A stretch of 63,336 bases of DNA, counting the filler. It is 16 parts of 16 records of this genome, joined end to end, with 100 filler letters (N's around TTAATTAATTAA, not from the genome) between each part and the next. Parts side by side here need not be neighbours in the genome. Positions count along the whole stretch, not along the records: positions 41,885 to 49,115 come from SRR16133337_50822; positions 49,216 to 51,853 come from SRR16133337_50827; 14 more parts are not named here. One strand, given 5' to 3'. The notes beneath the pieces are model-generated. The model was not told the DNA's origin. It saw only the letters and a program-made list of their open reading frames with translations, and searched no databases. The stretch's first letter is position 1. Every line of letters starts with the position of its first letter. Both the position numbers and the translations under genes were made by a program. Of this stretch, positions 1-63,336 are shown one piece after another.

Positions 1-38
1 AGACAACAAGACTGCATGACAACCCGACTGATTTTGGT

Positions 39-1502
39 TTAGAGATCCACCAAATCTCCAGTAGCGTTTTTAGTAGGTAAATCAGATTTACCCATCAAAT
101 AGATGTCTACTTGACGTGCGGCCTCACGCCCTTCGGAAATAGCCCATACAATTAAAGATTGTCCCCTACGCATATCCCCTGCAGTAAAGATATTAGGGAT
201 ATTTGTTTGGTAACACCCATATTTGGCTTTGTAGTTAGAACGGACATCTCTTTCCAATCCTAATTGATCTGCGATTGTACTTTCAGGACCTGTAAATCCT
301 AAAGCGAGTAACACAAGATCACAGGGATATATTTTTTCAGTTCCTTCAATTTCTATCAATTGAGGGCGTTGTCCAGGAACCATTTTCCATGCTACATTTA
401 TTGTTTTTAAAGCGGTTAATTTGCCATTGGCATCTTTTATAAATTCTTTGGTATTGATCAGCCAGTTTCTATTACATCCTTCTTTGTGAGAAGAAGATGT
501 TTTCAATTGTAAAGGCCAATAAGGCCAAGGGGTGGAAGGAGAACGATGTTTTGGAGGTTTCGGCATAATTTCAAAATTTGTTATCGATTTTGCCCCCTGT
601 CGGTTTGAAGTGCCAACACAATCAGAACCTGTATCACCCCCTCCAATAACAATCACATTTTTGTCTGTAGCTAAAACTTGATCTTTTATTTCTTGACCGC
701 CTATAACTTTTGTTTGCTGTGTTAAAAAATCCATTGCTTGTACAACACCATCAGCATCGATGCCTGGAGTGGGCAAACTTCTTTTTTCAGTGGCACCACC
801 ACACAATACAACAGCATCAAATACTTTTAATTCTTTTACCTCATAGTTTACGCCTACATTGACATTTACTTTAAAAGTGATTCCTTCTGCTTCTAAAATG
901 GCCACACGACGGTCTATGATTGCTTTCTCCATTTTAAAGTTAGGGATTCCGTAGCGTAACAATCCACCGATGGCATCCTCTCTTTCAAAAACGGTAACGG
1001 TATGACCTGCTCTGTTCAATTGTTGAGCGGCAGCCAACCCTGCAGGTCCAGAACCTACAACAGCTATTGTTTTACCCGTTCTTGTATTTGGAAGCTGTGG
1101 TTTGATCCATCCTTCTTTAAAAGCACGTTCTACAATAATTTTTTCAATATTCTCAATAGCAATTGGATCGTCAATAATCCCTAATACACAGGATTTTTCA
1201 CAGGGAGCTGGACATAAACGTCCTGTAAACTCAGGGAAATTGTTTGTAGAATGTAAAATCCAAGAAGCTTTTTTCCATTCTCCTTGGTGTACCATATGGT
1301 TAAAATCTGGAATTAAATTTCCAAGTGGACATCCACTATGGCAAAATGGAATTCCACAATCCATACAACGCGATGCTTGTTCTTTAATTTCAGTTTCCTT
1401 TAAGGGTACTGTAAATTCATTATAGTGTCTTACACGTTCTTTTACAGCGGTGTATACTTCCTCTTTTCTGTCAAATTCTTTAAAACCTGTTACTTTTCCC
1501 AT
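39..1502 (-). CDS. gltD: glutamate synthase small (beta) subunit
   Basis: MGKVTGFKEF start, CMDCGIPFCHSGCP Fe-S motif, GSGPAGL and GGGDTG dinucleotide folds, C-terminal GDMRRGQSLIVWAI; directly downstream of gltB. Confidence 0.97.
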   Translation of the reverse strand: MGKVTGFKEFDRKEEVYTAVKERVRHYNEFTVPLKETEIKEQASRCMDCGIPFCHSGCPLGNLIPDFNHMVHQGEWKKASWILHSTNNFPEFTGRLCPAPCEKSCVLGIIDDPIAIENIEKIIVERAFKEGWIKPQLPNTRTGKTIAVVGSGPAGLAAAQQLNRAGHTVTVFEREDAIGGLLRYGIPNFKMEKAIIDRRVAILEAEGITFKVNVNVGVNYEVKELKVFDAVVLCGGATEKRSLPTPGIDADGVVQAMDFLTQQTKVIGGQEIKDQVLATDKNVIVIGGGDTGSDCVGTSNRQGAKSITNFEIMPKPPKHRSPSTPWPYWPLQLKTSSSHKEGCNRNWLINTKEFIKDANGKLTALKTINVAWKMVPGQRPQLIEIEGTEKIYPCDLVLLALGFTGPESTIADQLGLERDVRSNYKAKYGCYQTNIPNIFTAGDMRRGQSLIVWAISEGREAARQVDIYLMGKSDLPTKNATGDLVDL

Positions 1503-1506
1503 CGTA

Positions 1507-4500
1507 CTATACGGTTAATTCTTCTACTATTTGCTCTTCTGTCTCCAAACGTTTTAAAGCACGTTTATACTCAATAGGCATCACTTTTACAAAGTTGCTC
1601 AAACTCGTATCCCAATCGCTTAATAATTCAGTACCTCTATTACTATTCGTATAAAGTACATGTTTCTCAATTAATTCTTTTAAACCAGCGGTTTCTTCTG
1701 CTTCCATAGGTTCAAATTCGATCGATTCTGTATTGCACAATCCGTTGGTGAATTTGTCTTCTGGATCGTAGATATAAGCAATACCACCACTCATACCTGC
1801 GGCAAAGTTTCTTCCTGTATTCCCCAAAACAATAACTTTACCTCCCGTCATGTATTCACAACAATGATCTCCAACCCCTTCAACAACTGTTGTCACTCCA
1901 GAGTTACGAACAGCAAAACGTTCTCCTGCAATCCCATTTATATAGACTTCACCTGCTACAGCCCCAAACAAACAAACGTTTCCAACAATAATATTGTCTT
2001 CTGCTATAAAAGTTGCTTTGGCGGGTTTCTTTACAATTAGCTTTGCTCCAGACAATCCTTTTCCTAAATAATCATTGGTATTTCCTGCCACTGTAAATGT
2101 CAGTCCATGTGTTCCAAAAGCTCCGAAACTTTGCCCCGCAGACCCCGTAAATTTAATATTTAGTGTGTCTTCTGGCAATCCAGAGTGACCATATATTTTA
2201 GAAATTTCATTACTTACAATGGCCCCAACAGAACGATCTGTATTGTGAATAGGATATTCTAATGTCATTTGCTCTTTTCTCTGCAAAGCAGGGGGTGCAT
2301 CTTTTAAAATTTGGAAATCGATCACATTCTCTAAACCGTGCTCTTGTTTTTCAGTATTCTTAACAGGCATATTACTGTATTGAGCAGGTCTGTGTAAAAT
2401 TGCTGATAAATCCAATCCTTTTGCTTTGTAATGTGTAATCGTCTTGTTCGCATTTATTTTATGTGTTTGACCCACCATTTCACCCAAAGTTCTAAATCCT
2501 AGTTCTGCCATAATAGCTCTCAATTCTTCTGCAATATAGAAGAAGAAATTAATGACATGTTCTGGGGTTCCTTTAAAGTTCTTACGTAATGTTTTGTCTT
2601 GTGTTGCGATTCCAACAGGACAGGTATTTAAATGGCATTTACGCATCATAATACAACCCGAAGCTACTAAGGGAGCTGTTGCGAAACCAAATTCCTCAGC
2701 ACCTAATAAAGCGGCGATGGCCACATCACGACCTGTTTTTAACTGACCATCACATTCTACAACAATTCTACTTCTAAGATTATTTAAGACCAATGTTTGT
2801 TGGGCTTCCGCCAATCCCAGTTCCCAGGGAAGCCCCGCGTGTTTTAAGGAGGTTAAAGGAGAAGCTCCTGTACCTCCATCATAGCCAGAAATCAAAACTA
2901 CATCTGCTTTTGCTTTTGAAACTCCGGCAGCAATGGTACCTACACCGACTTCTGAAACTAATTTCACATTGATACGAGCTTCTCTATTGGCATTTTTCAA
3001 GTCATAAATCAATTGTGCTAAATCTTCAATGGAATAAATATCGTGATGTGGAGGTGGTGAAATTAATCCTACAAAAGGAGTAGAATTACGTGCCGATGCA
3101 ATCCAAGGCAATACTTTTTCACCTGGTAATTGTCCCCCTTCCCCAGGTTTTGCACCCTGAGCCATTTTAATTTGAATTTCTTTGGCGTTGGACAAATAGT
3201 GTGAGGTGACTCCAAAACGCCCAGAGGCCACTTGTTTGATGGCAGAGTTTCTACTGTCACCGTTGATATCTGGTTGAAAACGTTTTCTGTCTTCTCCTCC
3301 TTCACCAGAATTGGATTTACCTCCGATACGGTTCATGGCAATGGCTAAGTTTTCATGTGCTTCTCTTGAAATAGATCCGTAAGACATGGCACCTGTTTTA
3401 AAACGTTTTACAATTTCTGTCCAGGGTTCTACTTCCTCTAACGGAATGGGATCTAAATTATCGAACTCAAACAAACCACGAATCGTCATTAAGTTTGTAG
3501 ACTGTTCGTTCACCGTTTTTGCGTATCTATCATAACTGGCTTGATCGCTCAATCTAACGGCTTGTTGTAATTTTGCGACCGTTGTCGGATTAAACATATG
3601 TCTTTCTCCGTTACGTCTCCACCTATAGTCACCACCAATATTCAAGCCTAGTCTATTTTTGATCAGGGTATCAGGATAGGCATATTTATATCTTTCGTTG
3701 ATTTCTTTTTCAATTTCATACAAACCAATTCCTTCAATTCTTGAAGCGGTGTATGGGAAATATTTTTCGACAAACTTAGAATTGAATCCAACGATTTCAA
3801 AAATTTGAGAACCTCTGTATGAATGTAGTGTGGAGATTCCTATTTTATTCATCACTTTTAAGATTCCTTTTCCAATGGCTTTGTTAAAGTTGTCTACTGC
3901 TTTCTGTTCATCCATGCCTGTAATAAAACCTTCTTGAACCTGTATTCTGATAATTTCATTGACCATATAAGGATTGATCGCACTTGCACCGTACCCAAAT
4001 AAGGTTGCAAAATGATGCGGTTCACGTGGTTCCGCAGATTCGATAATGATATCGAAGGCAGAACGCTTCCGCAAACGGTTCATCTGATGATGTACATAGG
4101 AACAGGCTAATAAAGATGGAATCGGAGCAAACTGCTTGTTAACACCTCTATCGGATAAGATGATGATGTTGATTCCTCTTTCAATCGCTTTTGTTATTTG
4201 TAGGATGACCTTTTCCAAAGCATCTTCCAATCCGTTGAGTCCTCTTATTTTAGGATATAATATTTCAATGGTTTCTGCTTTAAAATTGTCTATCGAAATA
4301 TTTCTGATTTTTTCTAAATCCTTATTAGAGATCACTGGATTTTGAATTCTCAATTTTCGACATTGTTTTTTTGAAATGTCAAAGATATTTCTGTCTTGAC
4401 CTAATGCCAAGCTAATATCGGTTACAATTTCTTCACGGATACCATCTAAAGGTGGATTGGTAACTTGTGCAAATAGTTGTTTAAAGTAGTTTGAAATCAG

Positions 4501-6018
4501 CTGAGGCCTGTCAGACAATACTGCCAAAGGAGTATCGGTTCCCATAGCCCCTAATGCTTCTTTTCCAGTCTGTGCCATCGGGGTAATTACTTCTTGAATG
4601 TCTTCAATGGTATAGTTGAACAAGCGTTGTCTTGTTTTTACATCAATTGTTTCTATTTGGCAAACTTCTTCGTTATAAGGCACGTCTTTTAAGTGCAATC
4701 TATATTCTTTTAGCCATTTTTTATAAGGTCTTTCAGAAACGATTTTACTTTTGATTTCTTCATCCTTGACAATACGACCTTCGTTCATATCTACCAAAAA
4801 CATTTTTCCGGGTTCTAATCTGCCATGACTTTCAACATCTTCAGCGGCAATTTCTACAACGCCAATTTCAGAGGCCATAATTAGTTTTCCACTTTTGGTA
4901 ACGGTATATCGAGAGGGTCTTAAACCATTACGATCTAATAAAGCACCTATATAATCTCCATCTGTAAAGGGAATAGAAGCAGGTCCGTCCCAAGGTTCCA
5001 TAATACAGGCATTGTATTCGTAGAAGGCTTTTCTTTCTTCAGATAGGGTGGCGTGTTTTTCCCATGCTTCTGGAATCATCATCATCATCACTTCTGGTAA
5101 AGATCTTCCTGTATGCAGTAACAATTCGACAACCATATCCATAGAAGCCGAATCTGATTTCTCTGGTAAAATGATGGGAAATAGTTTGTCTATTTGCGAT
5201 CCAAAAATAGCACTTTTCATGATTTCTTCTCGAACACGCATTCTACTGACATTACCCCGTAAGGTGTTGATTTCTCCATTTTGACAGATATATCTAAAGG
5301 GTTGTGCCAATTCCCATGCAGGCATTGTATTCGTGGAGAAACGCTGGTGTACCAATGCCAAACGGGTTACCAAGTCTGTTTGTTGTAAATCTGTATAGTA
5401 AGAACCAATAGCTTCAGGCATTATTATGCCTTTATAAATCAACGTTGTAATTGACAGACTGGATACATAAAAATAGGCGTTTTCCGACATTTTGGAAGCC
5501 GCAATCGTGTGTTCCGTAATCTTACGAGCCATGTATAATTTGGCTTTAAAAAGAGTCTCGTCGATAGTTGCTGTCTTACCAATAAAAACTTGTTCTATGT
5601 TGGGTTCAGAAGCCAAAGCGATTTCTCCTAATTGAAAAGAATCTACAGGAACTTCTCTCCATCCTAAAATAGACAATCCTTGTGTTCTAATTTCTTTTTC
5701 GAAAGTTTTTTTACAATATTGGTATTGGTTCGTATGTTTTGGTAAAAATACCATTCCCACAGCATATTCTCTTTGTGTAGGAATCTCAAAATCGCAGACT
5801 CTGGTGAAATATTCATGAGGAATATCAATCAAAAGACCTGCTCCATCGCCTGTTTTTCCATCAGAACTTACCCCTCCACGGTGTTCTAGTTTTATAAGGA
5901 TTTCTAAAGCGTCGTGAATGATTTGATTCGTTTTTTCTCCCTTAAGGTTACAAATAAACCCTGCACCACAGTTTTCGTGTTCAAATTCGGGTATATATAG
6001 TCCTTGTTTTGCTATCAT
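1507..6018 (-). CDS. gltB: glutamate synthase large (alpha) subunit
   Basis: N-terminal EHENCGAGF (Ntn Cys), [45 protein letters not shown] 3Fe-4S motif, C-terminal GXGXG domain; 1503 aa. Confidence 0.98.
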
Positions 6019-6037
6019 AAACTTGAAAATAAGGACA

Positions 6038-6045
6038 CAAAATTA
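6038..6045 (-). promoter_or_regulatory. Bacteroidota -7 promoter element (TAnnTTTG) for gltBD
   Basis: TAATTTTG on the minus strand about 20 bp upstream of the gltB ATG. Confidence 0.55.
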
Positions 6046-6095
6046 CGTAAAATCAAGGAGATAAACCAATAGATTGCCAATGGAAAAACTAAAAA

Positions 6096-6195
6096 NNNNN
6101 NNNNNNNNNNNNNNNNNNNNNNNNNNNNNNNNNNNNNNNTTAATTAATTAANNNNNNNNNNNNNNNNNNNNNNNNNNNNNNNNNNNNNNNNNNNN
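6096..6195. other. artificial contig-joining linker N44-TTAATTAATTAA-N44 (first of 15)
   Basis: Identical 100-bp spacer with stops in all six frames, starting at 6096, 10222, 12697, 17912, 20674, 24522, 29402, 31687, 33808, 36820, 41785, 49116, 51854, 54003 and 56281. Confidence 0.99.
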
Positions 6196-6234
6196 AGGGG
6201 GATAAAAATTCAGGTTTCTAAGGGGACGGAGTAT
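6196..6234 (+). repeat. end of dispersed MITE-like repeat (GGGTTTCTAAnnGGGCGGAGTAT family)
   Basis: AGGGGGATAAAAATTCAGGTTTCTAAGGGGACGGAGTAT; similar copies at 41511-41540, 41885-41908, 41988-42007, 45608-45637, 45704-45725 and 49087-49115. Confidence 0.75.
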
Positions 6235-6287
6235 ATTAGACCGTTGGGAAACATGCGAAAAAACCGAGAACAAATAAAAAATATTGA

Positions 6288-7313
6288 ATGGAAAAAGAAA
6301 CATTATTTAAGCAATTACAAACTTGGACAAATAAAATTCCACTCATAATTCTTGGTAGTGGAGCTTCAGTTCCTTTTAGACTTCCTTCAATGTGGACTTT
6401 AGGCGAACACATAAAGAATTCTATTTCTTTTACCGATTCTGATGACCAAAATCAATTCAAAGAATTTATAGATAAATTTGACAAAACTAGAGATTTAGAA
6501 TCAACTCTTACCAAACTTCAACTAAGCCCAAATGTACTTGGTGAAATTGTAAATAAAACTTGGGAATTAGTCAGTAAAGCAGATTTAGACGCTTACGAAC
6601 ATTTTATTAAAAAAGATGTTGATTTTCCTTTAGCAAACCTTCTAAAACATTTTTTAGATACAGCAGGCAAAAAAGTTTCAATAATTACAACCAACTATGA
6701 TAGGTTAGCTGAATATGCTTCAAGTATTGCTAAAGCTATTATTTGCAATGGTTATTCTCAAAATCTTATAGGTCATTTTTCTAATAACATACGATTAAAC
6801 AACTTAGCTTCTTTAAAAGGCTATAAAGGACAAGTAAATATTTGGAAAGTTCACGGTTCTTTAGATTGGTTTAAATCAAAAGAAGATGAAAATATTCAAT
6901 TACCAAATAGACAAAACATTCCAGAAGATTATAGCCCATTGATTGTTACTCCTGGATTAAGTAAATATTCAGAAACACATAACGAACCATATAGAACCAT
7001 TTTCACACAAGCGGATTCTGAAATCGAACACGCAAATGGATTTTTGTGCATTGGTTATGGATTTAATGACATTCATGTACAACCCAAGCTAATTACACAA
7101 ATTAAAAATCAAAAACCAATTATTGTAATAACTAAAGTACTTACTCCAAAAACGAAGCAATCAATTATTGATAATAATTGTCAGAATTATATGCTTATAG
7201 AAGAAGCTAATTCAAAAGACACAAGAATTTTTTCCTCAAAATTTGGAGAAGACATAATTAAAGACGTTAGTTATTGGGAATTAGGAGAATACTTAAAAAT
7301 AATAATTTCATAA
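6288..7313 (+). CDS. SIR2-like (SIR2_2) domain protein, putative NADase effector of a Sir2-HerA anti-phage system
   Basis: IILGSGAS, IITTNYD, WKVHGSLDW and LCIGYGFNDIHV sirtuin-fold motifs; 9 bp upstream of a HerA-family ATPase. Confidence 0.88.
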   Translation: MEKETLFKQLQTWTNKIPLIILGSGASVPFRLPSMWTLGEHIKNSISFTDSDDQNQFKEFIDKFDKTRDLESTLTKLQLSPNVLGEIVNKTWELVSKADLDAYEHFIKKDVDFPLANLLKHFLDTAGKKVSIITTNYDRLAEYASSIAKAIICNGYSQNLIGHFSNNIRLNNLASLKGYKGQVNIWKVHGSLDWFKSKEDENIQLPNRQNIPEDYSPLIVTPGLSKYSETHNEPYRTIFTQADSEIEHANGFLCIGYGFNDIHVQPKLITQIKNQKPIIVITKVLTPKTKQSIIDNNCQNYMLIEEANSKDTRIFSSKFGEDIIKDVSYWELGEYLKIIIS

Positions 7314-7322
7314 AACAACACT

Positions 7323-9068
7323 ATGGCAATATTTACATTTGTAGAATCTGCAACAATCGGTACTGTTTTTAGTGTTGATACGGCAACAATTATTGTAAAA
7401 GTTGATGAATTGGACAAACTTCGTAAACTTCAAGTAAATCATTTAATTGCTGTAAAAAGTTCAAAAGCAGGTCAACATTTAATTGGAATAATAAATAGAA
7501 TTACAAGAAAAGTTTCAGACGAAGAAAATTCTGTTACCGAAAATTTAGGAATGTCGAATTTCTTACTCACAGAGAACATTTTAAAAGTAAACTTAATTGG
7601 TACTTTAATTGACAAACACGGAGAAAAGGAAAATGTATTTAAACGTACTTTAGATACAGTACCAGAGATTGAAGCAAAATGTTTCCCTATAGATGGAGAA
7701 AACATTACTAAATTTATGCGTACAATATCTTCACAAGAAAACTATGACGTCCCACTTTCATTAGGAAAGTACTCAATTGATGAAAATGCAGAAGCATTTT
7801 TAGATGGAGATAAACTTTTTCAAAGACACGCAGTAATTGTAGGCAGTACAGGTTCGGGTAAATCATGGTGTGTTGCCAAATTAGTTGAACAGATAGCAAA
7901 ACTACCAATGGCTAATTCACTTCTATTTGATATACACGGAGAATATAGCGGAGAAGGTTTTAAAGCTGACGGAATTCAACATTTGAAAATTGCAAATCCA
8001 TCAGATTTAGGTAAAAAAGGAAATCTTGAAAACAATGTTCTAATGCTTCCTTACTGGCTTCTGACTTATGAAGAAATGTTAGCAATGCTATTAGATAGAA
8101 GTGACAGTAACGCTCCTAATCAAGCAATGATTTTTTCCAAAACAGTTTTTAAAGAAAAAGTTAAATTTTTAGAAAGTATAGGAGATACTACCTTTAAAGA
8201 TAGTATCACAATTGACAGTCCTATTCCATATAGAATGAAAAATGTCCTAAAAGTCATTAAAGAATTGGATGGTGAAATGATAGAGGGTTCAACTAGTAAA
8301 GGAAAACAAGGACCCTTCTTTGGAAAACTAACTCGTTTTATTCAAAGATTAGAAGCTAAAAGTGAAGACAAAAGACTTGGTTTTATGTTTCAAGTAACAG
8401 ATGATGAACTTGAAATTGATTGGATGAATAAATTATGTAATTCATTAATGCAAGGTTCCAGTAATAATGACAAAAAAGCTGGTGTAAAGGTTATTGACTT
8501 TTCTGAGGTTCCATCTGATGTTCTGCCATTAGTCATTGGATTAGTTGCAAGAATCGTTTTCACAGTTCAACAATGGACTGCAAACGATAAAAGACACCCA
8601 ATTTGTTTATTATGTGATGAAGCTCATTTATATATCCCAGAAAGAACAATCCAAGATTCTGCTTCTGAATTAGGGCTAAAGAATTTTGAAAGAATTGCGA
8701 AAGAAGGCAGAAAATATGGAGTTAGCTTAACTGTTATAAGCCAACGACCAGCAGAAGTAAACAGAACAGTTCTTAGTCAATGTAACAATTTTATTTCATT
8801 AAGATTATCAAATGCAGAAGACCAAGCTGTAATCAAAAGATTGCTTCCTGATAATCTTTCAGGTTTAACTGATGTACTTCCAATACTTGATATTGGAGAA
8901 GCATTAATAGTTGGTGATTCTTCTCTTTTACCTACGAGAGTAATTATAGATGAACCGACAATTAAACCACAAAGTGCAACAATAAAATTTTGGGAGGAAT
9001 GGAGTAATGAAAAGGCTGAACAAGATATATCAAATGCCGTAATTGGATTAAGAAAGCAATCGAAATAA
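7323..9068 (+). CDS. herA: HerA/FtsK-family (DUF87) ATPase/DNA translocase, Sir2-HerA defence partner
   Basis: N-terminal HAS-barrel-like region, Walker A GSTGSGKS, DIHGEY, Walker B LLCDEAH, arginine-finger KEGRKYG, SQRP motif. Confidence 0.9.
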   Translation: MAIFTFVESATIGTVFSVDTATIIVKVDELDKLRKLQVNHLIAVKSSKAGQHLIGIINRITRKVSDEENSVTENLGMSNFLLTENILKVNLIGTLIDKHGEKENVFKRTLDTVPEIEAKCFPIDGENITKFMRTISSQENYDVPLSLGKYSIDENAEAFLDGDKLFQRHAVIVGSTGSGKSWCVAKLVEQIAKLPMANSLLFDIHGEYSGEGFKADGIQHLKIANPSDLGKKGNLENNVLMLPYWLLTYEEMLAMLLDRSDSNAPNQAMIFSKTVFKEKVKFLESIGDTTFKDSITIDSPIPYRMKNVLKVIKELDGEMIEGSTSKGKQGPFFGKLTRFIQRLEAKSEDKRLGFMFQVTDDELEIDWMNKLCNSLMQGSSNNDKKAGVKVIDFSEVPSDVLPLVIGLVARIVFTVQQWTANDKRHPICLLCDEAHLYIPERTIQDSASELGLKNFERIAKEGRKYGVSLTVISQRPAEVNRTVLSQCNNFISLRLSNAEDQAVIKRLLPDNLSGLTDVLPILDIGEALIVGDSSLLPTRVIIDEPTIKPQSATIKFWEEWSNEKAEQDISNAVIGLRKQSK

Positions 9069-9111
9069 AGCAAGAAAGCACAAAACACTTTTTAGGCGAT
9101 TACGTTGAGCA

Positions 9112-10170
9112 ATGACAAATAAACCTTCAAATACAAGATTCTATTCCCAAATTGTAAATTTATTACAATCTGCAAGGAACAAGGTGGTTCGTACTGTTAA
9201 TCAAACAATGGTATTAACCTATTTTGAAATAGGTCAAATGTTGGTTGAGGAAGAACAAGGCGGTAAAAAACGAGCTGATTATGGGAAACATCTTTTAAAA
9301 GAACTATCAAAAGTGCTAACAAAAGAGTTTGGTAAAGGATTTTCGGTTGACAATCTCGAAAATATGAGGCGTTTTTACTTGGCTTATGGAAAATCCGAAA
9401 CACTGTCTCGGATTTCTTCAAATGCAATTTCCGAAACAACGTCTAGGAAATTAAAACAAGATGAATTTATTTTAAGTTGGTCGCATTATTTAAAGCTAAT
9501 GCGAATAGATGATGAAAAGGAGCGTAAATTCTACGAAATAGAATCATACAAGAATAATTGGAGCGTAAGGGAATTACAACGTCAATATGATTCCGCTTTA
9601 TATACCAGATTGGTTTTGAGCAGGAATAAAGACAACGTAAAAGAACTTTCGGAGAAAGGACTTGTCCTTGAAAAACCGAAAGATGCCATTAAAGACCCAT
9701 ACATTTTGGAATTCATTGGACTTCCTGAACATTCTAATTATTCGGAAGGCCAATTAGAGCAAGAAATAATTGACAAACTTGAACATTTTTTGTTGGAGCT
9801 TGGCAACGGATTTACATTTGTTGCCAGACAAAAAAGGATTTCCTTTGACGACAAGCATTTTAGGATAGATTTAGTATTCTATAACCGAATACTAAAGTGT
9901 TTCGTTTTAATTGACCTAAAAATTGGAGAGCTAAAACATCAAGACCTTGGACAAATGCAGATGTATGTAAATTATTACGACCGAGAAATTCGATTGGAAG
10001 AGGAAAATAAAACAATCGGAATTATTCTCTGCCAAAATAAGAGTGAATCTGTTGTGGAATATACATTGCCTGAAAACAATGAACAGATTTTTGCTAGTAA
10101 ATATAAAACCGTTTTACCAAGCAAAGACGAACTGAAACTAATAATAGCTGAACGGAATAGCCAACGCTAA
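9112..10170 (+). CDS. yhcG: YhcG/DUF1016 family PD-(D/E)XK nuclease-domain protein
   Basis: LSWSHY, WSVRELQRQ, KDPYILEF, LLELGNGFTFVARQKR, IDLVFYNRILKCFVLIDLK and GQMQMYVNYYD motifs typical of DUF1016. Confidence 0.9.
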   Translation: MTNKPSNTRFYSQIVNLLQSARNKVVRTVNQTMVLTYFEIGQMLVEEEQGGKKRADYGKHLLKELSKVLTKEFGKGFSVDNLENMRRFYLAYGKSETLSRISSNAISETTSRKLKQDEFILSWSHYLKLMRIDDEKERKFYEIESYKNNWSVRELQRQYDSALYTRLVLSRNKDNVKELSEKGLVLEKPKDAIKDPYILEFIGLPEHSNYSEGQLEQEIIDKLEHFLLELGNGFTFVARQKRISFDDKHFRIDLVFYNRILKCFVLIDLKIGELKHQDLGQMQMYVNYYDREIRLEEENKTIGIILCQNKSESVVEYTLPENNEQIFASKYKTVLPSKDELKLIIAERNSQR

Positions 10171-10323
10171 AAACCATACACATTTGCAATTTGTCTTGTC
10201 CTAAAATAGGTTTACACCAAANNNNNNNNNNNNNNNNNNNNNNNNNNNNNNNNNNNNNNNNNNNNTTAATTAATTAANNNNNNNNNNNNNNNNNNNNNNN
10301 NNNNNNNNNNNNNNNNNNNNNAA

Positions 10324-12696
10324 AAATTAAACTGCAATGTTGAATATTCATGGAGGGGGAGGGGGGAGAGATGGAACAGTAAATCATTAATAGATCACTG
10401 TTTTACAAACATTCAAGAATTTACTAACATTGAATATAATTTTACTAGTTGTAGTGATCACAAGTCTCTTTCTGTCTCTATAAATAAAAGATTTGTTTAT
10501 GCTGCTCCTAAATGGAAATCGTTCTTGTTTAAAAATCCGCAGTTTATAGAACTTATCAAAAAAGAAGTTACTACATTTTTGTTTGATAATGCAGATTTAG
10601 AGTCAAAAAAGCAAAATATTAATTCTTATTTAGAAAGTCAAGACCAAATTGAAAAAGATCTAACATTTAGCGGACCACATTTCAAAGAAACTTCTGTTCT
10701 TTTTTCTCTTCTTAAACAATTAAAGATAGCTCATGATAGATTTTATTCTAAACTAAGAATGCAGACCTTTAAAAAAACTCAAGATTTTCATCTAAAAATT
10801 TCAAAACTTTATGCAGACATAAATTTATTAAACAAAAAAGAGAAACTGCATGAAATGGATATTTTGATTAGTCAACAAAATGAGTTTTTTAAAAATATTT
10901 CCTTTATTAGAGCTGAAACAAGTTACTTACAGAAACTGATTTTAGATGGAAACTCGAATGCTTATACTTTTAGTCATGTGCAAAGAACCTTTAAACATGA
11001 ACCCACCTTAGAAATAAATGGGCAAATGACTGACTCACTCCCAGATATTGTTGATCATTTAAGTAACATGCATGCAGAAATTGTATCCCCCCAAAACATT
11101 CCAGTTTCCAATCTAGATGATTTTCTCTCTGAGTATAACCTTAATTTAGATAACTTGTATCCCAAAATTGAAACTTTAACTTCTCCTAATAGTACTTGCA
11201 AGGAGTTTAAATCAGTCATTGACTCCATGGCTAGTACTAGCACGCCTGGAATCTCATCTGAACCAAAAGTTCTGTACCAATTTCTATTTAACATATTCCC
11301 ATCCTTTATGACTAATGCACTAAACAATTTATATCATATAGACATTGATAATTCCCCCTTTTCATTCATAAAGGATAGAAATATTGTGTTCATACCTAAA
11401 AAGGGATGCGATCAAAGCAAAGCTGAAAATAGACGACCTATATCTCTTATGGAAACACCGTTTAAGATCATAACCAAGGCATTAAACCGTAAAATTACAC
11501 CACATTTAAGTTCTATATTAAGTGTAGACCAGCATGGATTTACAAATGGGAGACATATGCACACTGGTAGTGTATCTATAATAGCTACCATGAATCATAT
11601 TAAAACACACAATTTAAATGCTCAATTTGTGAGTTTTGACATTAAACGTGCATTTGATCGCGTTATACCAGCTGTGTTAGAAAAAATTCTTAATCATATT
11701 TTCCCTAATGGAACTTTTGCCCAGGCTTGGAGTAAACTTACATCTGGTGGTAGATTTAGAGCCTGCATTGGAAACACTGTATCAAAGTTTAAAAAAATAT
11801 CCCTGGGGACACCTCAAGGGGGGCCGCATGCCGGTGTATCCTACAACATTGTTCATCATATTTTCACCAGTGTTCTTGACAGTGCAGCCTTTAAATCTAT
11901 ATCTCTTCAAATTAATAATCAGCCGTTACCCGCTGGGGCATTTGCCGATGACACATGGAAATTTTTGTGCTTAAAATCACTTAATGACGTTCAAAAACTT
12001 CACTCAATGTTGATTAAAATGGAACAAAATACTGGGCTCAAAATAAACTTCTCAAAAACAAAAATATTGGTGAATGGATCATTGCCTTTTAGCCTAGATT
12101 TAGTTGGAAGCATTCAACATCAATTTAAGCACCTTGGTATATTTTTATCATTTAATATGGCAGATGGAGCAAATTCAACCTACAATGAGCTGATTGAAAA
12201 TCTAGAAAAAAAGGCAATGAAATATCCACTGAAATCCAGTTATAATATTTTCAAACGTAGGAATTTATGTACAGCCCTTATGAATTCTATGTGTTTTCAT
12301 GTATTCAGAGTTTATTCTCCAAATAGTAGTCAAACTAAAAAAATTTGGAAAGCTATAGCCAAATTCTTATGGTCTAATAAGACAGAAAATGGCCCTAGCT
12401 ATAGATTTAAAATTTCCCAGAAAACAGTTGAACTAGATTTAATAAATGGTGGACTTAAAATGTTAAAACCAGAGCAACAGAGCTTCTCTATCTTTATTCC
12501 AAGTCTTTTACATATTCTCCACCATGCATTCAAATATCCTAAATCAACATTAGGAATTATCTTAGCATTTAAAAAAGTTAATCTTAAGCCCCTTTTGAAT
12601 AACTTTGGATATAGAACTTTCAATGAAAATCAAAGACGTTTAAAGTCCTTATATCCAAATTTCAATGAATTGTATTTTAACAAATACTCAGAATTT
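10324..12696 (+). mobile_element. non-LTR retrotransposon (L1/Tx1-like LINE) ORF2 fragment: C-terminal APE endonuclease plus reverse transcriptase, truncated at both contig ends
   Basis: Frame is open from the contig start: YSW...KSLIDHCF...CSDH (APE end motifs), then RT motifs FIPKKG, RRPISLM, QHGF, FDIKRAFD, GTPQG, AFADD, GLKINFSKT, KHLGI and downstream GGL. Confidence 0.88.
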
Positions 12697-12866
12697 NNNN
12701 NNNNNNNNNNNNNNNNNNNNNNNNNNNNNNNNNNNNNNNNTTAATTAATTAANNNNNNNNNNNNNNNNNNNNNNNNNNNNNNNNNNNNNNNNNNNNTTAT
12801 TCATTGATATGCTCTGTAATGTGTAAAAACGAACCTGGTTTTTGTGTTTGTATGTATTTATTTTAG

Positions 12867-15800
12867 TATGTGAACATTGTAATTCAAGTATCGCTTCACT
12901 TACTCTCGAATATGTCGGTGATTTTGATCCAGCGCATATCCTCATCACTCAAGGAATGGCTGTTTTAATTGATGACGTTGTTTCACCCAATCAAATCATT
13001 AAAATTCCGCCAACCACTACGCCACCAGCCGCTACAACACCGCCACTTGAAAGTTTATCTCCGAGTTTGAGCATATACATTTCCGATAATGATTTATTTA
13101 CGAATGCCGAGCAGATTGTAATTATCACTGAATGTGATGCGGTTGGTTCTGATGACGATGTTTTAGTATTTGATGTTTTTGGTGATTTTGTTGTTTTGGA
13201 AGGAATGACTGTTGATGGAGAAAGGTTGTGTGAAAGACCAACACCAGGACCAACACCAGGTATGTGTTATATTTGCACATTACATGTCATCCTTTGCGTG
13301 ATAAAAAAACAAAACAAATTTCGCAGTCATGTTGTGTTAAAAATGGATTCATCCATTTATATTTTCCGCATTCAGAGAAATAATCTTGATTTTTGCGTTT
13401 TATTTTGAGTTACACGCCAGAAATTCACGTCATATGAAACACCTGACTTTCGTATTCCACTTTAAACATACTCAAGAAAAAAACGGGTGGATAAACGGTT
13501 GAAATGTGTGACTCGCTAAACAGTTACATGCGCTACTCTTGTTTATTTTTGGAAAGTCATAACTTCAAGCGCGAGTTAGGAAGATGGGAATTTAGGTGTG
13601 TAATTTGATATTTTGATTTTTACAGAAAACGCTACATTATTCATGTTGTTTTCGTCATCTTTTTTTAAAAAAAAATTGTTTTCCCAGAAAACCAACCGAT
13701 TTCACACTTGGACAAACAAAAACACTTTTCTCTACACAAATGTGTACAATACGACGTACCCCTTCGGTATACATAATCATAGTACATGAAAAAATGTTGA
13801 GTTCTATCCATATGTGGGTTCATATTTTCTTAATGATTGTTTAGTGATAACAGAAGCACCCACATCTCCTAGTTCAGGATCCACACCACAATGCTGTAAC
13901 ATTCAGTTGCTTGGAGGTGCAGATCTATTTTTCACAGGAGTATACACTGTGAACAATACTATTTTATTTAATAATAGAAGTTCTTACAAAAATGAAGGTC
14001 TAGGACTGCATATGTATTATCTTTCCCCAGATCCTCAAATTTGGACAATTGGATCGTTTGTTGGCGATGAATCGAATATTTTGGCATTTTCTGAAGATAA
14101 TTCGACATGCGCTGAGGAAGATGACTCAATGGTTTGGTTTGTTTGGAATTTTACGGCTCAGTCATTTTTTATTGATAATAGTATTAGAATGAATTGTGGT
14201 ACGTATCTGTTGACAAACGGCGTGAAAAAGAGCCTGAAACACATTTTTCCGGCGAATTACTCTAAATTTCTGTGTCGAGTCACCCCATCCTGAAAGACAA
14301 AAATTATTGTTCTATGAAAATATCAGAAGTTTTCAAAGTGGGATGCAGTATGTTTTTTATTTATTTCGTTTTTGAAAATAAATGCGTTTCAAAATTTGTA
14401 TACATGCTTTTTATTGAGATTAAATCCCGTTATTGTCTAACATCCAGAAATTCATATCTCGTTTTTTGGCTCTTGTTTGAAGACGAAATGTAATTTTGTA
14501 AATGAATTTGTCGAATTAATGCACTTCCTGTAATATAATATGAAAAACTACCGTACCAGTGACCATTCTTGGTATTGCATTTTGCTTGTTCGTTCATGTG
14601 GGATTCCGAGCGATAAACATCAGATACAATGTTAAAAATATCTCCAGGTGGAGAAATTATTACTGTCATTTTCAGCGTTATTCGCAAAGATATCCCTTGG
14701 CCACAAATTCAGTCTAGAAGTGTAAAAATTCAAAAACAATATGACAAAACATGTTTCAGGCATGCAGTTGATTATGCATTTATTTATTTATTACATTTGT
14801 ATTATTTACCTAAAAATTTAGAAGTTTGAAGAAATGAGAATTTTACACTTCCTGAGGGGAAATGGAGTTGTGAGGAGTATGTGAGGGAGTGTGGAGTGGG
14901 AAAGGGACGCTACGACTCGACAGAATACAGTCGTCTGGGCATGTAATTCATTTTCTGTTTTTGTTTTAGTTTGTGAAGCATGTAACTCGAGTTTGACATC
15001 TCTGACTGTTCAATACTTTCTCGATCGTACACCGGCATACCTTCTCGCCACACAAGGACAAACTCCACTCATAAATAAACAAATAAATGTATCCGAAATC
15101 ATCACAATTGACGCAAATGATTTTAATATGGACACTCTTGCACCAAGTATCGCATTTTTTGTCGCTCAAAATTCGCAATTTGATGACGCATTGCGCGTGG
15201 TTGTACCAACAAATTGCGACACTGAAATATTTATTTCTGATGAATTTAATTTTTTGCGAATTTTGGACGGCGTATCAGAAGGAGGAGGAACTATTTGTCC
15301 GAAACCGACAGCACAACCGACTTTTATGCCAACACCAATTGTGACTGCAATGCCGACAGCGCCCAATGATTGCGGTGAGTAGTAATAGTTTAGTATTTTA
15401 GATTTCATATTTTTGGGGATATCAATACAAAAACATGAAATCTCTGTTCGATGTCTAATCTCTCTTCGATCTCGAGTTGTAGGACCGTCGAGAACGTGTT
15501 TTTTGGATTCTTTAAAACCAGAGATGTGGTAGTGTGTAAAGCGAGAACGCGGGATTTTGGTTTGAGTAACATCCGGGTTGTGTGTATGGCACTGTTATCG
15601 CCATTCACAAAAACATGTTTTGTTTTTGAAACAAAATCCTATATTGTTTTTGAAAATGGTCCTCGCGTATTTATTCAATAATTTGTATACTTTTTACAGA
15701 GCAGAAAGTACAACAACAAACGTTAACGGTTGTTATATAAGTCCTGCAGTTGGTGAACTTTTGCAATTTTCTTTGACAATATTAGCCACTTGGCAGAGAA

Positions 15801-17751
15801 AATAAATTGAATCTCACAATGGAAGAACGAATCTCCAAACCCGATTTTTTGCCACAATCCCTATCAAACAATTTGTGAATGTTTACAAGAACACCCAAAT
15901 TTTTTCTCAATCCTATATTGATGGAAAATATGTTTACAAGAACCCATTGCGTTTTGTAACAATTTTTGGGACCAAAAAGGACGAATTTTGTGATGTTGTT
16001 GTTTTCATTTTGAAACAATGTCTATATGGGATATGCAATTGGTTTTGGATCTCGTCTTACTACTGACTTTCGTAAGCTTTATGAAGTTTTACTTGTGTCA
16101 CAAGCAAATTCTCTAAACCTCCTGTGAAAAAAATTGTCTTATATAATATTAGGCAGATACCATGTACAAGTCTGGGGTGAATGTATCTACATGTATATTT
16201 TGTGTATGTTACTCCAAACTTATAGGTCTCAGATAACACTGCATTTACCATGAAAATATTGAATTCTGTGCATTCACATGCCTTATGTTTCAAGTTTTTC
16301 ACGAAAATTATTTGTTCCGTTAAAATTCTGTTTCAAAATTGAAAATCATGAAAACTTAAATTTCGTGAGCAATCTAAAAACATGGATTTTTATTCTCCAT
16401 CTCTGTGTGTATTTGCTTTTTAGGGTTATGTTGTTGTGGTGTGATTGAAGAATTTGACAGCGGATGTACATTGTTTCTCTTCGATTTTGAGTGCACGTCC
16501 TTCGATTTTTGTAAATGGATGTGCGATTTCTCTCCAGCGACAACTCCGATGCCGACATTGATGCCGACGTCTTTGCCGACAATGCCACCGACTCCACAAC
16601 CAACTTCAGAATGCCGTAAGTAGAAAAATGTTTTTGGTTTTCATTTAGTTCGAGAAAAAGAATTTTTTTTCAGGGGAAAGTTTTAAATAGACATACAAAG
16701 ACTTGTGTTTGTTAGGACTAGAAAAACACAACAAAGTGGAAATTGGAACTCTTTTTGACAGAACGTAAATTTTGTTTTCAATTTGTGGAAACAAACACGA
16801 TTTTAGACATCTACAATTTTACAAAATAATTGATTTTAAACTGTGTTGAGTTTTTTGAACTGCCATTTGCGATCAGTAATGAATGAAAATTTCTTGAGCA
16901 TTTTGCGTTGAAGGGAAGTGGGTTTTGTATTGTGAAAACACCGTTTGGGTCTGCACATTACATAAAAAATTGTTGGGTACTTAAATGCACCGAAAAAGTA
17001 TTTTATAAACGTTTGAAAAAAAAGAACCTTAAAAAACATCACAAAAATTAATGGATAGTTAAAGATCTTACAAAAAACAATATTAAATTTTTAGAGGTAT
17101 TAGACCATGTATTCTCGTAACAACTGGAGTGAATGTGAATTTGGTCAACTCTATTTAGGTGGTGTGTGGAGTGGGAGTGTGTGGGTGTGTGTGGAATGGA
17201 ACACAGTGGATCCGTTCCTTCATTGCGTTTGTCTGTTTCAGTCGTTTAGCGAATTTCGGTGATAAATTGAAACATATTGTCCAATATAATCATTTGGGGG
17301 GAAAGTGAGTTCTCCATTTTCAAATTTTCCCAAAAAATATTTTGGTCAGATAATCAATCTACAAGTCTGAAAAAAGTGTGAAAATTTTGCTATGTAACGA
17401 ACAAGCAAATTCCCTGAGGGCCCCAAACGAAATTTCTTGAAAAGTTGGGTTCATAAATAGTCCATTAAATGTTCTACCGACAGGATGACGATTTTTTCAT
17501 CATTCGTTATACTAATTTATTTGCTTTTTGTATTTAGTTGATGTTGCAATTTTTGTGATTGATACTTTTGAAAGTGGTTTACTTCCACTCCCAGGACTAA
17601 CAGTTTCAGCTGTGAGTAGTCAAAGTTCTGTCAGCGATCAAATATTTATTAACGGAAGTGAAATTGTTGGAGGTGAAAGAGATTTATACATTTCTGCGAG
17701 ACTAATGGATTCACAATTACCAAAAGGATCTGCTCAAATTATTGTTGATGC
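12867..17751 (+). CDS. intron-containing eukaryotic gene (partial) for a modular Cys- and Pro/Thr-rich extracellular protein; exons 12867-13259, 13845-14198, 14970-15374, 16538-16615, 17538-17751
   Basis: Each exon has a pyrimidine-rich YAG acceptor and a GTATGT/GTACGT/GTGAGT/GTAAGT donor; the first four exons (393, 354, 405, 78 bp) are all phase 1-1 and splice in frame; exons 1 and 3 are paralogous (VCExCNSSxxSLTxxY). Confidence 0.75.
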
Positions 17752-20631
17752 GTAAGTAAATGACATTCTTCTTCGTGTTTTTGTTTTTGTTTGATGAGCA
17801 GAGTGATGAAATATTTTTAAATGTACTGATATTTTGTCATGTTTATACAATTTTTTATATATCCCGCCAAGTTCGCTTCCCTGCCAACACCAACTTTCAA
17901 ACCAAAAAAAANNNNNNNNNNNNNNNNNNNNNNNNNNNNNNNNNNNNNNNNNNNNTTAATTAATTAANNNNNNNNNNNNNNNNNNNNNNNNNNNNNNNNN
18001 NNNNNNNNNNNTGAAAATCGAAAATTTAGACCTAAAGGAGATGGAGGTAATGGGTTTATTCATTGATATAATCTGTGTCATTCAATGTTTTCAAAAAAAT
18101 CAAAAGCTTATAGCTTCATAGAATTTTCATGATTTTAGTTTTTTGTGGATAAATCCTGTCTGTGCTTTTGGTGAATCATTTCAGTAAAATTTTTAGGCAA
18201 GTATTGGTTAGACATTACACTTTGCGTTTACCACCGGCCCCGTTTCCATTACAGCCGCCGTGCGCTTTGTGTTGACACCCTTAAACGCATCGAGGGTTGT
18301 GTGCTTGCCAGAAACTGAGCTGTTAGTCAGGTGGAATGCAAGCTCACTAATATATTTTTGCGGGGGTTCACTACTTGGTGGAAAAAAAGGCGAAGAATAC
18401 TCTGAAAGGCCCATTTTTGAGGAGGGCTGCTATTTTAAAAATAATTTCTCAAAAGTGAATTTTATGCCAGAAATTGGAAAAACAAGTAAAGAACAAATTC
18501 TTTAGGGAGTGAAGTCAAACTTGACTAATTCCACGCCATGCACGACAACCTCACGTGTCTGCTGGTAGCAATGATAAACCGCGATCGACGTACCACCCAG
18601 CAATAAACCCACACATTCGAAAATTGCACATTAAATTGTTTAATTTTGGTCAGAACCGTTACTTTGAAATAAACATTTGGTATTTTTCCACGTTTCAAAA
18701 CAAAAATATTTCCCCTGTATAAAAAGCTGCTTCACCAAATCCCTTTCAAAAAATTGTCTCTTGATTTTTCATAAATTCATCACGTTAGCCCTTAGTTTTC
18801 ATAAAAAAATGTGAAATTAGTGACACCTATTTAACTTTTCGTATTTTTTTTAAAATACAATTTCGCAAAAAAAGTGTAGGTTATGTTTGGTTTTGAAATT
18901 TTAACAAAGTGAACCTCGCCCGTTTGAAATTTGAAATGTCACACTCTTGAAGGTGGGTGGTTTTATGACAGGACATACCCTGTACGATACCTATTTGTAT
19001 AATATCGAATATTCTTGGGATCACCCTATTTGTTAATGTATTTGGGTATCCCACAACTTGCGTCAGCTGACTGTAGGCTGTAGTATCATCCATTTTTACT
19101 TTTAGTTACCGACTAAAATATAATTAGCACAAGCTAACGACAGTAAATAACCATAATTACATACAATACAAAAAATATAACAGAAAAAAATTGCGATTTA
19201 AAACACTCTCAGGTACCAACAAGAGAATCTTAGAGGGTCACACGCGCTAGTAAAGTTAAAGGTCGTCAACATTGATCACGTGGTAAAAAAAACAACTTTT
19301 GTGGAATTTGAACATATTCATACCACGTGGACCGGCTTTTTCAAATTAGCATTTCCATTATTTTTTTTAGCATCCCTTACTGTGGCTAAATCTCTTACAT
19401 ACATATCCATCAGGTCTTTGGGGATTTCATGTTCTCTCATTTACATTTTCGAGTTGAAATATTTGAAAAATTTGAAACCCTTTTGTCAAAATGTGAACAG
19501 TTCACAGACCGATTGTTCTGCTGTCAAGGATGATCGAGTGGGTTTTCTGAAAAAATGAAAAATACTCCGAACATTTGCCGAAATGTCCCAAACTGTTTCA
19601 AATGTTGTGAGAGTTCGGCCATGCCGCAATATGTTCGATCATCTCTCCGTCTCTTTGCACCACAAATATAAAGTCGCATTTTTTTCACAACACCATTTGT
19701 GAATTTCACAAAAACTGTTGAGAATTTGTATTTTTTGACTCACCACAGGATAGCCTTTGTAAGAACTGTACAAAAACGCAAGGAATAAGGCTGGTCCTTG
19801 TTGGGGTTTAGGTTGGTTAAAAAAGGTTAAGGGTACTTGTTACCCATCTATTTTGTGAGCCGTTAACTTTGTATACGTGTCGACACGAAAAGCAAAACTC
19901 AACATGAAATTACTGACTTTCAAAAACATCTGTGGGCATTTTCCAGATTGAATAATATTCTGCTAGCTCGAAATTCATTTGTATACATCTTCGTGTACGT
20001 TACTCGTGGGCATAGCAAGAATTTTTTTTTGCTTTACTTCAGCCTAAAAAATAAAATGTGTCAATCCCTGGAGCGTGTTTGTTTTACCAAGTTTGTTCGA
20101 TAAAGCTGGCATACCCTAAACGGTCGGGGAAAGCTCAGTACTATGTGAGGTGTGTACTATGTTAAGGGAAGCAAGCGTATCTTATTTATGTACGGTGGAA
20201 CTTTATTTGTATTTTTACATTTCGGCTTTTCCGTTTCATATGACTGAACAAAATGAATTTTATTTTACTGCACCAGATTGAACACAACTTTTATGTGATT
20301 TCACGGTGGCCAATGTACGAAGTGGCTGAAAATCATTTTTCACTGGCAAAACTTTCCAGGAGTGTTCTTTGTATTTCTTGTTATCAATACCACATAAAAA
20401 TGGACGAAAATAAAACTGTTAATTGAACAAAAGAAATTTTATGCAGGTAAAAGTTCCACCTTAAAAAATAAGAATCTCTTCACGCAGTGCTGTTCGGATT
20501 GTTTTATCAGATATTTATTGAGAAATACAATGCAAAGTGAAAGAGAAGAGCTTCGAATTGTCCCCCAAAATCAAAAAGATTTTCATGAAGAAGAACATGA
20601 CGATTTGATAATACCTGTTGACAAACAACAG

Positions 20632-20673
20632 GAACACGAAGAGGAACACGAAGAAGAACACGAAGAAGAACAC
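20632..20673 (+). repeat. 12-bp tandem repeat (GAACACGAAGAR, reading EHEE) running into the contig end
   Basis: About 3.5 units seen directly. Confidence 0.8.
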
Positions 20674-20773
20674 NNNNNNNNNNNNNNNNNNNNNNNNNNN
20701 NNNNNNNNNNNNNNNNNTTAATTAATTAANNNNNNNNNNNNNNNNNNNNNNNNNNNNNNNNNNNNNNNNNNNN

Positions 20774-20797
20774 ACACACACACACACACACACACAC
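20774..20797 (+). repeat. (CA)n microsatellite at contig start
   Basis: acacacacac... seen directly; typical of eukaryotic DNA. Confidence 0.85.
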
Positions 20798-20852
20798 TAC
20801 ACATTACCGTACACTTATTCACGCGTTGCTATGGAAACATACTCATAAATAC

Positions 20853-21239
20853 CTGATGTAAAACCGAAATCACCAACTTCGATTTCAGCATCATTGCTGA
20901 GAATTGCCAAGTCCAAACACGTGTAATTATGTCCCCGTCCAGTCGTAATTGACTCAAACTCCGGTATATTCCCAAATTCATCGCTCAAAAACAGATAATA
21001 CTTCCCAGGGGCTACATCTTCAAAAGTATACGTTCCATTTGCATTCGCTGTGGTCGCAGCGTACTCATTTTCCCACACAACTTCTACTGTGTAACTGCCC
21101 ACCGAACAGCCGGATCCAAAAGTCTTGAGTGCTAGACTTATTGTGATATCAGGGAGTCCGATATCAATATTTTCGTCAAACTGGCCATTTGCGTTGGTGT
21201 CGTTAAATATCCTGCCCGTGACCGTTCGTCCAGGAGCAT
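20853..21239 (-). CDS. single exon encoding an SdrD B-like/Cna-B-type beta-sandwich domain
   Basis: TVTGRIFNDTNANGQFDENIDIGL...TTANANGTYTFEDVAPGKYYL...DFGF; acceptor TTTTTTTGTTACAG, donor G|GTATTT; 387 bp, phase 1-1. Confidence 0.7.
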
Positions 21240-24200
21240 CTGTAACAAAAAAATACAAATAAAGTCCGTAAACAAAGTACCATCGTCAATTGAAGCAATT
21301 TGACCAAGGAATACTCGCGAAATGGATATCACAAAAGCAGCCTGAAACACGCCGCAGCTAACCGAAGCATGCAGTTTGGTTGGTTTAAAATCCCACTTCG
21401 GGTGCCACCCCCACCCACCACACACTCCCACCAAAAACGTGCCAAATCGTGATAAAACCTGGAACATTGATACATTATCGATGTGTCGTGTTGTTGTGCA
21501 TTTCACGTGCAAGTTTCATCACCACAAATACCTTGCTTCAAAAATAAATAGTACCAGGAGCCATATTTTGAAAATGATGGGTCCCACACGACTTCCACTG
21601 CACGACTGCCCAACCCACGGCAGGATCCAAAAATTTTAATTTGAATTGAAATAAAAATTTTAATAGGTTGGGACATTTGCATTCATCTCATTTAAAGAAA
21701 TTAATTTTTTCATAAAAATTGGTCAGGTTGTATTTTCATTGGTATCGAATTCAATAAACATGCTCAATCCACCATAAAATGAAGCATTGGCCAGTAATTT
21801 GAGTATTGATTCAGAAAATCCAGGTTTTTTAGTCATATTTTCAATATAATTACAAGTTAAATCACAAAAAATTCGTAACTCAGTCTCTTGTCTCATGCAA
21901 AACACATACAATTTGCAACCTGGCGCCTCTTGAACCATGCGAAACACCTCAACTTTCAACCTTACGACTTTTCTGTTGTTTTTTTCAGTGTTTGCTGCGC
22001 AATCTCGAAGTTTTTTGTGATATTCGTTCTCAAACGGCGAGTGCACTTCGTCTCTTGAGAGTGAAAGTTTCATTCGGCTGTGGAAAAAATCTTGTCAAGA
22101 GGCTCAAAAAATAGGTTGACAAGTGCTTCAGCTGTTTTATGTTCACCCTTGTCCCCAGGAAGCATGAACTCGAATCGATTTGCGTAGAGTAATGTCTGGG
22201 TTTCAATTTTAAGGGATATGTGTGAAGTAAAGTCGGGCCACGCTAGGTTTTCACAATCTACTTTGCCTCAATTGCCTCAATTGCCTCACCGCGAAAAAAA
22301 TTGGCCTGCCAGTCTACCAAGAAGCTCTGTGGTCAAAACTTACTGAAACCGAAATTAAAAAACTTGCCTCACGTTAAAGCTTTGATCACATGCAATCATC
22401 TCAGCAAGGTTGCATTCTCAATGAGAGAGCTTGGTGTGTGAGTGATGGCACAGAGTCAGAAAAAGCCATGTTTTTTTGATGAAAATGTTTTATTTCAATT
22501 CAAATTAAGTACTACCCATTGTGATATTGGGAAGTCCAATGCCAACATTTCCGTCAAACTAGACAAGACACCACCAGATTTGCCCAAACATAGTAGCCCC
22601 ACCCATACTAACCCCACACACAGGTTTTCGATTTTCGAAATATAGTAACCCCGCCTAAATAACCGATAAATCAATTAAACAAACACGCGCACATGTGTTT
22701 AACAACAATTAATAAGTTTAAATTGTAAAATGCATATTTTAAATACGTTAAAAAATCTTTCAAATGGTAGGGGTGGGTTGCTATGGGCGGAAAGTTTGCT
22801 ATGGGGTGGGTGGTATACTATAAATTAACACGCACTGTATACAGAGAGTTTTATGCACCAGTTGGTTTTCCATCTCGTTTCGATCACGGCATACGAGTTT
22901 GAATTTAAAAATTTTAGGAAAAATTGTTGGGAGGTTGACTTACATTTTCCTGGAAACATTTTGAGCGGTTTTCTTTCATGCTCGTGAAAGGCTCAGAGAG
23001 TATGAAAAACATCTGTTTTTAATCTGAGCAGGCCACACATGTGCAAGCCATGTGTGTTACATCGTTGCAATGTAAGTTAAATTTCAAGAAAGTTAGAGTT
23101 AGGCTAAAATATGTGTGGACAGAAAATGTATCCTCCAACTTGCTGGCTAACCAGCTTGCCAAATGTAACGATCGTGTCGCATTTGCACTGATTTTCTACA
23201 CCAAACACGATATAGTCAGCCAAGGGAACTCTGAATTCGAAAACTGATTGTGGGAATCATGGTTGTTATTCAAGTACTACAATTGCAAGTTATTTCGGAG
23301 AATTTTGGCAACCTTCCCTTTGGTCCAATTAAGAAATCCAAAAATCAGATGTTCATATAACTCTCTTGTGGGCAGTAAATACAACTCACAAAACCGTTAC
23401 CCAATGCTTGTATCCGAACACCCCACGCAGGCCTTGTCACAGTAAGATTTTGAACTGGTGTGTTCCTTTGGGAGGTGGGTTTGACCGGCCAAAAGCATTT
23501 TCCACTTGAGGTATGATTATTTTGATAAAAAGATTCGCAGATAAAATGTACCCTTCGAACAGACGGCATTCTTCCGGAGACTACCAACACATCGTGTATT
23601 GCAAAAATAATTTTAACGATATCCCAGCTCGTTGTAAATTCACTTTTTCTGTTCGGCCGGAAATCCCACTTTGAGCGCACCAAAAATGTGAAAAATACAT
23701 CTAGAAACTAACCAGTTTGAACTATTTTCCATATTTTCATTGTAAATGTATATTTTGATGGCTCAGAGCAGTTTAGTTGTCGTTATATTTTAAAAAAGCT
23801 ACAATAATGCTGATATTTTAAATACAAGGAACTTCGATCCTCCCCTCATTTCCACCCTCTCCGGGATCAATTTTTCCTAATTTTGGGGACCATGAGTTTG
23901 CTATGGGTTGGGTATGTGTTTCAAAAAAATTTCTCCGAGTGGTGGGTGGGGTGAGGGTGGGGGTAGGTTGCTTCGAAAATTGGAGAGAAACAAAATTCGT
24001 GCTCACGCGTGATGTCAACCAGTAAAAACCTCAGAGGGGAAATTAGATAAGAAAGCGTGTTTATGTGCTACAATTTGGAAAATTTAAGTACGTGTTTGTA
24101 TTTTGTCTCTTTGTTCTTAAGCAATTTCGCGTGTAAGCGCGGAAATCTTTGTTTCGTTTTTCTAAGCAGCTACCTACCGCTCCATACTGGTGGTACATTT

Positions 24201-24625
24201 TAAGGGTGTGGGGGTCTGTTATGGGTGTGGGGGGGCATCGATTTCCCTGTAGCGTTTGGATACGCAACAACGCAGAAATGTGCTCTGTTACAGGATATCA
24301 ACGTTGGTCCGTTCTTAAAGTAGGATGCTTTTCGGATGTGTTTTTCGCATAGTACACCAGAAATCATTGTAAGAACCCCCCTCCTCCCTCTCGCCCCTCT
24401 TAAGAACCCACCCCCCCTCATATCTGACCCAGGGGTCAGCTAGGGGTGTTCATACATCGCCCGAAGGGAGAAATTTTTTTTTCGGTGGAGTGGTTCTTAC
24501 AAAAATCACACCTAATTTTTTNNNNNNNNNNNNNNNNNNNNNNNNNNNNNNNNNNNNNNNNNNNNTTAATTAATTAANNNNNNNNNNNNNNNNNNNNNNN
24601 NNNNNNNNNNNNNNNNNNNNNTCAA

Positions 24626-24644
24626 CCCTTCGACAGGCTCAGGG
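24626..24644 (+). repeat. REP-like palindromic intergenic repeat CCCTTCGACAGGCTCAGGG
   Basis: Resembles the CTTCGAC..GCTCAG repeat motif I associate with Bacteroidota intergenic DNA; sits at a contig start. Confidence 0.5.
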
Positions 24645-24781
24645 CAGGCGATTCCACATTTTTCACTTTTCACTTTCAAAAATAATTTGTTATTTCGAGT
24701 TCTCGCGACTTAATAACGTTTGGTTTATTTCTTTATTATGTATTATCTTGCACATCTTATAATATATTTGGATTCAATTAA

Positions 24782-27700
24782 GTGTCTTACCCTATAACTA
24801 AATTAACTAGTATGACTTTAAATAAATTAGTAGTATTCGTTTTACTTTGTTTTATTACGAAGAGTTATCCTCAGTTAAATAAGTTGAAATCTTTTCAGTT
24901 AGAATGGGACTTGTCTGCTGTTATTTCTACAGCTAACGGATTTCGTATACAGATTCCTCTTGTCAAAAATAATTTTATAGATGAAGAAGGTTTGCCTGTA
25001 TATACATCCCAATGGAATGTGGAAAAAAATAGCCACGTTGTAACCTATTCCCTAAAGAATGTCGTTTACGAACCTATAGACAACGACAAATTAAATGCTA
25101 TAAATCGTTCTAAAATTCCAAAACTGTTGTCCAGTAATTTTACAATCTCTAGAGCAAGAAATATAAATCTAGCCAACTTATCACTAACTCCAATTGTAAA
25201 AGAAGGAAATTTTGTCAAAAGAATTGTCTCGTTTGAACTGGAATATCAATTAGGTTCGTCACAAAAAAAGTCAAATGCAACTCTAATAGAAGATTCCGTT
25301 TTGGCAAATGGAACCTGGTATAAGTTTTCGGTGCATACTACAGGTGTTTTTAAAATAGATTCCAATTTATTAAACGAAATAGGAATTCGTACTACAGGAT
25401 TGGATCCTAGAAATATTAAAATATACGGGAATGGGGGGGCTATGTTGCCTTCTTTGAATAGTGATTTTAGATATGCGAATTTACAAGAAAATCGTATTTA
25501 TATAGAGGGGGAAGAAGATGGAGCGTTTGATTCCAATGACTATATTTTATTTTATGCCAAAGGCCCCCATGATTGGCTCACTTCTGATGAAAGCACTATT
25601 TCACATCGAACTAATATTTTTTCTGAGGTTGCTTATTATTTTATATCCGCAGACAATGGTCTTGGAAAACGGATCGTTAATGAAATTCCAGTTACTGCTA
25701 CGGCTACAGATCAAATTTCTACATTTAAAGATTATGTATTTTTAGAAGAAGAGACCACTAATTTGTATGGAGCTGGGCAACAGTGGTTTGGAGACGAATT
25801 TGGATCCACAAATACAAGATCTTATCCTTTTAACTTCGACAACTTGGATCTGTCAAAAGAAGTAACGATTAAAGTCCGAGCAGTTGCAGAATCTTCCTCC
25901 ACCTCAACCATGAATGTAAACGTTAACAACACAGAAGATTTTGAATTGAATTTTAGTGCTATTACAGGTGGGGATCATGTAAAAGCGACTGATGCATTAG
26001 GAGTTCTCTCTACGCCTTTAGCTTCTTCTTCTATTGAAGTTGAAATTACCTATGATAATCAGGGAAACCCTTCAGCAGAAGCTTATTTAGATTATATAGA
26101 AATTATAGGAGATAAATTATTAATCGCAAATGGCAGTCAGTTTTCTTTTAGAAATTTTAAATCACAAACAAGTGGGGAAATTTTAGAATATACCATTTCC
26201 AAAGCTTCCAATATTGATAGGGTTTGGGAAGTAACAGATTTTTTAAATCCAAAAATTATTGCCAATCAGGATCCCCTTAGAGTTGACTATCTTTTTAAAT
26301 CCGTTTCTGGAAATTTAAAGGAGTATGTTGTTTTGAATAATTCCGATTATTATATCCCGGAAGCCCTAGAGGTTTCTATTGTAGAAAATCAAAACCTTCA
26401 TGGATTACGGGATATAGAATATTTGATCGTAACTAAAACGGAATTGATGGCACAAGCACAAAGAATTGCAGATTACCACGCCACTGCTTCGGATATCAGT
26501 ACAAAAGTCGTAGATTTGGAAAAGATTTATAATGAATTTGGCTCGGGATCTAAAGATATTACGGCAATTAGAGATTTTGTGAAATTTTTGTATAACAATG
26601 CTAGTAGCCCTGATAAAAAAGTAAAATACTTATGTCTGTTTGGAGATGCTTCTTATGATTATAAAGATAGAATCTCTGATAACAACAATATCGTTCCTGT
26701 TTTTCTAGCCTATAAAAGTTTTAGTTTGGCCCTTTCCTATGTTACAGATGATTATTATGGAATGATGGATTCCAATGAGGGATTCATGAAATTCAATGGC
26801 GATAAACTAGATGTCGCAACAGGAAGGATTTTAGTGTCAGATGTGCAACAAGCCAAAGAGGTGGTAGATAAAATTTTAAACTATTACGATGAAGTGTCTT
26901 TAGCGGGATGGAGAAATGAACTTACGTTGTTGGCAGATGATGTTGATGATGTTTCTGAATCTATTTTGCAAAAAGAAATGGAAATTATTGCAGATTTGAT
27001 AAAAGTAAACAAACCACAATACAATATCAAAAAAATATACGCAGACGCTTTTCGACAAGAAGAAACCTCAGGAGGAGAGCGTTATCCTGATGTTAATTTA
27101 GCCTTGACAAATGCTGTAGAAAAGGGTAGTTTACTGATTGATTATTTTGGGCATGGAGGAGAAAAAGGATTTGCTAGTGAACGAATTTTAGAAATTTCAG
27201 ATATCAAATCGTGGAACAACTTGGATAACTTACCCTTGTTTATTACCGTTACCTGTGATTTTTCGAGGTTTGATAATCCTGCACGTTTAACAGCAGGTGA
27301 AGAAATAGTCTTGAGTAAAAATGGTGGAGCAGCCTCTTTAATTTCTACAACAAGAGAGGTTTTTATCGGGTACGGACGTTTATTTAATTCGACTTTAATT
27401 CAAAAACTATTAGATTTTAATGAGCAAGGTTATACGATTGCAGAAGCCTTGATGCATAGTAAAAATGAAACCCCTTCCCCTAGTGGACAACATTTTTTTA
27501 TTTTTTCATTAGGAGATCCTGCCATGAAACTAGGAATTCCTAAACCGAATATCAACATCACTAAAATAAATGATAAAGACATTACGGTATCTAGAGATAT
27601 CTTAAAAGCACTTTCAAAAATAAAGATAGAGGGAATTGTGTCAGATGCCAACGGTAATATATTACCTAATTTTACGGGTATTTTGACGGCATCCATTTTT

Positions 27701-28627
27701 GATAAAGAAATAGAGAAGACAACCTTAGATAATGATAATAAAGGAGTGATAATGACCTTTGATGTTCAGGAAAATAAAATCTTTAAAGGAAAAACTCAAG
27801 TGGAACAAGGTACTTTCCGTATTGAATTTATTGTACCTAAAGATATTAGACCCGCCTATGGGAAAGCTAAGATTAGTTTGTACGCAGAAAATCAACAGAT
27901 AAGTAAAGGAGGCTATGATTTAGAAACCGTTATTGGTGGAATTAATGAAAATGCTGTGACAGATACAGAAGGTCCCTCCATTACGCTATTCCTGAATGAT
28001 GAATCTTTTACAGATGGAGGCAATACCAATGCTTCTCCTAATCTGATCGTTCAACTTTCAGATACCAGTGGAATTAATACTTCATCAGGGGCAATAGGAC
28101 ATCATATTACTGGGGTATTAGATGGTAATGAAAGCAATCCAATTCTGTTAAACGATTTTTATGAAGCGGAACTAGGAGACTATACTACAGGAGGGCTTAC
28201 CTATATTTTAAGAGATTTAGAGCCTGGTTTACATACCCTTAAAGTTAAAGCTTGGGATACGTACAATAATTCCTCTGAAAAGACGTTAACTTTCACAGTT
28301 GTGGAGGATCGTACTTTTCTATTGGAAAATGTGTTAAATTATCCAAATCCGTTTATCGATTACACAGAATTTTGGTTTCGTCATAACAAACCCAATGAGT
28401 CTTTGGATGTAAAAATTTACATCTTTTCCGTATCAGGAAAATTGGTAAAATCTATCCATCAAATTGTGCAAACAACAGGCAGTCTTTCAAGATCTATTAG
28501 TTGGGATGGTAAAGACGATTTTGGAGAAAAAATAGGAAAAGGGGTATATGTATACCATATCATTGTTACATCAAATGATACGGGTACTACCGCTGAGAAA
28601 TATGAAAAACTAGTATTGCTTCAATAA
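24782..28627 (+). CDS. porU: type IX secretion system sortase PorU (peptidase C25 family); likely start ATG at 24812
   Basis: Signal-peptide-like N-terminus, C25 core (LFGDASYDYK, catalytic FGHGG and TVTCDF), C-terminal T9SS CTD (NYPNPF...WDGKDDFG...GVYVY...KLVLL); upstream of porV. Confidence 0.93.
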   Translation: MSYPITKLTSMTLNKLVVFVLLCFITKSYPQLNKLKSFQLEWDLSAVISTANGFRIQIPLVKNNFIDEEGLPVYTSQWNVEKNSHVVTYSLKNVVYEPIDNDKLNAINRSKIPKLLSSNFTISRARNINLANLSLTPIVKEGNFVKRIVSFELEYQLGSSQKKSNATLIEDSVLANGTWYKFSVHTTGVFKIDSNLLNEIGIRTTGLDPRNIKIYGNGGAMLPSLNSDFRYANLQENRIYIEGEEDGAFDSNDYILFYAKGPHDWLTSDESTISHRTNIFSEVAYYFISADNGLGKRIVNEIPVTATATDQISTFKDYVFLEEETTNLYGAGQQWFGDEFGSTNTRSYPFNFDNLDLSKEVTIKVRAVAESSSTSTMNVNVNNTEDFELNFSAITGGDHVKATDALGVLSTPLASSSIEVEITYDNQGNPSAEAYLDYIEIIGDKLLIANGSQFSFRNFKSQTSGEILEYTISKASNIDRVWEVTDFLNPKIIANQDPLRVDYLFKSVSGNLKEYVVLNNSDYYIPEALEVSIVENQNLHGLRDIEYLIVTKTELMAQAQRIADYHATASDISTKVVDLEKIYNEFGSGSKDITAIRDFVKFLYNNASSPDKKVKYLCLFGDASYDYKDRISDNNNIVPVFLAYKSFSLALSYVTDDYYGMMDSNEGFMKFNGDKLDVATGRILVSDVQQAKEVVDKILNYYDEVSLAGWRNELTLLADDVDDVSESILQKEMEIIADLIKVNKPQYNIKKIYADAFRQEETSGGERYPDVNLALTNAVEKGSLLIDYFGHGGEKGFASERILEISDIKSWNNLDNLPLFITVTCDFSRFDNPARLTAGEEIVLSKNGGAASLISTTREVFIGYGRLFNSTLIQKLLDFNEQGYTIAEALMHSKNETPSPSGQHFFIFSLGDPAMKLGIPKPNINITKINDKDITVSRDILKALSKIKIEGIVSDANGNILPNFTGILTASIFDKEIEKTTLDNDNKGVIMTFDVQENKIFKGKTQVEQGTFRIEFIVPKDIRPAYGKAKISLYAENQQISKGGYDLETVIGGINENAVTDTEGPSITLFLNDESFTDGGNTNASPNLIVQLSDTSGINTSSGAIGHHITGVLDGNESNPILLNDFYEAELGDYTTGGLTYILRDLEPGLHTLKVKAWDTYNNSSEKTLTFTVVEDRTFLLENVLNYPNPFIDYTEFWFRHNKPNESLDVKIYIFSVSGKLVKSIHQIVQTTGSLSRSISWDGKDDFGEKIGKGVYVYHIIVTSNDTGTTAEKYEKLVLLQ

Positions 28628-28831
28628 AGTTTTAATAAAAAAAGGAAAGGTACTCCTGTTATTTTAAGGATTTGATCAACATTATAAATTTTCAATGATG
28701 AATATGTAGTAAAAGAGGTAAGCATAAAAAGAATTTACACGGTGAAAAATAAGAGGGGTTCTCAACATCACGGAGGCATTACCGTTTCCCCATTTTCTAT
28801 TAAAATAGGGGTAAAACCAAAATAAAAAAAA

Positions 28832-29401
28832 ATGATAAAAAAAATAGTTGCAATTCTAATCTTTGTAAGTGGAATTATTCAAGTAAAAGCACAAGAGGAG
28901 GCTTCAAGAGGAATTTCTACAGTAGCTCCATTGCTATTAATCAATTCTGATGCTCGTTCTGCAGGAATGGGAGATGTTGGAGTAGCGACCACTTCAGATG
29001 CAAGTTCGCTGTATCACAATTCAGCAAAAATGGCCTTTCATACTTCTCAATTTACATACGGTGTGAATTATACGCCTTGGCTACAAAGTTTAATAAACGG
29101 TTTGTTTATTGGAGGAGGATCTCTTATCAATAGAATTGATGAACGGAGTTCTTGGGGTGTAAATTTGCGTTATTTTTCTTTGGGAAAGATAGATTTATTT
29201 GATGAACAAGCAAATTCTTTGGGATCAGAAAACCCCTCAGAATTATCTGTAGCAGGTTCCTATGCTTTAAAATTAAGCGATCATTTTTCAATGGGAGTAG
29301 CACTTCGATATATTCGTTCAGACATTTCTATTCGTGTGAATAATTTAGACATATCACCCATTAATGGCTTTGGAACAGATATTTCTGGTTTTTACCAATC
29401 A
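28832..29401 (+). CDS. porV: type IX secretion system outer-membrane protein PorV (3'-truncated at contig end)
   Basis: PLLLINSDARSAGMGDVGVAT, YTPWL and RYFSLG motifs; canonical porU-porV order. Confidence 0.88.
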
Positions 29402-32400
29402 NNNNNNNNNNNNNNNNNNNNNNNNNNNNNNNNNNNNNNNNNNNNTTAATTAATTAANNNNNNNNNNNNNNNNNNNNNNNNNNNNNNNNNNNNNNNNNNN
29501 NCATACAAGTATTAAAATTCAAAGTTTTACAATTTTTGAATATAATTATGAGTGTATTTCATCAAATATTTGATGAACAATGAATTTTAAAAAAGCAAAG
29601 TACAGTCATTGGTGCCATTTTCAGGAAAAAAAATGTTATAGTTTCTCTTGCGTTTCGGTACATTTCCCTGATTGTGCGAACTTTCAACAAAGTTTTAATT
29701 TTTGTCAACAATTGTCATCAAAAACATACGTTTGGGACTATTCTTTCGGGGAGAAGAGCAGCGGGCCTGATTTTTTAAACATAGGATAACATGTTTTAAT
29801 TTTATGTTGTTGGGGAAAAAGTCGAAAAACCATACACATGTGCTATAAAAGCAGTTACAAAAACTTATTCTCAGCTGAGAACACAAATTGATGCAGGGGC
29901 CAACATTATCAAAAATCATTTATCGACATCTCGTCCTACACAAATCAAAACATTCATTTATTGTATTCGACAGCAAACTGTGTTACTGAAATGGCATATT
30001 GTAAAATCGTTTCAACACTCAATGAAACTTATGACTGGAATTCGGTGAATTTTAATCTGGATTAGAACACTCATAAAGTGTATTTGTAGGTAGAAAAACA
30101 ATATATTCGGGCTCTATAGAAAAACCTGACCGGTAAGCAATTTATTACATAAAGAGAGACAAAGGGGAGGAGAAAAAGGCAACGTAATTTCTTTCACTTA
30201 CAGCCGATGTTTTTTTTTCTTTCAAAACTCGAAATCTTTACGCCAGCTGTTTAAGAAATATAACAACACAACAATTATAAAAACTTGGGGTTTGTCAATA
30301 TTTTAATAAAACCTCAAATATTTCCAAAAGCCTGGGTTTGGACTTTTCCCATTGGTTTCACAAATATTAGTTGGTACACAAAGGTAACCAGATTTCTTAC
30401 ACGTAAATTTCTTACAGCTGATCACTACCTAAAGGCGCGGCAATTTCATACAGGTCGAATTGCTCACAAGTCAGGTTTTACTCTAGTTTTCTTTTGTGAT
30501 TGCGCAAAAAAATTAAAATATTTTAATTTTACCTGTCGATTCGCTTGGACAATTTTGATGATGAATTAAAAACGCACTCATTTGAAGAAAAATTGTGATC
30601 TCAATTTCCACGTATTTCACAAAAATTAGTTTTTTTAGAAAAACAATCAACGATCTTGTGAATGTGAAAACGCTTGAAGACTATAAATTTTCTCACCCAA
30701 ACGAAAGTTTTCGGTGTATTTGTGATTTATCGCATTTTTAATCATTCACAATGAACAAGTCTTGTAGTAGAGTATGGAATTTCAAATCACGGGAAATGTA
30801 AAATATGTTGTATCAACAACGAATTGCAGGCACAGAAATTTTAACAACATATTTCGTTATTCATCCTGTACACTGCTGATTTCACACACGCTATATTTCA
30901 AAGCGGCTTACAATACCAAAAGCAAATTCAAGAAGTGTGGATGTAGGTTTGTTGATTTTTCAAGAAATGAATTCATTCGTGAGATATAAAAATAAGACAA
31001 AACGAAATCTAAACATAATAGAACTCTTGATCTTAGAGTTAATGTTTTCAAAAGAAAACGTGGTTCTCAATGAAACCTTGGGAACCAAATGTGGGGCCTT
31101 GAAAAGCATGCAAGTCTCCAATATGTGACCTTCGAGATTTTTGGTGGTGATGTATATGTTTTGTAATGCATTTTTGAAAGATTCCTCCGTGTGCGTTGTT
31201 TTTGGAAAATCAATAAAATATTTTGTGCATACGGTACATGAAATTGGACATCACTTATTATCAAATTGTAACGTACATGAATTTGCTGTTATTTAGTTCC
31301 ATTTTTCTGAGAACTTGTAGAAAATTTGGGTCTGTAAAACTTTTGACAAAAGAAATTGGATCTCAAAAAGCAAACACTTGAAAAATTTAAGTGTTTTTAT
31401 CTATTCAATTGGGTGTAAATACATAATAATAGATAATGTACGAAATGCTGCAAGAAATATAAATAAAAGGATCTTTTATTGATCTTTCAGCTTACACACA
31501 TCTAAATACACATTTATCGAATCCGAAAACAAACTGTGTCGATCCTGGGGATTTTTTAAAATGATTACATACCGCTTTGTAGGAATACATGTCATTTGTA
31601 TATGACAAGAGTACAAAACGAACTAGAATATAATCCGAAATAAGATTCAAGGAAACGTGGACATGTGCAAAATAGGGTGTGTAAAANNNNNNNNNNNNNN
31701 NNNNNNNNNNNNNNNNNNNNNNNNNNNNNNTTAATTAATTAANNNNNNNNNNNNNNNNNNNNNNNNNNNNNNNNNNNNNNNNNNNNAATTTTCCAATCTC
31801 CCAAATTTTCGATTTTGGAATGGCTGGTGGTGGTGGTGTATTGGACGACAATTATTGCAGTACTTGAACGTTTTCGCGAATTCTAACCGAAAACATGATA
31901 AAAAGTGAAATGAATTTCACCAATTTCGCGTAGCTTTACGTGACAAATGTTGTGAAATGTGGTAACCCCACCCCCAAAGTTTACAGCATTTTCACAAAAA
32001 ACAGAATAAATTTCACAAAAACATGAAAACAATAGGTGATTTGTTTTAAAATAAATGACAAATATTGCTTCTTTTAAAAGAGAGATGATCCCTCATTTGC
32101 AAAGTTCAAATGTATTGAGTGAGTGAGGAGGGGGGTAGGTGGAATTTTCAAGGTTCCAAGTTTCAGTTTTCAAAGTGAGAGGGGGAATTTATTGAATGTG
32201 TGGGAGATGAATATAATTGTTGTAATTCATTTCATACATTCTCGTTCTCATAATTATAATACCTGACGCAAAGAAAGGGCAACTTCTCGAATGTGATCGT
32301 CATTATTTCCAATCCTCTCTTCAAGCTAAAAAACATAAACAATCAAAAACAAAATTAAAATCTGCTCGATTCTTCACAAATCTCACACAGATGCCCATTG

Positions 32401-33907
32401 ATGTGTTTTTTTTTTCAAATGCCAAAACGTACGTGTTCGTAATAATTCGCGATCTAACCACATACCACAACACCCCTTTTTGAAACTCGTCATGATTGCG
32501 AAAAATCAAAAATTATATGAGTTAAATATCAATAGTTCGTGAACACAACAAACTACTTACACTGTCCATGGTTCCGGCAAGTTTCCCGAGTTCTCCATAT
32601 TGACAACTTTCTAAGAGATTTTCAAGCCGTGACATGTGAGACTTTACATATTCGAGCTTTTTGTGCATCAAATCATCTTCCTGAACAAAAGAGGAAAAAT
32701 CCACGGGATATGAAATAAAATAACATTTGTATTTGTCCGTTCGTTTGTCGCAGTATCCACTCCACTCACCAAAAAAATTTATAAAACGACAATCAAAAAG
32801 AAGTTTAAATACATTTTCAGCAGAGAGAGATGGAGTGAGAGTGTGGGGAATATTACAGCCAGTCCGGAAGGGAATCACAACTTTTTAGGGCGTGAGTATA
32901 GAAGGGCTTGCATGAAAGGTGTGTGAGAATGTGTATGTGTGCGTGGGTTTGCATTGTACGAGGTGTGTACAAGTGAGTGTGTGTGTGTGGGTGTGAGGGA
33001 TGTGTGATTGCGTGTGGGTGCTCTGCCTTTTTTGTGAGGGGGTAAGACAAAGTACGGGCGTTTGTCATTAAATTGCATCCACACATGTGCAGATGTAAAC
33101 TTTTCAAATTCCCAAATTTTGGTTTTCGAGTGAATGTGATCATGGTCTTATACAAAAAATGTGAAACTGTCTTGACGACGAAAAATATTTTGAGACAAAT
33201 ACCAATGGTATGAAAAAATGATAAAAATCTCACCCTTACTCTTCGAATTTCGAATGTGTATTGAAATGGAAATTTGTGTGTACGACGCGGGCGGAGTGAG
33301 GAGTGTGGGGTTACTTAATGAACTTTTCAATCTTCCAAATTTCCAATTCCGGGTGTGTGGGTGTTTATTGAACATGCGTTCGTATGGGAGTGGGATTGGA
33401 TTCTTCATTGATATACACTGTACAGCAAATTGGCCAGGAGAGGAGGTTGTAGCAATTTTGTGAACGAGTATCGCAGGCTCGGTCAGGAAAGGAGGTTGTC
33501 GATTTTTTGAGACAGAGTGCAACAGGCCTTAGTTACGAAGTACACCAAAAAAAATAAGAAAATAAGAAAACTTGATACCCAACAGCGACCTTTCATGCCC
33601 ACCGCACCCATAATAAGCTTCAGAATCAAAGATGTATACATGATATTTTTCGGGCAATTATATTTTAAAATCTCCAAGTCTCACATCAAGACACTTTTGG
33701 TACGGAAACAAACTATTTTGTGTTGTTTGTGGGGAATTCAAAAACGAAACAAACTAAAGGGCATGATTCGTCATAAACAAAGTTTTTTACAAAAATATTT
33801 TTTGGTCNNNNNNNNNNNNNNNNNNNNNNNNNNNNNNNNNNNNNNNNNNNNTTAATTAATTAANNNNNNNNNNNNNNNNNNNNNNNNNNNNNNNNNNNNN
33901 NNNNNNN

Positions 33908-35020
33908 TCCTGCCTTTGTTTGATTCAAAATTTCTGCTAAATCTCCCTCTTCAGGTCCAATCGCTAAAATAGGTCTTTTTGCGGCGAGATACTCAAATAC
34001 TTTACCTAGAACAATTCCTTTTGAATTCGGAACGTTGTCAGTTGACATTAACAATACTTGCGATTTTCGCTGATATTTGTGTACCATATTATAAGGTACA
34101 TATTCAATTTTATGGAGTTGTGTCTGTAGTCCATTTGAAGAAATTGTGTCTAAAATAGTTTGAGACACCTTACCGATCAATTTAATTTCCAAATCTTTTG
34201 AAAATCCATCTACCTCCTGTATCAATTCTGATAATACCTTCCAAAGAATTATAGGGTTTCGGTTTTTATTTATTATTCCAATATGCGAGATAGAAAACTT
34301 TTTATCAAGTAGATTTTTTGCATCAGCAATATCACAGTCAAATCCGTTTGAAAAAACATAGGTGTTTGCATTATATTTCAAATAGTTTTTTTGCATCGTT
34401 TTCCCAACAACTAAAATAGCATCGGATTTTTTCAGAACTTCCTTTTTTAAATCATCGTGTTTTTGTTTTGCTCTTTTTGACAATGGTAACTGATGAAAAT
34501 AACCCGCAATTGTCCAAGGGTCTCTAAAATCGGAAATCCATTTTAAATTTAATTTTTTTTTCAAACTCAAACCGATCAAATGCAAACTATGAGGAGGACC
34601 CGAAGTTAGTATAGCCTCTACAGGGTTTTCTTTTAAATAGTTTTCTAGATAGCTAACCGAAGGTTTGACCCAAAATACACGGGCATCTGGAATAAAATAA
34701 TTGACTCTAACATAGGTACTCCATTTTTCGAAGAAAGATTGTTTTTCACTCAAAAACCCCATATTTGTTTTAGTTGCCTTCCCTTTACTAAAAAGGTTTG
34801 CCAACTTATAGGGCTCCCAAATGGGTTGACGGATCACCTCTATTCCTTTTGGAATTTCATTTTCTAAAGAATGATCTTCAATCGCATATTCTGGATTTTC
34901 AACGGTGTATACTACGGGAGTAATTCCAAAATCTTGCAAGTACTTTACAAATTTCAACCAACGTTGTACTCCAGAACCCCCTGCAGGAGGCCAATAATAG
35001 GTGATGATGAGTATTTTCAT
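33908..35020 (-). CDS. glycosyltransferase family 4 protein (3'-truncated at contig end)
   Basis: MKILIITYYWPPAGGSGVQRWLKF, SGPPHSLH, DFRDPW, GKVFEYLAAKRPIL. Confidence 0.85.
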
Positions 35021-36207
35021 TTGTTTATATTATTGTATAAATGTATTAAGTTTTTTGAGGTTTGTTCCCAAGAAAATTCATGGCGGACAAACTTTTTCCC
35101 CTTTTTTCCTAATTCAGCTCTCAATTTTGTGTCTGAATACAATTGTAAAACTTTAGCTTTAAAATCATCGGAATCTTCTGCTTTATGAACCAAGCCTGCT
35201 TTTACTTTTTCAACAAGATTCTTTTGAGCTGTAGCATCACTTACCAATAGGGGTTTCCCTAAACTCATATATTGAAATAGTTTGTTGGCATAAGTAGTAT
35301 TATGATGAATATTTCGATGCAATGGAGAAATACAAATGGTACTCGCTTCTATATATAAAGGAAAAAGAGTTTCATTTTTCCAACCCTCGAAGTCAACATA
35401 GTCTTCTAATCCTAAATCTTTGACCCGCTGCTTTAAGATACGATCTGAAGTACTACTTCCAACCACAACCAATTTTATAGTAGGTATTGTTTTTTTTAAT
35501 TTCTGTAAGGATGTAATTGCCGTTAGCAAACCTCTTCTTAATCCCGTATTTCCTAGATACAGCAATACAAAATTGTTTTCATATTTTTCACAAATTGTAT
35601 TTTGTATTTTTATTTTTTGATAAAAAGAGGCTCGAACCGTATTTGGAACTACAACAATCTTTTCAGATGCAATTGCACATCTAAAAACTAACTCTTGCTT
35701 TGCTTTTTCTGTAACTACTATTATTTTTGACGCTTTTAAGACAAATTCTTCTTCTTTTTTTTTCCATTTCGAAGGTTGTATCAATACATTTCCAGGAAAT
35801 GTATTGAGATGTTTATAAAACTTCATAATTTCTGGTCTATTTTCATGCAAGTCCAAAATTACGGGTAATTTTTTTCCTTTTAACGCTTTAAAAACCGCAC
35901 CTGCAATCTGAATATCATGGATATGTAAAATATCAATTGCATTGGAGTGAATAAAATGTTTTATTTTTTTTGACATCAAGTTTGTATACAGTGGAACTGT
36001 GTATGCCAATGCCGATAATTTGTATTCCATTTTATTGGAAAGGTATCTTTTAATTTGAAACCCATAGATGTCCTCAGTATTCTTCTGATTTCCATAGTGT
36101 AAACAAAAAAGAACAACTTCATGTCCAGCTTTTACTAAAAAAACAGCCTCATTTTCCACACGTGGATCTGGTGGAAAAATGGCATCTAAAATCATTCCTA
36201 TCCTCAT
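35017..36207 (-). CDS. glycosyltransferase family 4 protein
   Basis: FPPDPRVENEA, LDLHEN, NKLFQYMSLGKP and FSWE GT-B motifs; 4-bp overlap with the downstream gene. Confidence 0.85.
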   Translation of the reverse strand: MRIGMILDAIFPPDPRVENEAVFLVKAGHEVVLFCLHYGNQKNTEDIYGFQIKRYLSNKMEYKLSALAYTVPLYTNLMSKKIKHFIHSNAIDILHIHDIQIAGAVFKALKGKKLPVILDLHENRPEIMKFYKHLNTFPGNVLIQPSKWKKKEEEFVLKASKIIVVTEKAKQELVFRCAIASEKIVVVPNTVRASFYQKIKIQNTICEKYENNFVLLYLGNTGLRRGLLTAITSLQKLKKTIPTIKLVVVGSSTSDRILKQRVKDLGLEDYVDFEGWKNETLFPLYIEASTICISPLHRNIHHNTTYANKLFQYMSLGKPLLVSDATAQKNLVEKVKAGLVHKAEDSDDFKAKVLQLYSDTKLRAELGKKGKKFVRHEFSWEQTSKNLIHLYNNINK

Positions 36208-36213
36208 TTATTT

Positions 36214-36732
36214 TTATTTACGTTCTGCATACACGGCATAATAACGAGCTGTAAATTTTCTTAATAGAGGTCTAAATCCAATTTTAGATACGGGACTTGT
36301 CCATCTCAAATTTTTCTTAGCTTCCCATCCTGATTTTTCTAACAACCAGTCAAACTGCCAGTCTTCAAATTCGTGGTAATGTTGATCCCATACATCCGTT
36401 TTGCTTCTATAGGCATTAGCAAACCAAAGTTTCAAAGGAATTGTAGTTACTATTTTTTTTGCTTCTATTGTTTTTAAAACCGCATAAGGTGATAATAGAT
36501 GTTCTAAAATTTCAAATGCAGTAACTGCATCTACTTTTTGATTGTTGACTATTTCCGGGAGCTCGTCCAAATCTTCTCCATTGGTATTGTAAACAGTATA
36601 TCCATTCGCTTCCATAATTTTAGTAAATGGATTGCGAACTCCTAAATCAAGTAGTACGGCTGGAGCTGGGAGTACCTCTTTTAAAAAAGCCAAAGTACGG
36701 GTGTATCTTTTTGTGGGCGTTTTTTTATACAT
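36214..36732 (-). CDS. class I SAM-dependent methyltransferase-like protein
   Basis: LLDLGV motif I, DAVTAFEILEHL, HYHEF. Confidence 0.7.
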   Translation of the reverse strand: MYKKTPTKRYTRTLAFLKEVLPAPAVLLDLGVRNPFTKIMEANGYTVYNTNGEDLDELPEIVNNQKVDAVTAFEILEHLLSPYAVLKTIEAKKIVTTIPLKLWFANAYRSKTDVWDQHYHEFEDWQFDWLLEKSGWEAKKNLRWTSPVSKIGFRPLLRKFTARYYAVYAERK

Positions 36733-36953
36733 AAAACTACTTTTTCAATTTTTTAAGAGAGATCCTCAGACCTCCTATTAAAATCAAAATAAATAGACCA
36801 GATGAGACCAAAACAATTGNNNNNNNNNNNNNNNNNNNNNNNNNNNNNNNNNNNNNNNNNNNNTTAATTAATTAANNNNNNNNNNNNNNNNNNNNNNNNN
36901 NNNNNNNNNNNNNNNNNNNGCATGACATCCAGACTGCATGACAAAAAAAAGGA

Positions 36954-37880
36954 TTACAATTCTAACAAGCTATTTGTTTTTTGAACTGCGGTAGCACTTA
37001 TGGCTAGTTTTGTTTTTTCAGCATCGCTCAAATTAATTTTTACAATTTCTTCGATTCCGTTTTTACCTAAAATTACAGGGACTCCAATACATAAATCCTT
37101 CAATCCGTATTCACCATTTAACAATGTGGAACAAGGAAATATTTTTTGAGTATCGCAAGCAATTGCTTGAACCATTGCAGATACCGCTGCCCCTGGAGCA
37201 TACCAAGCAGAAGTACCTAACATTCCTGTTAAAGTAGCTCCTCCAACCATCGTCGCTTTCGCAATTTCTTCTAACTTTTCTTTGGATAAAAATTCGCTTA
37301 CAGGAATCGCACTTCTTGTCGCCAATTTTGTCAATGGAATCATTCCAGTATCACTATGTCCACCAATGACCATTCCATCAACATCAGAAGCAGGAGCACC
37401 TAAAGCTTCCCCTAATTGGTACTTAAAACGAGCACTGTCTAAAGCCCCTCCCATTCCAATAATTCTATTTTTTGGAAGACCTGTAGCTTTGTGAACTAGA
37501 TAGGTCATTGTATCCATAGGATTACTAACTACAATAATAATAACCTTAGGAGAATGTTTGATAATATTCTCTGAAACAGATTTTACAATTCCTGCATTGA
37601 TTCCAATCAATTCTTCGCGGGTCATTCCTGGTTTACGAGGAATCCCACTTGTAATCACAGCAAGATCACTATTTGCCGTTTTAGAATAATCATTAGTAGT
37701 GCCTGTGATTTTGGTATCAAAACCATTTAAAGAAGCAGTTTGCATAAGATCTATCGCTTTTCCTTCTGCATAATTTTCTTTAATATCTACAATAACAACT
37801 TCTGTTGCAAAATTTTTGATGGCAATGTACTCAGCACAACTTGCACCAACAGCACCTGCTCCCACAACGGTAACTTTCAT
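36954..37880 (-). CDS. mdh: malate dehydrogenase (LDH-like)
   Basis: GAGAVG, GIPRKPGMTREEL, VSNPMD, LDSARF, GGHSD, SAWYAP. Confidence 0.96.
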   Translation of the reverse strand: MKVTVVGAGAVGASCAEYIAIKNFATEVVIVDIKENYAEGKAIDLMQTASLNGFDTKITGTTNDYSKTANSDLAVITSGIPRKPGMTREELIGINAGIVKSVSENIIKHSPKVIIIVVSNPMDTMTYLVHKATGLPKNRIIGMGGALDSARFKYQLGEALGAPASDVDGMVIGGHSDTGMIPLTKLATRSAIPVSEFLSKEKLEEIAKATMVGGATLTGMLGTSAWYAPGAAVSAMVQAIACDTQKIFPCSTLLNGEYGLKDLCIGVPVILGKNGIEEIVKINLSDAEKTKLAISATAVQKTNSLLEL

Positions 37881-38129
37881 TTTTTTAGATTTATTGTTTT
37901 AATTTAAGGGTATCTTTAATAAAGGTGTAAAATTAGCAATTTATAGTCAAATAAGCCCTTTTTTTAAATAGAGATTTTAGAAAAAAATGATTTATAACCT
38001 AATGTTTTTTATAAGTGTAGTGCTATTTTCCTACTTTCTTAAGCGATCTTACCTGTTTGTCAACACTTCCTGAAATTTCTGTGTTTTATAAAGTCAAAAA
38101 AAAATTGAATATACTCCACCTGAGTATAT

Positions 38130-39167
38130 TTATCTGATGCTTACTGCAAGGCCTACAGATAAGGCGTTGTATTCTTGTAAAGTATAGTCTCCGAATATTT
38201 TAAGGGGTCCTAGGCTTATTCGAGTTCCAACGGTTAATTTAAAACCGCTAGCATCAAATGTTAGGTTTGGAGGTGTAAGTGTTTCTGGAGTTGTTAGACT
38301 ACCACCGTAAGAGTATTCACCTGTATACTCTCCAGTCATTTTAAGGTTTGATTTTCCATTACTATGTCCCACCCCCCCATAAAAATTAATAAAAGGAAAA
38401 TTTAAAGAAGCGATCGCTTGAATAGTAAAAGCTGTTAAGTCAAATTCAGCTTTGGCGTTAGAAGTTTGTAAAGGACCACTTGTAGTATCTTCAAATCCAT
38501 AGTTTACATTCATAGAAGTATAAGCGGCTAATAAAGATACGTGAAGTGGCAGTTTGTCTAAAGGACCAAACCATCCCGTAATTTCTTTTTTAAGACCTAA
38601 TCCTAACATCTTTGCTTTACCTCCATCATCTCCTAAATTGGTTTCTGGAAAAAATCGAACCATCGCATCCATTTTAAAAGGCAATCCTATGTTTAATTGT
38701 GCAATAGGAGTGGGTACAGCACTTAAAGGTAAGTCTCCCGTAATTCCACCTGGCATAGGAAAATCAGTGGTCACCTCTTGAGAAACACCCTCAACTGTCA
38801 AAGTCCTTGTAACAGTCAGGTCGGTTTCTGTATCTGGTCCAGCAAAGGTAGATCCTGTGGCTGTACCACCGCTCGACTGGTTAATTGATGTTAAGCCTGA
38901 AAGACTAAACATTTCTTTTTTAGAAGGGACAATAGAGGCACTTAATCCAACAGTTAAATCAAAGCCAAATTTTTTATGGACTTTTGCGGTATGGTACCAT
39001 CCGTTGTTCATTCCATAAATAAAGCCTTCCATTGCTGGAGCAAAATAGGCTTGCATTAATTTGTTTGAATCACTAGGGTCTGCAAGAAGAATAGATGCAA
39101 ATCCGTCTTGTGCTTTTGTTGTTTGTAGGGTCAGTAATGCGATGAAAATTAAGATGATTTTTTTCAT
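38130..39167 (-). CDS. DUF6588-like outer-membrane beta-barrel protein
   Basis: Signal peptide (AQD cleavage), GMNNGWYHTAKVHK motif, amphipathic C-terminal strands; between gyrB and mdh as is usual in Flavobacteriaceae. Confidence 0.65.
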   Translation of the reverse strand: MKKIILIFIALLTLQTTKAQDGFASILLADPSDSNKLMQAYFAPAMEGFIYGMNNGWYHTAKVHKKFGFDLTVGLSASIVPSKKEMFSLSGLTSINQSSGGTATGSTFAGPDTETDLTVTRTLTVEGVSQEVTTDFPMPGGITGDLPLSAVPTPIAQLNIGLPFKMDAMVRFFPETNLGDDGGKAKMLGLGLKKEITGWFGPLDKLPLHVSLLAAYTSMNVNYGFEDTTSGPLQTSNAKAEFDLTAFTIQAIASLNFPFINFYGGVGHSNGKSNLKMTGEYTGEYSYGGSLTTPETLTPPNLTFDASGFKLTVGTRISLGPLKIFGDYTLQEYNALSVGLAVSIR

Positions 39168-39266
39168 AATGGTTCTTGTTTAGGTCTTTGATTTTAGGTT
39201 CATTGTAAAACGAAGATACTAAACAAAATAAAAATAAATGCAACTGTGGAGTGTTTTTATAAGTGT

Positions 39267-41204
<1,938 letters not shown>

Positions 41205-41575
41205 TTATAAAAGTATTTAGTTTCTTTTTGGGTTCTATTTTTTAGAAAAGGACTCCAACAAATATAAGTAATAAAGATGTCTGTAAGTGTTAGATTGTTT
41301 AAAATTTTGGAAATTATTGACAAGTGAAAAAACGTCTTAAAACGCTTAAAAATACCCTTGGTATCTGTTTTATGGTTTTTTTGATAATTGGAGAAATAGA
41401 AGATTGTAAAAATTGATTTAAGGTCAAATTTTAAAATGTTGGAATTCTTGAAAAACATCGAATTTGAAATTTTTTGTTTTTGGCTTTTACCTTGCAGATA
41501 GTGAAACGGTATACTTCGCCCCCTTAGAAACCCGATTTTTTTTACTTTTTGTTAGGTTATAAGGCTTAGAATACT

Positions 41576-41583
41576 TATCTTTG
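41576..41583 (+). promoter_or_regulatory. Bacteroidota -7 promoter element for higB
   Basis: TATCTTTG matches TAnnTTTG, about 25 bp upstream of ATG 41609. Confidence 0.5.
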
Positions 41584-41608
41584 ACATAAGTAGTTAAAAA
41601 TACTTACA

Positions 41609-41784
41609 ATGATTCTATCTTTTAACTGTAAAAAAACCGAAAAACTTTTTAATAAAATAGCAAGTAAAATTGTACCTCAAAACTTACAAGTTATCTCTTT
41701 AAAAAAATTACAAAGGTTGGATGCTTCTGTAAGTTATACAGATTTACAAGTACCCCCTTCCAATAAATTAGAAAAGTTAAAAGG
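41609..41784 (+). CDS. higB: HigB-like (RelE/ParE superfamily) toxin, 3'-truncated at contig end
   Basis: MILSFNCKKTEKLF...KLQRLDAS...DLQVPPSNKLEKLK matches the plasmid-maintenance killer (HigB) pattern MIxSF..K.TE.LF...DL..PPxNRLE.L. Confidence 0.8.
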
Positions 41785-41884
41785 NNNNNNNNNNNNNNNN
41801 NNNNNNNNNNNNNNNNNNNNNNNNNNNNTTAATTAATTAANNNNNNNNNNNNNNNNNNNNNNNNNNNNNNNNNNNNNNNNNNNN

Positions 41885-42007
41885 GAAACCCGAATTTTTA
41901 TGCCCCTTTTTTTGCTTTCTGGCTGTAAGCTATAGGCTTTACTTATTTGTCTTGCAGTCGAGTTGTCTTGCAGTCTTTTTGTTCCCTTTTCTAACCGGGC
42001 GGAGTAT
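41885..42007. mobile_element. MITE-like element with inverted ends (left end cut by contig start) and an internal 16-bp tandem repeat
   Basis: Left GAAACCCGAATTTTTATGCCCC and right TTTCTAACCGGGCGGAGTAT are opposite orientations of the dispersed repeat; internal TTGTCTTGCAGTC occurs twice at a 16-bp period. Confidence 0.55.
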
Positions 42008-42044
42008 CTTTAGTTTATATTCTAAAATGTTTTTTCAAAAGACT

Positions 42045-42620
42045 CTATTTTCCTTTTCCTTTAAACACGACAATTACAGTGTAAAGAATTATTTTAATAT
42101 CCGTCCACAAAGATATGTTATCTAAATAAACTAAATCATATCTTGCTCTTAATTTCATTTGTTCCAAACTATCTGCATATCCATAACGAATTTGTCCTAA
42201 AGAAGTGATTCCTGGTCGTAGATTTTGTAACTCTTTATATCTAGGGATATGACTGATAATAAGATCTAAAAAAAATTGCCGTTCTGGTCGAGGTCCTACG
42301 ACACTCATTTCACCAATCAGGACATTATAAAATTGAGGAAATTCATCAATTCTGTATTTTCTAAGAATTCTTCCAAAGCTCGTAATTCTTATCGTTTCTT
42401 CATCAGAGAGTAAAGGGTCGTTGACGGGAGGAACTCCTTTCATACTCCTAAACTTGTAGATTTTAAACAATTTACCCTCTTTTCCTACTCGTTTTTGTTT
42501 GTGAAAAGGACGTTCTCCTGTAGTCATAAAAATGACAATTGCAATTATTGGCGTTATCCAAAAAAGAAGGGTCACAAAAATCAGAAGAGAAAAGAGGACA
42601 TCAAAAGATCTTTTTAACAT
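42045..42620 (-). CDS. bacterial sugar transferase (polyprenyl-phosphate phosphoglycosyl transferase, PglC/WcaJ-like)
   Basis: KRSFD...KFRSM...LRKYRIDEFPQFYNVLIGEMSVVGPRP...RPGIT. Confidence 0.92.
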   Translation of the reverse strand: MLKRSFDVLFSLLIFVTLLFWITPIIAIVIFMTTGERPFHKQKRVGKEGKLFKIYKFRSMKGVPPVNDPLLSDEETIRITSFGRILRKYRIDEFPQFYNVLIGEMSVVGPRPERQFFLDLIISHIPRYKELQNLRPGITSLGQIRYGYADSLEQMKLRARYDLVYLDNISLWTDIKIILYTVIVVFKGKGK

Positions 42621-42983
42621 TCAAGTCTTTATTAAGGATTAAAAATTTGGGAACTAACCAGCCCACAAATTGAAAATCAAATTTAGTAATAATAGCCAAT
42701 GCCTCCTATATATTCTTACTGTTTTTGAGGGTTGTATATATTACAACTACAAGAAGCATCAATTAGACTCCCTAAATATTCATATAATTTGTAATTTTAC
42801 CTTTTGTAGAATTCTCAAAATAAAAAAAGAAACAATCTTGAGTCCCATTAAATTAAAAAAAGGGAATAAAAAACACTTCTATAAAACTACCTTTTTTATC
42901 AGACATCTTTTTAAAATTAGGAAGTTATTTTTATTCTAAAACAAAAAACGTAAATTCGCATTTCACCTCTAAATACCCCTACT

Positions 42984-45596
42984 TTGGCAAAAGAAAAAAG
43001 AATCAAAGAAACACCTTTAATGAAACAATACAACGCTATCAAAAGGAAATATCCAGATGCGATGCTGTTATTTAGAGTTGGTGATTTCTATGAAACTTTT
43101 GGCGAAGATGCTATTAAATGTGCCCGAATTTTAAACATCACTTTAACCAAACGAGGAGCAGGAAGTCCTACTGAAACCGCTTTGGCAGGTTTTCCCCATC
43201 ATTCCATAAACACTTATTTGCCAAAATTGGTAAAAGCAGGAATGCGTGTGGCTATTTGCGACCAATTAGAAGATCCTAAAATGACAAAAACCATTGTCAA
43301 AAGAGGCGTCACAGAATTGGTAACCCCTGGAGTGTCTTTCAATGATGAAGTGCTTCAATCAAACACCAATAACTTTTTAGCAGCGGTTTATTTTGGTAAA
43401 AAACAATTGGGTGTTTCCTTTTTAGATGTTTCTACAGGTGAGTTTTTAACCGCCCAAGGATCGGATGAATATATTGATAAATTGTTACAGAATTTTCAAC
43501 CGAGTGAGGTACTCGTCCAAAAACAAAACCGCAGTAAATTTGTTGAGATTTTCGGAGATAATTTTCATTCCTTTTATTTAGAGGATTGGGTTTTTCAATA
43601 TGATTTTGCAAATGAAAGTCTTACCAAACATTTCAAAGTCAATTCTTTAAAAGGATTTGGGGTGGATGAACTTCAAGAAGGAATTATTTCCTCTGGAGCA
43701 ATTTTATATTACCTCTCTGAAACCCAACACAACAAAATAGAGCACCTTGTTTCTATCCAAAGAATTCAAGAAAACAGTTATGTTTGGATGGATCGTTTTA
43801 CGATTCGTAATTTAGAACTGTACGCTTCTACAGAAGCGAATGCCGTGACTCTTTTAAAAGTCATTGACAAAACCATTTCTCCTATGGGAGGTCGTTTGCT
43901 ACGACGTTGGTTGGCCTTACCTTTAAAAGATATGGAGCAGATTAAAAAGCGTCAAGAGGTTGTAAAATATCTGATGGATACGCCTGACTTTTTTGACATG
44001 GTTAACTACCAAATCAAACAAATAAGCGACATAGAACGTTTGGTTTCTAAAGTCGCCACAGGGAAAATTCATCCTCGAGAAGTGGTATCTTTAAAAAATT
44101 CTTTGAAGGCAATTATTCCTATCAAAGAAGTGGCTGAAAAAAGTAGCAATATCTCTTTAAAAAGTATAGGTCTGCAATTGCAAAGTTGTACGGAGCTACG
44201 TGAGAAAGTAGCAACAACTTTATTTGAAGAGGCTCCTGTAAATATCAACAAAGGAAACAGTATTGCGTTTGGAGTTTCACAAGAATTGGACGATTTACGT
44301 GCTATTTCTACTTCTGGAAAGGACTATCTCGATGCAATGTTGCAAAGAGAAACAGAACATACTGGAATTACGTCTCTTAAAATTGCTTTTAACAATGTTT
44401 TTGGCTATTATATTGAAGTCCGAAATACCCATAAAGACAAAGTTCCTGAAAAATGGATTCGCAAGCAAACACTTGTAAATGCAGAACGATATATTACGGA
44501 AGAGTTAAAAGAATACGAAACAAAAATTTTAGGAGCTGAAGAAAAAATCAGCAAACTAGAACAACAGATTTTTGGCGACTTGATTCAATACTTAAGCTGT
44601 TATATCAAAGAAATGCAATTGAATGCAAGATTGATTGGACAAATAGATTGTTTGAGTTCCTTTGCCAAAATGGCTATAGATAATAGTTATGTGCGACCTG
44701 TATTGGACGAAAGTACGGATTTAGAAATCAAAAATGGACGCCATCCTGTTATTGAAAAACAATTGCCTTTTGGTGAAGAATATATTGCCAATGATGTGTT
44801 TTTAAACAGAAGTTCTCAACAAATTATTATGATTACGGGACCGAATATGTCTGGTAAATCAGCTATTTTACGGCAAACGGCTTTAATTGTTTTGTTGGCA
44901 CAAATGGGAAGTTATGTTCCCGTTCAGCATGCTAAAATTGGAATTGTAGACAAAATATTTACTCGTGTTGGTGCCAGTGATAATATTTCTATGGGAGAAT
45001 CTACTTTTATGGTAGAAATGAATGAAACGGCGAGTATTCTTAACAATGTTTCAGAGCGTAGTTTAATCCTATTGGATGAGATTGGACGTGGAACGAGTAC
45101 TTATGATGGGATTTCTATAGCTTGGGCAATTGCAGCATATTTACATGAACATCCCACCAAAGCAAAAACGTTGTTTGCAACGCATTATCACGAATTGAAT
45201 GATATGACGAATACTTTTGAACGGATCAAAAATTTCAATGTTTCGGTAAAAGAACTCAAAGACAATGTAATTTTCCTTCGTAAATTGGTTATGGGGGGTA
45301 GTGAACATAGTTTTGGAATTCACGTAGCAAAATTAGCAGGGATGCCTACGCAGGTAATTCACAGAGCCAACAAGATGTTGAAACAGTTGGAAAAAAATCA
45401 TACAAACGAAGAGGTGAAAGAGAAATTGAAAATTGCCGCACAAGAAGAAGAGGTTCAGTTGAGTTTTTTCAAACTAGACGATCCTTTATTAGAAAATCTC
45501 AAAGAAGAAATTTTAAATACCAATATTGAGACACTTACTCCTATTGAAGCTTTGATGAAACTCAATGAAATCAAAAGGATGTTGACAAAAAAGTAA
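42984..45596 (+). CDS. mutS: DNA mismatch repair protein MutS
   Basis: [22 protein letters not shown], Walker [34 protein letters not shown] start. Confidence 0.97.
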
Positions 45597-45653
45597 TTCT
45601 TTCTCCTATAAAAATTTGGGTTTCTAAGAGGTCAGAGCAACGATTCAGAGATG

Positions 45654-45694
45654 AACGAAAAAAAGGGGTTGTTATGCAACCCCTTTTTTTCGTT
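45654..45694. terminator. bidirectional intrinsic terminator between convergent mutS and sod
   Basis: 18-bp perfect stem AACGAAAAAAAGGGGTTG / CAACCCCTTTTTTTCGTT, 5-nt loop, with A and T tracts on both sides. Confidence 0.8.
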
Positions 45695-45724
45695 TATGGA
45701 AACGGTTTCTAAGTGGGCGGAGTA

Positions 45725-46333
45725 TTATTTATGAGCCGTATATTTAGCGGAAACTTCTGCCCAGTTAATTACGTTAAAGAAAGCGTTGATATAATCGGGT
45801 CTTCTGTTTTGGTACTTCAAGTAGTAGGCATGCTCCCAAACATCCAATCCTAAAATAGGTGTATTACCACAAGTAACCCCTGGCATTAAAGGGTTGTCTT
45901 GGTTAGGGGTTGAACATATATTTACAACACCTCCTTTTGCAACACAGAGCCAAGCCCACCCAGAGCCAAATTGCGTAGCCGCAGCTTTAGAAAAATCATT
46001 TTTAAAAGCCTTAAAAGAACCAAAAGAAGTATGGATTGCTTCTGCCAGTTCTCCTGTAGGTTCTCCGCCTCCTTTTGGAGAAAGGATTTCCCAAAACAAA
46101 CGATGGTTATAAAATCCACCTCCGTTATTTCTAACAGCACTGTTGCTCATCTCTAAATCTGTAAGAATTGCTTCAATAGATTTTCCTTCAGAATCCGTTC
46201 CTGCAATAGCATTGTTTAAGTTGTTTGTGTATCCTTGATGGTGTTTGCTATGGTGAATTTCCATAGTTTTGGCATCCATATGTGGTTCTAACGCATCATA
46301 TGCGTAAGAGATTTGAGGTAATTCAAAAGCCAT
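45725..46333 (-). CDS. sodA: superoxide dismutase [Mn/Fe], Mn-type residues
   Basis: [36 protein letters not shown]. Confidence 0.93.
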
Positions 46334-46365
46334 ATTATTTTGTTTAAAAATTATTAATTGGGAAT

Positions 46366-46373
46366 CAAAGGTA
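46366..46373 (-). promoter_or_regulatory. Bacteroidota -7 promoter element for sod
   Basis: TACCTTTG on the minus strand about 33 bp upstream of the ATG. Confidence 0.5.
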
Positions 46374-46492
46374 ATAAACAGAAATCATTTATAGAAATTA
46401 AATCTATGGAATAACTTATGGTATTTTAAATAGTTTGTTTTAGAAACCATCCATTTGGATAAAACTTCTCGAAAAGTTTGAGTGACACTCGT

Positions 46493-46909
46493 TCATAGGA
46501 TTTCAGTAACAAAATGGGTACAATAGTCTTTTATTTCATTTCTAGCTTTTTTAAAAGCTGCCCGAATCTCTGTATCAGTGCCAATTACTTTTGAAGGGTC
46601 AAAAAAGTTATGATGCAATCTTCTTGCATTTTTAGACGGAATAAACGGACAATTTTCATGAGCATGATTACAAACAGTAATAATATAGTCGAATGCTACT
46701 GTCGCATACTCGTCTACATGATTAGAAGTGTGCGTACTGATATCGATTCCATCTTCTTTCATACTAGAAACTGCTTTTGGATTTAAACCATGGGTTTCCA
46801 TTCCAGCACTGTAAATAGTTGCTTTTTCTGAAGCAAGTTGTTTTAAATAACCGTGAGCCATTTGGCTTCTACAAGAGTTTCCTGTACACAGAACTAATAT
46901 ATTTTTCAT
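46493..46909 (-). CDS. arsC: arsenate reductase, LMW-PTPase (thioredoxin) type; alternative start at 46918
   Basis: VLCTGNSCRSQMA P-loop, ITVC...ENCP redox cysteines, FFDP. Confidence 0.85.
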   Translation of the reverse strand: MKNILVLCTGNSCRSQMAHGYLKQLASEKATIYSAGMETHGLNPKAVSSMKEDGIDISTHTSNHVDEYATVAFDYIITVCNHAHENCPFIPSKNARRLHHNFFDPSKVIGTDTEIRAAFKKARNEIKDYCTHFVTEIL

Positions 46910-46952
46910 GGGTATCATTTTTAAGGTTCTACTTTTGTTTTAGGGGAAACCG

Positions 46953-47000
46953 GGATACGGTGATGCCGTGATACGGTGAAACAGTGATGCCGTGATACGG
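46953..47000 (+). repeat. 8-bp-period degenerate tandem repeat (GTGATACG/GTGATGCC)
   Basis: gggatacggtgatgccgtgatacggtgaaacagtgatgccgtgatacgg in the arsC upstream region. Confidence 0.7.
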
Positions 47001-47093
47001 GAATTTCTTGTCTCTTTCTCATACTCTCAACTTTTGACTTTCAGACTTTTGTCTTCTTACTTTCAATTTCTCCCTTTTTTAAAATGGGAAGTT

Positions 47094-48059
47094 TTATTTT
47101 TTTTGAGGTTTTAGAGGAACGTTAAAAAAAATAGCCGCCACTTTATCTATACAAGTTTGTGCCAGTTTTAGTTTAGATTCAACCGTCCAACCTGCTATAT
47201 GGGGAGATAATAAAACCTGATCAGAATGCATCAAATAGTGAAAAGCTTCTGGAAATGATTTGTTTTCAAACAAGTTCTCAAAAGATTCTTTTTCATATTC
47301 CAAAACATCTAGGCAAGCCCCTAAAATTTTACCATTTTGTAAGGCCTCTACCAAATGATCCGTAACTACAGTAGCCCCTCTAGCAGTATTGATCAAGTAA
47401 AAAGGTTTTTTGAAAAGAGAAATCAAGTCTCGATTCACCATTTTATCAGACAATTTGTTAAGGGAGGTATGGATACTTAATACGTCTGCTTTTTCTTGAA
47501 TTTCAGTCAATGTCGTTTGTCGGCAATTTTCATCACCTATAGGGTCTTTGATATCATAACACAATACTTCCACATCAAAACCTTTTAGTTTTTTAGCAAA
47601 CGATTTCCCCATATTTCCATAACCGAGCAATCCAATTGTTTTTCCATCTAATTCTAGACCTCTGTTTTCTTCCCGCAACCATTTTCCTGTACGTATTTGG
47701 TAGTCTGCTTGTTTGAGATTGTTAAATAAAGAAAGGAGCATTGCCAAGGCATGTTCGCCAACAGCATTTCTATTTCCTTCAGGAGCAGCAATTAAAGAAA
47801 TATTTTTTTGAATCGCATAGTCCACATCAATACTTTCTAAACCTGCCCCCACACGAGCAATAAATTTTAAATGGCGAGCTTTGTCGAGAAACTGTTTGTC
47901 AATTTGAAACCGACTCCGAATAACAATCCCCTCATACAAATGAATTTTTGATTCGATTTCTTCTTTGCTAGAAGAAAAATCATCCTCACAAATACAACCA
48001 AGTTTTTCCAATCCCAATTTTAAAATAGGATGATTGCTGTCTATATGGAGAATTTTCAT
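47094..48059 (-). CDS. D-isomer-specific 2-hydroxyacid dehydrogenase (SerA-like catalytic core)
   Basis: RVGAGLE, GLLGYGNMG, INTARG, LDVLEYE, SPHIAG; ATG 48059 preferred because a TATTTTTG -7 box lies at 48108-48115. Confidence 0.85.
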   Translation of the reverse strand: MKILHIDSNHPILKLGLEKLGCICEDDFSSSKEEIESKIHLYEGIVIRSRFQIDKQFLDKARHLKFIARVGAGLESIDVDYAIQKNISLIAAPEGNRNAVGEHALAMLLSLFNNLKQADYQIRTGKWLREENRGLELDGKTIGLLGYGNMGKSFAKKLKGFDVEVLCYDIKDPIGDENCRQTTLTEIQEKADVLSIHTSLNKLSDKMVNRDLISLFKKPFYLINTARGATVVTDHLVEALQNGKILGACLDVLEYEKESFENLFENKSFPEAFHYLMHSDQVLLSPHIAGWTVESKLKLAQTCIDKVAAIFFNVPLKPQKK

Positions 48060-48173
48060 TTTTTTGAGGTTCAAAAGGTTCAAAGAATTCTTCGTTTTTA
48101 TCAATCGCAAAAATATATTCCGTAAAACGCTGTTTTCTAAGGAATTGTAATGTAACTTGAATCTCTAAAATCT

Positions 48174-48992
48174 TTAATATTGTTCGTCTTTATTTGGAAA
48201 GTTTTGCGATTTTACATCTTTGCTATATTGTTTAAAAGCCTTGGTCATATCCTCAAATAAATTCAAATATCTACGTAAAAAACGAGGATGAAATTCACGT
48301 GTCATTCCAATCATATCATGCGTTACTAATATTTGTCCATCCACACCTGCACCTGCACCAATTCCAATAACAGGAATGGTTAATTTTTCAGCAATTTTTT
48401 TTGCCAAAGTTGCTGGAACTTTTTCAATGACGAGAGAAAAGCAACCTAATTTTTCTAAGAATAAAGCATCTTCAATTAGTTTTTTTGCTTCTTCTTCTTC
48501 TTTGGCTCTTACGGTATAGGTACCAAATTTATAAATAGACTGAGGAGTCAGCCCAAGATGTCCCATAACAGGAATTCCAGCATTTAGAATTCGTTTGACA
48601 GATTCTTTTATTTCTTTACCTCCCTCTAATTTAATTGCATGCCCTCCTGATTCCTTCATAATTCGAATCGCAGATCTCAAGGCTTCTTTAGGATCGGATT
48701 GATAACTCCCAAAAGGCAAATCCACAACTACTAAACTTCTCATGGAAGCTCTTACAACAGAACTGGCATGATAAATCATTTCATTTAAAGTAATGGGCAA
48801 AGTCGTTTCATGACCTGCCATTACATTGGAGGCAGAATCTCCTACAAGAATCACGTCAATACCTGCGGTATCCACAATTTTAGCCATGGTATAATCATAT
48901 GCCGTTAACATGGATATTTTTTCACCAAGGTGTTTCATTTCTATCAATGAATTTGTGGTAACTCGCTTGTATTGTTTTTTTACTAAGGACAT
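48174..48992 (-). CDS. panB: 3-methyl-2-oxobutanoate hydroxymethyltransferase
   Basis: [47 protein letters not shown]. Confidence 0.97.
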
Positions 48993-49246
48993 GTTTTTGA
49001 AGGTTTAAAATTCAGAGGGTAAAAATAAGCAAAGATTTTTAGAAATAGGAAGATAGAAATATAGAGAACAAAAAAGGATCAACGTTATATTCCGCCTGGT
49101 TAGAAACCCGAAAATNNNNNNNNNNNNNNNNNNNNNNNNNNNNNNNNNNNNNNNNNNNNTTAATTAATTAANNNNNNNNNNNNNNNNNNNNNNNNNNNNN
49201 NNNNNNNNNNNNNNNCTAACTTCGTTAAAATTTAAAACCATAGCTT

Positions 49247-49433
49247 GGGCTATGGTTAGTACGGGAATTAAAAGTACAAAACTTTCGATTTACCACAGAG
49301 CCAAATCTGTGATTTGGTATTTACCTTTTTTATATTCCTAAATGCCAGATCGCAGATTTGGCGGGACTTGCAAATAGGTAGAACCTTTCGTAATCCACCA
49401 AACAACGATGAGCTATACATCTTATTATCCAAA
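49247..49433. repeat. degenerate attC-like hairpin element downstream of cassette 2
   Basis: GGGCTATGGTTAGT arm resembles that of the 49737 element; inner 24-bp stem 49300-49323/49339-49362 has only G.T wobbles on the + strand; ends in ATTATCCAAA. Confidence 0.55.
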
Positions 49434-49436
49434 GTT

Positions 49437-49727
49437 TCACATATGACCACATACATCATTAAGCCAACCTTTTCGTTGTGCAATTGAATATGCACTTGAA
49501 GATTTCCTTGCAAATTCGGTTCTCAGTGCTTCTTCTATAATTTTTGCCTTGGTTCATTTCGGTAAATTCTTCTTATGACGCATGTGTTTGCAAACTTCTT
49601 CAAGCCACTTATTTTTGATAGCAATTGCATATGCCTTTGATTTTAACCTGAATTCTTTTTTTGTTTTAAATCTCAGGGCTTCCTCAATTACTTTCTCCTT
49701 TGTCCAATAGCCTGCTGAATGTCTCAT
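49437..49727 (-). pseudogene. unannotated two-repeat protein (WTKEK..EEA...EF...AY..A....WL..VC.HM x2) interrupted by an in-frame TGA at codon 58
   Basis: Manual translation: MRHSAGYWTKEKVIEEALRFKTKKEFRLKSKAYAIAIKNKWLEEVCKHMRHKKNLPK*TKAKIIEEALRTEFARKSSSAYSIAQRKGWLNDVCGHM*; the internal stop (49554-49556) falls exactly at the repeat's Trp. Confidence 0.75.
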
Positions 49728-49736
49728 TTAAATTTT

Positions 49737-49866
49737 GGATAACGGTTAGGCTATGGCTAGTAATGGGTTTGAAAACACTAGCTTTCGAAATTAGCTATAT
49801 TTGATTAACAGCACTAACTTTTGATTTTGCAACGAAGCCCTTATTAGCTATAGTCATTGTTACCTG
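49737..49866. repeat. complete attC-like recombination hairpin between cassettes (about 130 bp)
   Basis: GGATAAC...GTTACCTG core boxes, unpaired spacer, 20-bp stem 49750-49770/49835-49854 with four G.T pairs and one extrahelical T (49764) on the + strand. Confidence 0.7.
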
Positions 49867-50871
49867 TTGGCTTTTCCTGTTTTTAGATAATTTATTTTGT
49901 ATTCGTTTATTTCTGATTAAAATCCTAAAATATGGGCATTTTCCATTTATCGACAAATCTTTTTCATCATTTCCTTTTCTGAATTTAATTATTTCAAACT
50001 GTTCGGGATTGAATTTGTGTAGAAATGTAATAGGCACACCCATAAAACTACTGTAGTCTAATGGAATATCTTTAGTTTTATTAACGTTAATACCATCGTA
50101 ATTGTCATATTTAGGATATTCAATTTCGTTTCCAAGGTATTTTTTTGTGAGAGTAATATCTTCGTGTCGTTTAGAAGTGTCTAAATTAGTTAACCATAAA
50201 CAGTTGTTTGGTGAAACTATTCTGTTTCCTAGATCGTCAATTCGAGTTTCTGTTCCATACAATTCATAGTGTTCAGGTACAATAAAACCTGAAATACCTC
50301 TACCAAGATTTATTCCTAACCAAGCTCTATTTCCTTTAATAAGCTTAAATATTTCTTTATACGTGATTACATTAATGTTGCCAATTATCAAAAATTTCTT
50401 GTCGTATTTAACTAATTGAGCTACATATTCCCTGAATAATGAAAATGGGGGATTAGTAATTACAATATCTGATTGCTTTAATAATTCGATGCTTTCAGGA
50501 TTACGAAAATCGCCATCACTTTTAAAATGAACAATATCATTTGAATTTGGTTTGTCTTTTTCTCCTTCTTTACCTGTATATTCAAAGAAAAAGCCATTTT
50601 CAGTTTCTTCTGTATTAAATAAGTCATTCTTTTGTTCTTGATAGCAAGCAGCAATCAATTTTTTAAGACCTAATTCATTGAAATTAGATGCAAAATATTT
50701 AAAAAAATTACTAATACGAGCATCATCGCAATTACAAAAAACTACCTTATCTTTAAAATGGTTTTTATAATGTTGTAATTCACTTTCTATATCTGAAAGC
50801 TGTGTATAAAACTCATCATTTTTGTTTTGTTTTGCTTTAGTAAGCAAAGAGTGCTTTACTTTTCTTGCCAT
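49795..50871 (-). CDS. ecoRIM: EcoRI-family N6-adenine DNA methyltransferase
   Basis: AKQNKNDEFYTQ, VFCNCDD, SNFFKYF, DIVITNPPFSLFREY, MGVPITF, PYFRILI closely follow M.EcoRI; C-terminal tail runs into the attC-like site. Confidence 0.93.
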   Translation of the reverse strand: MARKVKHSLLTKAKQNKNDEFYTQLSDIESELQHYKNHFKDKVVFCNCDDARISNFFKYFASNFNELGLKKLIAACYQEQKNDLFNTEETENGFFFEYTGKEGEKDKPNSNDIVHFKSDGDFRNPESIELLKQSDIVITNPPFSLFREYVAQLVKYDKKFLIIGNINVITYKEIFKLIKGNRAWLGINLGRGISGFIVPEHYELYGTETRIDDLGNRIVSPNNCLWLTNLDTSKRHEDITLTKKYLGNEIEYPKYDNYDGINVNKTKDIPLDYSSFMGVPITFLHKFNPEQFEIIKFRKGNDEKDLSINGKCPYFRILIRNKRIQNKLSKNRKSQQVTMTIANKGFVAKSKVSAVNQI

Positions 50872-50877
50872 TGCTAT

Positions 50878-51714
50878 CTAATTATTTTCAGTTATTTGGT
50901 TAAATATTTCACTTCCTAAAACTTTAAGAGAGGTTCTAGAAATTTCCATCATAATATCAAACATTTTCTTTGCTTCCCATTTACCTCCATTTCCTTGTGA
51001 GTATATTGATGTCGCTTGAAGCATAATTGTTTTGTCCTTATGTTTTACAAACTTATTTTTACACAAGTTCGTGTTAATTGGCATTCCGTAATTTGCAGAT
51101 GTCAATCTGTCTAGTCTATTTAGCATTCCTGAATTGTATTCAAGTTTTACGATTCTACCATCAGGTCTTTTAATTGAGATTGTTTCTGTTAAGAAATTTG
51201 ACCCTTCTAAAAACAAGACATATGGGAAATGAGATTCAGATAACATCAAATTAGCAATCTCCGATATGTTTTTATGAGACCTTTCTATTGCATTTCCAGC
51301 AGCCATTAAATCTTGATTATTGTTTTTACCAACTAATTTTCCTTTTTCTATGTTATCGATGTCTTTTCCTTGATGTTTAGCTTCTGATACTAACACTATT
51401 CTCCAGTTGTTATCATCATCTTTGACTTCAATTACTCCTCCGTCAGGTTTAATACTTGAGTTTGATACAAAAAGAGTTAGACCTAGTTCTTTATCAACTT
51501 TCTGTAAAGCTTTGTTTATTTCTTCTTTTTTTATGCTCGTTTTGTATTGAAAAGATAATTGAGGATATTCTTTTTCAAGTTGTTCAATCACAAGATTTGA
51601 TATTTTTCCAACTGTTATATCGTGTAATTTTGCTTCATCTCCAAATATGCCAACTACGCCTTGAGACTTTTTATGTTGATTTGTTAACCTTTTTGATTGA
51701 TTCTTTTTAGACAT
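50878..51714 (-). CDS. ecoRIR: EcoRI-family type II restriction endonuclease (predicted GAATTC specificity)
   Basis: SNSSIKPDGG...EAKHQG catalytic motif, QDLMAAGNAIERSHKNISE recognition segment, LNRLDRLT; collinear with R.EcoRI over 278 aa. Confidence 0.95.
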   Translation of the reverse strand: MSKKNQSKRLTNQHKKSQGVVGIFGDEAKLHDITVGKISNLVIEQLEKEYPQLSFQYKTSIKKEEINKALQKVDKELGLTLFVSNSSIKPDGGVIEVKDDDNNWRIVLVSEAKHQGKDIDNIEKGKLVGKNNNQDLMAAGNAIERSHKNISEIANLMLSESHFPYVLFLEGSNFLTETISIKRPDGRIVKLEYNSGMLNRLDRLTSANYGMPINTNLCKNKFVKHKDKTIMLQATSIYSQGNGGKWEAKKMFDIMMEISRTSLKVLGSEIFNQITENN

Positions 51715-51786
51715 AATTATTAGCTATCAATATTTTATTTTACAAAAGCACAAAATTTGAACTGATGTTTCTGGTTTCGGTGCTTG

Positions 51787-51853
51787 CAGGTAACGTGTTT
51801 GTATATGGTTTGTTGCGTGTTTCAAGCACCTAATTTAGCAAATACAAACCGAA
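51787..51853. repeat. partial attC-like element upstream of the EcoRI cassette (cut by contig end)
   Basis: CAGGTAAC-GTGTTT-GTATATGGTTTGT has the same TAAC plus TATGGYTWGT arm layout as the 49737 and 49247 elements. Confidence 0.6.
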
Positions 51854-54800
51854 NNNNNNNNNNNNNNNNNNNNNNNNNNNNNNNNNNNNNNNNNNNNTTA
51901 ATTAATTAANNNNNNNNNNNNNNNNNNNNNNNNNNNNNNNNNNNNNNNNNNNNAATTCTTTGAAAATGACAACACGATTGTTTTTCTCCTACCAAATATG
52001 CACTGTTAACGCATCTTCTAAATGTCAAATACCACATGGCAAAACACAGTTTAAAAAAGCGACACACTCATCCTGCACCACCCCACCACATGAATAAATA
52101 TTTCCCAAAGGTGGGATCAAAAAATAGAAAATACATGCATCTCGAATTTTGTGGAGCAAAATCCATCAAAATTTGTGTTCTTTCGGAAATTTTCGCGATG
52201 TTTTCTATAGCGTTAACAATAAATATTTATGCTGCGCCAGTTGTCACCTTTTTCTCCACATCTCAAATAATGTTCGTATATTAATGAAAAATAAATTTTG
52301 AGAACACGCATGTTGATAACAAAGTCTTGTACAGCTTGTTCCAGTGTTCATACATTTGTTAACTTCAACAAAAACGTAAAACAATTGTAAGTACCAATTT
52401 TGTGTGTAAATATGCCATAGCCGAGTTTGAAAGATGTTTTTAAGAAAAATGATCGCGAAATAGATTTTTTGTTAAAACATTTTCGATACAACCAAAACGA
52501 CATATTTCTCGGAAAAAATGCTGTATTATATTGGAATACGCATGTCAACTAAATACTTACGGAACTCTTTGGAGTAAACCGTGAGGGTAACATTTAATCT
52601 CGTATTAAAATCTTTTGTCGTTGCAACATATCGTTCGGCATATTCTCTGATCACGTCAAGAGCTAATTGAAATAACTTCCGCTTGTGTGTAAGTTTGGAG
52701 ATGAATTCCAAGTTTATTTGTGTAGTACTCGCGTAGATCTTCCGGAATGAACTCAGAAATTGTTATCACGTGACGAAGATTTGTTGAGGATTCGTCAACC
52801 CACCTACGGTAAAATAATAAAATAAATACATAACAAAAACTATTATCGCTTGCAACTTATAGATGAATTAAAAGCAAAAACACACAATCAAGACAAAAAA
52901 AACATACGAAAAGTGAAACACACCACCGCGCGTTTTTATGTATTGAATTGCGTGATTTGTCTCCAAATTCTAAAAGGCACACACAACGTGCCCGCAAAAA
53001 GTATTGCCATTTTGTATAGCCAGTTCGTGTCACAATATGAAAAACGTTTTTTTCGAACTGTTCACTTCAGATTTAGAATCACAAAACAAACATGTCACAG
53101 AATATCTAGCGCATTTTAAAAAACACAATACACACCCAAACTCCGGACTTCACACCCACAATCCATACAACTCAAATAGACGTTACGTTTTTGGTGATTT
53201 TCAAAACAAAAATGTATTTTTGAACAAACTGACTGGTTGTGCGAGTGGTGTGGGTATTTAATGGGTTAGACACCGTAATGTTTCAATAAAATCACATTTA
53301 TCATTCAGAATGCATATGTAATCTAACACATACTCAATAATATACTGTATCCTCTTGTTTTGCTGTCAGCCAGTAGGAAAAGCGGTAAGCATCAAGGTTA
53401 AAATTCGAACAGAGCTTATATTTATTTTCTATTGTAACATTTATAAGGTCGATATTATATTCTAACGGACTTTCCTCAACTTATTATTATCAATACTCTG
53501 GTTTAGAAAACAGTTTGCCACACACGAGTTGTTTTTGTTCAACCTGAGTATTATCAAAACAAAAAAACAGCATATTTTCACTTTTTTAGATTCAAGGATA
53601 TAAATTTGGAAATTTTGTCAGAGCGCAGGAATACATAAACGTTATATGGACCATGATAACGCAATAAAACCTTACAAATTCCGCCACACATTTTATATGT
53701 AAACACAATAACAGTTGTAATATTAAACTATTTTTGAACAAAACCCTAACACGGCACTTTCATAAACTTCAGGCACATTTGTGTCATCAATGAAATGTAG
53801 GACAATTTATTCGATTTTTATATTTTGTTTTCCGTCAATGAAACTACAATCTACCAAATATGTGTGTAATAAATACAATTTCTGTCGAGAGCAAGCCAAA
53901 ACCAAAAGCTTCGCTTTTGAATATCACTTTTTCATTGTCTACCGTAATTCATTCGGAATTCTTCAGCAATACAAAAATTGTATTTTGTTTTGGAAACTTA
54001 CCNNNNNNNNNNNNNNNNNNNNNNNNNNNNNNNNNNNNNNNNNNNNTTAATTAATTAANNNNNNNNNNNNNNNNNNNNNNNNNNNNNNNNNNNNNNNNNN
54101 NNTGCCGTCGCTTTAGTGTACGCAGGAAATTTTTGAAACAGTTATTTCGGAGCAACAAAAGAGATTTTTTCCAAAATTTTTGTAGATTTGAAAACCTCCA
54201 AGCAATGCCCAAAATCTCTCGTTGTGTTTTAAAAATCCATTTTTGTCAGTCTTGTTGTCGTCTTGTTTTTCCAAAATGCAATAGAGAAATAATTGTCTAC
54301 GGGACAGTAACCACCTACGTCATAAAAAGTGTTGTATGTTAGCCGGAAGAACACTCTTCACAAGGACAGACGTGCAAGAGCTGACTCGGTTCTTCATTCG
54401 AACTTCAACCCTCAAAAAAGGGGGTTGTTAGATTCCTCTTGTGACTCCTACTTTCGCAGATTGTTCTCGAAGGAACAAGTTGAAGCACTGAAGGAATGTC
54501 TTGCCGCTTACACTTTCACAGAACGTGAGTAGTATCAAATTTTTTTCGACCTGATGAAAATGTGAGAAAAATCAACAAAACAAAGTGTGAATTAAGTTCC
54601 CCAGCCCTTCTTTTTTTCTTTTTTTTTTGTGATATGTCATGACATATTTTGTGATTACCGCTTTGTACTTTTGTTTGGTTTGGAATTGTGCAAGTTGTGG
54701 AGTTTTGCAATTGTGACTTCAAAAAAATCTGAGATTACGCCACAATGACGTGTAAAATTCGAAACTGCGTGTTGTAATTTCTTCGCATTGGGTCTCCAAT

Positions 54801-55558
54801 GAGACATTGATATTGGATTTCGCAAATACTAACAATAAGGCGTATCTGACTGCCAAAAAATAATTTGACAGGTGACACACAATTCAAAAGTCAGGAAAGT
54901 TGTCTCAGCAGGTCGCAAATGTGGTTGCAAAATTCATTAGACTAAAACCCTACCCAAGATTTTCCAGATCATATACTCAAACCTAATCTTTTGCGATCAC
55001 ATTAATGAAAATTTTTGTTTGAGGTGTTACAAACCCTTCATGTATTTGGCCTGGTCTCAACTTTTCTACAAGGTACGAGAAACTTTCAAGACATCCTGAC
55101 AAGCTACATCATAAACCTGTCACATTCAAGACATGAAAAAACGAGCAGACGCTTTTCTGGGGTGGCACGCACGCTTTTTCAGCCAAGCAAATCAATTTTA
55201 GCCATAGAAGCACTTTGGGATAACCAGGCCAAAAGCGTGACACCCACAAACGAAAATTTCCAATTTTGCAAACAGTTGAGATAACATCAGTGAAACACTC
55301 CCTTTGCAGGTTGAATATATTTTTTATTACATACTATTTTTTATGTGCGTAGATTTGGGTGAGCCAGAGGTTGTGGGGTTGGGTGGGTGGTGGGTGTAGG
55401 AAAATTCATTCTGGCAGTGGAACACGACCGAAAAACACAAAAAAAAACGCTTCACAGAATTTTAAGTGGTGAACACGACTAGGAAAAGTAAAAGTCAGTA
55501 CTTAAAAGTTTTAATGCGTCAAGGCATCATTGAAGTTGTGTAAATGTTGGGTCCAGTA

Positions 55559-55711
55559 CAGGTAACTTCCACCAATAAGGTCACCACTTATGGCATTTAG
55601 GGCGGGTGTTGACCTTATTGGTGGTAGTTGGAGGCAGTCTAAAAACAGTTGCCCAAAAAATCACATTCTCGCTTTAGTGCAGGTGTTGACCTTATTGGTG
55701 GAAGTTACCTG
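55559..55711. mobile_element. eukaryotic MITE, Tc1/mariner-type, 25-bp perfect TIRs with TA target duplication
   Basis: TA|CAGGTAACTTCCACCAATAAGGTCA ... TGACCTTATTGGTGGAAGTTACCTG|TA; a third partial TIR copy lies inside at about 55610-55628. Confidence 0.8.
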
Positions 55712-56380
55712 TAACATTAATTTTCATAAATGTGAATCAATTGATTCCACACAATGCAGCACTGCGACAAAGATGTATTTTCACTTGTTTTGTGTTTTGA
55801 CTAGGGGTTTTCAAGCACTTGTTCTCTGCTTTGGATCAGAATCAGTCACGTACTTGGAATGTTCATATTAATTGACTTATGCTTTGTGTGGTGATCATGC
55901 ATTAAATTATGGTTAACGAATGTTTTGTAGAAGTTGTTATGTAATCGATCCAGAAAATACAAAAATTGAGTGCATACTGTTCAATCGCTTGTGTCATAGG
56001 AAAAAGACCAAAAACGTGTGATGTAATTCTTGTGACATCTTTTCTACTGAAAACATAGTGGTTACACACGTTGCTGAGTGATGTAGACCTCATGTTTCTT
56101 TAAAACATTTCCTGGGCAATTTAAGTGTTGAAATTTGTAACCACTCTATGGATCCATAGAGTTGGGGTCTCACCAGGACATAATTTATTACAATCAAAGA
56201 AAATTCAAAGCAATATTTTATTTCATTAAAAAAACCTTGGATAGCGCTAGAAATTTCTCATTTCAATTGCATTTTTGGTGNNNNNNNNNNNNNNNNNNNN
56301 NNNNNNNNNNNNNNNNNNNNNNNNTTAATTAATTAANNNNNNNNNNNNNNNNNNNNNNNNNNNNNNNNNNNNNNNNNNNN

Positions 56381-56943
56381 AATCCTAGATATGAACTATC
56401 TTTTGTAGATAGAGGATTTTTGTAATCCGGAATAAAGAAGAAGCCATCTTTTGTAGATGTGACCATATTATGTATATATTGTGATTTGTCAATTCTTTAC
56501 TTATATTAATCTATGCTTTTAAATTGTTTCCATTGTATTTTTTGTATTCAAAAATACCAAGCTTAGAATGTACTCTATAATACCCTCAAAAGTGTACAGA
56601 ATCTTGCCAAGTGTGTGAACACAAGGTGTAGAGGTTATAGTAAACATTCCAAGCCTGGGTATATAAGAAACCCATTTCATTGTAATCTTCAGTCAGTTTT
56701 AATGTGCTTATTGAACAACTAAGATACTTAATAAAGTTCTTGACCTTTTAAAAAGACTACTTGACTCAATAGTTAGATACAAGTTAGACAGTTTACAGTC
56801 CACATAAAGGTTTAGGAACCTTTACTTTTTGCAAGACATAAGTTATTTATCATACAAGTGTTCCAAGGTTCTTGGGTGTCCAAGATATCTTTTGTATGAT
56901 ACTAGTGTGGTGCTAGCTACTCAGGTCAACCTGCTCCACCACA
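56381..56943 (+). repeat. putative 5' LTR (start uncertain or cut) of the Ty3/Gypsy element
   Basis: TATATAA at 56660, AATAAA at 56730, ends ...CCACCACA just before the PBS; no second LTR in the window to confirm it. Confidence 0.55.
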
Positions 56944-56947
56944 TTAA

Positions 56948-56965
56948 TGGTGTCAGCTGTGAGAT
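56948..56965 (+). promoter_or_regulatory. primer binding site, tRNA-Leu-like
   Basis: TGGTGTCAGCTGTGAGAT resembles the complement of a tRNA-Leu 3' end (TGGTGTCAGAAGTGGGAT). Confidence 0.6.
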
Positions 56966-57102
56966 AACACACACACACACAGCCTAGTGACAACAAAGGC
57001 CAAATAATAGATTGTAATATAACAATCTTGGGCATATAATATAAGTCCCCACTAGTGATAAAAGTAGTTCTTCACAGATATATATATATATCAACAATCA
57101 AC

Positions 57103-58311
57103 ATGCCTGATAATACAGAACAACAACAACAACCACAAACTCCTCGTAGCAGTGCACAAGCTCAACATACCAGAGAGCAGAATGCAGAAACAGATCCTAG
57201 GATCCCAGCAAGCTACAACCTTACAGTTGAAGGTGCAATTGGATATCAAAGGGCTAACCTCAAGAAGTCAGCACCTAAGTATTATAGGGGCCAACTTACT
57301 TGGGATATGTATATGGATTTGTTCACCAATGAAGTATCTGATTTCCCCCTGTTGAAATCTGTTGACACAAAGAAGATCTTGTACTCCAAGTTGCAGGATG
57401 AAGCCTTTCAGATGGCTAGCCCAGAGTATCATCCTAGTAAAGATGAATTCAAGGACCTCACCCTGAAGGACTATGCTAAGAAGTTAGGAGATCTGTTTGA
57501 ACCTGAGTCTGAGAGTGGCCAAGCCAAACTCAGCTTTGAACACAGAGTCCAGAACCAAGGTGAACATCCTGGTGATTACTTCCAACATAAGCTAGGATTA
57601 TTCCACAAGGCTTACAAGACCAACCACAGAGATTATGATTACTTTTATGGTAAAGTAATAGTTGGTTTGACAAACCAAGAAATGAGGAATTATCTTCGTC
57701 TCAACCTACCAAAACCATTGGACAACACCAAGGTTTTTCGTAACAGCCTCATGGAGATTGCCACTATTGTCCGTCGCAAGTTCATTGATGGTGAGATATC
57801 TGAAGCTGAAGCAATGGGAGCAGAAGCTTATGCTACTATTCAAGCCTCAGGAGGGAAGATTGAATCTATAAATGCCTTATATAGTCAGAGACCTAAAGGT
57901 GTTTGTTATCATTGTAAAAGCAAGGATCACTTCATTGCCCAGTGTCCAAGAAAAGCAGCAGGGTTACCAGCTACTGTGTCAGCTTTTCCAGAGAAAGATG
58001 AAGGTAATAATCAAATCAACAAGGTTCGTTTTAATGGATTCCGCAAGCAGTTTCCAACAAATAAACCTAAAGGTTTCAAGAAGCCTTACCAGCCCTTCCA
58101 CAAGCAGAAAGGCAAACAAGGAAGAGTTATGTTTGTTTATGAAGATGAAGAAGGTGAACTCCAATGTGAAGATCTTGAACAAGATGTGGCTAAAGAAGAG
58201 AATCCTTCAGAAGAACAGGAGGAACCCACAGAAGGTGTACATCTTGTGCAGACCCCAGAAGATTTCACTGAAAGTGATTATGTTCCTGGCTCTTTTTTAG
58301 GCCAGAACTAG
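57103..58311 (+). CDS. gag: Ty3/Gypsy Gag-like protein with CCHC zinc knuckle
   Basis: RVQNQGEHPGDY (retrotransposon Gag QxxxE motif) and CYHCKSKDHFIAQC; first ATG at 57103. Confidence 0.85.
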   Translation: MPDNTEQQQQPQTPRSSAQAQHTREQNAETDPRIPASYNLTVEGAIGYQRANLKKSAPKYYRGQLTWDMYMDLFTNEVSDFPLLKSVDTKKILYSKLQDEAFQMASPEYHPSKDEFKDLTLKDYAKKLGDLFEPESESGQAKLSFEHRVQNQGEHPGDYFQHKLGLFHKAYKTNHRDYDYFYGKVIVGLTNQEMRNYLRLNLPKPLDNTKVFRNSLMEIATIVRRKFIDGEISEAEAMGAEAYATIQASGGKIESINALYSQRPKGVCYHCKSKDHFIAQCPRKAAGLPATVSAFPEKDEGNNQINKVRFNGFRKQFPTNKPKGFKKPYQPFHKQKGKQGRVMFVYEDEEGELQCEDLEQDVAKEENPSEEQEEPTEGVHLVQTPEDFTESDYVPGSFLGQN

Positions 58312-61300
58312 GGATTAATTCCCTTGAAGAAGAACTACTCCACTCAGTAAATAATGCAAGAATAATAAAACAGAGTGGTTTACCCAACACCTCGGACAGA
58401 CCAGTTGGGTACCTTAGATGTAAGATATATAACCGTAGCATTTTGAGCAAGGTACTCATTGATAGCGGCAATATGTTTGGTGATTTAATATCAGAAGAAC
58501 TTGCTATGCTACTAAGCCTGCGTATTACAGGACAACCTAAAACAGTAGGAACCGCATCCTCAAATGGCAGTGTATCTATTCTTGGTAAAACTAAACCTTT
58601 CAAGTTATATCTTGAAGGAATAAGTGATGCAGTTACAATTCATCCTTATGTAGTGAAAGACTTAGCACATCCAATCAATCTTGGTCAGAATTTTCTAAGA
58701 ACTCATAATGCAGATATGAACTTTAGGAAATGTGGTGTCCAGCTCAGAATTAAAGGAAGCACTACCATGCTTGATTCCTCAAGTACCAGCCTCACCAAGT
58801 CAACTATTGATTCTCGAGTTAAACTTTTATTGGAAAAGTTTAAATCTGAAGGTGAAAATCCATGGTCAGAGAAAGCAGAGATACTAGATCTTAGAGTTAA
58901 TCAAGTTGATGAAGAACAGGATGATCAACAAGATGTGCCTGGAGTGTTCTACAAAGACCATAAGAAGGCCATAGAATTTAGTGAAACTTCTACCAGAGTG
59001 TCTAATCATGAGAAAGTACTGCTTAAGGCAGGACACACTACTGTTGTGATGTTGCAAAGAGGAAGAGTAAACTTACCTCCTCCCCTGTTACACAAGCAGC
59101 AGAATGATGTATTCTTGAATCCCAAGAAAACTAATAGATGGCTAAATGAGAAGCAGATATTTGTACATCCTGGAACTTATCACCGTGATGGAAATTTTGT
59201 GAAAGTGAATGTTACAAATTTCAGTTCAATAGATCAATATTTACCACAACATTGCCATGTTGGAAACATTGTAGAAGCCATTTCTCATGCCAAGAATGGA
59301 GTTAACACTCTGGATCACCGGCCAACAGCTCACCTTACTGAAGATGAGTTATTAGAGAGGAGAACATACATCATCCACCAACTTAAACTAGACGATAATG
59401 CTATGCTTAACCAAAATCCTGAGCATAAAGAAGAAGTGATTCAGATCTTTCTTGATGGATGGGATGCTATATCAATCAATGAGGCAGATTATGGGTTAAC
59501 TAACCTCATGAAGTTTCATATTGAAGTACCAAAAGGAACCACTCCAGTAAGAGACAGAGTCCGTCCCCTTAATCCTATGCAAGAAAATGATTTGCAGCGC
59601 CAAATTGATGATTGGATACAGGCAGAAGTGATTGAGCCTTCCAATAGTCCTTGGGCCAGTGCTCTTGTGCCATGCAAGAAGAAAGGTACTGATAAGTACC
59701 GATGGGCTATAGATTACCGTAAACTCAATGCAGTGACTGTCAAAGATGCTTTTCCATTGTCTCATATAGAGACTAACTTGCAAAAGTTATCAGGAACATC
59801 AATTTTTAGTACTTTAGATAGTGCTGGTGCATTCCATACCATACCAGTGCATGAAGAGCATAGAGATTATACTGCTTTCAATACTCCTTTTGGTCAATAC
59901 AGATTCTGTAGATTACCATTTGGACTGGCAAATGCCCCTAGCTCATACAGCCGTTTGGTACAGATGGCTTTAGATCGTTTGCCATCGGGATTTGCCTTGG
60001 GATATATTGACGACATCATCATTCACTCACAACAACTGAGTGATCATGTGGATCATCTTCGGCAAGTAGTGATGCTTCATGTGGACGTCGGAATGAAGCT
60101 TAATCTACAGAAATGTGACATTTTTAAAGAAGAAGTACAATATTTAGGTCATCTAGTTTCAGCAGAAGGGATTAGGATGATACCTAGTTATGTACAGAAG
60201 ATAATGGAGTGGCCATTACCAGAAACAGGTAAAGAACTCCGTTCCTTCCTTGGATTTACTGGATATTACAGGAGTTTCATCAAAGAGTATGCACATCTCA
60301 CCCATGAGATGAATAAGATGAAGACTGGAAACCAGTTAGAATGGACTACATCAACTCAGGAGAAGTTTCAACTCTTGAAAGAATGTTTCAATCAGAAGCC
60401 TGTACGAGGTTATCCTCAATATGATAATCCTGAGCCATTTATACTAGATACTGATTTCAGTGCAACAAATATGGCAGCTGTTTTAAGTCAAAAGCAGGAT
60501 GGGAAAGAAATATTTCTTGGATGTGTTGCTAAGAAATGTTCTACAGCTGAATCTAGCTATCCTCCCCACAAAGGAGAATTGGCTGCAGTCATACTAGGTA
60601 CCAAGAAGTTTGAGCATATTCTTAGAGCCAGACCCTTTGTGATAAGAACAGACAGTAGATGTGTTCAATTTCTTCATTCAATGAAGGAATATAGAGGAAT
60701 CTATGCCAGATGGAATTGTTACTTGAATAGTTTCCAGTTCCAACTTGAACACAGAGCAGGCACTAAGCAGATTAATGCTGATGCCTTGAGCAGAATGCCT
60801 GGACTACCAGAAGAGGAAGTTATTGAGGATCCGACAGAGTATCTCCATGACATTGATGATATCTATGTTCTCAACCCTGAAGCTGTCCCTATTATCACTG
60901 AGGAGGTTTTGAAGAAAGAGAATCAGAGTGATAATGTGATCTGTAGGATAATAAGATATGTTGAGGAAAAGAAGAAGCCTGATAAGGAAGAGAGAAAGAC
61001 TCTAGGCTCCATAGGAATGTCTTATGTTAATGTTTTTGAATGCCTTAGCGTAGAGAATGGCATTCTCAAGTATCAAGGTCCTTCCTTGAATGGCAAGACA
61101 CAAGTGAAAAGATTATGTTTGCCTGTCAAGCTTTATAATCTTGCCTTTGAAATGTGTCATGCAGATTCTTCAGGAACAAGTGGACATTTTGGTATTAACA
61201 ATACATTCCACAAGATGAAAGACAGATTCTACTTTCCTCATATGTATGCCCAGATCAGTGCAAGGATCAATAACTGTGTGCCATGCATCACTAAGAGATC

Positions 61301-62702
61301 ATCATTGCCAAAAGGACAACATAAACATCATAGAGAACAGTTAAGCTATTTCAATCAACGTGTTTATTGTGATGTAGTAGGAGAACTAACTGGCAGTCCT
61401 CACCATGGACGTACATGCCGGTACCTGCTGACTATACAAGATGGATTTACTAGATACCTTGTAGCAGTGCCCATACCTGATCAGACTACAGACACTATTG
61501 TCAATACTTTCATTGACAACTGGATTTACGTATTTGGATGTCCTGAAACCTTACATACAGATAGAGGAAGCTCCTATACTTCCAACCTTTTCAAAGAAGT
61601 AATGCGCGCCTTGGGAATTGTGAAGACAGTTACACCAGCATACTCACCCGAAGGTGATAGAGTAGAAAGAGCACATAGAGTCTTAGGAGATCTTTTGCGA
61701 GCAGATAGGAGATATGAAGCACAACGTTGGACTGACAAGTTGAGAGCTGCACTTCTAGCTTACAATGCTTCTGTAAACAGAATAACCGGTTTATCTCCGT
61801 TTGAAGCAGTGTTTCACAGACCAGTAACCTTACCCGTTGATGTTGTTTTTCCACTCAACAAACCAGAAGGTCAATCCTGGTCAACTCATGTGAAGAACTT
61901 AAGAGTTAAACTTAGCCAACTATGTGAAGTTATCTGTAAGAATCAAGAAACTGGTATAATGAGAGATAATGCTAGATTTCAAGCAAGGTCAAAACCTGCA
62001 TTTCAGGAAGGAGATTTCTGTTACTACTTTTTGGCCAGAGTAAAACCTGGTTTATCTAAGAAGTTAGGCTCTCATTGGTTAGGGCCTTGGAAAGTGACAA
62101 AAGTGATTTCAGATTCTTTAGTAACCCTTTACCCAGCTGGCAATTGGAGTCAAAACCCTCGTGAAATCTCAGCAATAGTGAACAGGCTGAAGAAAGTAGA
62201 TCCAACATTAGCTGCCAGTACTACTAGAGATTTTGAAAAATTGGACTTGGATATATTAACTGAGGATTTGGACGATGGTGCAGAATACTTATCCTACCAA
62301 GAAGAATTTGAGAGTATTCAACCCCACCCCAGTACAACAATACCAATTACCCCTTCTTGTCCAAGCTCAAGTGAAACAATACCAGAAGAAGTAAGTGATG
62401 AAAACACTGAAATTTGTCCAGGACAAACTGAAAATCCTCAAATCAATCAGGAAATAAATGATTCTCCTAATGATAATGAAAGAGGATTTATCCCAGATAG
62501 TGACAATATCATAAGTGAAAATATGAATGTGGAACCATTCAATGATTCACTAACAGTTAATTCAGAAGATGTAACTCCTCCACCTAGTACCTCCTCAGAA
62601 CCTTGTACACCAAGGAAACCTGTGAGACAAGCAGCTGAATTAGCTAAAATAAGAATTATGTATCAGAATATGTCATCTAGAAGAAGCAAAAAGAATAAAT
62701 AA
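58299..62702 (+). CDS. pol: Ty3/Gypsy Pol polyprotein (protease-RT-RNase H-integrase) in the -1 frame relative to gag
   Basis: LIDSG protease; RT PWASA, DYRKLN, LPFGL, YIDD; RNase H LDTDFS, KGELAA, RTD, NADALSR; integrase HHCC, D-D(TDRG)-E(VER), GPW; frame open from 58278. Confidence 0.93.
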   Translation, partial: RPELGINSLEEELLHSVNNARIIKQSGLPNTSDRPVGYLRCKIYNRSILSKVLIDSGNMFGDLISEELAMLLSLRITGQPKTVGTASSNGSVSILGKTKPFKLYLEGISDAVTIHPYVVKDLAHPINLGQNFLRTHNADMNFRKCGVQLRIKGSTTMLDSSSTSLTKSTIDSRVKLLLEKFKSEGENPWSEKAEILDLRVNQVDEEQDDQQDVPGVFYKDHKKAIEFSETSTRVSNHEKVLLKAGHTTVVMLQRGRVNLPPPLLHKQQNDVFLNPKKTNRWLNEKQIFVHPGTYHRDGNFVKVNVTNFSSIDQYLPQHCHVGNIVEAISHAKNGVNTLDHRPTAHLTEDELLERRTYIIHQLKLDDNAMLNQNPEHKEEVIQIFLDGWDAISINEADYGLTNLMKFHIEVPKGTTPVRDRVRPLNPMQENDLQRQIDDWIQAEVIEPSNSPWASALVPCKKKGTDKYRWAIDYRKLNAVTVKDAFPLSHIETNLQKLSGTSIFSTLDSAGAFHTIPVHEEHRDYTAFNTPFGQYRFCRLPFGLANAPSSYSRLVQMALDRLPSGFALGYIDDIIIHSQQLSDHVDHLRQVVMLHVDVGMKLNLQKCDIFKEEVQYLGHLVSAEGIRMIPSYVQKIMEWPLPETGKELRSFLGFTGYYRSFIKEYAHLTHEMNKMKTGNQLEWTTSTQEKFQLLKECFNQKPVRGYPQYDNPEPFILDTDFSATNMAAVLSQKQDGKEIFLGCVAKKCSTAESSYPPHKGELAAVILGTKKFEHILRARPFVIRTDSRCVQFLHSMKEYRGIYARWNCYLNSFQFQLEHRAGTKQINADALSRMPGLPEEEVIEDPTEYLHDIDDIYVLNPEAVPIITEEVLKKENQSDNVICRIIRYVEEKKKPDKEERKTLGSIGMSYVNVFECLSVENGILKYQGPSLNGKTQVKRLCLPVKLYNLAFEMCHADSSGTSGHFGINNTFHKMKDRFYFPHMYAQISARINNCVPCITKRSSLPKGQHKHHREQLSYFNQRVYCDVVGELTGSPHHGRTCRYLLTIQDGFTRYLVAVPIPDQTTDTIVNTFIDNWIYVFGCPETLHTDRGSSYTSNLFKEVMRALGIVKTVTPAYSPEGDRVERAHRVLGDLLRADRRYEAQRWTDKLRAALLAYNASVNRITGLSPFEAVFHRPVTLPVDVVFPLNKPEGQSWSTHVKNLRVKLSQLCEVICKNQETGIMRDNARFQARSKPAFQEGDFCYYFLARVKPGLSKKLGSHWLGPWKVTKVISDSLVTLYPAGNWSQNPREISAIVNRLKKVDPTLAASTTRDFEKLDLDILTEDLDDGAEYLSYQEEFESIQPHPSTTIPITPSCPSSSETIPEEVSDENTEICPGQTENPQINQEINDSPNDNERGFIPDSDNIISENMNVEPFNDSLTVNSEDVTPPPSTSSEPCTPRKPVRQAAELAKIRIMYQNMSSRRSKKNK

Positions 62703-63336
62703 AATGCAAAATTCTTAAAAAGACATATTGACTTTGACCATTCTATACTTAACATCTCTGTGAAAAAGTCCATTAGTAGATGGTTTTGAATGTGAAAAAT
62801 TATCTGATGTCAATTTTGAAATATACATCATTAATTTTGAATTCCTGGGCAAATATACTTAAAAACTCAAAATATATGCTTATCTGATCTTGATAAAATC
62901 ATTGAGTGAGAATAATCAATTAACTTCAAAAATATTTGTTATCTGATTCCATCAAACTGTGAGAACTAAAATTATTTCCAAATATTCTTATCAGATTTAA
63001 ATATTTGTGACCATATCAATAGTAAGATCTGGAAATCCTGAGAAACAAACATTAATTATCCTAAATTTTATCTGATGGAAATGTCAACCTTAATGATCTT
63101 TAAATTTTGTGGCCAAAAAGTTAATGACTTTTATCATCATGAAAATCTAAAAGTGACCTCAAAATGGTGGGAAACCTATAATATGAAAACCAAGTATTTG
63201 GGAAAACCAGATTCTCCCCTTCTCTTCCCCCACCCCCTGAAAATTGGGTATAAAAGCAACAGCTAGTGGCCTATATCTTCAGTATCAATTCATTATTTGA
63301 ATAGTGAACAGCTACAATGACCCAGAATATGATTGA

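Follow-up and report, generated by a model that had tools for sequence, protein, structure and literature searches.

An EcoRI-type restriction-modification cassette in a probable fragment of an integron-like gene-cassette array from a Flavobacteriaceae-type genome

The contig under study, a MAG contig of 2,638 bp with a GC content of 0.308 (positions 49216-51853), was analyzed as part of a window of 63,336 nucleotides, by which we mean the whole stretch of DNA, made up of 16 contigs joined by N44-TTAATTAATTAA-N44 linkers; because of these linkers its neighbors in the window are not its physical neighbors. The source genome is of Flavobacteriaceae type. Reading of the sequence places the content of the contig, two cassettes and three attC-like sites (E1, E2 and E3), on the minus strand (Table 1). 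The first cassette carries an intact EcoRI-type restriction-modification (R-M) system, as the original prediction held: an EcoRI-fold endonuclease gene (R) and an EcoRI-type methylase gene (M) lie adjacent on one strand, R then M, 6 nt apart, and the final 23 codons and the stop codon of the latter sit within E2. The R protein matches the PDB 1CKQ structure with 450.6 bits (residues 2-276 aligned with 1-275). In its full-length R match, the type of its methylase and its gene order the pair resembles the EcoRI system of Escherichia coli plasmids (PDB 1CKQ/1ERI), from which it differs in that it is packed into a cassette of 2,051 bp that carries a recombination site of its own. The -7 promoter consensus of Bacteroidota is TAnnTTTG, and at the position of the promoter-like box relatives carry TAtcTTTG, TAacTTTG or TAccTTTG; judging by sequence, the R-M cassette may drive its own expression. 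No avoidance of GAATTC was seen in the window (31 occurrences against 27 expected), and this lack of depletion is uninformative on the specificity or activity of the enzymes.

Table 1. Features of the contig, in positions of the window
Feature	Positions	Strand	Details
E1, attC-like site, 3' half	51788-51853	minus	66 nt; belongs to the previous cassette, truncated at the contig end
Cassette 1, complete R-M cassette	51793-49743	minus	2,051 bp, from the TT of the upstream GTT to the G of its own GTT
Promoter-like box TGCTTTTG	51743-51750	minus	28 nt 5' of the R start codon
R.EcoRI orthologue	51714-50878	minus	278 aa, intact; PF02963, 4e-150, profile 1-257 of 257
M.EcoRI-type adenine methyltransferase	50871-49795	minus	358 aa, intact; PF13651, 1e-130, residues 10-321
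E2, attC-like site of the R-M cassette	49866-49737	minus	130 nt; R'' box CAGGTAAC, L''/L' arms, CGTT end
Cassette 2, decayed	49243-49742	minus	start box TTATCCAAA complements its own R'' TTTGGATAA
Small ORF and second module copy	49437-49727	minus	sequence reading; phrog_20046 match
E3, long-variant attC-like site	49244-49433	minus	about 190 nt; inner accessory hairpin 49300-49362
Tail, part of another high-copy palindromic repeat	49216-49254	minus	replaces the crossover box of E3

Site E1 ends with CGTT and the R-M cassette's start box (GTTACCT, 51794-51788). It is 88.5% identical over 61 nt to positions 3344-3404 of the related locus L002, where this stretch lies within a complete site (3274-3408), and from window position 51844 it aligns contiguously with the homologous site of locus L019. 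Past the CGTT of E2 the first bases of the next cassette follow. We aligned E2 with 14 sites that follow M genes in other genomes, and in the resulting 15-site alignment, in which the sites are 130-133 nt long, compensatory changes were found in 15 of the 19 pairs, AAC and CGTT are invariant, and the boxes are arranged as R''-L''...L'-R'. The spacer of this family is asymmetric (4 nt on one side and 6-8 nt on the other), and its L stem has three 1x1 interruptions and no clear single bulges. The end boxes of E2 had been thought to match at TAAC/GTTA alone; given one bulged base, GG and CC pair as well. In 72 distinct sites from 7 genomes outside the model building 91.7% of the cells were paired, compared to 68.5% after shuffling (none of 500 shuffles reached the observed value) and 13-42% when the sites were slid, on an alignment (A2) that is fitted to the model and for this reason favors pairing.

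Over all sites, the architecture is that of attC, with its box order, its AAC...GTT ends (GTT in 133 of 139 sites) and a structure that is kept over sequence. Their deviation from the canonical consensus, which had been predicted, was borne out, as RYYYAAC is fitted by 6 and GTTRRRY by 7 of the 139; in 138 of them R' has A or G at its position 4, and its positions 5-7 are free. It is the plus (bottom) strand alone of E2 that gives the full R/L hairpin as the minimum-energy fold. Compared with shuffled sequences, fold energies correspond to z of 0.03-0.19 for E2, -0.47 to -0.66 for E1 and -2.45 for E3, so that of the three E3 alone folds better than its shuffles, which E1 and E2 do not, and energy by itself neither supports nor rejects these sites. 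The score of E2 to the site model (112.6 bits) is trivial since E2 belongs to that model, and no match for the sites was found in Rfam. The proposal of three related elements stands in that they form one site family, but the TATGGYTWGT arm by which they had been recognized is too short to serve as a marker of it: one of its four matches, at 36999, falls by chance inside the malate dehydrogenase gene (mdh).

Chance matches of this kind raise the question of whether an ordinary R-M island is simply flanked by boxes and arms that are inverted repeats due to chance, terminators or elements of the REP type. A repeat search of the 2,638 bp returned 119 pairs of inverted repeats, and direct repeats equal to the shared arm in length and identity occur within the genes of the contig, which, like the hairpin energies of E1 and E2, agrees with such an explanation. 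Among 119 inverted pairs a lone 8-bp inverted repeat is without significance, and the boxes derive theirs from their position and from relatives. It is there that the explanation is already contradicted, by compensatory changes in the site stems, by strict co-orientation (69 of 69 site-model matches, in 22 of 80 related loci, lie on the R-M strand), by the covarying start and end boxes and by the breakpoints at GTT described below, and we hold it to be extremely unlikely. That co-oriented, structured and covarying sites are neither terminators nor REPs is in accordance with the original prediction.

Read on the minus strand, the R-M unit begins with the box GTTACCTG (51794-51787) and ends with the box CAGGTAAC at 49866-49859, both exactly where they had been proposed. 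We collected 80 related EcoRI-like loci, 63 of them with both flanks readable; both boxes were present in 22, one in 3 and neither in 38. The proposal that the R-M unit is a cassette gains from these relatives, as start and end boxes are perfect 9/9-nt complements in 20 of the 22 boxed loci, where four covarying variants occur (GTTACCTGC, GTTGCCTGC, GTTGGGTGC and GTTAGTAGC), and are mismatched in two (L001 and L010). From site end to site end the cassette measures 2,045-2,124 bp in relatives. Identity past the upstream GTT is 0.77 (positions +4..+9, n=14) and past the downstream GTT 0.34 (n=17); similarity to neighboring DNA ends at the conserved GTT, and the flanks beyond differ between loci. 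That at least 12 different array neighborhoods contain the R-M unit, with similarity breaking at GTT, is what the original prediction expected of homologous loci. Many unrelated bacteria have the R-M cassette with exactly these boundaries, and EcoRI-type R-M genes that are 82-95% identical are found across many phyla.

The absence of boxes from 38 of the 63 loci indicates that EcoRI-like R-M systems travel by other routes too. This would also be in accordance with the R-M pair being a selfish unit that moves by some other hairpin-using or transposon-like route, with flanks that are the ends of an element and not sites of an array, and an IS91 with its own recombinase does lie inside an array of Aequorivita. 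Nevertheless, many unrelated cargoes are flanked by sites of this family, which stand in tandem and in one orientation, the box rule is valid for cassettes of a size other than that of the R-M unit (perfect in 20 of 40), and a transposase was found neither within nor beside the R-M cassette, all of which makes the selfish unit a very unlikely explanation.

The box rule could be followed through the arrays of relatives. In 52 consecutive pairs of sites, the start of a cassette complements its own R'' at a mean of 4.88 of 6 variable positions, compared to 2.28 for the same-hairpin control (n=74) and 2.40 for the between-locus control; perfect pairs make up 31 of the 52 and, in the between-locus control, 128 of 4,978, so the predicted enrichment of complementarity between first and last boxes extends to other cassettes. 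Some of the 21 imperfect pairs are visibly register shifts of 1-2 nt or missed sites. The complement of its own R'' box forms the first 6-9 bases of a cassette, and a start of this kind is what crossover at G/TT leaves behind in integrons; the exact crossover phosphate within CGTT cannot be told apart as those bases are invariant. Scanning with the site model gave 103 additional matches in 9 other Flavobacteriaceae genomes, which recovered arrays in this family, with as many as about 20 sites in 20 kb. The same scan of the other 15 contigs of the window, carried out with filters off, did not yield further sites, as no match was convincing (the best, at 45646-45710, had 13.7 bits and E 0.27), and no shared site halves were seen at the ends of the window's contigs. 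Tandem, co-oriented cassettes are thus present both in relatives and, as two cassettes with three sites, on the contig.

The second cassette on the contig is decayed. Its start box GTTATCCAAA (49743-49734) and its end box TTTGGATAAT (49433-49424) were correctly predicted, and they are complementary at 6 of 6 variable positions, which was equaled in 128 of 4,978 between-locus controls. The small ORF encodes 57 aa (49727-49554), and after one in-frame TGA a second, shorter copy of a module of about 40 aa follows, with a stop at 49439-49437. The ORF matches phrog_20046, a profile of unknown function, with E 9.9e-11 (profile 244-296 of 302), and has no Pfam family. In 401 Flavobacteriaceae genomes no DNA relatives of the coding part were found except matches of 23-58 nt. 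BLAST matches were present in 74 of these 401 genomes, nearly all of them to E3 (window positions 49243-49393, approximately). E3 has an inverted repeat (I1 of the repeat search), was read side by side with the long sites of locus L091, and matches an independent profile, built from 29 long-variant sites of other genomes, with an nhmmer E of 4.5e-25 (profile 4-189 of 197). Its R'' has AAT instead of AAC and the terminal CGTT is absent; the GTT crossover box which the original prediction attributed to this unit is not on the contig. In its place lies the tail, whose motif is the center of a larger palindromic intergenic element found in 7 other Flavobacteriaceae loci and has no Rfam family, and it is at this repeat that the assembly stops. 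The lack of relatives of cassette 2 among the 401 genomes and its defective site count against the mobility of this cassette.

From all these results we conclude that the contig is very probably one piece of an integron-like array of gene cassettes, a type of array that occurs in Flavobacteriaceae and other Bacteroidota. The original prediction of a mobile cassette array that stocks defense genes agrees with the breakpoints, boxes and covariation as far as the array is concerned; the stocking of defense genes applies to just one cassette, the second being decayed.

No integrase is present on the contig, as had been stated, and the link to a Xer-like enzyme comes from relatives, in which a tyrosine recombinase that is Xer-like and lacks the IntI-specific insertion adjoins the starts of arrays. 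The homologues are 34-51% identical to the proteins of loci L091 and L093 (164-250 bits). The recombinase gene lies directly upstream of the array and is co-directional with it in seven relatives (G003, G082, G028, G318, G124, G338 and G406), among them a Paludibacter (Bacteroidales) genome, and is divergent from the array in G005. The start box predicted from the R'' of the first cassette was found exactly, 51 nt past the recombinase stop in G124 and 356 nt past it in G406. In four of nine newly examined arrays no Xer-like recombinase was found within the 20-40 kb covered.

Such arrays might still be ordinary integron arrays (CALINs), with true attC sites and a classical IntI elsewhere in the genome or on a mobile element. 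The box bookkeeping is identical to that of integrons, and the length of the short variant (130-133 nt) falls within the attC range. In architecture, in their AAC...GTT ends and in the C that is conserved before GTT the sites agree with descriptions of attC, whose bottom strand, according to the portion of one report available to us, has a conserved G after AAC (PMC2727003). This is set against the poor fit of both boxes to the attC consensus, against the Xer-like nature of the recombinase that adjoins the arrays, and against the results for IntI in relatives: none of five array-bearing genomes has a protein over the 265-bit cut-off of TIGR02249, the array-head recombinases reaching 184-194 bits in two stretches that skip profile positions 182-238, and they have 25 residues where VchIntIA (PDB 2A3V) has 68, so that the IntI-specific additional domain is absent from the relatives tested. 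We therefore consider an ordinary integron array unlikely.

The array as we read it is like sedentary chromosomal integrons and CALINs in that its cassettes follow one another in tandem and in one orientation, in the structured imperfect palindrome, of the same box order and ends, at the end of every cassette, and in a crossover at or beside G/TT that places the tail of a cassette's site at the start of that cassette. Integron cargo also includes small type II R-M systems and further defense genes, according to the part of the source available to us (10.1101/2024.07.02.601686). In addition to the recombinase that adjoins such arrays in relatives, which lacks the IntI-specific insertion and scores below the TIGR02249 cut-off, it differs from integrons in that this gene is in relatives usually co-directional with the cassettes, and in the inner accessory hairpin of the long site variant of about 190 nt. 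In IMEX elements and the dif modules of Acinetobacter plasmids, Xer-type tyrosine recombinases move discrete gene modules, using short double-stranded dif-like sites and the host XerC/D, in contrast to the hairpin-forming sites of 130-200 nt found here and the dedicated array-head recombinase of relatives.

The closest published system is rAID-1, the recombinase-associated acquired interbacterial defense clusters of gut Bacteroidales, whose repetitive intergenic sequences are, in the available parts of the sources, called reminiscent of integrons by the authors (10.1101/471110; PMC12247911). As far as the accessible text states it, these clusters have at their 5' end a XerD-like tyrosine recombinase at least 44% identical to the Bacteroides fragilis NCTC 9343 reference and at least two co-directional genes downstream (10.1101/471110). 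Short, co-directional, low-GC genes and the recombinase-headed layout of the seven relatives are shared with rAID-1 as described in that portion; the GC content of the contig (30.8%) is within the 41% allowed, whereas its cargo, an R-M pair and a small ORF, is not the orphan immunity genes of rAID-1. In the same portion, what defines rAID-1 is its cargo of immunity genes and the identity of its recombinase to a single one of B. fragilis. The words integron, hairpin, excision and circular are absent from the available text of PMC12247911. Beyond rAID-1, the literature searched described no attC-like arrays with a Xer-like recombinase in Flavobacteriaceae, and supplements and figures may bear on this (10.1101/471110 Fig. 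S4; taxon tables of PMC9024848).

We propose that recombination between two folded sites, at G/TT or next to it, would release cassettes as circles and that the circles would re-insert at a primary site, the enzyme probably being the Xer-like tyrosine recombinase, without the IntI-specific insertion, that heads the arrays of relatives. The R-M cassette, presumably self-expressed, could serve as phage defense and, being addictive, could also stabilize the array. More broadly, we give somewhat better than an even chance to a Bacteroidota-wide integron analogue without an integron integrase, in which an array-head Xer-like recombinase acts on folded sites of 130-200 nt at G/TT, with an insertion site just 3' of the recombinase gene, which has spread the 2.05-kb EcoRI-type cassette among distant lineages, and of which rAID-1 is one branch. 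Integrons are regarded as near-absent from Bacteroidota (IntegronFinder 2.0 found almost none in Bacteroidetes, according to the part of PMC9024848 available) and as defined by a domain, specific to IntI, with which folded attC sites are read. Arrays in which the sites follow the same logic beside a recombinase lacking this domain would untie the cassette strategy from IntI and would give a second, independent system for studies of structure-specific recombination. The cassette form is also a concrete vehicle for a part (22 of 63 loci) of the spread of EcoRI-type R-M systems.

The surroundings of the contig were followed in Logan contigs of four public sequencing runs (X1-X4), of which X4, with 0.91 of the words, is probably the source sample and thus not independent, and X1-X3 have small shares that are uninformative on habitat. 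The E1 stretch has raised depth in all four runs and loose ends at 51791-51797, and contigs that match E1 and diverge at these positions numbered 6 in X1, 5 in X3 and 1 in X4. Among the Logan contigs none was listed with a joint for the 2,051-bp circle or for an array free of the cassette; an 854-nt skip in X3 was ignored as a joint, its shorter side having just 21 letters. In X4 the tail has a summed depth of 3,891, compared to 80 for the rest, and loose ends at 49254. Both ends of the contig are assembly breaks at array repeats, and as repeat-rich arrays break short-read assemblies, their defense cargo is probably under-counted in MAG surveys.

The contig at 49216-51853 (2,638 bp), the whole of which is spanned by the finding, has the lowest GC content in the window (0.308), and because the 16 short contigs of the window are joined by artificial linkers (N44-TTAATTAATTAA-N44) those placed beside it are not its physical neighbours. 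Malate dehydrogenase, located on another contig of the bin, shows 75-81% identity to four Flavobacteriaceae genomes and 67%, in a partial match, to a fifth, which fits the flavobacterial-type label given to the bin. Read on the minus strand, contig 49216-51853 represents part of an integron-like cassette array and holds one complete, widely travelled EcoRI-type restriction-modification (R-M) cassette and one decayed cassette, with three attC-like sites named E1, E2 and E3 in gene order. The original prediction of an integron-like array of mobile cassettes carrying an EcoRI-like R-M system was real and correctly read, on the basis of the breakpoints in relatives, the bookkeeping of boxes between consecutive sites and the co-orientation of the sites.

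Features of the cassette-array contig (positions along the whole stretch)
Feature	Position	Strand	Remarks
R.EcoRI orthologue (R)	51714-50878	minus	intact; PF02963 4e-150; 450.6 bits over full length to PDB 1CKQ
EcoRI-type methylase (M)	50871-49795	minus	intact; PF13651 1e-130
57-aa ORF	49727-49554	minus	downstream of M; sole match phrog_20046 (unknown function)
Box GTTACCTG	51794-51787	minus	direct reading
Box CAGGTAAC	49866-49859	minus	direct reading
Box GTTATCCAAA	49743-49734	minus	direct reading
Box TTTGGATAAT	49433-49424	minus	direct reading
E1	51853-51788		3' half of site, cut by contig end
E2	49866-49737		typical short site
E3, profile match	49428-49244		long variant
Cassette 1 (R-M unit)	51793-49743		2,051 bp
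Cassette 2	49742-49243		

The 3' end of M, that is its final 23 codons and stop codon, lies inside E2. The 57-aa ORF is followed by one in-frame TGA and then by a shorter second copy of the same ~40-aa module. Upstream of the R start, at a distance of 28 nt, there is a box TGCTTTTG, and relatives have at that place TAnnTTTG, the Bacteroidota -7 promoter consensus. Judging from this promoter-like box the R-M cassette would drive its own expression. The gene pair would act against phages and also penalise cells that lose the array.

All four boxes were found exactly where they had been predicted in the minus-strand reading and, considered by themselves, these inverted boxes are unremarkable. The contig contains 119 inverted-repeat pairs, the 29-nt arm common to the elements is 76% identical, which is not superior to repeats within genes, and the shared 10-nt motif has a chance match in the malate dehydrogenase gene. 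Folding of E1 and E2 gave no advantage over shuffled sequence.

A scan of one genome per species yielded 316 relatives of the R protein, and the best 80 of these 316 loci, with 82-95% protein identity and from many phyla, were analyzed. The DNA of the R-M loci resembles the contig from 51807-51844 at the earliest and no further than 49737. In many loci CGTTACCTGCAAGC precedes the R start codon by about 80 nt and M is followed by GCCAGCAGGTAAC, then by a hairpin element which is variable in sequence and terminates in CGTT, past which the loci are unrelated. Both flanks were readable in 63 of the 80 loci: 22 possess both boxes, 38 neither and three only one. In 20 of these 22 loci start and end box complement each other perfectly over 9 nt, in four covarying variants; in the two exceptions (L001 and L010) the R-M cassette starts with GTTATGGGC and its own site has GCAGGTAAC, and their sharing of one odd start box suggests a common recombination history and not random mutation. 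Over positions +4 to +9 past GTT, mean pairwise identity amounts to 0.77 for the upstream junction (n=14) and 0.34 for the downstream one (n=17), and the length between site ends in relatives is 2,045-2,124 bp. The site preceding the R-M cassette has at least 12 different R'' boxes among the loci and the sequence following it is distinct in every locus, therefore the R-M unit occupies many different neighbourhoods; breakpoints at GTT, predicted for homologous loci, are thus seen.

The complementarity of first and last boxes expected for each cassette is enriched as well. We compared the six variable bases past GTT with the complement of the next site's R'' in 52 consecutive site pairs from 22 loci, with truncated site matches excluded, the larger, overlapping loci L091 and L093/L094 standing in for L043 and L049, and both sites of L092 omitted. 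The mean was 4.88 of 6 and 31 of the 52 pairs were perfect (20 of 40 for cassettes of non-R-M size), while both boxes of one hairpin gave 2.28 (n=74) and boxes from different loci 2.40, with 128 perfect in 4,978. Several low scores are visible register shifts of 1-2 nt.

The 15 sites which follow M genes, E2 included, measure 130-133 nt each and have AAC and CGTT invariant, and RNAalifold predicted 19 pairs for them, with compensatory changes in 15. A covariance model of these 15 sites gave, at E <= 0.01, 69 sites spread over 22 of the 80 loci, every one on the R-M strand, and 103 more in nine further Flavobacteriaceae genomes, where each array lies on one strand with the exception of one isolated opposite-strand match in one genome (G174). 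In 72 distinct sites from seven genomes outside the model 91.7% of cells pair, in an alignment fitted to the covariance model, which favours pairing, compared with 68.5% in shuffles (none of the 500 is as high) and 13-42% in slid controls. The 139 full-length sites are divided into 108 short (<=145 nt) and 31 long (>175 nt) ones, and GTT is present in 133. As predicted, they deviate from the quoted integron consensus: RYYYAAC fits only six and GTTRRRY seven of the 139. A conserved AAAGT..AGTG-like motif occurs twice, in direct orientation, in the loop of short sites (columns ~44-56 and 82-95 of the short-site alignment; window ~49823-49811 and ~49786-49775), retained across distant taxa while the stems covary, which may be a candidate binding site for an accessory protein.

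Hairpin architecture, co-orientation, GTT breakpoints and cassette starts complementing their own sites characterize these arrays. On this logic two folded sites would recombine, the cassette would leave as a circle, and the circle would re-insert next to the recombinase, the catalyst being, to judge from relatives, probably a Xer-like enzyme. The contig itself has no recombinase, the absence of an integrase having been noted originally, and no direct sign of excision. The site logic is the same as in integrons, but the arrays in relatives fail the defining integrase test and their sites mostly fail the quoted box consensus; in five genomes that carry such arrays TIGR02249 gave no match above cut-off. 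For Bacteroidetes the IntegronFinder 2.0 paper gives only In0 elements and one complete integron, in Salinibacter (PMC9024848), and integron cassettes have already been reported to carry small restriction systems of types II and IV (10.1101/2024.07.02.601686). By description, the closest published system is rAID-1 of gut Bacteroidales. In the article texts covered by our literature search there was no account of attC-like bookkeeping or of arrays of this kind from Flavobacteriaceae.

A tyrosine recombinase of 368-393 aa adjoins the start of the array in two relatives, an Aequorivita-type genome (L091) and Flavobacterium covae. Against TIGR02249 (cut-off 265) these two enzymes score 184-194 bits, the match being split into two stretches with profile positions 182-238 skipped; against a XerA model they score 196-198 bits. 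In the alignment to VchIntIA (PDB 2A3V) the array-head recombinase has 25 residues where IntI has 68. The N-terminal parts of the two enzymes are not alike, and in F. covae the gene is divergent from the array. Of the nine further Flavobacteriaceae arrays, five have a homologue (34-51% identity, 164-250 bits) directly upstream and co-directional, as does a Paludibacter genome, where the protein (L134, 16823-18514) has 563 aa and is much extended at its N-terminus; in the other four arrays no such recombinase occurs within the 20-40 kb examined. From the R'' of the first cassette a start box can be predicted, and this box is present as an exact 9-mer 51 nt (G124) and 356 nt (G406) past the recombinase stop codon, and with one mismatch in two other genomes, which suggests a putative insertion site shortly past the 3' end of the recombinase gene. 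Other recombinase matches inside arrays belong to inserted IS91 elements. One such insertion, in the Aequorivita-type array (L091, 4279-6338), comprises an IS91-family transposase gene and its own 300-aa tyrosine recombinase, which has near-identical copies at four other places in the genome and can be mistaken for the array recombinase. In this array a 489-bp cassette that lacks an obvious ORF occurs four times, three copies being in tandem (13342-14809; 18211-18700).

The minimum-energy fold of E2 is the complete R/L hairpin only for the plus (bottom) strand. E1 aligns over 61 nt, at 88.5% identity, with the 3' half of a complete Patiriisocius site (L002), and contiguously with the homologous site of a Tenacibaculum MAG (L019). 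Its stretch has raised depth in four public runs, and contigs matching it diverge at 51791-51797 (six in run X1, five in X3 and one in X4, the last probably the source sample). E3 matches a profile that was built on 29 long sites of other genomes (E 4.5e-25, positions 4-189 of 197) and has the inner hairpin typical of the long variant; it is defective, with AAT instead of the invariant AAC in R'' and no terminal CGTT. The start box of cassette 2 is complementary to its own R'' at six of six variable positions. BLAST matches to this cassette occur in 74 of 401 Flavobacteriaceae genomes, nearly all within E3 and many near contig ends, and its coding part, which is broken by a stop codon, has no DNA relative among these 401 genomes apart from short matches of 23-58 nt. 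Cassette 2 appears to have decayed and become immobile.

The sequence between 49254 and the contig end belongs to a different, high-copy palindromic repeat, with a summed depth of 3,891 compared with 80 for the rest of the contig (X4) and no matching Rfam family. The core of this tail repeat (49216-49254) is the centre of a larger intergenic inverted repeat in seven other Flavobacteriaceae loci (L109-L115). A 7.2-kb contig adjoining in the window has the same GAAACCCGAA-containing sequence at both ends (41885-41900 and 49095-49115), which may be another assembly-breaking repeat.

Follow-up and report, generated by a model that had tools for sequence, protein, structure and literature searches.

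The hairpin that lies antisense to the genes of a metagenome contig raises the question of whether it functions as an RNA signal or as a folded single-stranded DNA site resembling the attC sites of integrons, as was proposed by a sequence-only reading of the locus. The window, i.e. the whole stretch of 63,336 nucleotides that was analysed, is a pseudomolecule in which 16 contigs of 2-7 kb are joined by 15 linkers (across 6096-56380, each N44-TTAATTAATTAA-N44, 100 nt), and therefore genes on either side of a linker are not genomically linked. The contig carrying the hairpin occupies positions 49216-51853 (2.6 kb). The G+C content is 28-39% throughout the window. As the MutS protein encoded on a neighbouring contig is 83% identical to MutS of Lutibacter MAGs, the assembly can be described as Lutibacter-like and assigned to the Flavobacteriaceae. 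ARAGORN found no tRNA or tmRNA in the window, blastn against a phage collection returned no match, and no recombinase is present in the window.

The hairpin, designated winA, is a complete short-form attC-like element on the + strand at 49740-49862, as indicated by its sequence, its folds and its matches to the profile and covariance models of the family described below. At its base, T49740-A49741-A49742-C49743 pairs with G49859-T-T-A49862, and this R box is separated from the stem by unpaired spacers of 5 and 3 nt, GGTTA (49744-49748) and ATT (49856-49858); when the R box is parsed longer, as TAACG (49740-49744) with TGTTA (49858-49862), the spacers become GTTA and AT. The stem of 21 bp joins 49749-49770 to 49835-49855 (G49749..A49763 with T49841..C49855, and G49765..T49770 with A49835..C49840) and encloses a variable inner part at 49771-49834. 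Its only non-Watson-Crick pairs are four G.T pairs (49750.49854, 49755.49849, 49760.49844 and T49768.G49837), and T49764 on the + strand is bulged. Every detail of the geometry originally claimed for the hairpin is thus present in the sequence, and so is the attC-like architecture, in which an unpaired spacer separates the AAC...GTT base from the stem. Read with their outer bases, the two core sites are GGATAAC and GTTACCT, and the element carries ATTGT/TA, which matches the intron-target type TTGT/T.

Minimum free energy folds reproduce the stem of winA. With RNA parameters the + strand reaches -38.1 kcal/mol (z -4.19, none of 200 shuffles as good) and the - strand -26.2 kcal/mol (z -1.85), whereas under DNA parameters winA by itself does not fold better than shuffled sequences (+ strand -9.8 kcal/mol, z -0.18; - strand -8.7 kcal/mol, z 0.08). 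The comparison of both strands suggested in the sequence-only reading hence favours the + strand clearly when RNA parameters are used, but the gap shrinks to just 1.1 kcal/mol with the DNA parameters that had been called for. It is homology that identifies the hairpin as real, since an nhmmer profile built without winA finds both of its halves (E 0.0071 for model positions 2-51 and 8.1e-6 for 126-188) and the family has the same strand bias. winA represents a short form without positions 52-125 of the family profile and shows every family invariant, as well as two compensatory changes relative to the consensus (T-A to C-G and C-G to A-T). The covariance model CM R1 scores it at 91.5 bits, winA itself being among the seed sequences. 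No copy of winA was found in four Lutibacter genomes (best E 0.17).

Along the contig, read in the direction of its genes, an element (winC), a restriction-modification (R-M) pair, winA, a small ORF and a decayed element (winB) follow each other. winC, at 51791-51853 on the + strand, represents a third element, a short form of which the contig end leaves the 5' half; from AAC on, 51 of 53 bases are identical to L159:2517-2658 (score 49, compared with a maximum of 20 in 200 shuffles), and other metagenome contigs show high depth and breaks in homology at 51791-51799. The 63-nt piece gave no match to CM R1 and was identified by pairwise alignment. Between winC and winA lies a two-gene cassette on the - strand. 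Its first gene codes for an EcoRI-like restriction endonuclease (50878-51714; Pfam PF02963, E 4e-150), and the second for an EcoRI-like adenine methyltransferase (49795-50871; PF13651, E 1e-130, residues 10-321 of 358), the last ~37 codons of which lie outside the Pfam match and extend into winA. R-M relatives of ~90% identity in other metagenome contigs stop matching at 49896-49966, close to where the methylase family match ends, and at 51715, just upstream of the endonuclease start codon; since likeness is lost at these points, the conserved R-M module seems to be shorter than the cassette. Over the parts that they cover, the contigs of four metagenome runs gave only fragmentary R-M and element-end relatives, with no bridging contig carrying an alternative cassette junction.

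On the other side of winA, a small cassette ORF (49380-49727, - strand) was recognized by direct repeats (D1, D6, D9) and by translation as two ~47-aa repeats of the pattern WTKEK..EEA...EF....AY..A.K..W......HM, and it belongs to no Pfam family. Its in-frame TGA at 49554-49556 (- strand) is aligned with the W (TGG) of the first repeat, and a nonsense mutation is its simplest explanation; a reading under genetic code 4 was rejected, since table 11 leaves long ORFs open throughout the window. The decayed long-form element winB (49243-49402, + strand; nhmmer E 5.8e-23, CM 90.4 bits) retains the 5' arm (GGCTATGGTTAGTACGGG, from 49248) and inner hairpins and has lost the AAC, the 3' arm and the GTT; no R box was found in it. 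The 24-bp stem that had been described as a neighbouring element with the same bias is real (49300-49362, + strand, 15-nt loop), its arms at 49300-49323 and 49339-49362 being 88% Watson-Crick complementary with three exceptions that read as T.G pairs. It is not a separate element, however, but the inner hairpin of winB, corresponding to helix 2 of the family (columns 73-84/125-136). With DNA parameters, the region 49225-49370 folds better on the + strand (-29.1, z -6.74) than on the - strand (-23.2, z -4.56).

Homologous elements proved to be widespread. In a blastn search of plasmids, winB matched an element (77.6% identity, E 2e-13) in an unannotated gap of a Flammeovirga kamogawensis replicon, within an array of small same-strand genes, at a locus with three to five related elements. 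A strict motif search returned 15 matches in 12 of 401 Flavobacteriaceae genomes and none in the reversed control; these copies are more than 90% alike, and their likeness ends exactly at AAC on the left and at GTT on the right. The profile built without winA revealed co-oriented arrays, with five to six long copies in each of the loci L157, L151 and L156, and the covariance model found many 130-145-nt short forms of diverse sequence. When up to 16 candidates per genome were scored with CM R1, matches occurred in at least 124 of 151 sampled Flavobacteriaceae genomes and in at least 30 of 151 sampled Bacteroidota genomes; a single genome reached at least 16 matches, and many copies lie at contig ends. 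The elements range in length from ~55 to 205 nt. Many short forms (L177:3236-3374, L150:1084-1223, L155:832-971) share an inner mini-hairpin, GGAAAATC-CGNAG-GATTTTCC, in the variable part.

The family is bounded by YAACG...TGTTR and has an unpaired 4-5/2-nt spacer and a covarying stem with two fixed G.T pairs; the left end reads YAAC-G followed by 4-5 more unpaired bases and the right end NNT-GTT-R. AAC and GTT are present in 58 of 64 elements, the remainder being intron-occupied, truncated or decayed, and the fourth R-box pair is Y-R or T.G in 50 of 57. The 5' spacer has 5 nt in 34 elements, 6 nt in 23 and 7 nt in one; the 3' spacer has 3 nt in all 58 (GTTGTT parsed). In an alignment of 26 copies, the outer 18-bp stem and the inner helix are 97.0% paired, compared with 87.0% after shuffling, and changes on both sides occur in 18 of 29 pairs, a level reached by none of 500 shuffles; slid controls are 36-50% paired. 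Very diverse sequence families keep one structure. No bulged base is conserved in the 26 copies. The bulged T49764, taken before as the extrahelical base of an attC site and expected to recur in homologues, is private to winA, the base being absent in the other 25 copies. It is moreover situated on the AAC arm, while the extrahelical bases of canonical attC sites are on the opposite arm according to the sections of PMC5027507 available to us.

The strand bias itself withstood the comparison of homologues. Over the outer stems of 64 non-overlapping elements, 893 Watson-Crick, 154 G.T, 3 A.C and 56 other pairs were counted, and DNA parameters give the + strand the greater stability in 53 of 58 elements (mean -23.0 vs -20.7; difference 2.4 kcal/mol), RNA parameters in 56 of 58 (mean difference 8.9 kcal/mol); on the strength of these counts and stabilities, the bias is conserved in the family, as had been predicted. 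It owes most to two fixed positions that every copy has inherited, G.T being fixed at stem positions 7 (55 elements) and 12 (61 elements). Stem position 8 carries A-T in 35, G.T in 15 and G-C in 8 elements, and outside positions 7, 8 and 12 the bias amounts to 23 G.T versus 3 A.C pairs. The family-wide strand difference with DNA parameters is modest. Because G.T pairs are far more stabilising in RNA, the strand bias alone would fit an RNA as well.

Within one array the elements always have one orientation, antisense to the close-packed genes, which agrees with the earlier claim that the folding strand is antisense to the cassette genes. On the GTT side, 50 of 63 elements have the stop codon of a gene-strand ORF no more than 40 nt away (median 14 nt), and on the AAC side the next ATG is at most 60 nt away in 32 of 44. 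Among array ORFs of 80 aa or longer, 52 run antisense to the folding strand and 6 run sense to it. The arrays reach ~50 kb, and 34 of 51 cassette ORFs belong to no Pfam family; those with a Pfam match include GmrSD, TIR, SUKH-1, WapI-like immunity, GNAT and redoxin proteins. An all-against-all blastn of the arrays gave no near-identical cassette in two contexts among the matches listed. The best shared cassette among them (69% identity, L151 and L173) does not allow a crossover to be mapped, and no near-identical pair of arrays differing by one cassette was found.

An independent indication of a DNA hairpin is provided by group II introns. Three copies were recognized by Rfam on the folding strand of L151 (G081:C1:795000-812000), at 893-1500, 2491-5620 and 7403-8010, each inserted at TTGT/T of an element, the two ~600-nt copies being without an ORF. 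Comparison with two empty mini elements of ~55 nt that belong to the occupied type (8273-8333 and 14844-14904) places the insertion sites at [A/T]TTGT/T right after the hairpin, antisense to the cassettes. IIC-attC introns are described in the accessible part of PMC7923331 as inserting into the attC bottom strand at TTGT/T, against the direction of cassette transcription, with the attC hairpin as part of the target. Since the introns of L151 sit at TTGT/T after the hairpin on that very strand, the preference expressed at the outset for single-stranded DNA over an RNA terminator is supported.

A Xer-like tyrosine recombinase of 376-421 aa heads many of the arrays, co-oriented with the cassettes, and carries Phage_integrase and SAM-like domains. 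With the XerA/"integron integrase" NCBIfam model (cut-off 220), one of two tested proteins passes (228.5 bits) and the other falls below (212.4 bits); with the IntI model TIGR02249 (cut-off 265), the two proteins reach 199.6 and 209 bits, in a match broken into two stretches. Comparison with IntI4 (2a3v) shows 33 residues in the recombinase against 76 in the integrase at the IntI-specific region. In five element-bearing genomes, the ORFs that best match the IntI model have 306-421 aa, and in none of the five is the cut-off exceeded. In four of them the best match has 384-421 aa and lies, in three of the four, just upstream of an element and co-oriented with the cassettes; in the fifth, G081, it is one of three adjacent ~305-aa tyrosine recombinases (G081:C1:820913-825812), which lie ~9 kb from a cassette array and look like a recombinase-in-trio element. 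Further copies of the ~305-aa type are found elsewhere in this genome. The likely partner of these sites is hence not similar to IntI1, which was previously named as a candidate for binding and recombination experiments, but a Xer-like enzyme without the IntI-specific region.

Homologues of the recombinase abound, 265 of 401 genomes having one at E<=1e-50. Within flanks of 1.5 kb, 13 of 30 recombinase loci carry 20 elements, every one of which lies downstream of the gene and in antisense orientation to it, and no elements were found in these flanks at the other 17 loci; the same polarity occurs at 11 further places in 10 genomes. An IntI family search of the Flammeovirga replicon with three copies of the element found no recombinase. 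After the stop codon of the recombinase, a perfect palindrome followed by GTT 3-9 nt further on was detected in 22 of 28 loci, compared with 2 of 560 shuffles, and may be the head site. Upstream of the recombinase gene, DNA likeness among the loci reaches ~470 nt. A conserved ~125-aa gene is divergent from the array-head recombinase in L161 (2713-3087, +) and L163 (1030-1410, -), its only Pfam match being a weak one to Prok-RING_1 (E 0.0029). For many recombinase genes the contig end is 75-250 nt away (G196:C44, G072:C16, G058:C107, G341:C16), and assemblies seem to break in repeated sequence adjoining the gene.

Taken together, winA is probably a recombination site that closes the two-gene R-M cassette in an integron-like array of a Lutibacter-like flavobacterium, a function that we infer from anatomy, covariation, context and intron targeting. 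According to the proposed mechanism, the strand antisense to the genes, i.e. the + strand of the window and the counterpart of the attC bottom strand, would fold as single-stranded DNA during replication or transfer and bring AAC and GTT together into a short R duplex beside the L duplex. This pseudo-core site might then be occupied by two recombinase monomers, with cleavage at the AAC/GTT triplet, and exchange with the head site or with another element would lead to excision or insertion of a cassette. The choice of strand could be dictated by the G.T pairs, which become C.A mismatches on the other strand, and by the asymmetry of the 5- and 3-nt spacers, rather than by extrahelical bases; this would fit a recombinase without the IntI insertion that contacts such bases. 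The wider proposition has about an even chance of being correct, namely that Flavobacteriaceae and some other Bacteroidota possess a second, IntI-independent kind of integron, in which a plain Xer-like recombinase takes up and rearranges cassettes at folded single-stranded sites, the strand being marked by two fixed G.T pairs and an asymmetric spacer in place of extrahelical bases.

Four other explanations have to be weighed against the recombination site. The elements might be MITE- or REP-like selfish repeats spread by a transposase, their intergenic position reflecting tolerated insertion and the recombinase being incidental. The copy number within one genome, the many copies at contig ends and the long terminal inverted arms are in keeping with such repeats, as are the conservation above 90% of the long form across species, with an extension to a Cytophagales replicon, and the existence of decayed or truncated copies such as winB and L001:3144-3222. 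Selfish repeats would nevertheless hardly be expected to keep one orientation per array, antisense to the genes and at tight distances from stop and start codons, or a fixed polarity towards a recombinase and a palindrome-GTT site, nor would such diverse sequences be expected to retain one structure. No target-site duplication was seen, and the flanks share the R-box consensus: the outer positions follow a GYRY/RYRC-like consensus, not RYYY/RRRY, and do not pair within the element beyond the fourth base, which is the outcome expected from crossover at the triplet. We therefore regard an origin as selfish repeats as unlikely.

It is somewhat less probable still that the hairpins act as RNA of the + strand, regulating the cassette genes in antisense or signalling processing or termination, with G.U pairs that would be a product of RNA folding. 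Invariant G.U pairs often serve recognition in RNAs, and both the fold of winA and the mean strand difference of the family are more pronounced with RNA than with DNA parameters. Rfam, which does not include the attC covariance model of IntegronFinder, gave no match at gathering score anywhere in the window, and when three related loci were searched at E<=1, only group II intron parts and chance microRNA matches were obtained, the latter being all that the elements themselves drew and lying far below gathering level. No promoter or terminator tied to an element was recognized, and a separate antisense RNA would be needed for each cassette. Conservation that ends exactly at AAC and GTT resembles a recombination-type core, and the group II intron target indicates a hairpin of DNA.

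Recombination of the sites as double-stranded DNA, with the arms serving as binding sites joined by protein bridging instead of folding, appears more improbable again. Xer-type recombinases normally act on duplex sites, and the compact palindromic head site could be a duplex dyad. The arms of the elements, though, are 20-150 nt apart, and AAC meets GTT only upon folding; covariation preserves the pairing and not the sequence of the arms, and at stem position 8 the path leading from A-T by way of G.T to G-C (35, 15 and 8 elements) bypasses A.C on just one of the strands. As for a decaying inverted repeat whose mismatches are G.T by accident, the chance of four G.T out of four on one strand is about 1 in 8 for either strand and the DNA-parameter fold of winA does not surpass shuffled sequences, but homology to a family of hundreds of covarying copies has already refuted this reading and leaves it practically no probability.

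If winA and its relatives are indeed recombination sites, the consequences would extend beyond this contig. Integrons are considered to need IntI together with its additional domain, and hardly any have been recorded by surveys of Bacteroidota, whereas a family of sites following the logic of attC occurs in at least 124 of the 151 sampled Flavobacteriaceae genomes and is tied to a recombinase without the IntI-specific domain. This domain would then not be required for the recombination of cassettes at hairpin sites, and gene capture of this type would be more widespread and mechanistically more flexible than has been thought. The recombinase-associated clusters of gut Bacteroidales known as rAID-1 would represent one branch of a phylum-wide system missed by present integron finders, and would gain a structural and mechanistic basis. 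The elements might furthermore offer a compact model of how a recombinase selects one DNA strand, and the arrays would amount to an extensive unexplored reservoir of cassette genes in marine bacteria, restriction, TIR and immunity genes among them.

The portion available to us of the description of IntegronFinder 2.0 mentions for Bacteroidota only In0 elements from earlier work and one complete integron in Salinibacter. A search of the main texts of accessible papers for integron-like arrays in Flavobacteriaceae or Bacteroidota found only the preprint on rAID-1, and no description of flavobacterial arrays or of folded, strand-biased sites. The closest described system is rAID-1, the recombinase-associated acquired interbacterial defence clusters of Bacteroidales, likened here by architecture. 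In the accessible text of the preprint (Ross et al., bioRxiv 10.1101/471110), such a cluster is recognized by a 5' XerD-like recombinase more than 44% identical to BF9343_RS08045, by at least two co-directional downstream genes with repetitive intergenic sequences, and by a G+C content of the cluster that is at most 41% and below that of the recombinase. To judge from the same text, the recombinase architecture is the same, and co-directional genes with intergenic repeats occur in the related loci; the window itself shows only the cassettes and no recombinase; the G+C value is uninformative, as the whole window lies at 28-39%. The cargo of rAID-1 contains orphan immunity genes, comparable with the SUKH-1 and WapI-like immunity proteins of the flavobacterial cassettes, which add restriction systems, TIR proteins and many proteins of unknown function. 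The two differ in that rAID-1 is a system of Bacteroidales and the present family is found in Flavobacteriaceae and one Cytophagales replicon, and in that the preprint, as far as accessible, treats the repeats as sequence motifs and describes no fold, strand bias, AAC/GTT core or intron targeting.

Relative to MITE and REP elements, the family is distinguished by co-oriented arrays, positioning on genes and the lack of target-site duplication. With group IIC-attC introns, as described in the available part of PMC7923331, the introns of L151 share insertion at TTGT/T after a hairpin, on the folding strand and opposite to cassette transcription; two of the three L151 copies differ in having ~600 nt and no ORF.

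A further comparison is with integron attC sites, as in sedentary chromosomal integrons and CALINs. Going by the accessible sections of PMC5027507, folding pairs AAC...GTT cores in both kinds of site, the R and L duplexes are set apart by an unpaired spacer, the terminal structure varies and lengths differ widely; in both the folding strand is antisense to the cassette ORFs, and the sites lie just 3' of promoterless ORFs in a single orientation. The targeting of TTGT/T by group II introns is likewise shared, to the extent covered by the available part of PMC7923331, as is, in the integron literature accessible to us, the prevalence of cassettes without known function, some carrying defence genes. 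Canonical attC sites have the core sites RYYYAAC/GTTRRRY and extrahelical bases, a G in L'' and a T 6 bp further, on the arm lying opposite to the 5'-AAC-3' of the bottom strand, and spacers of 5-6 nt on each arm (PMC5027507, in the sections available), whereas the flavobacterial family has no conserved extrahelical bases and is marked instead by two fixed G.T pairs and by spacers of 5-6 versus 3 nt. Finally, the recombinase of the flavobacterial arrays differs from the integron integrase in having no IntI-specific region, in scoring below the IntI cut-off and in being co-oriented with the cassettes directly upstream of them, and the candidate head site of the family consists of a palindrome followed by GTT.
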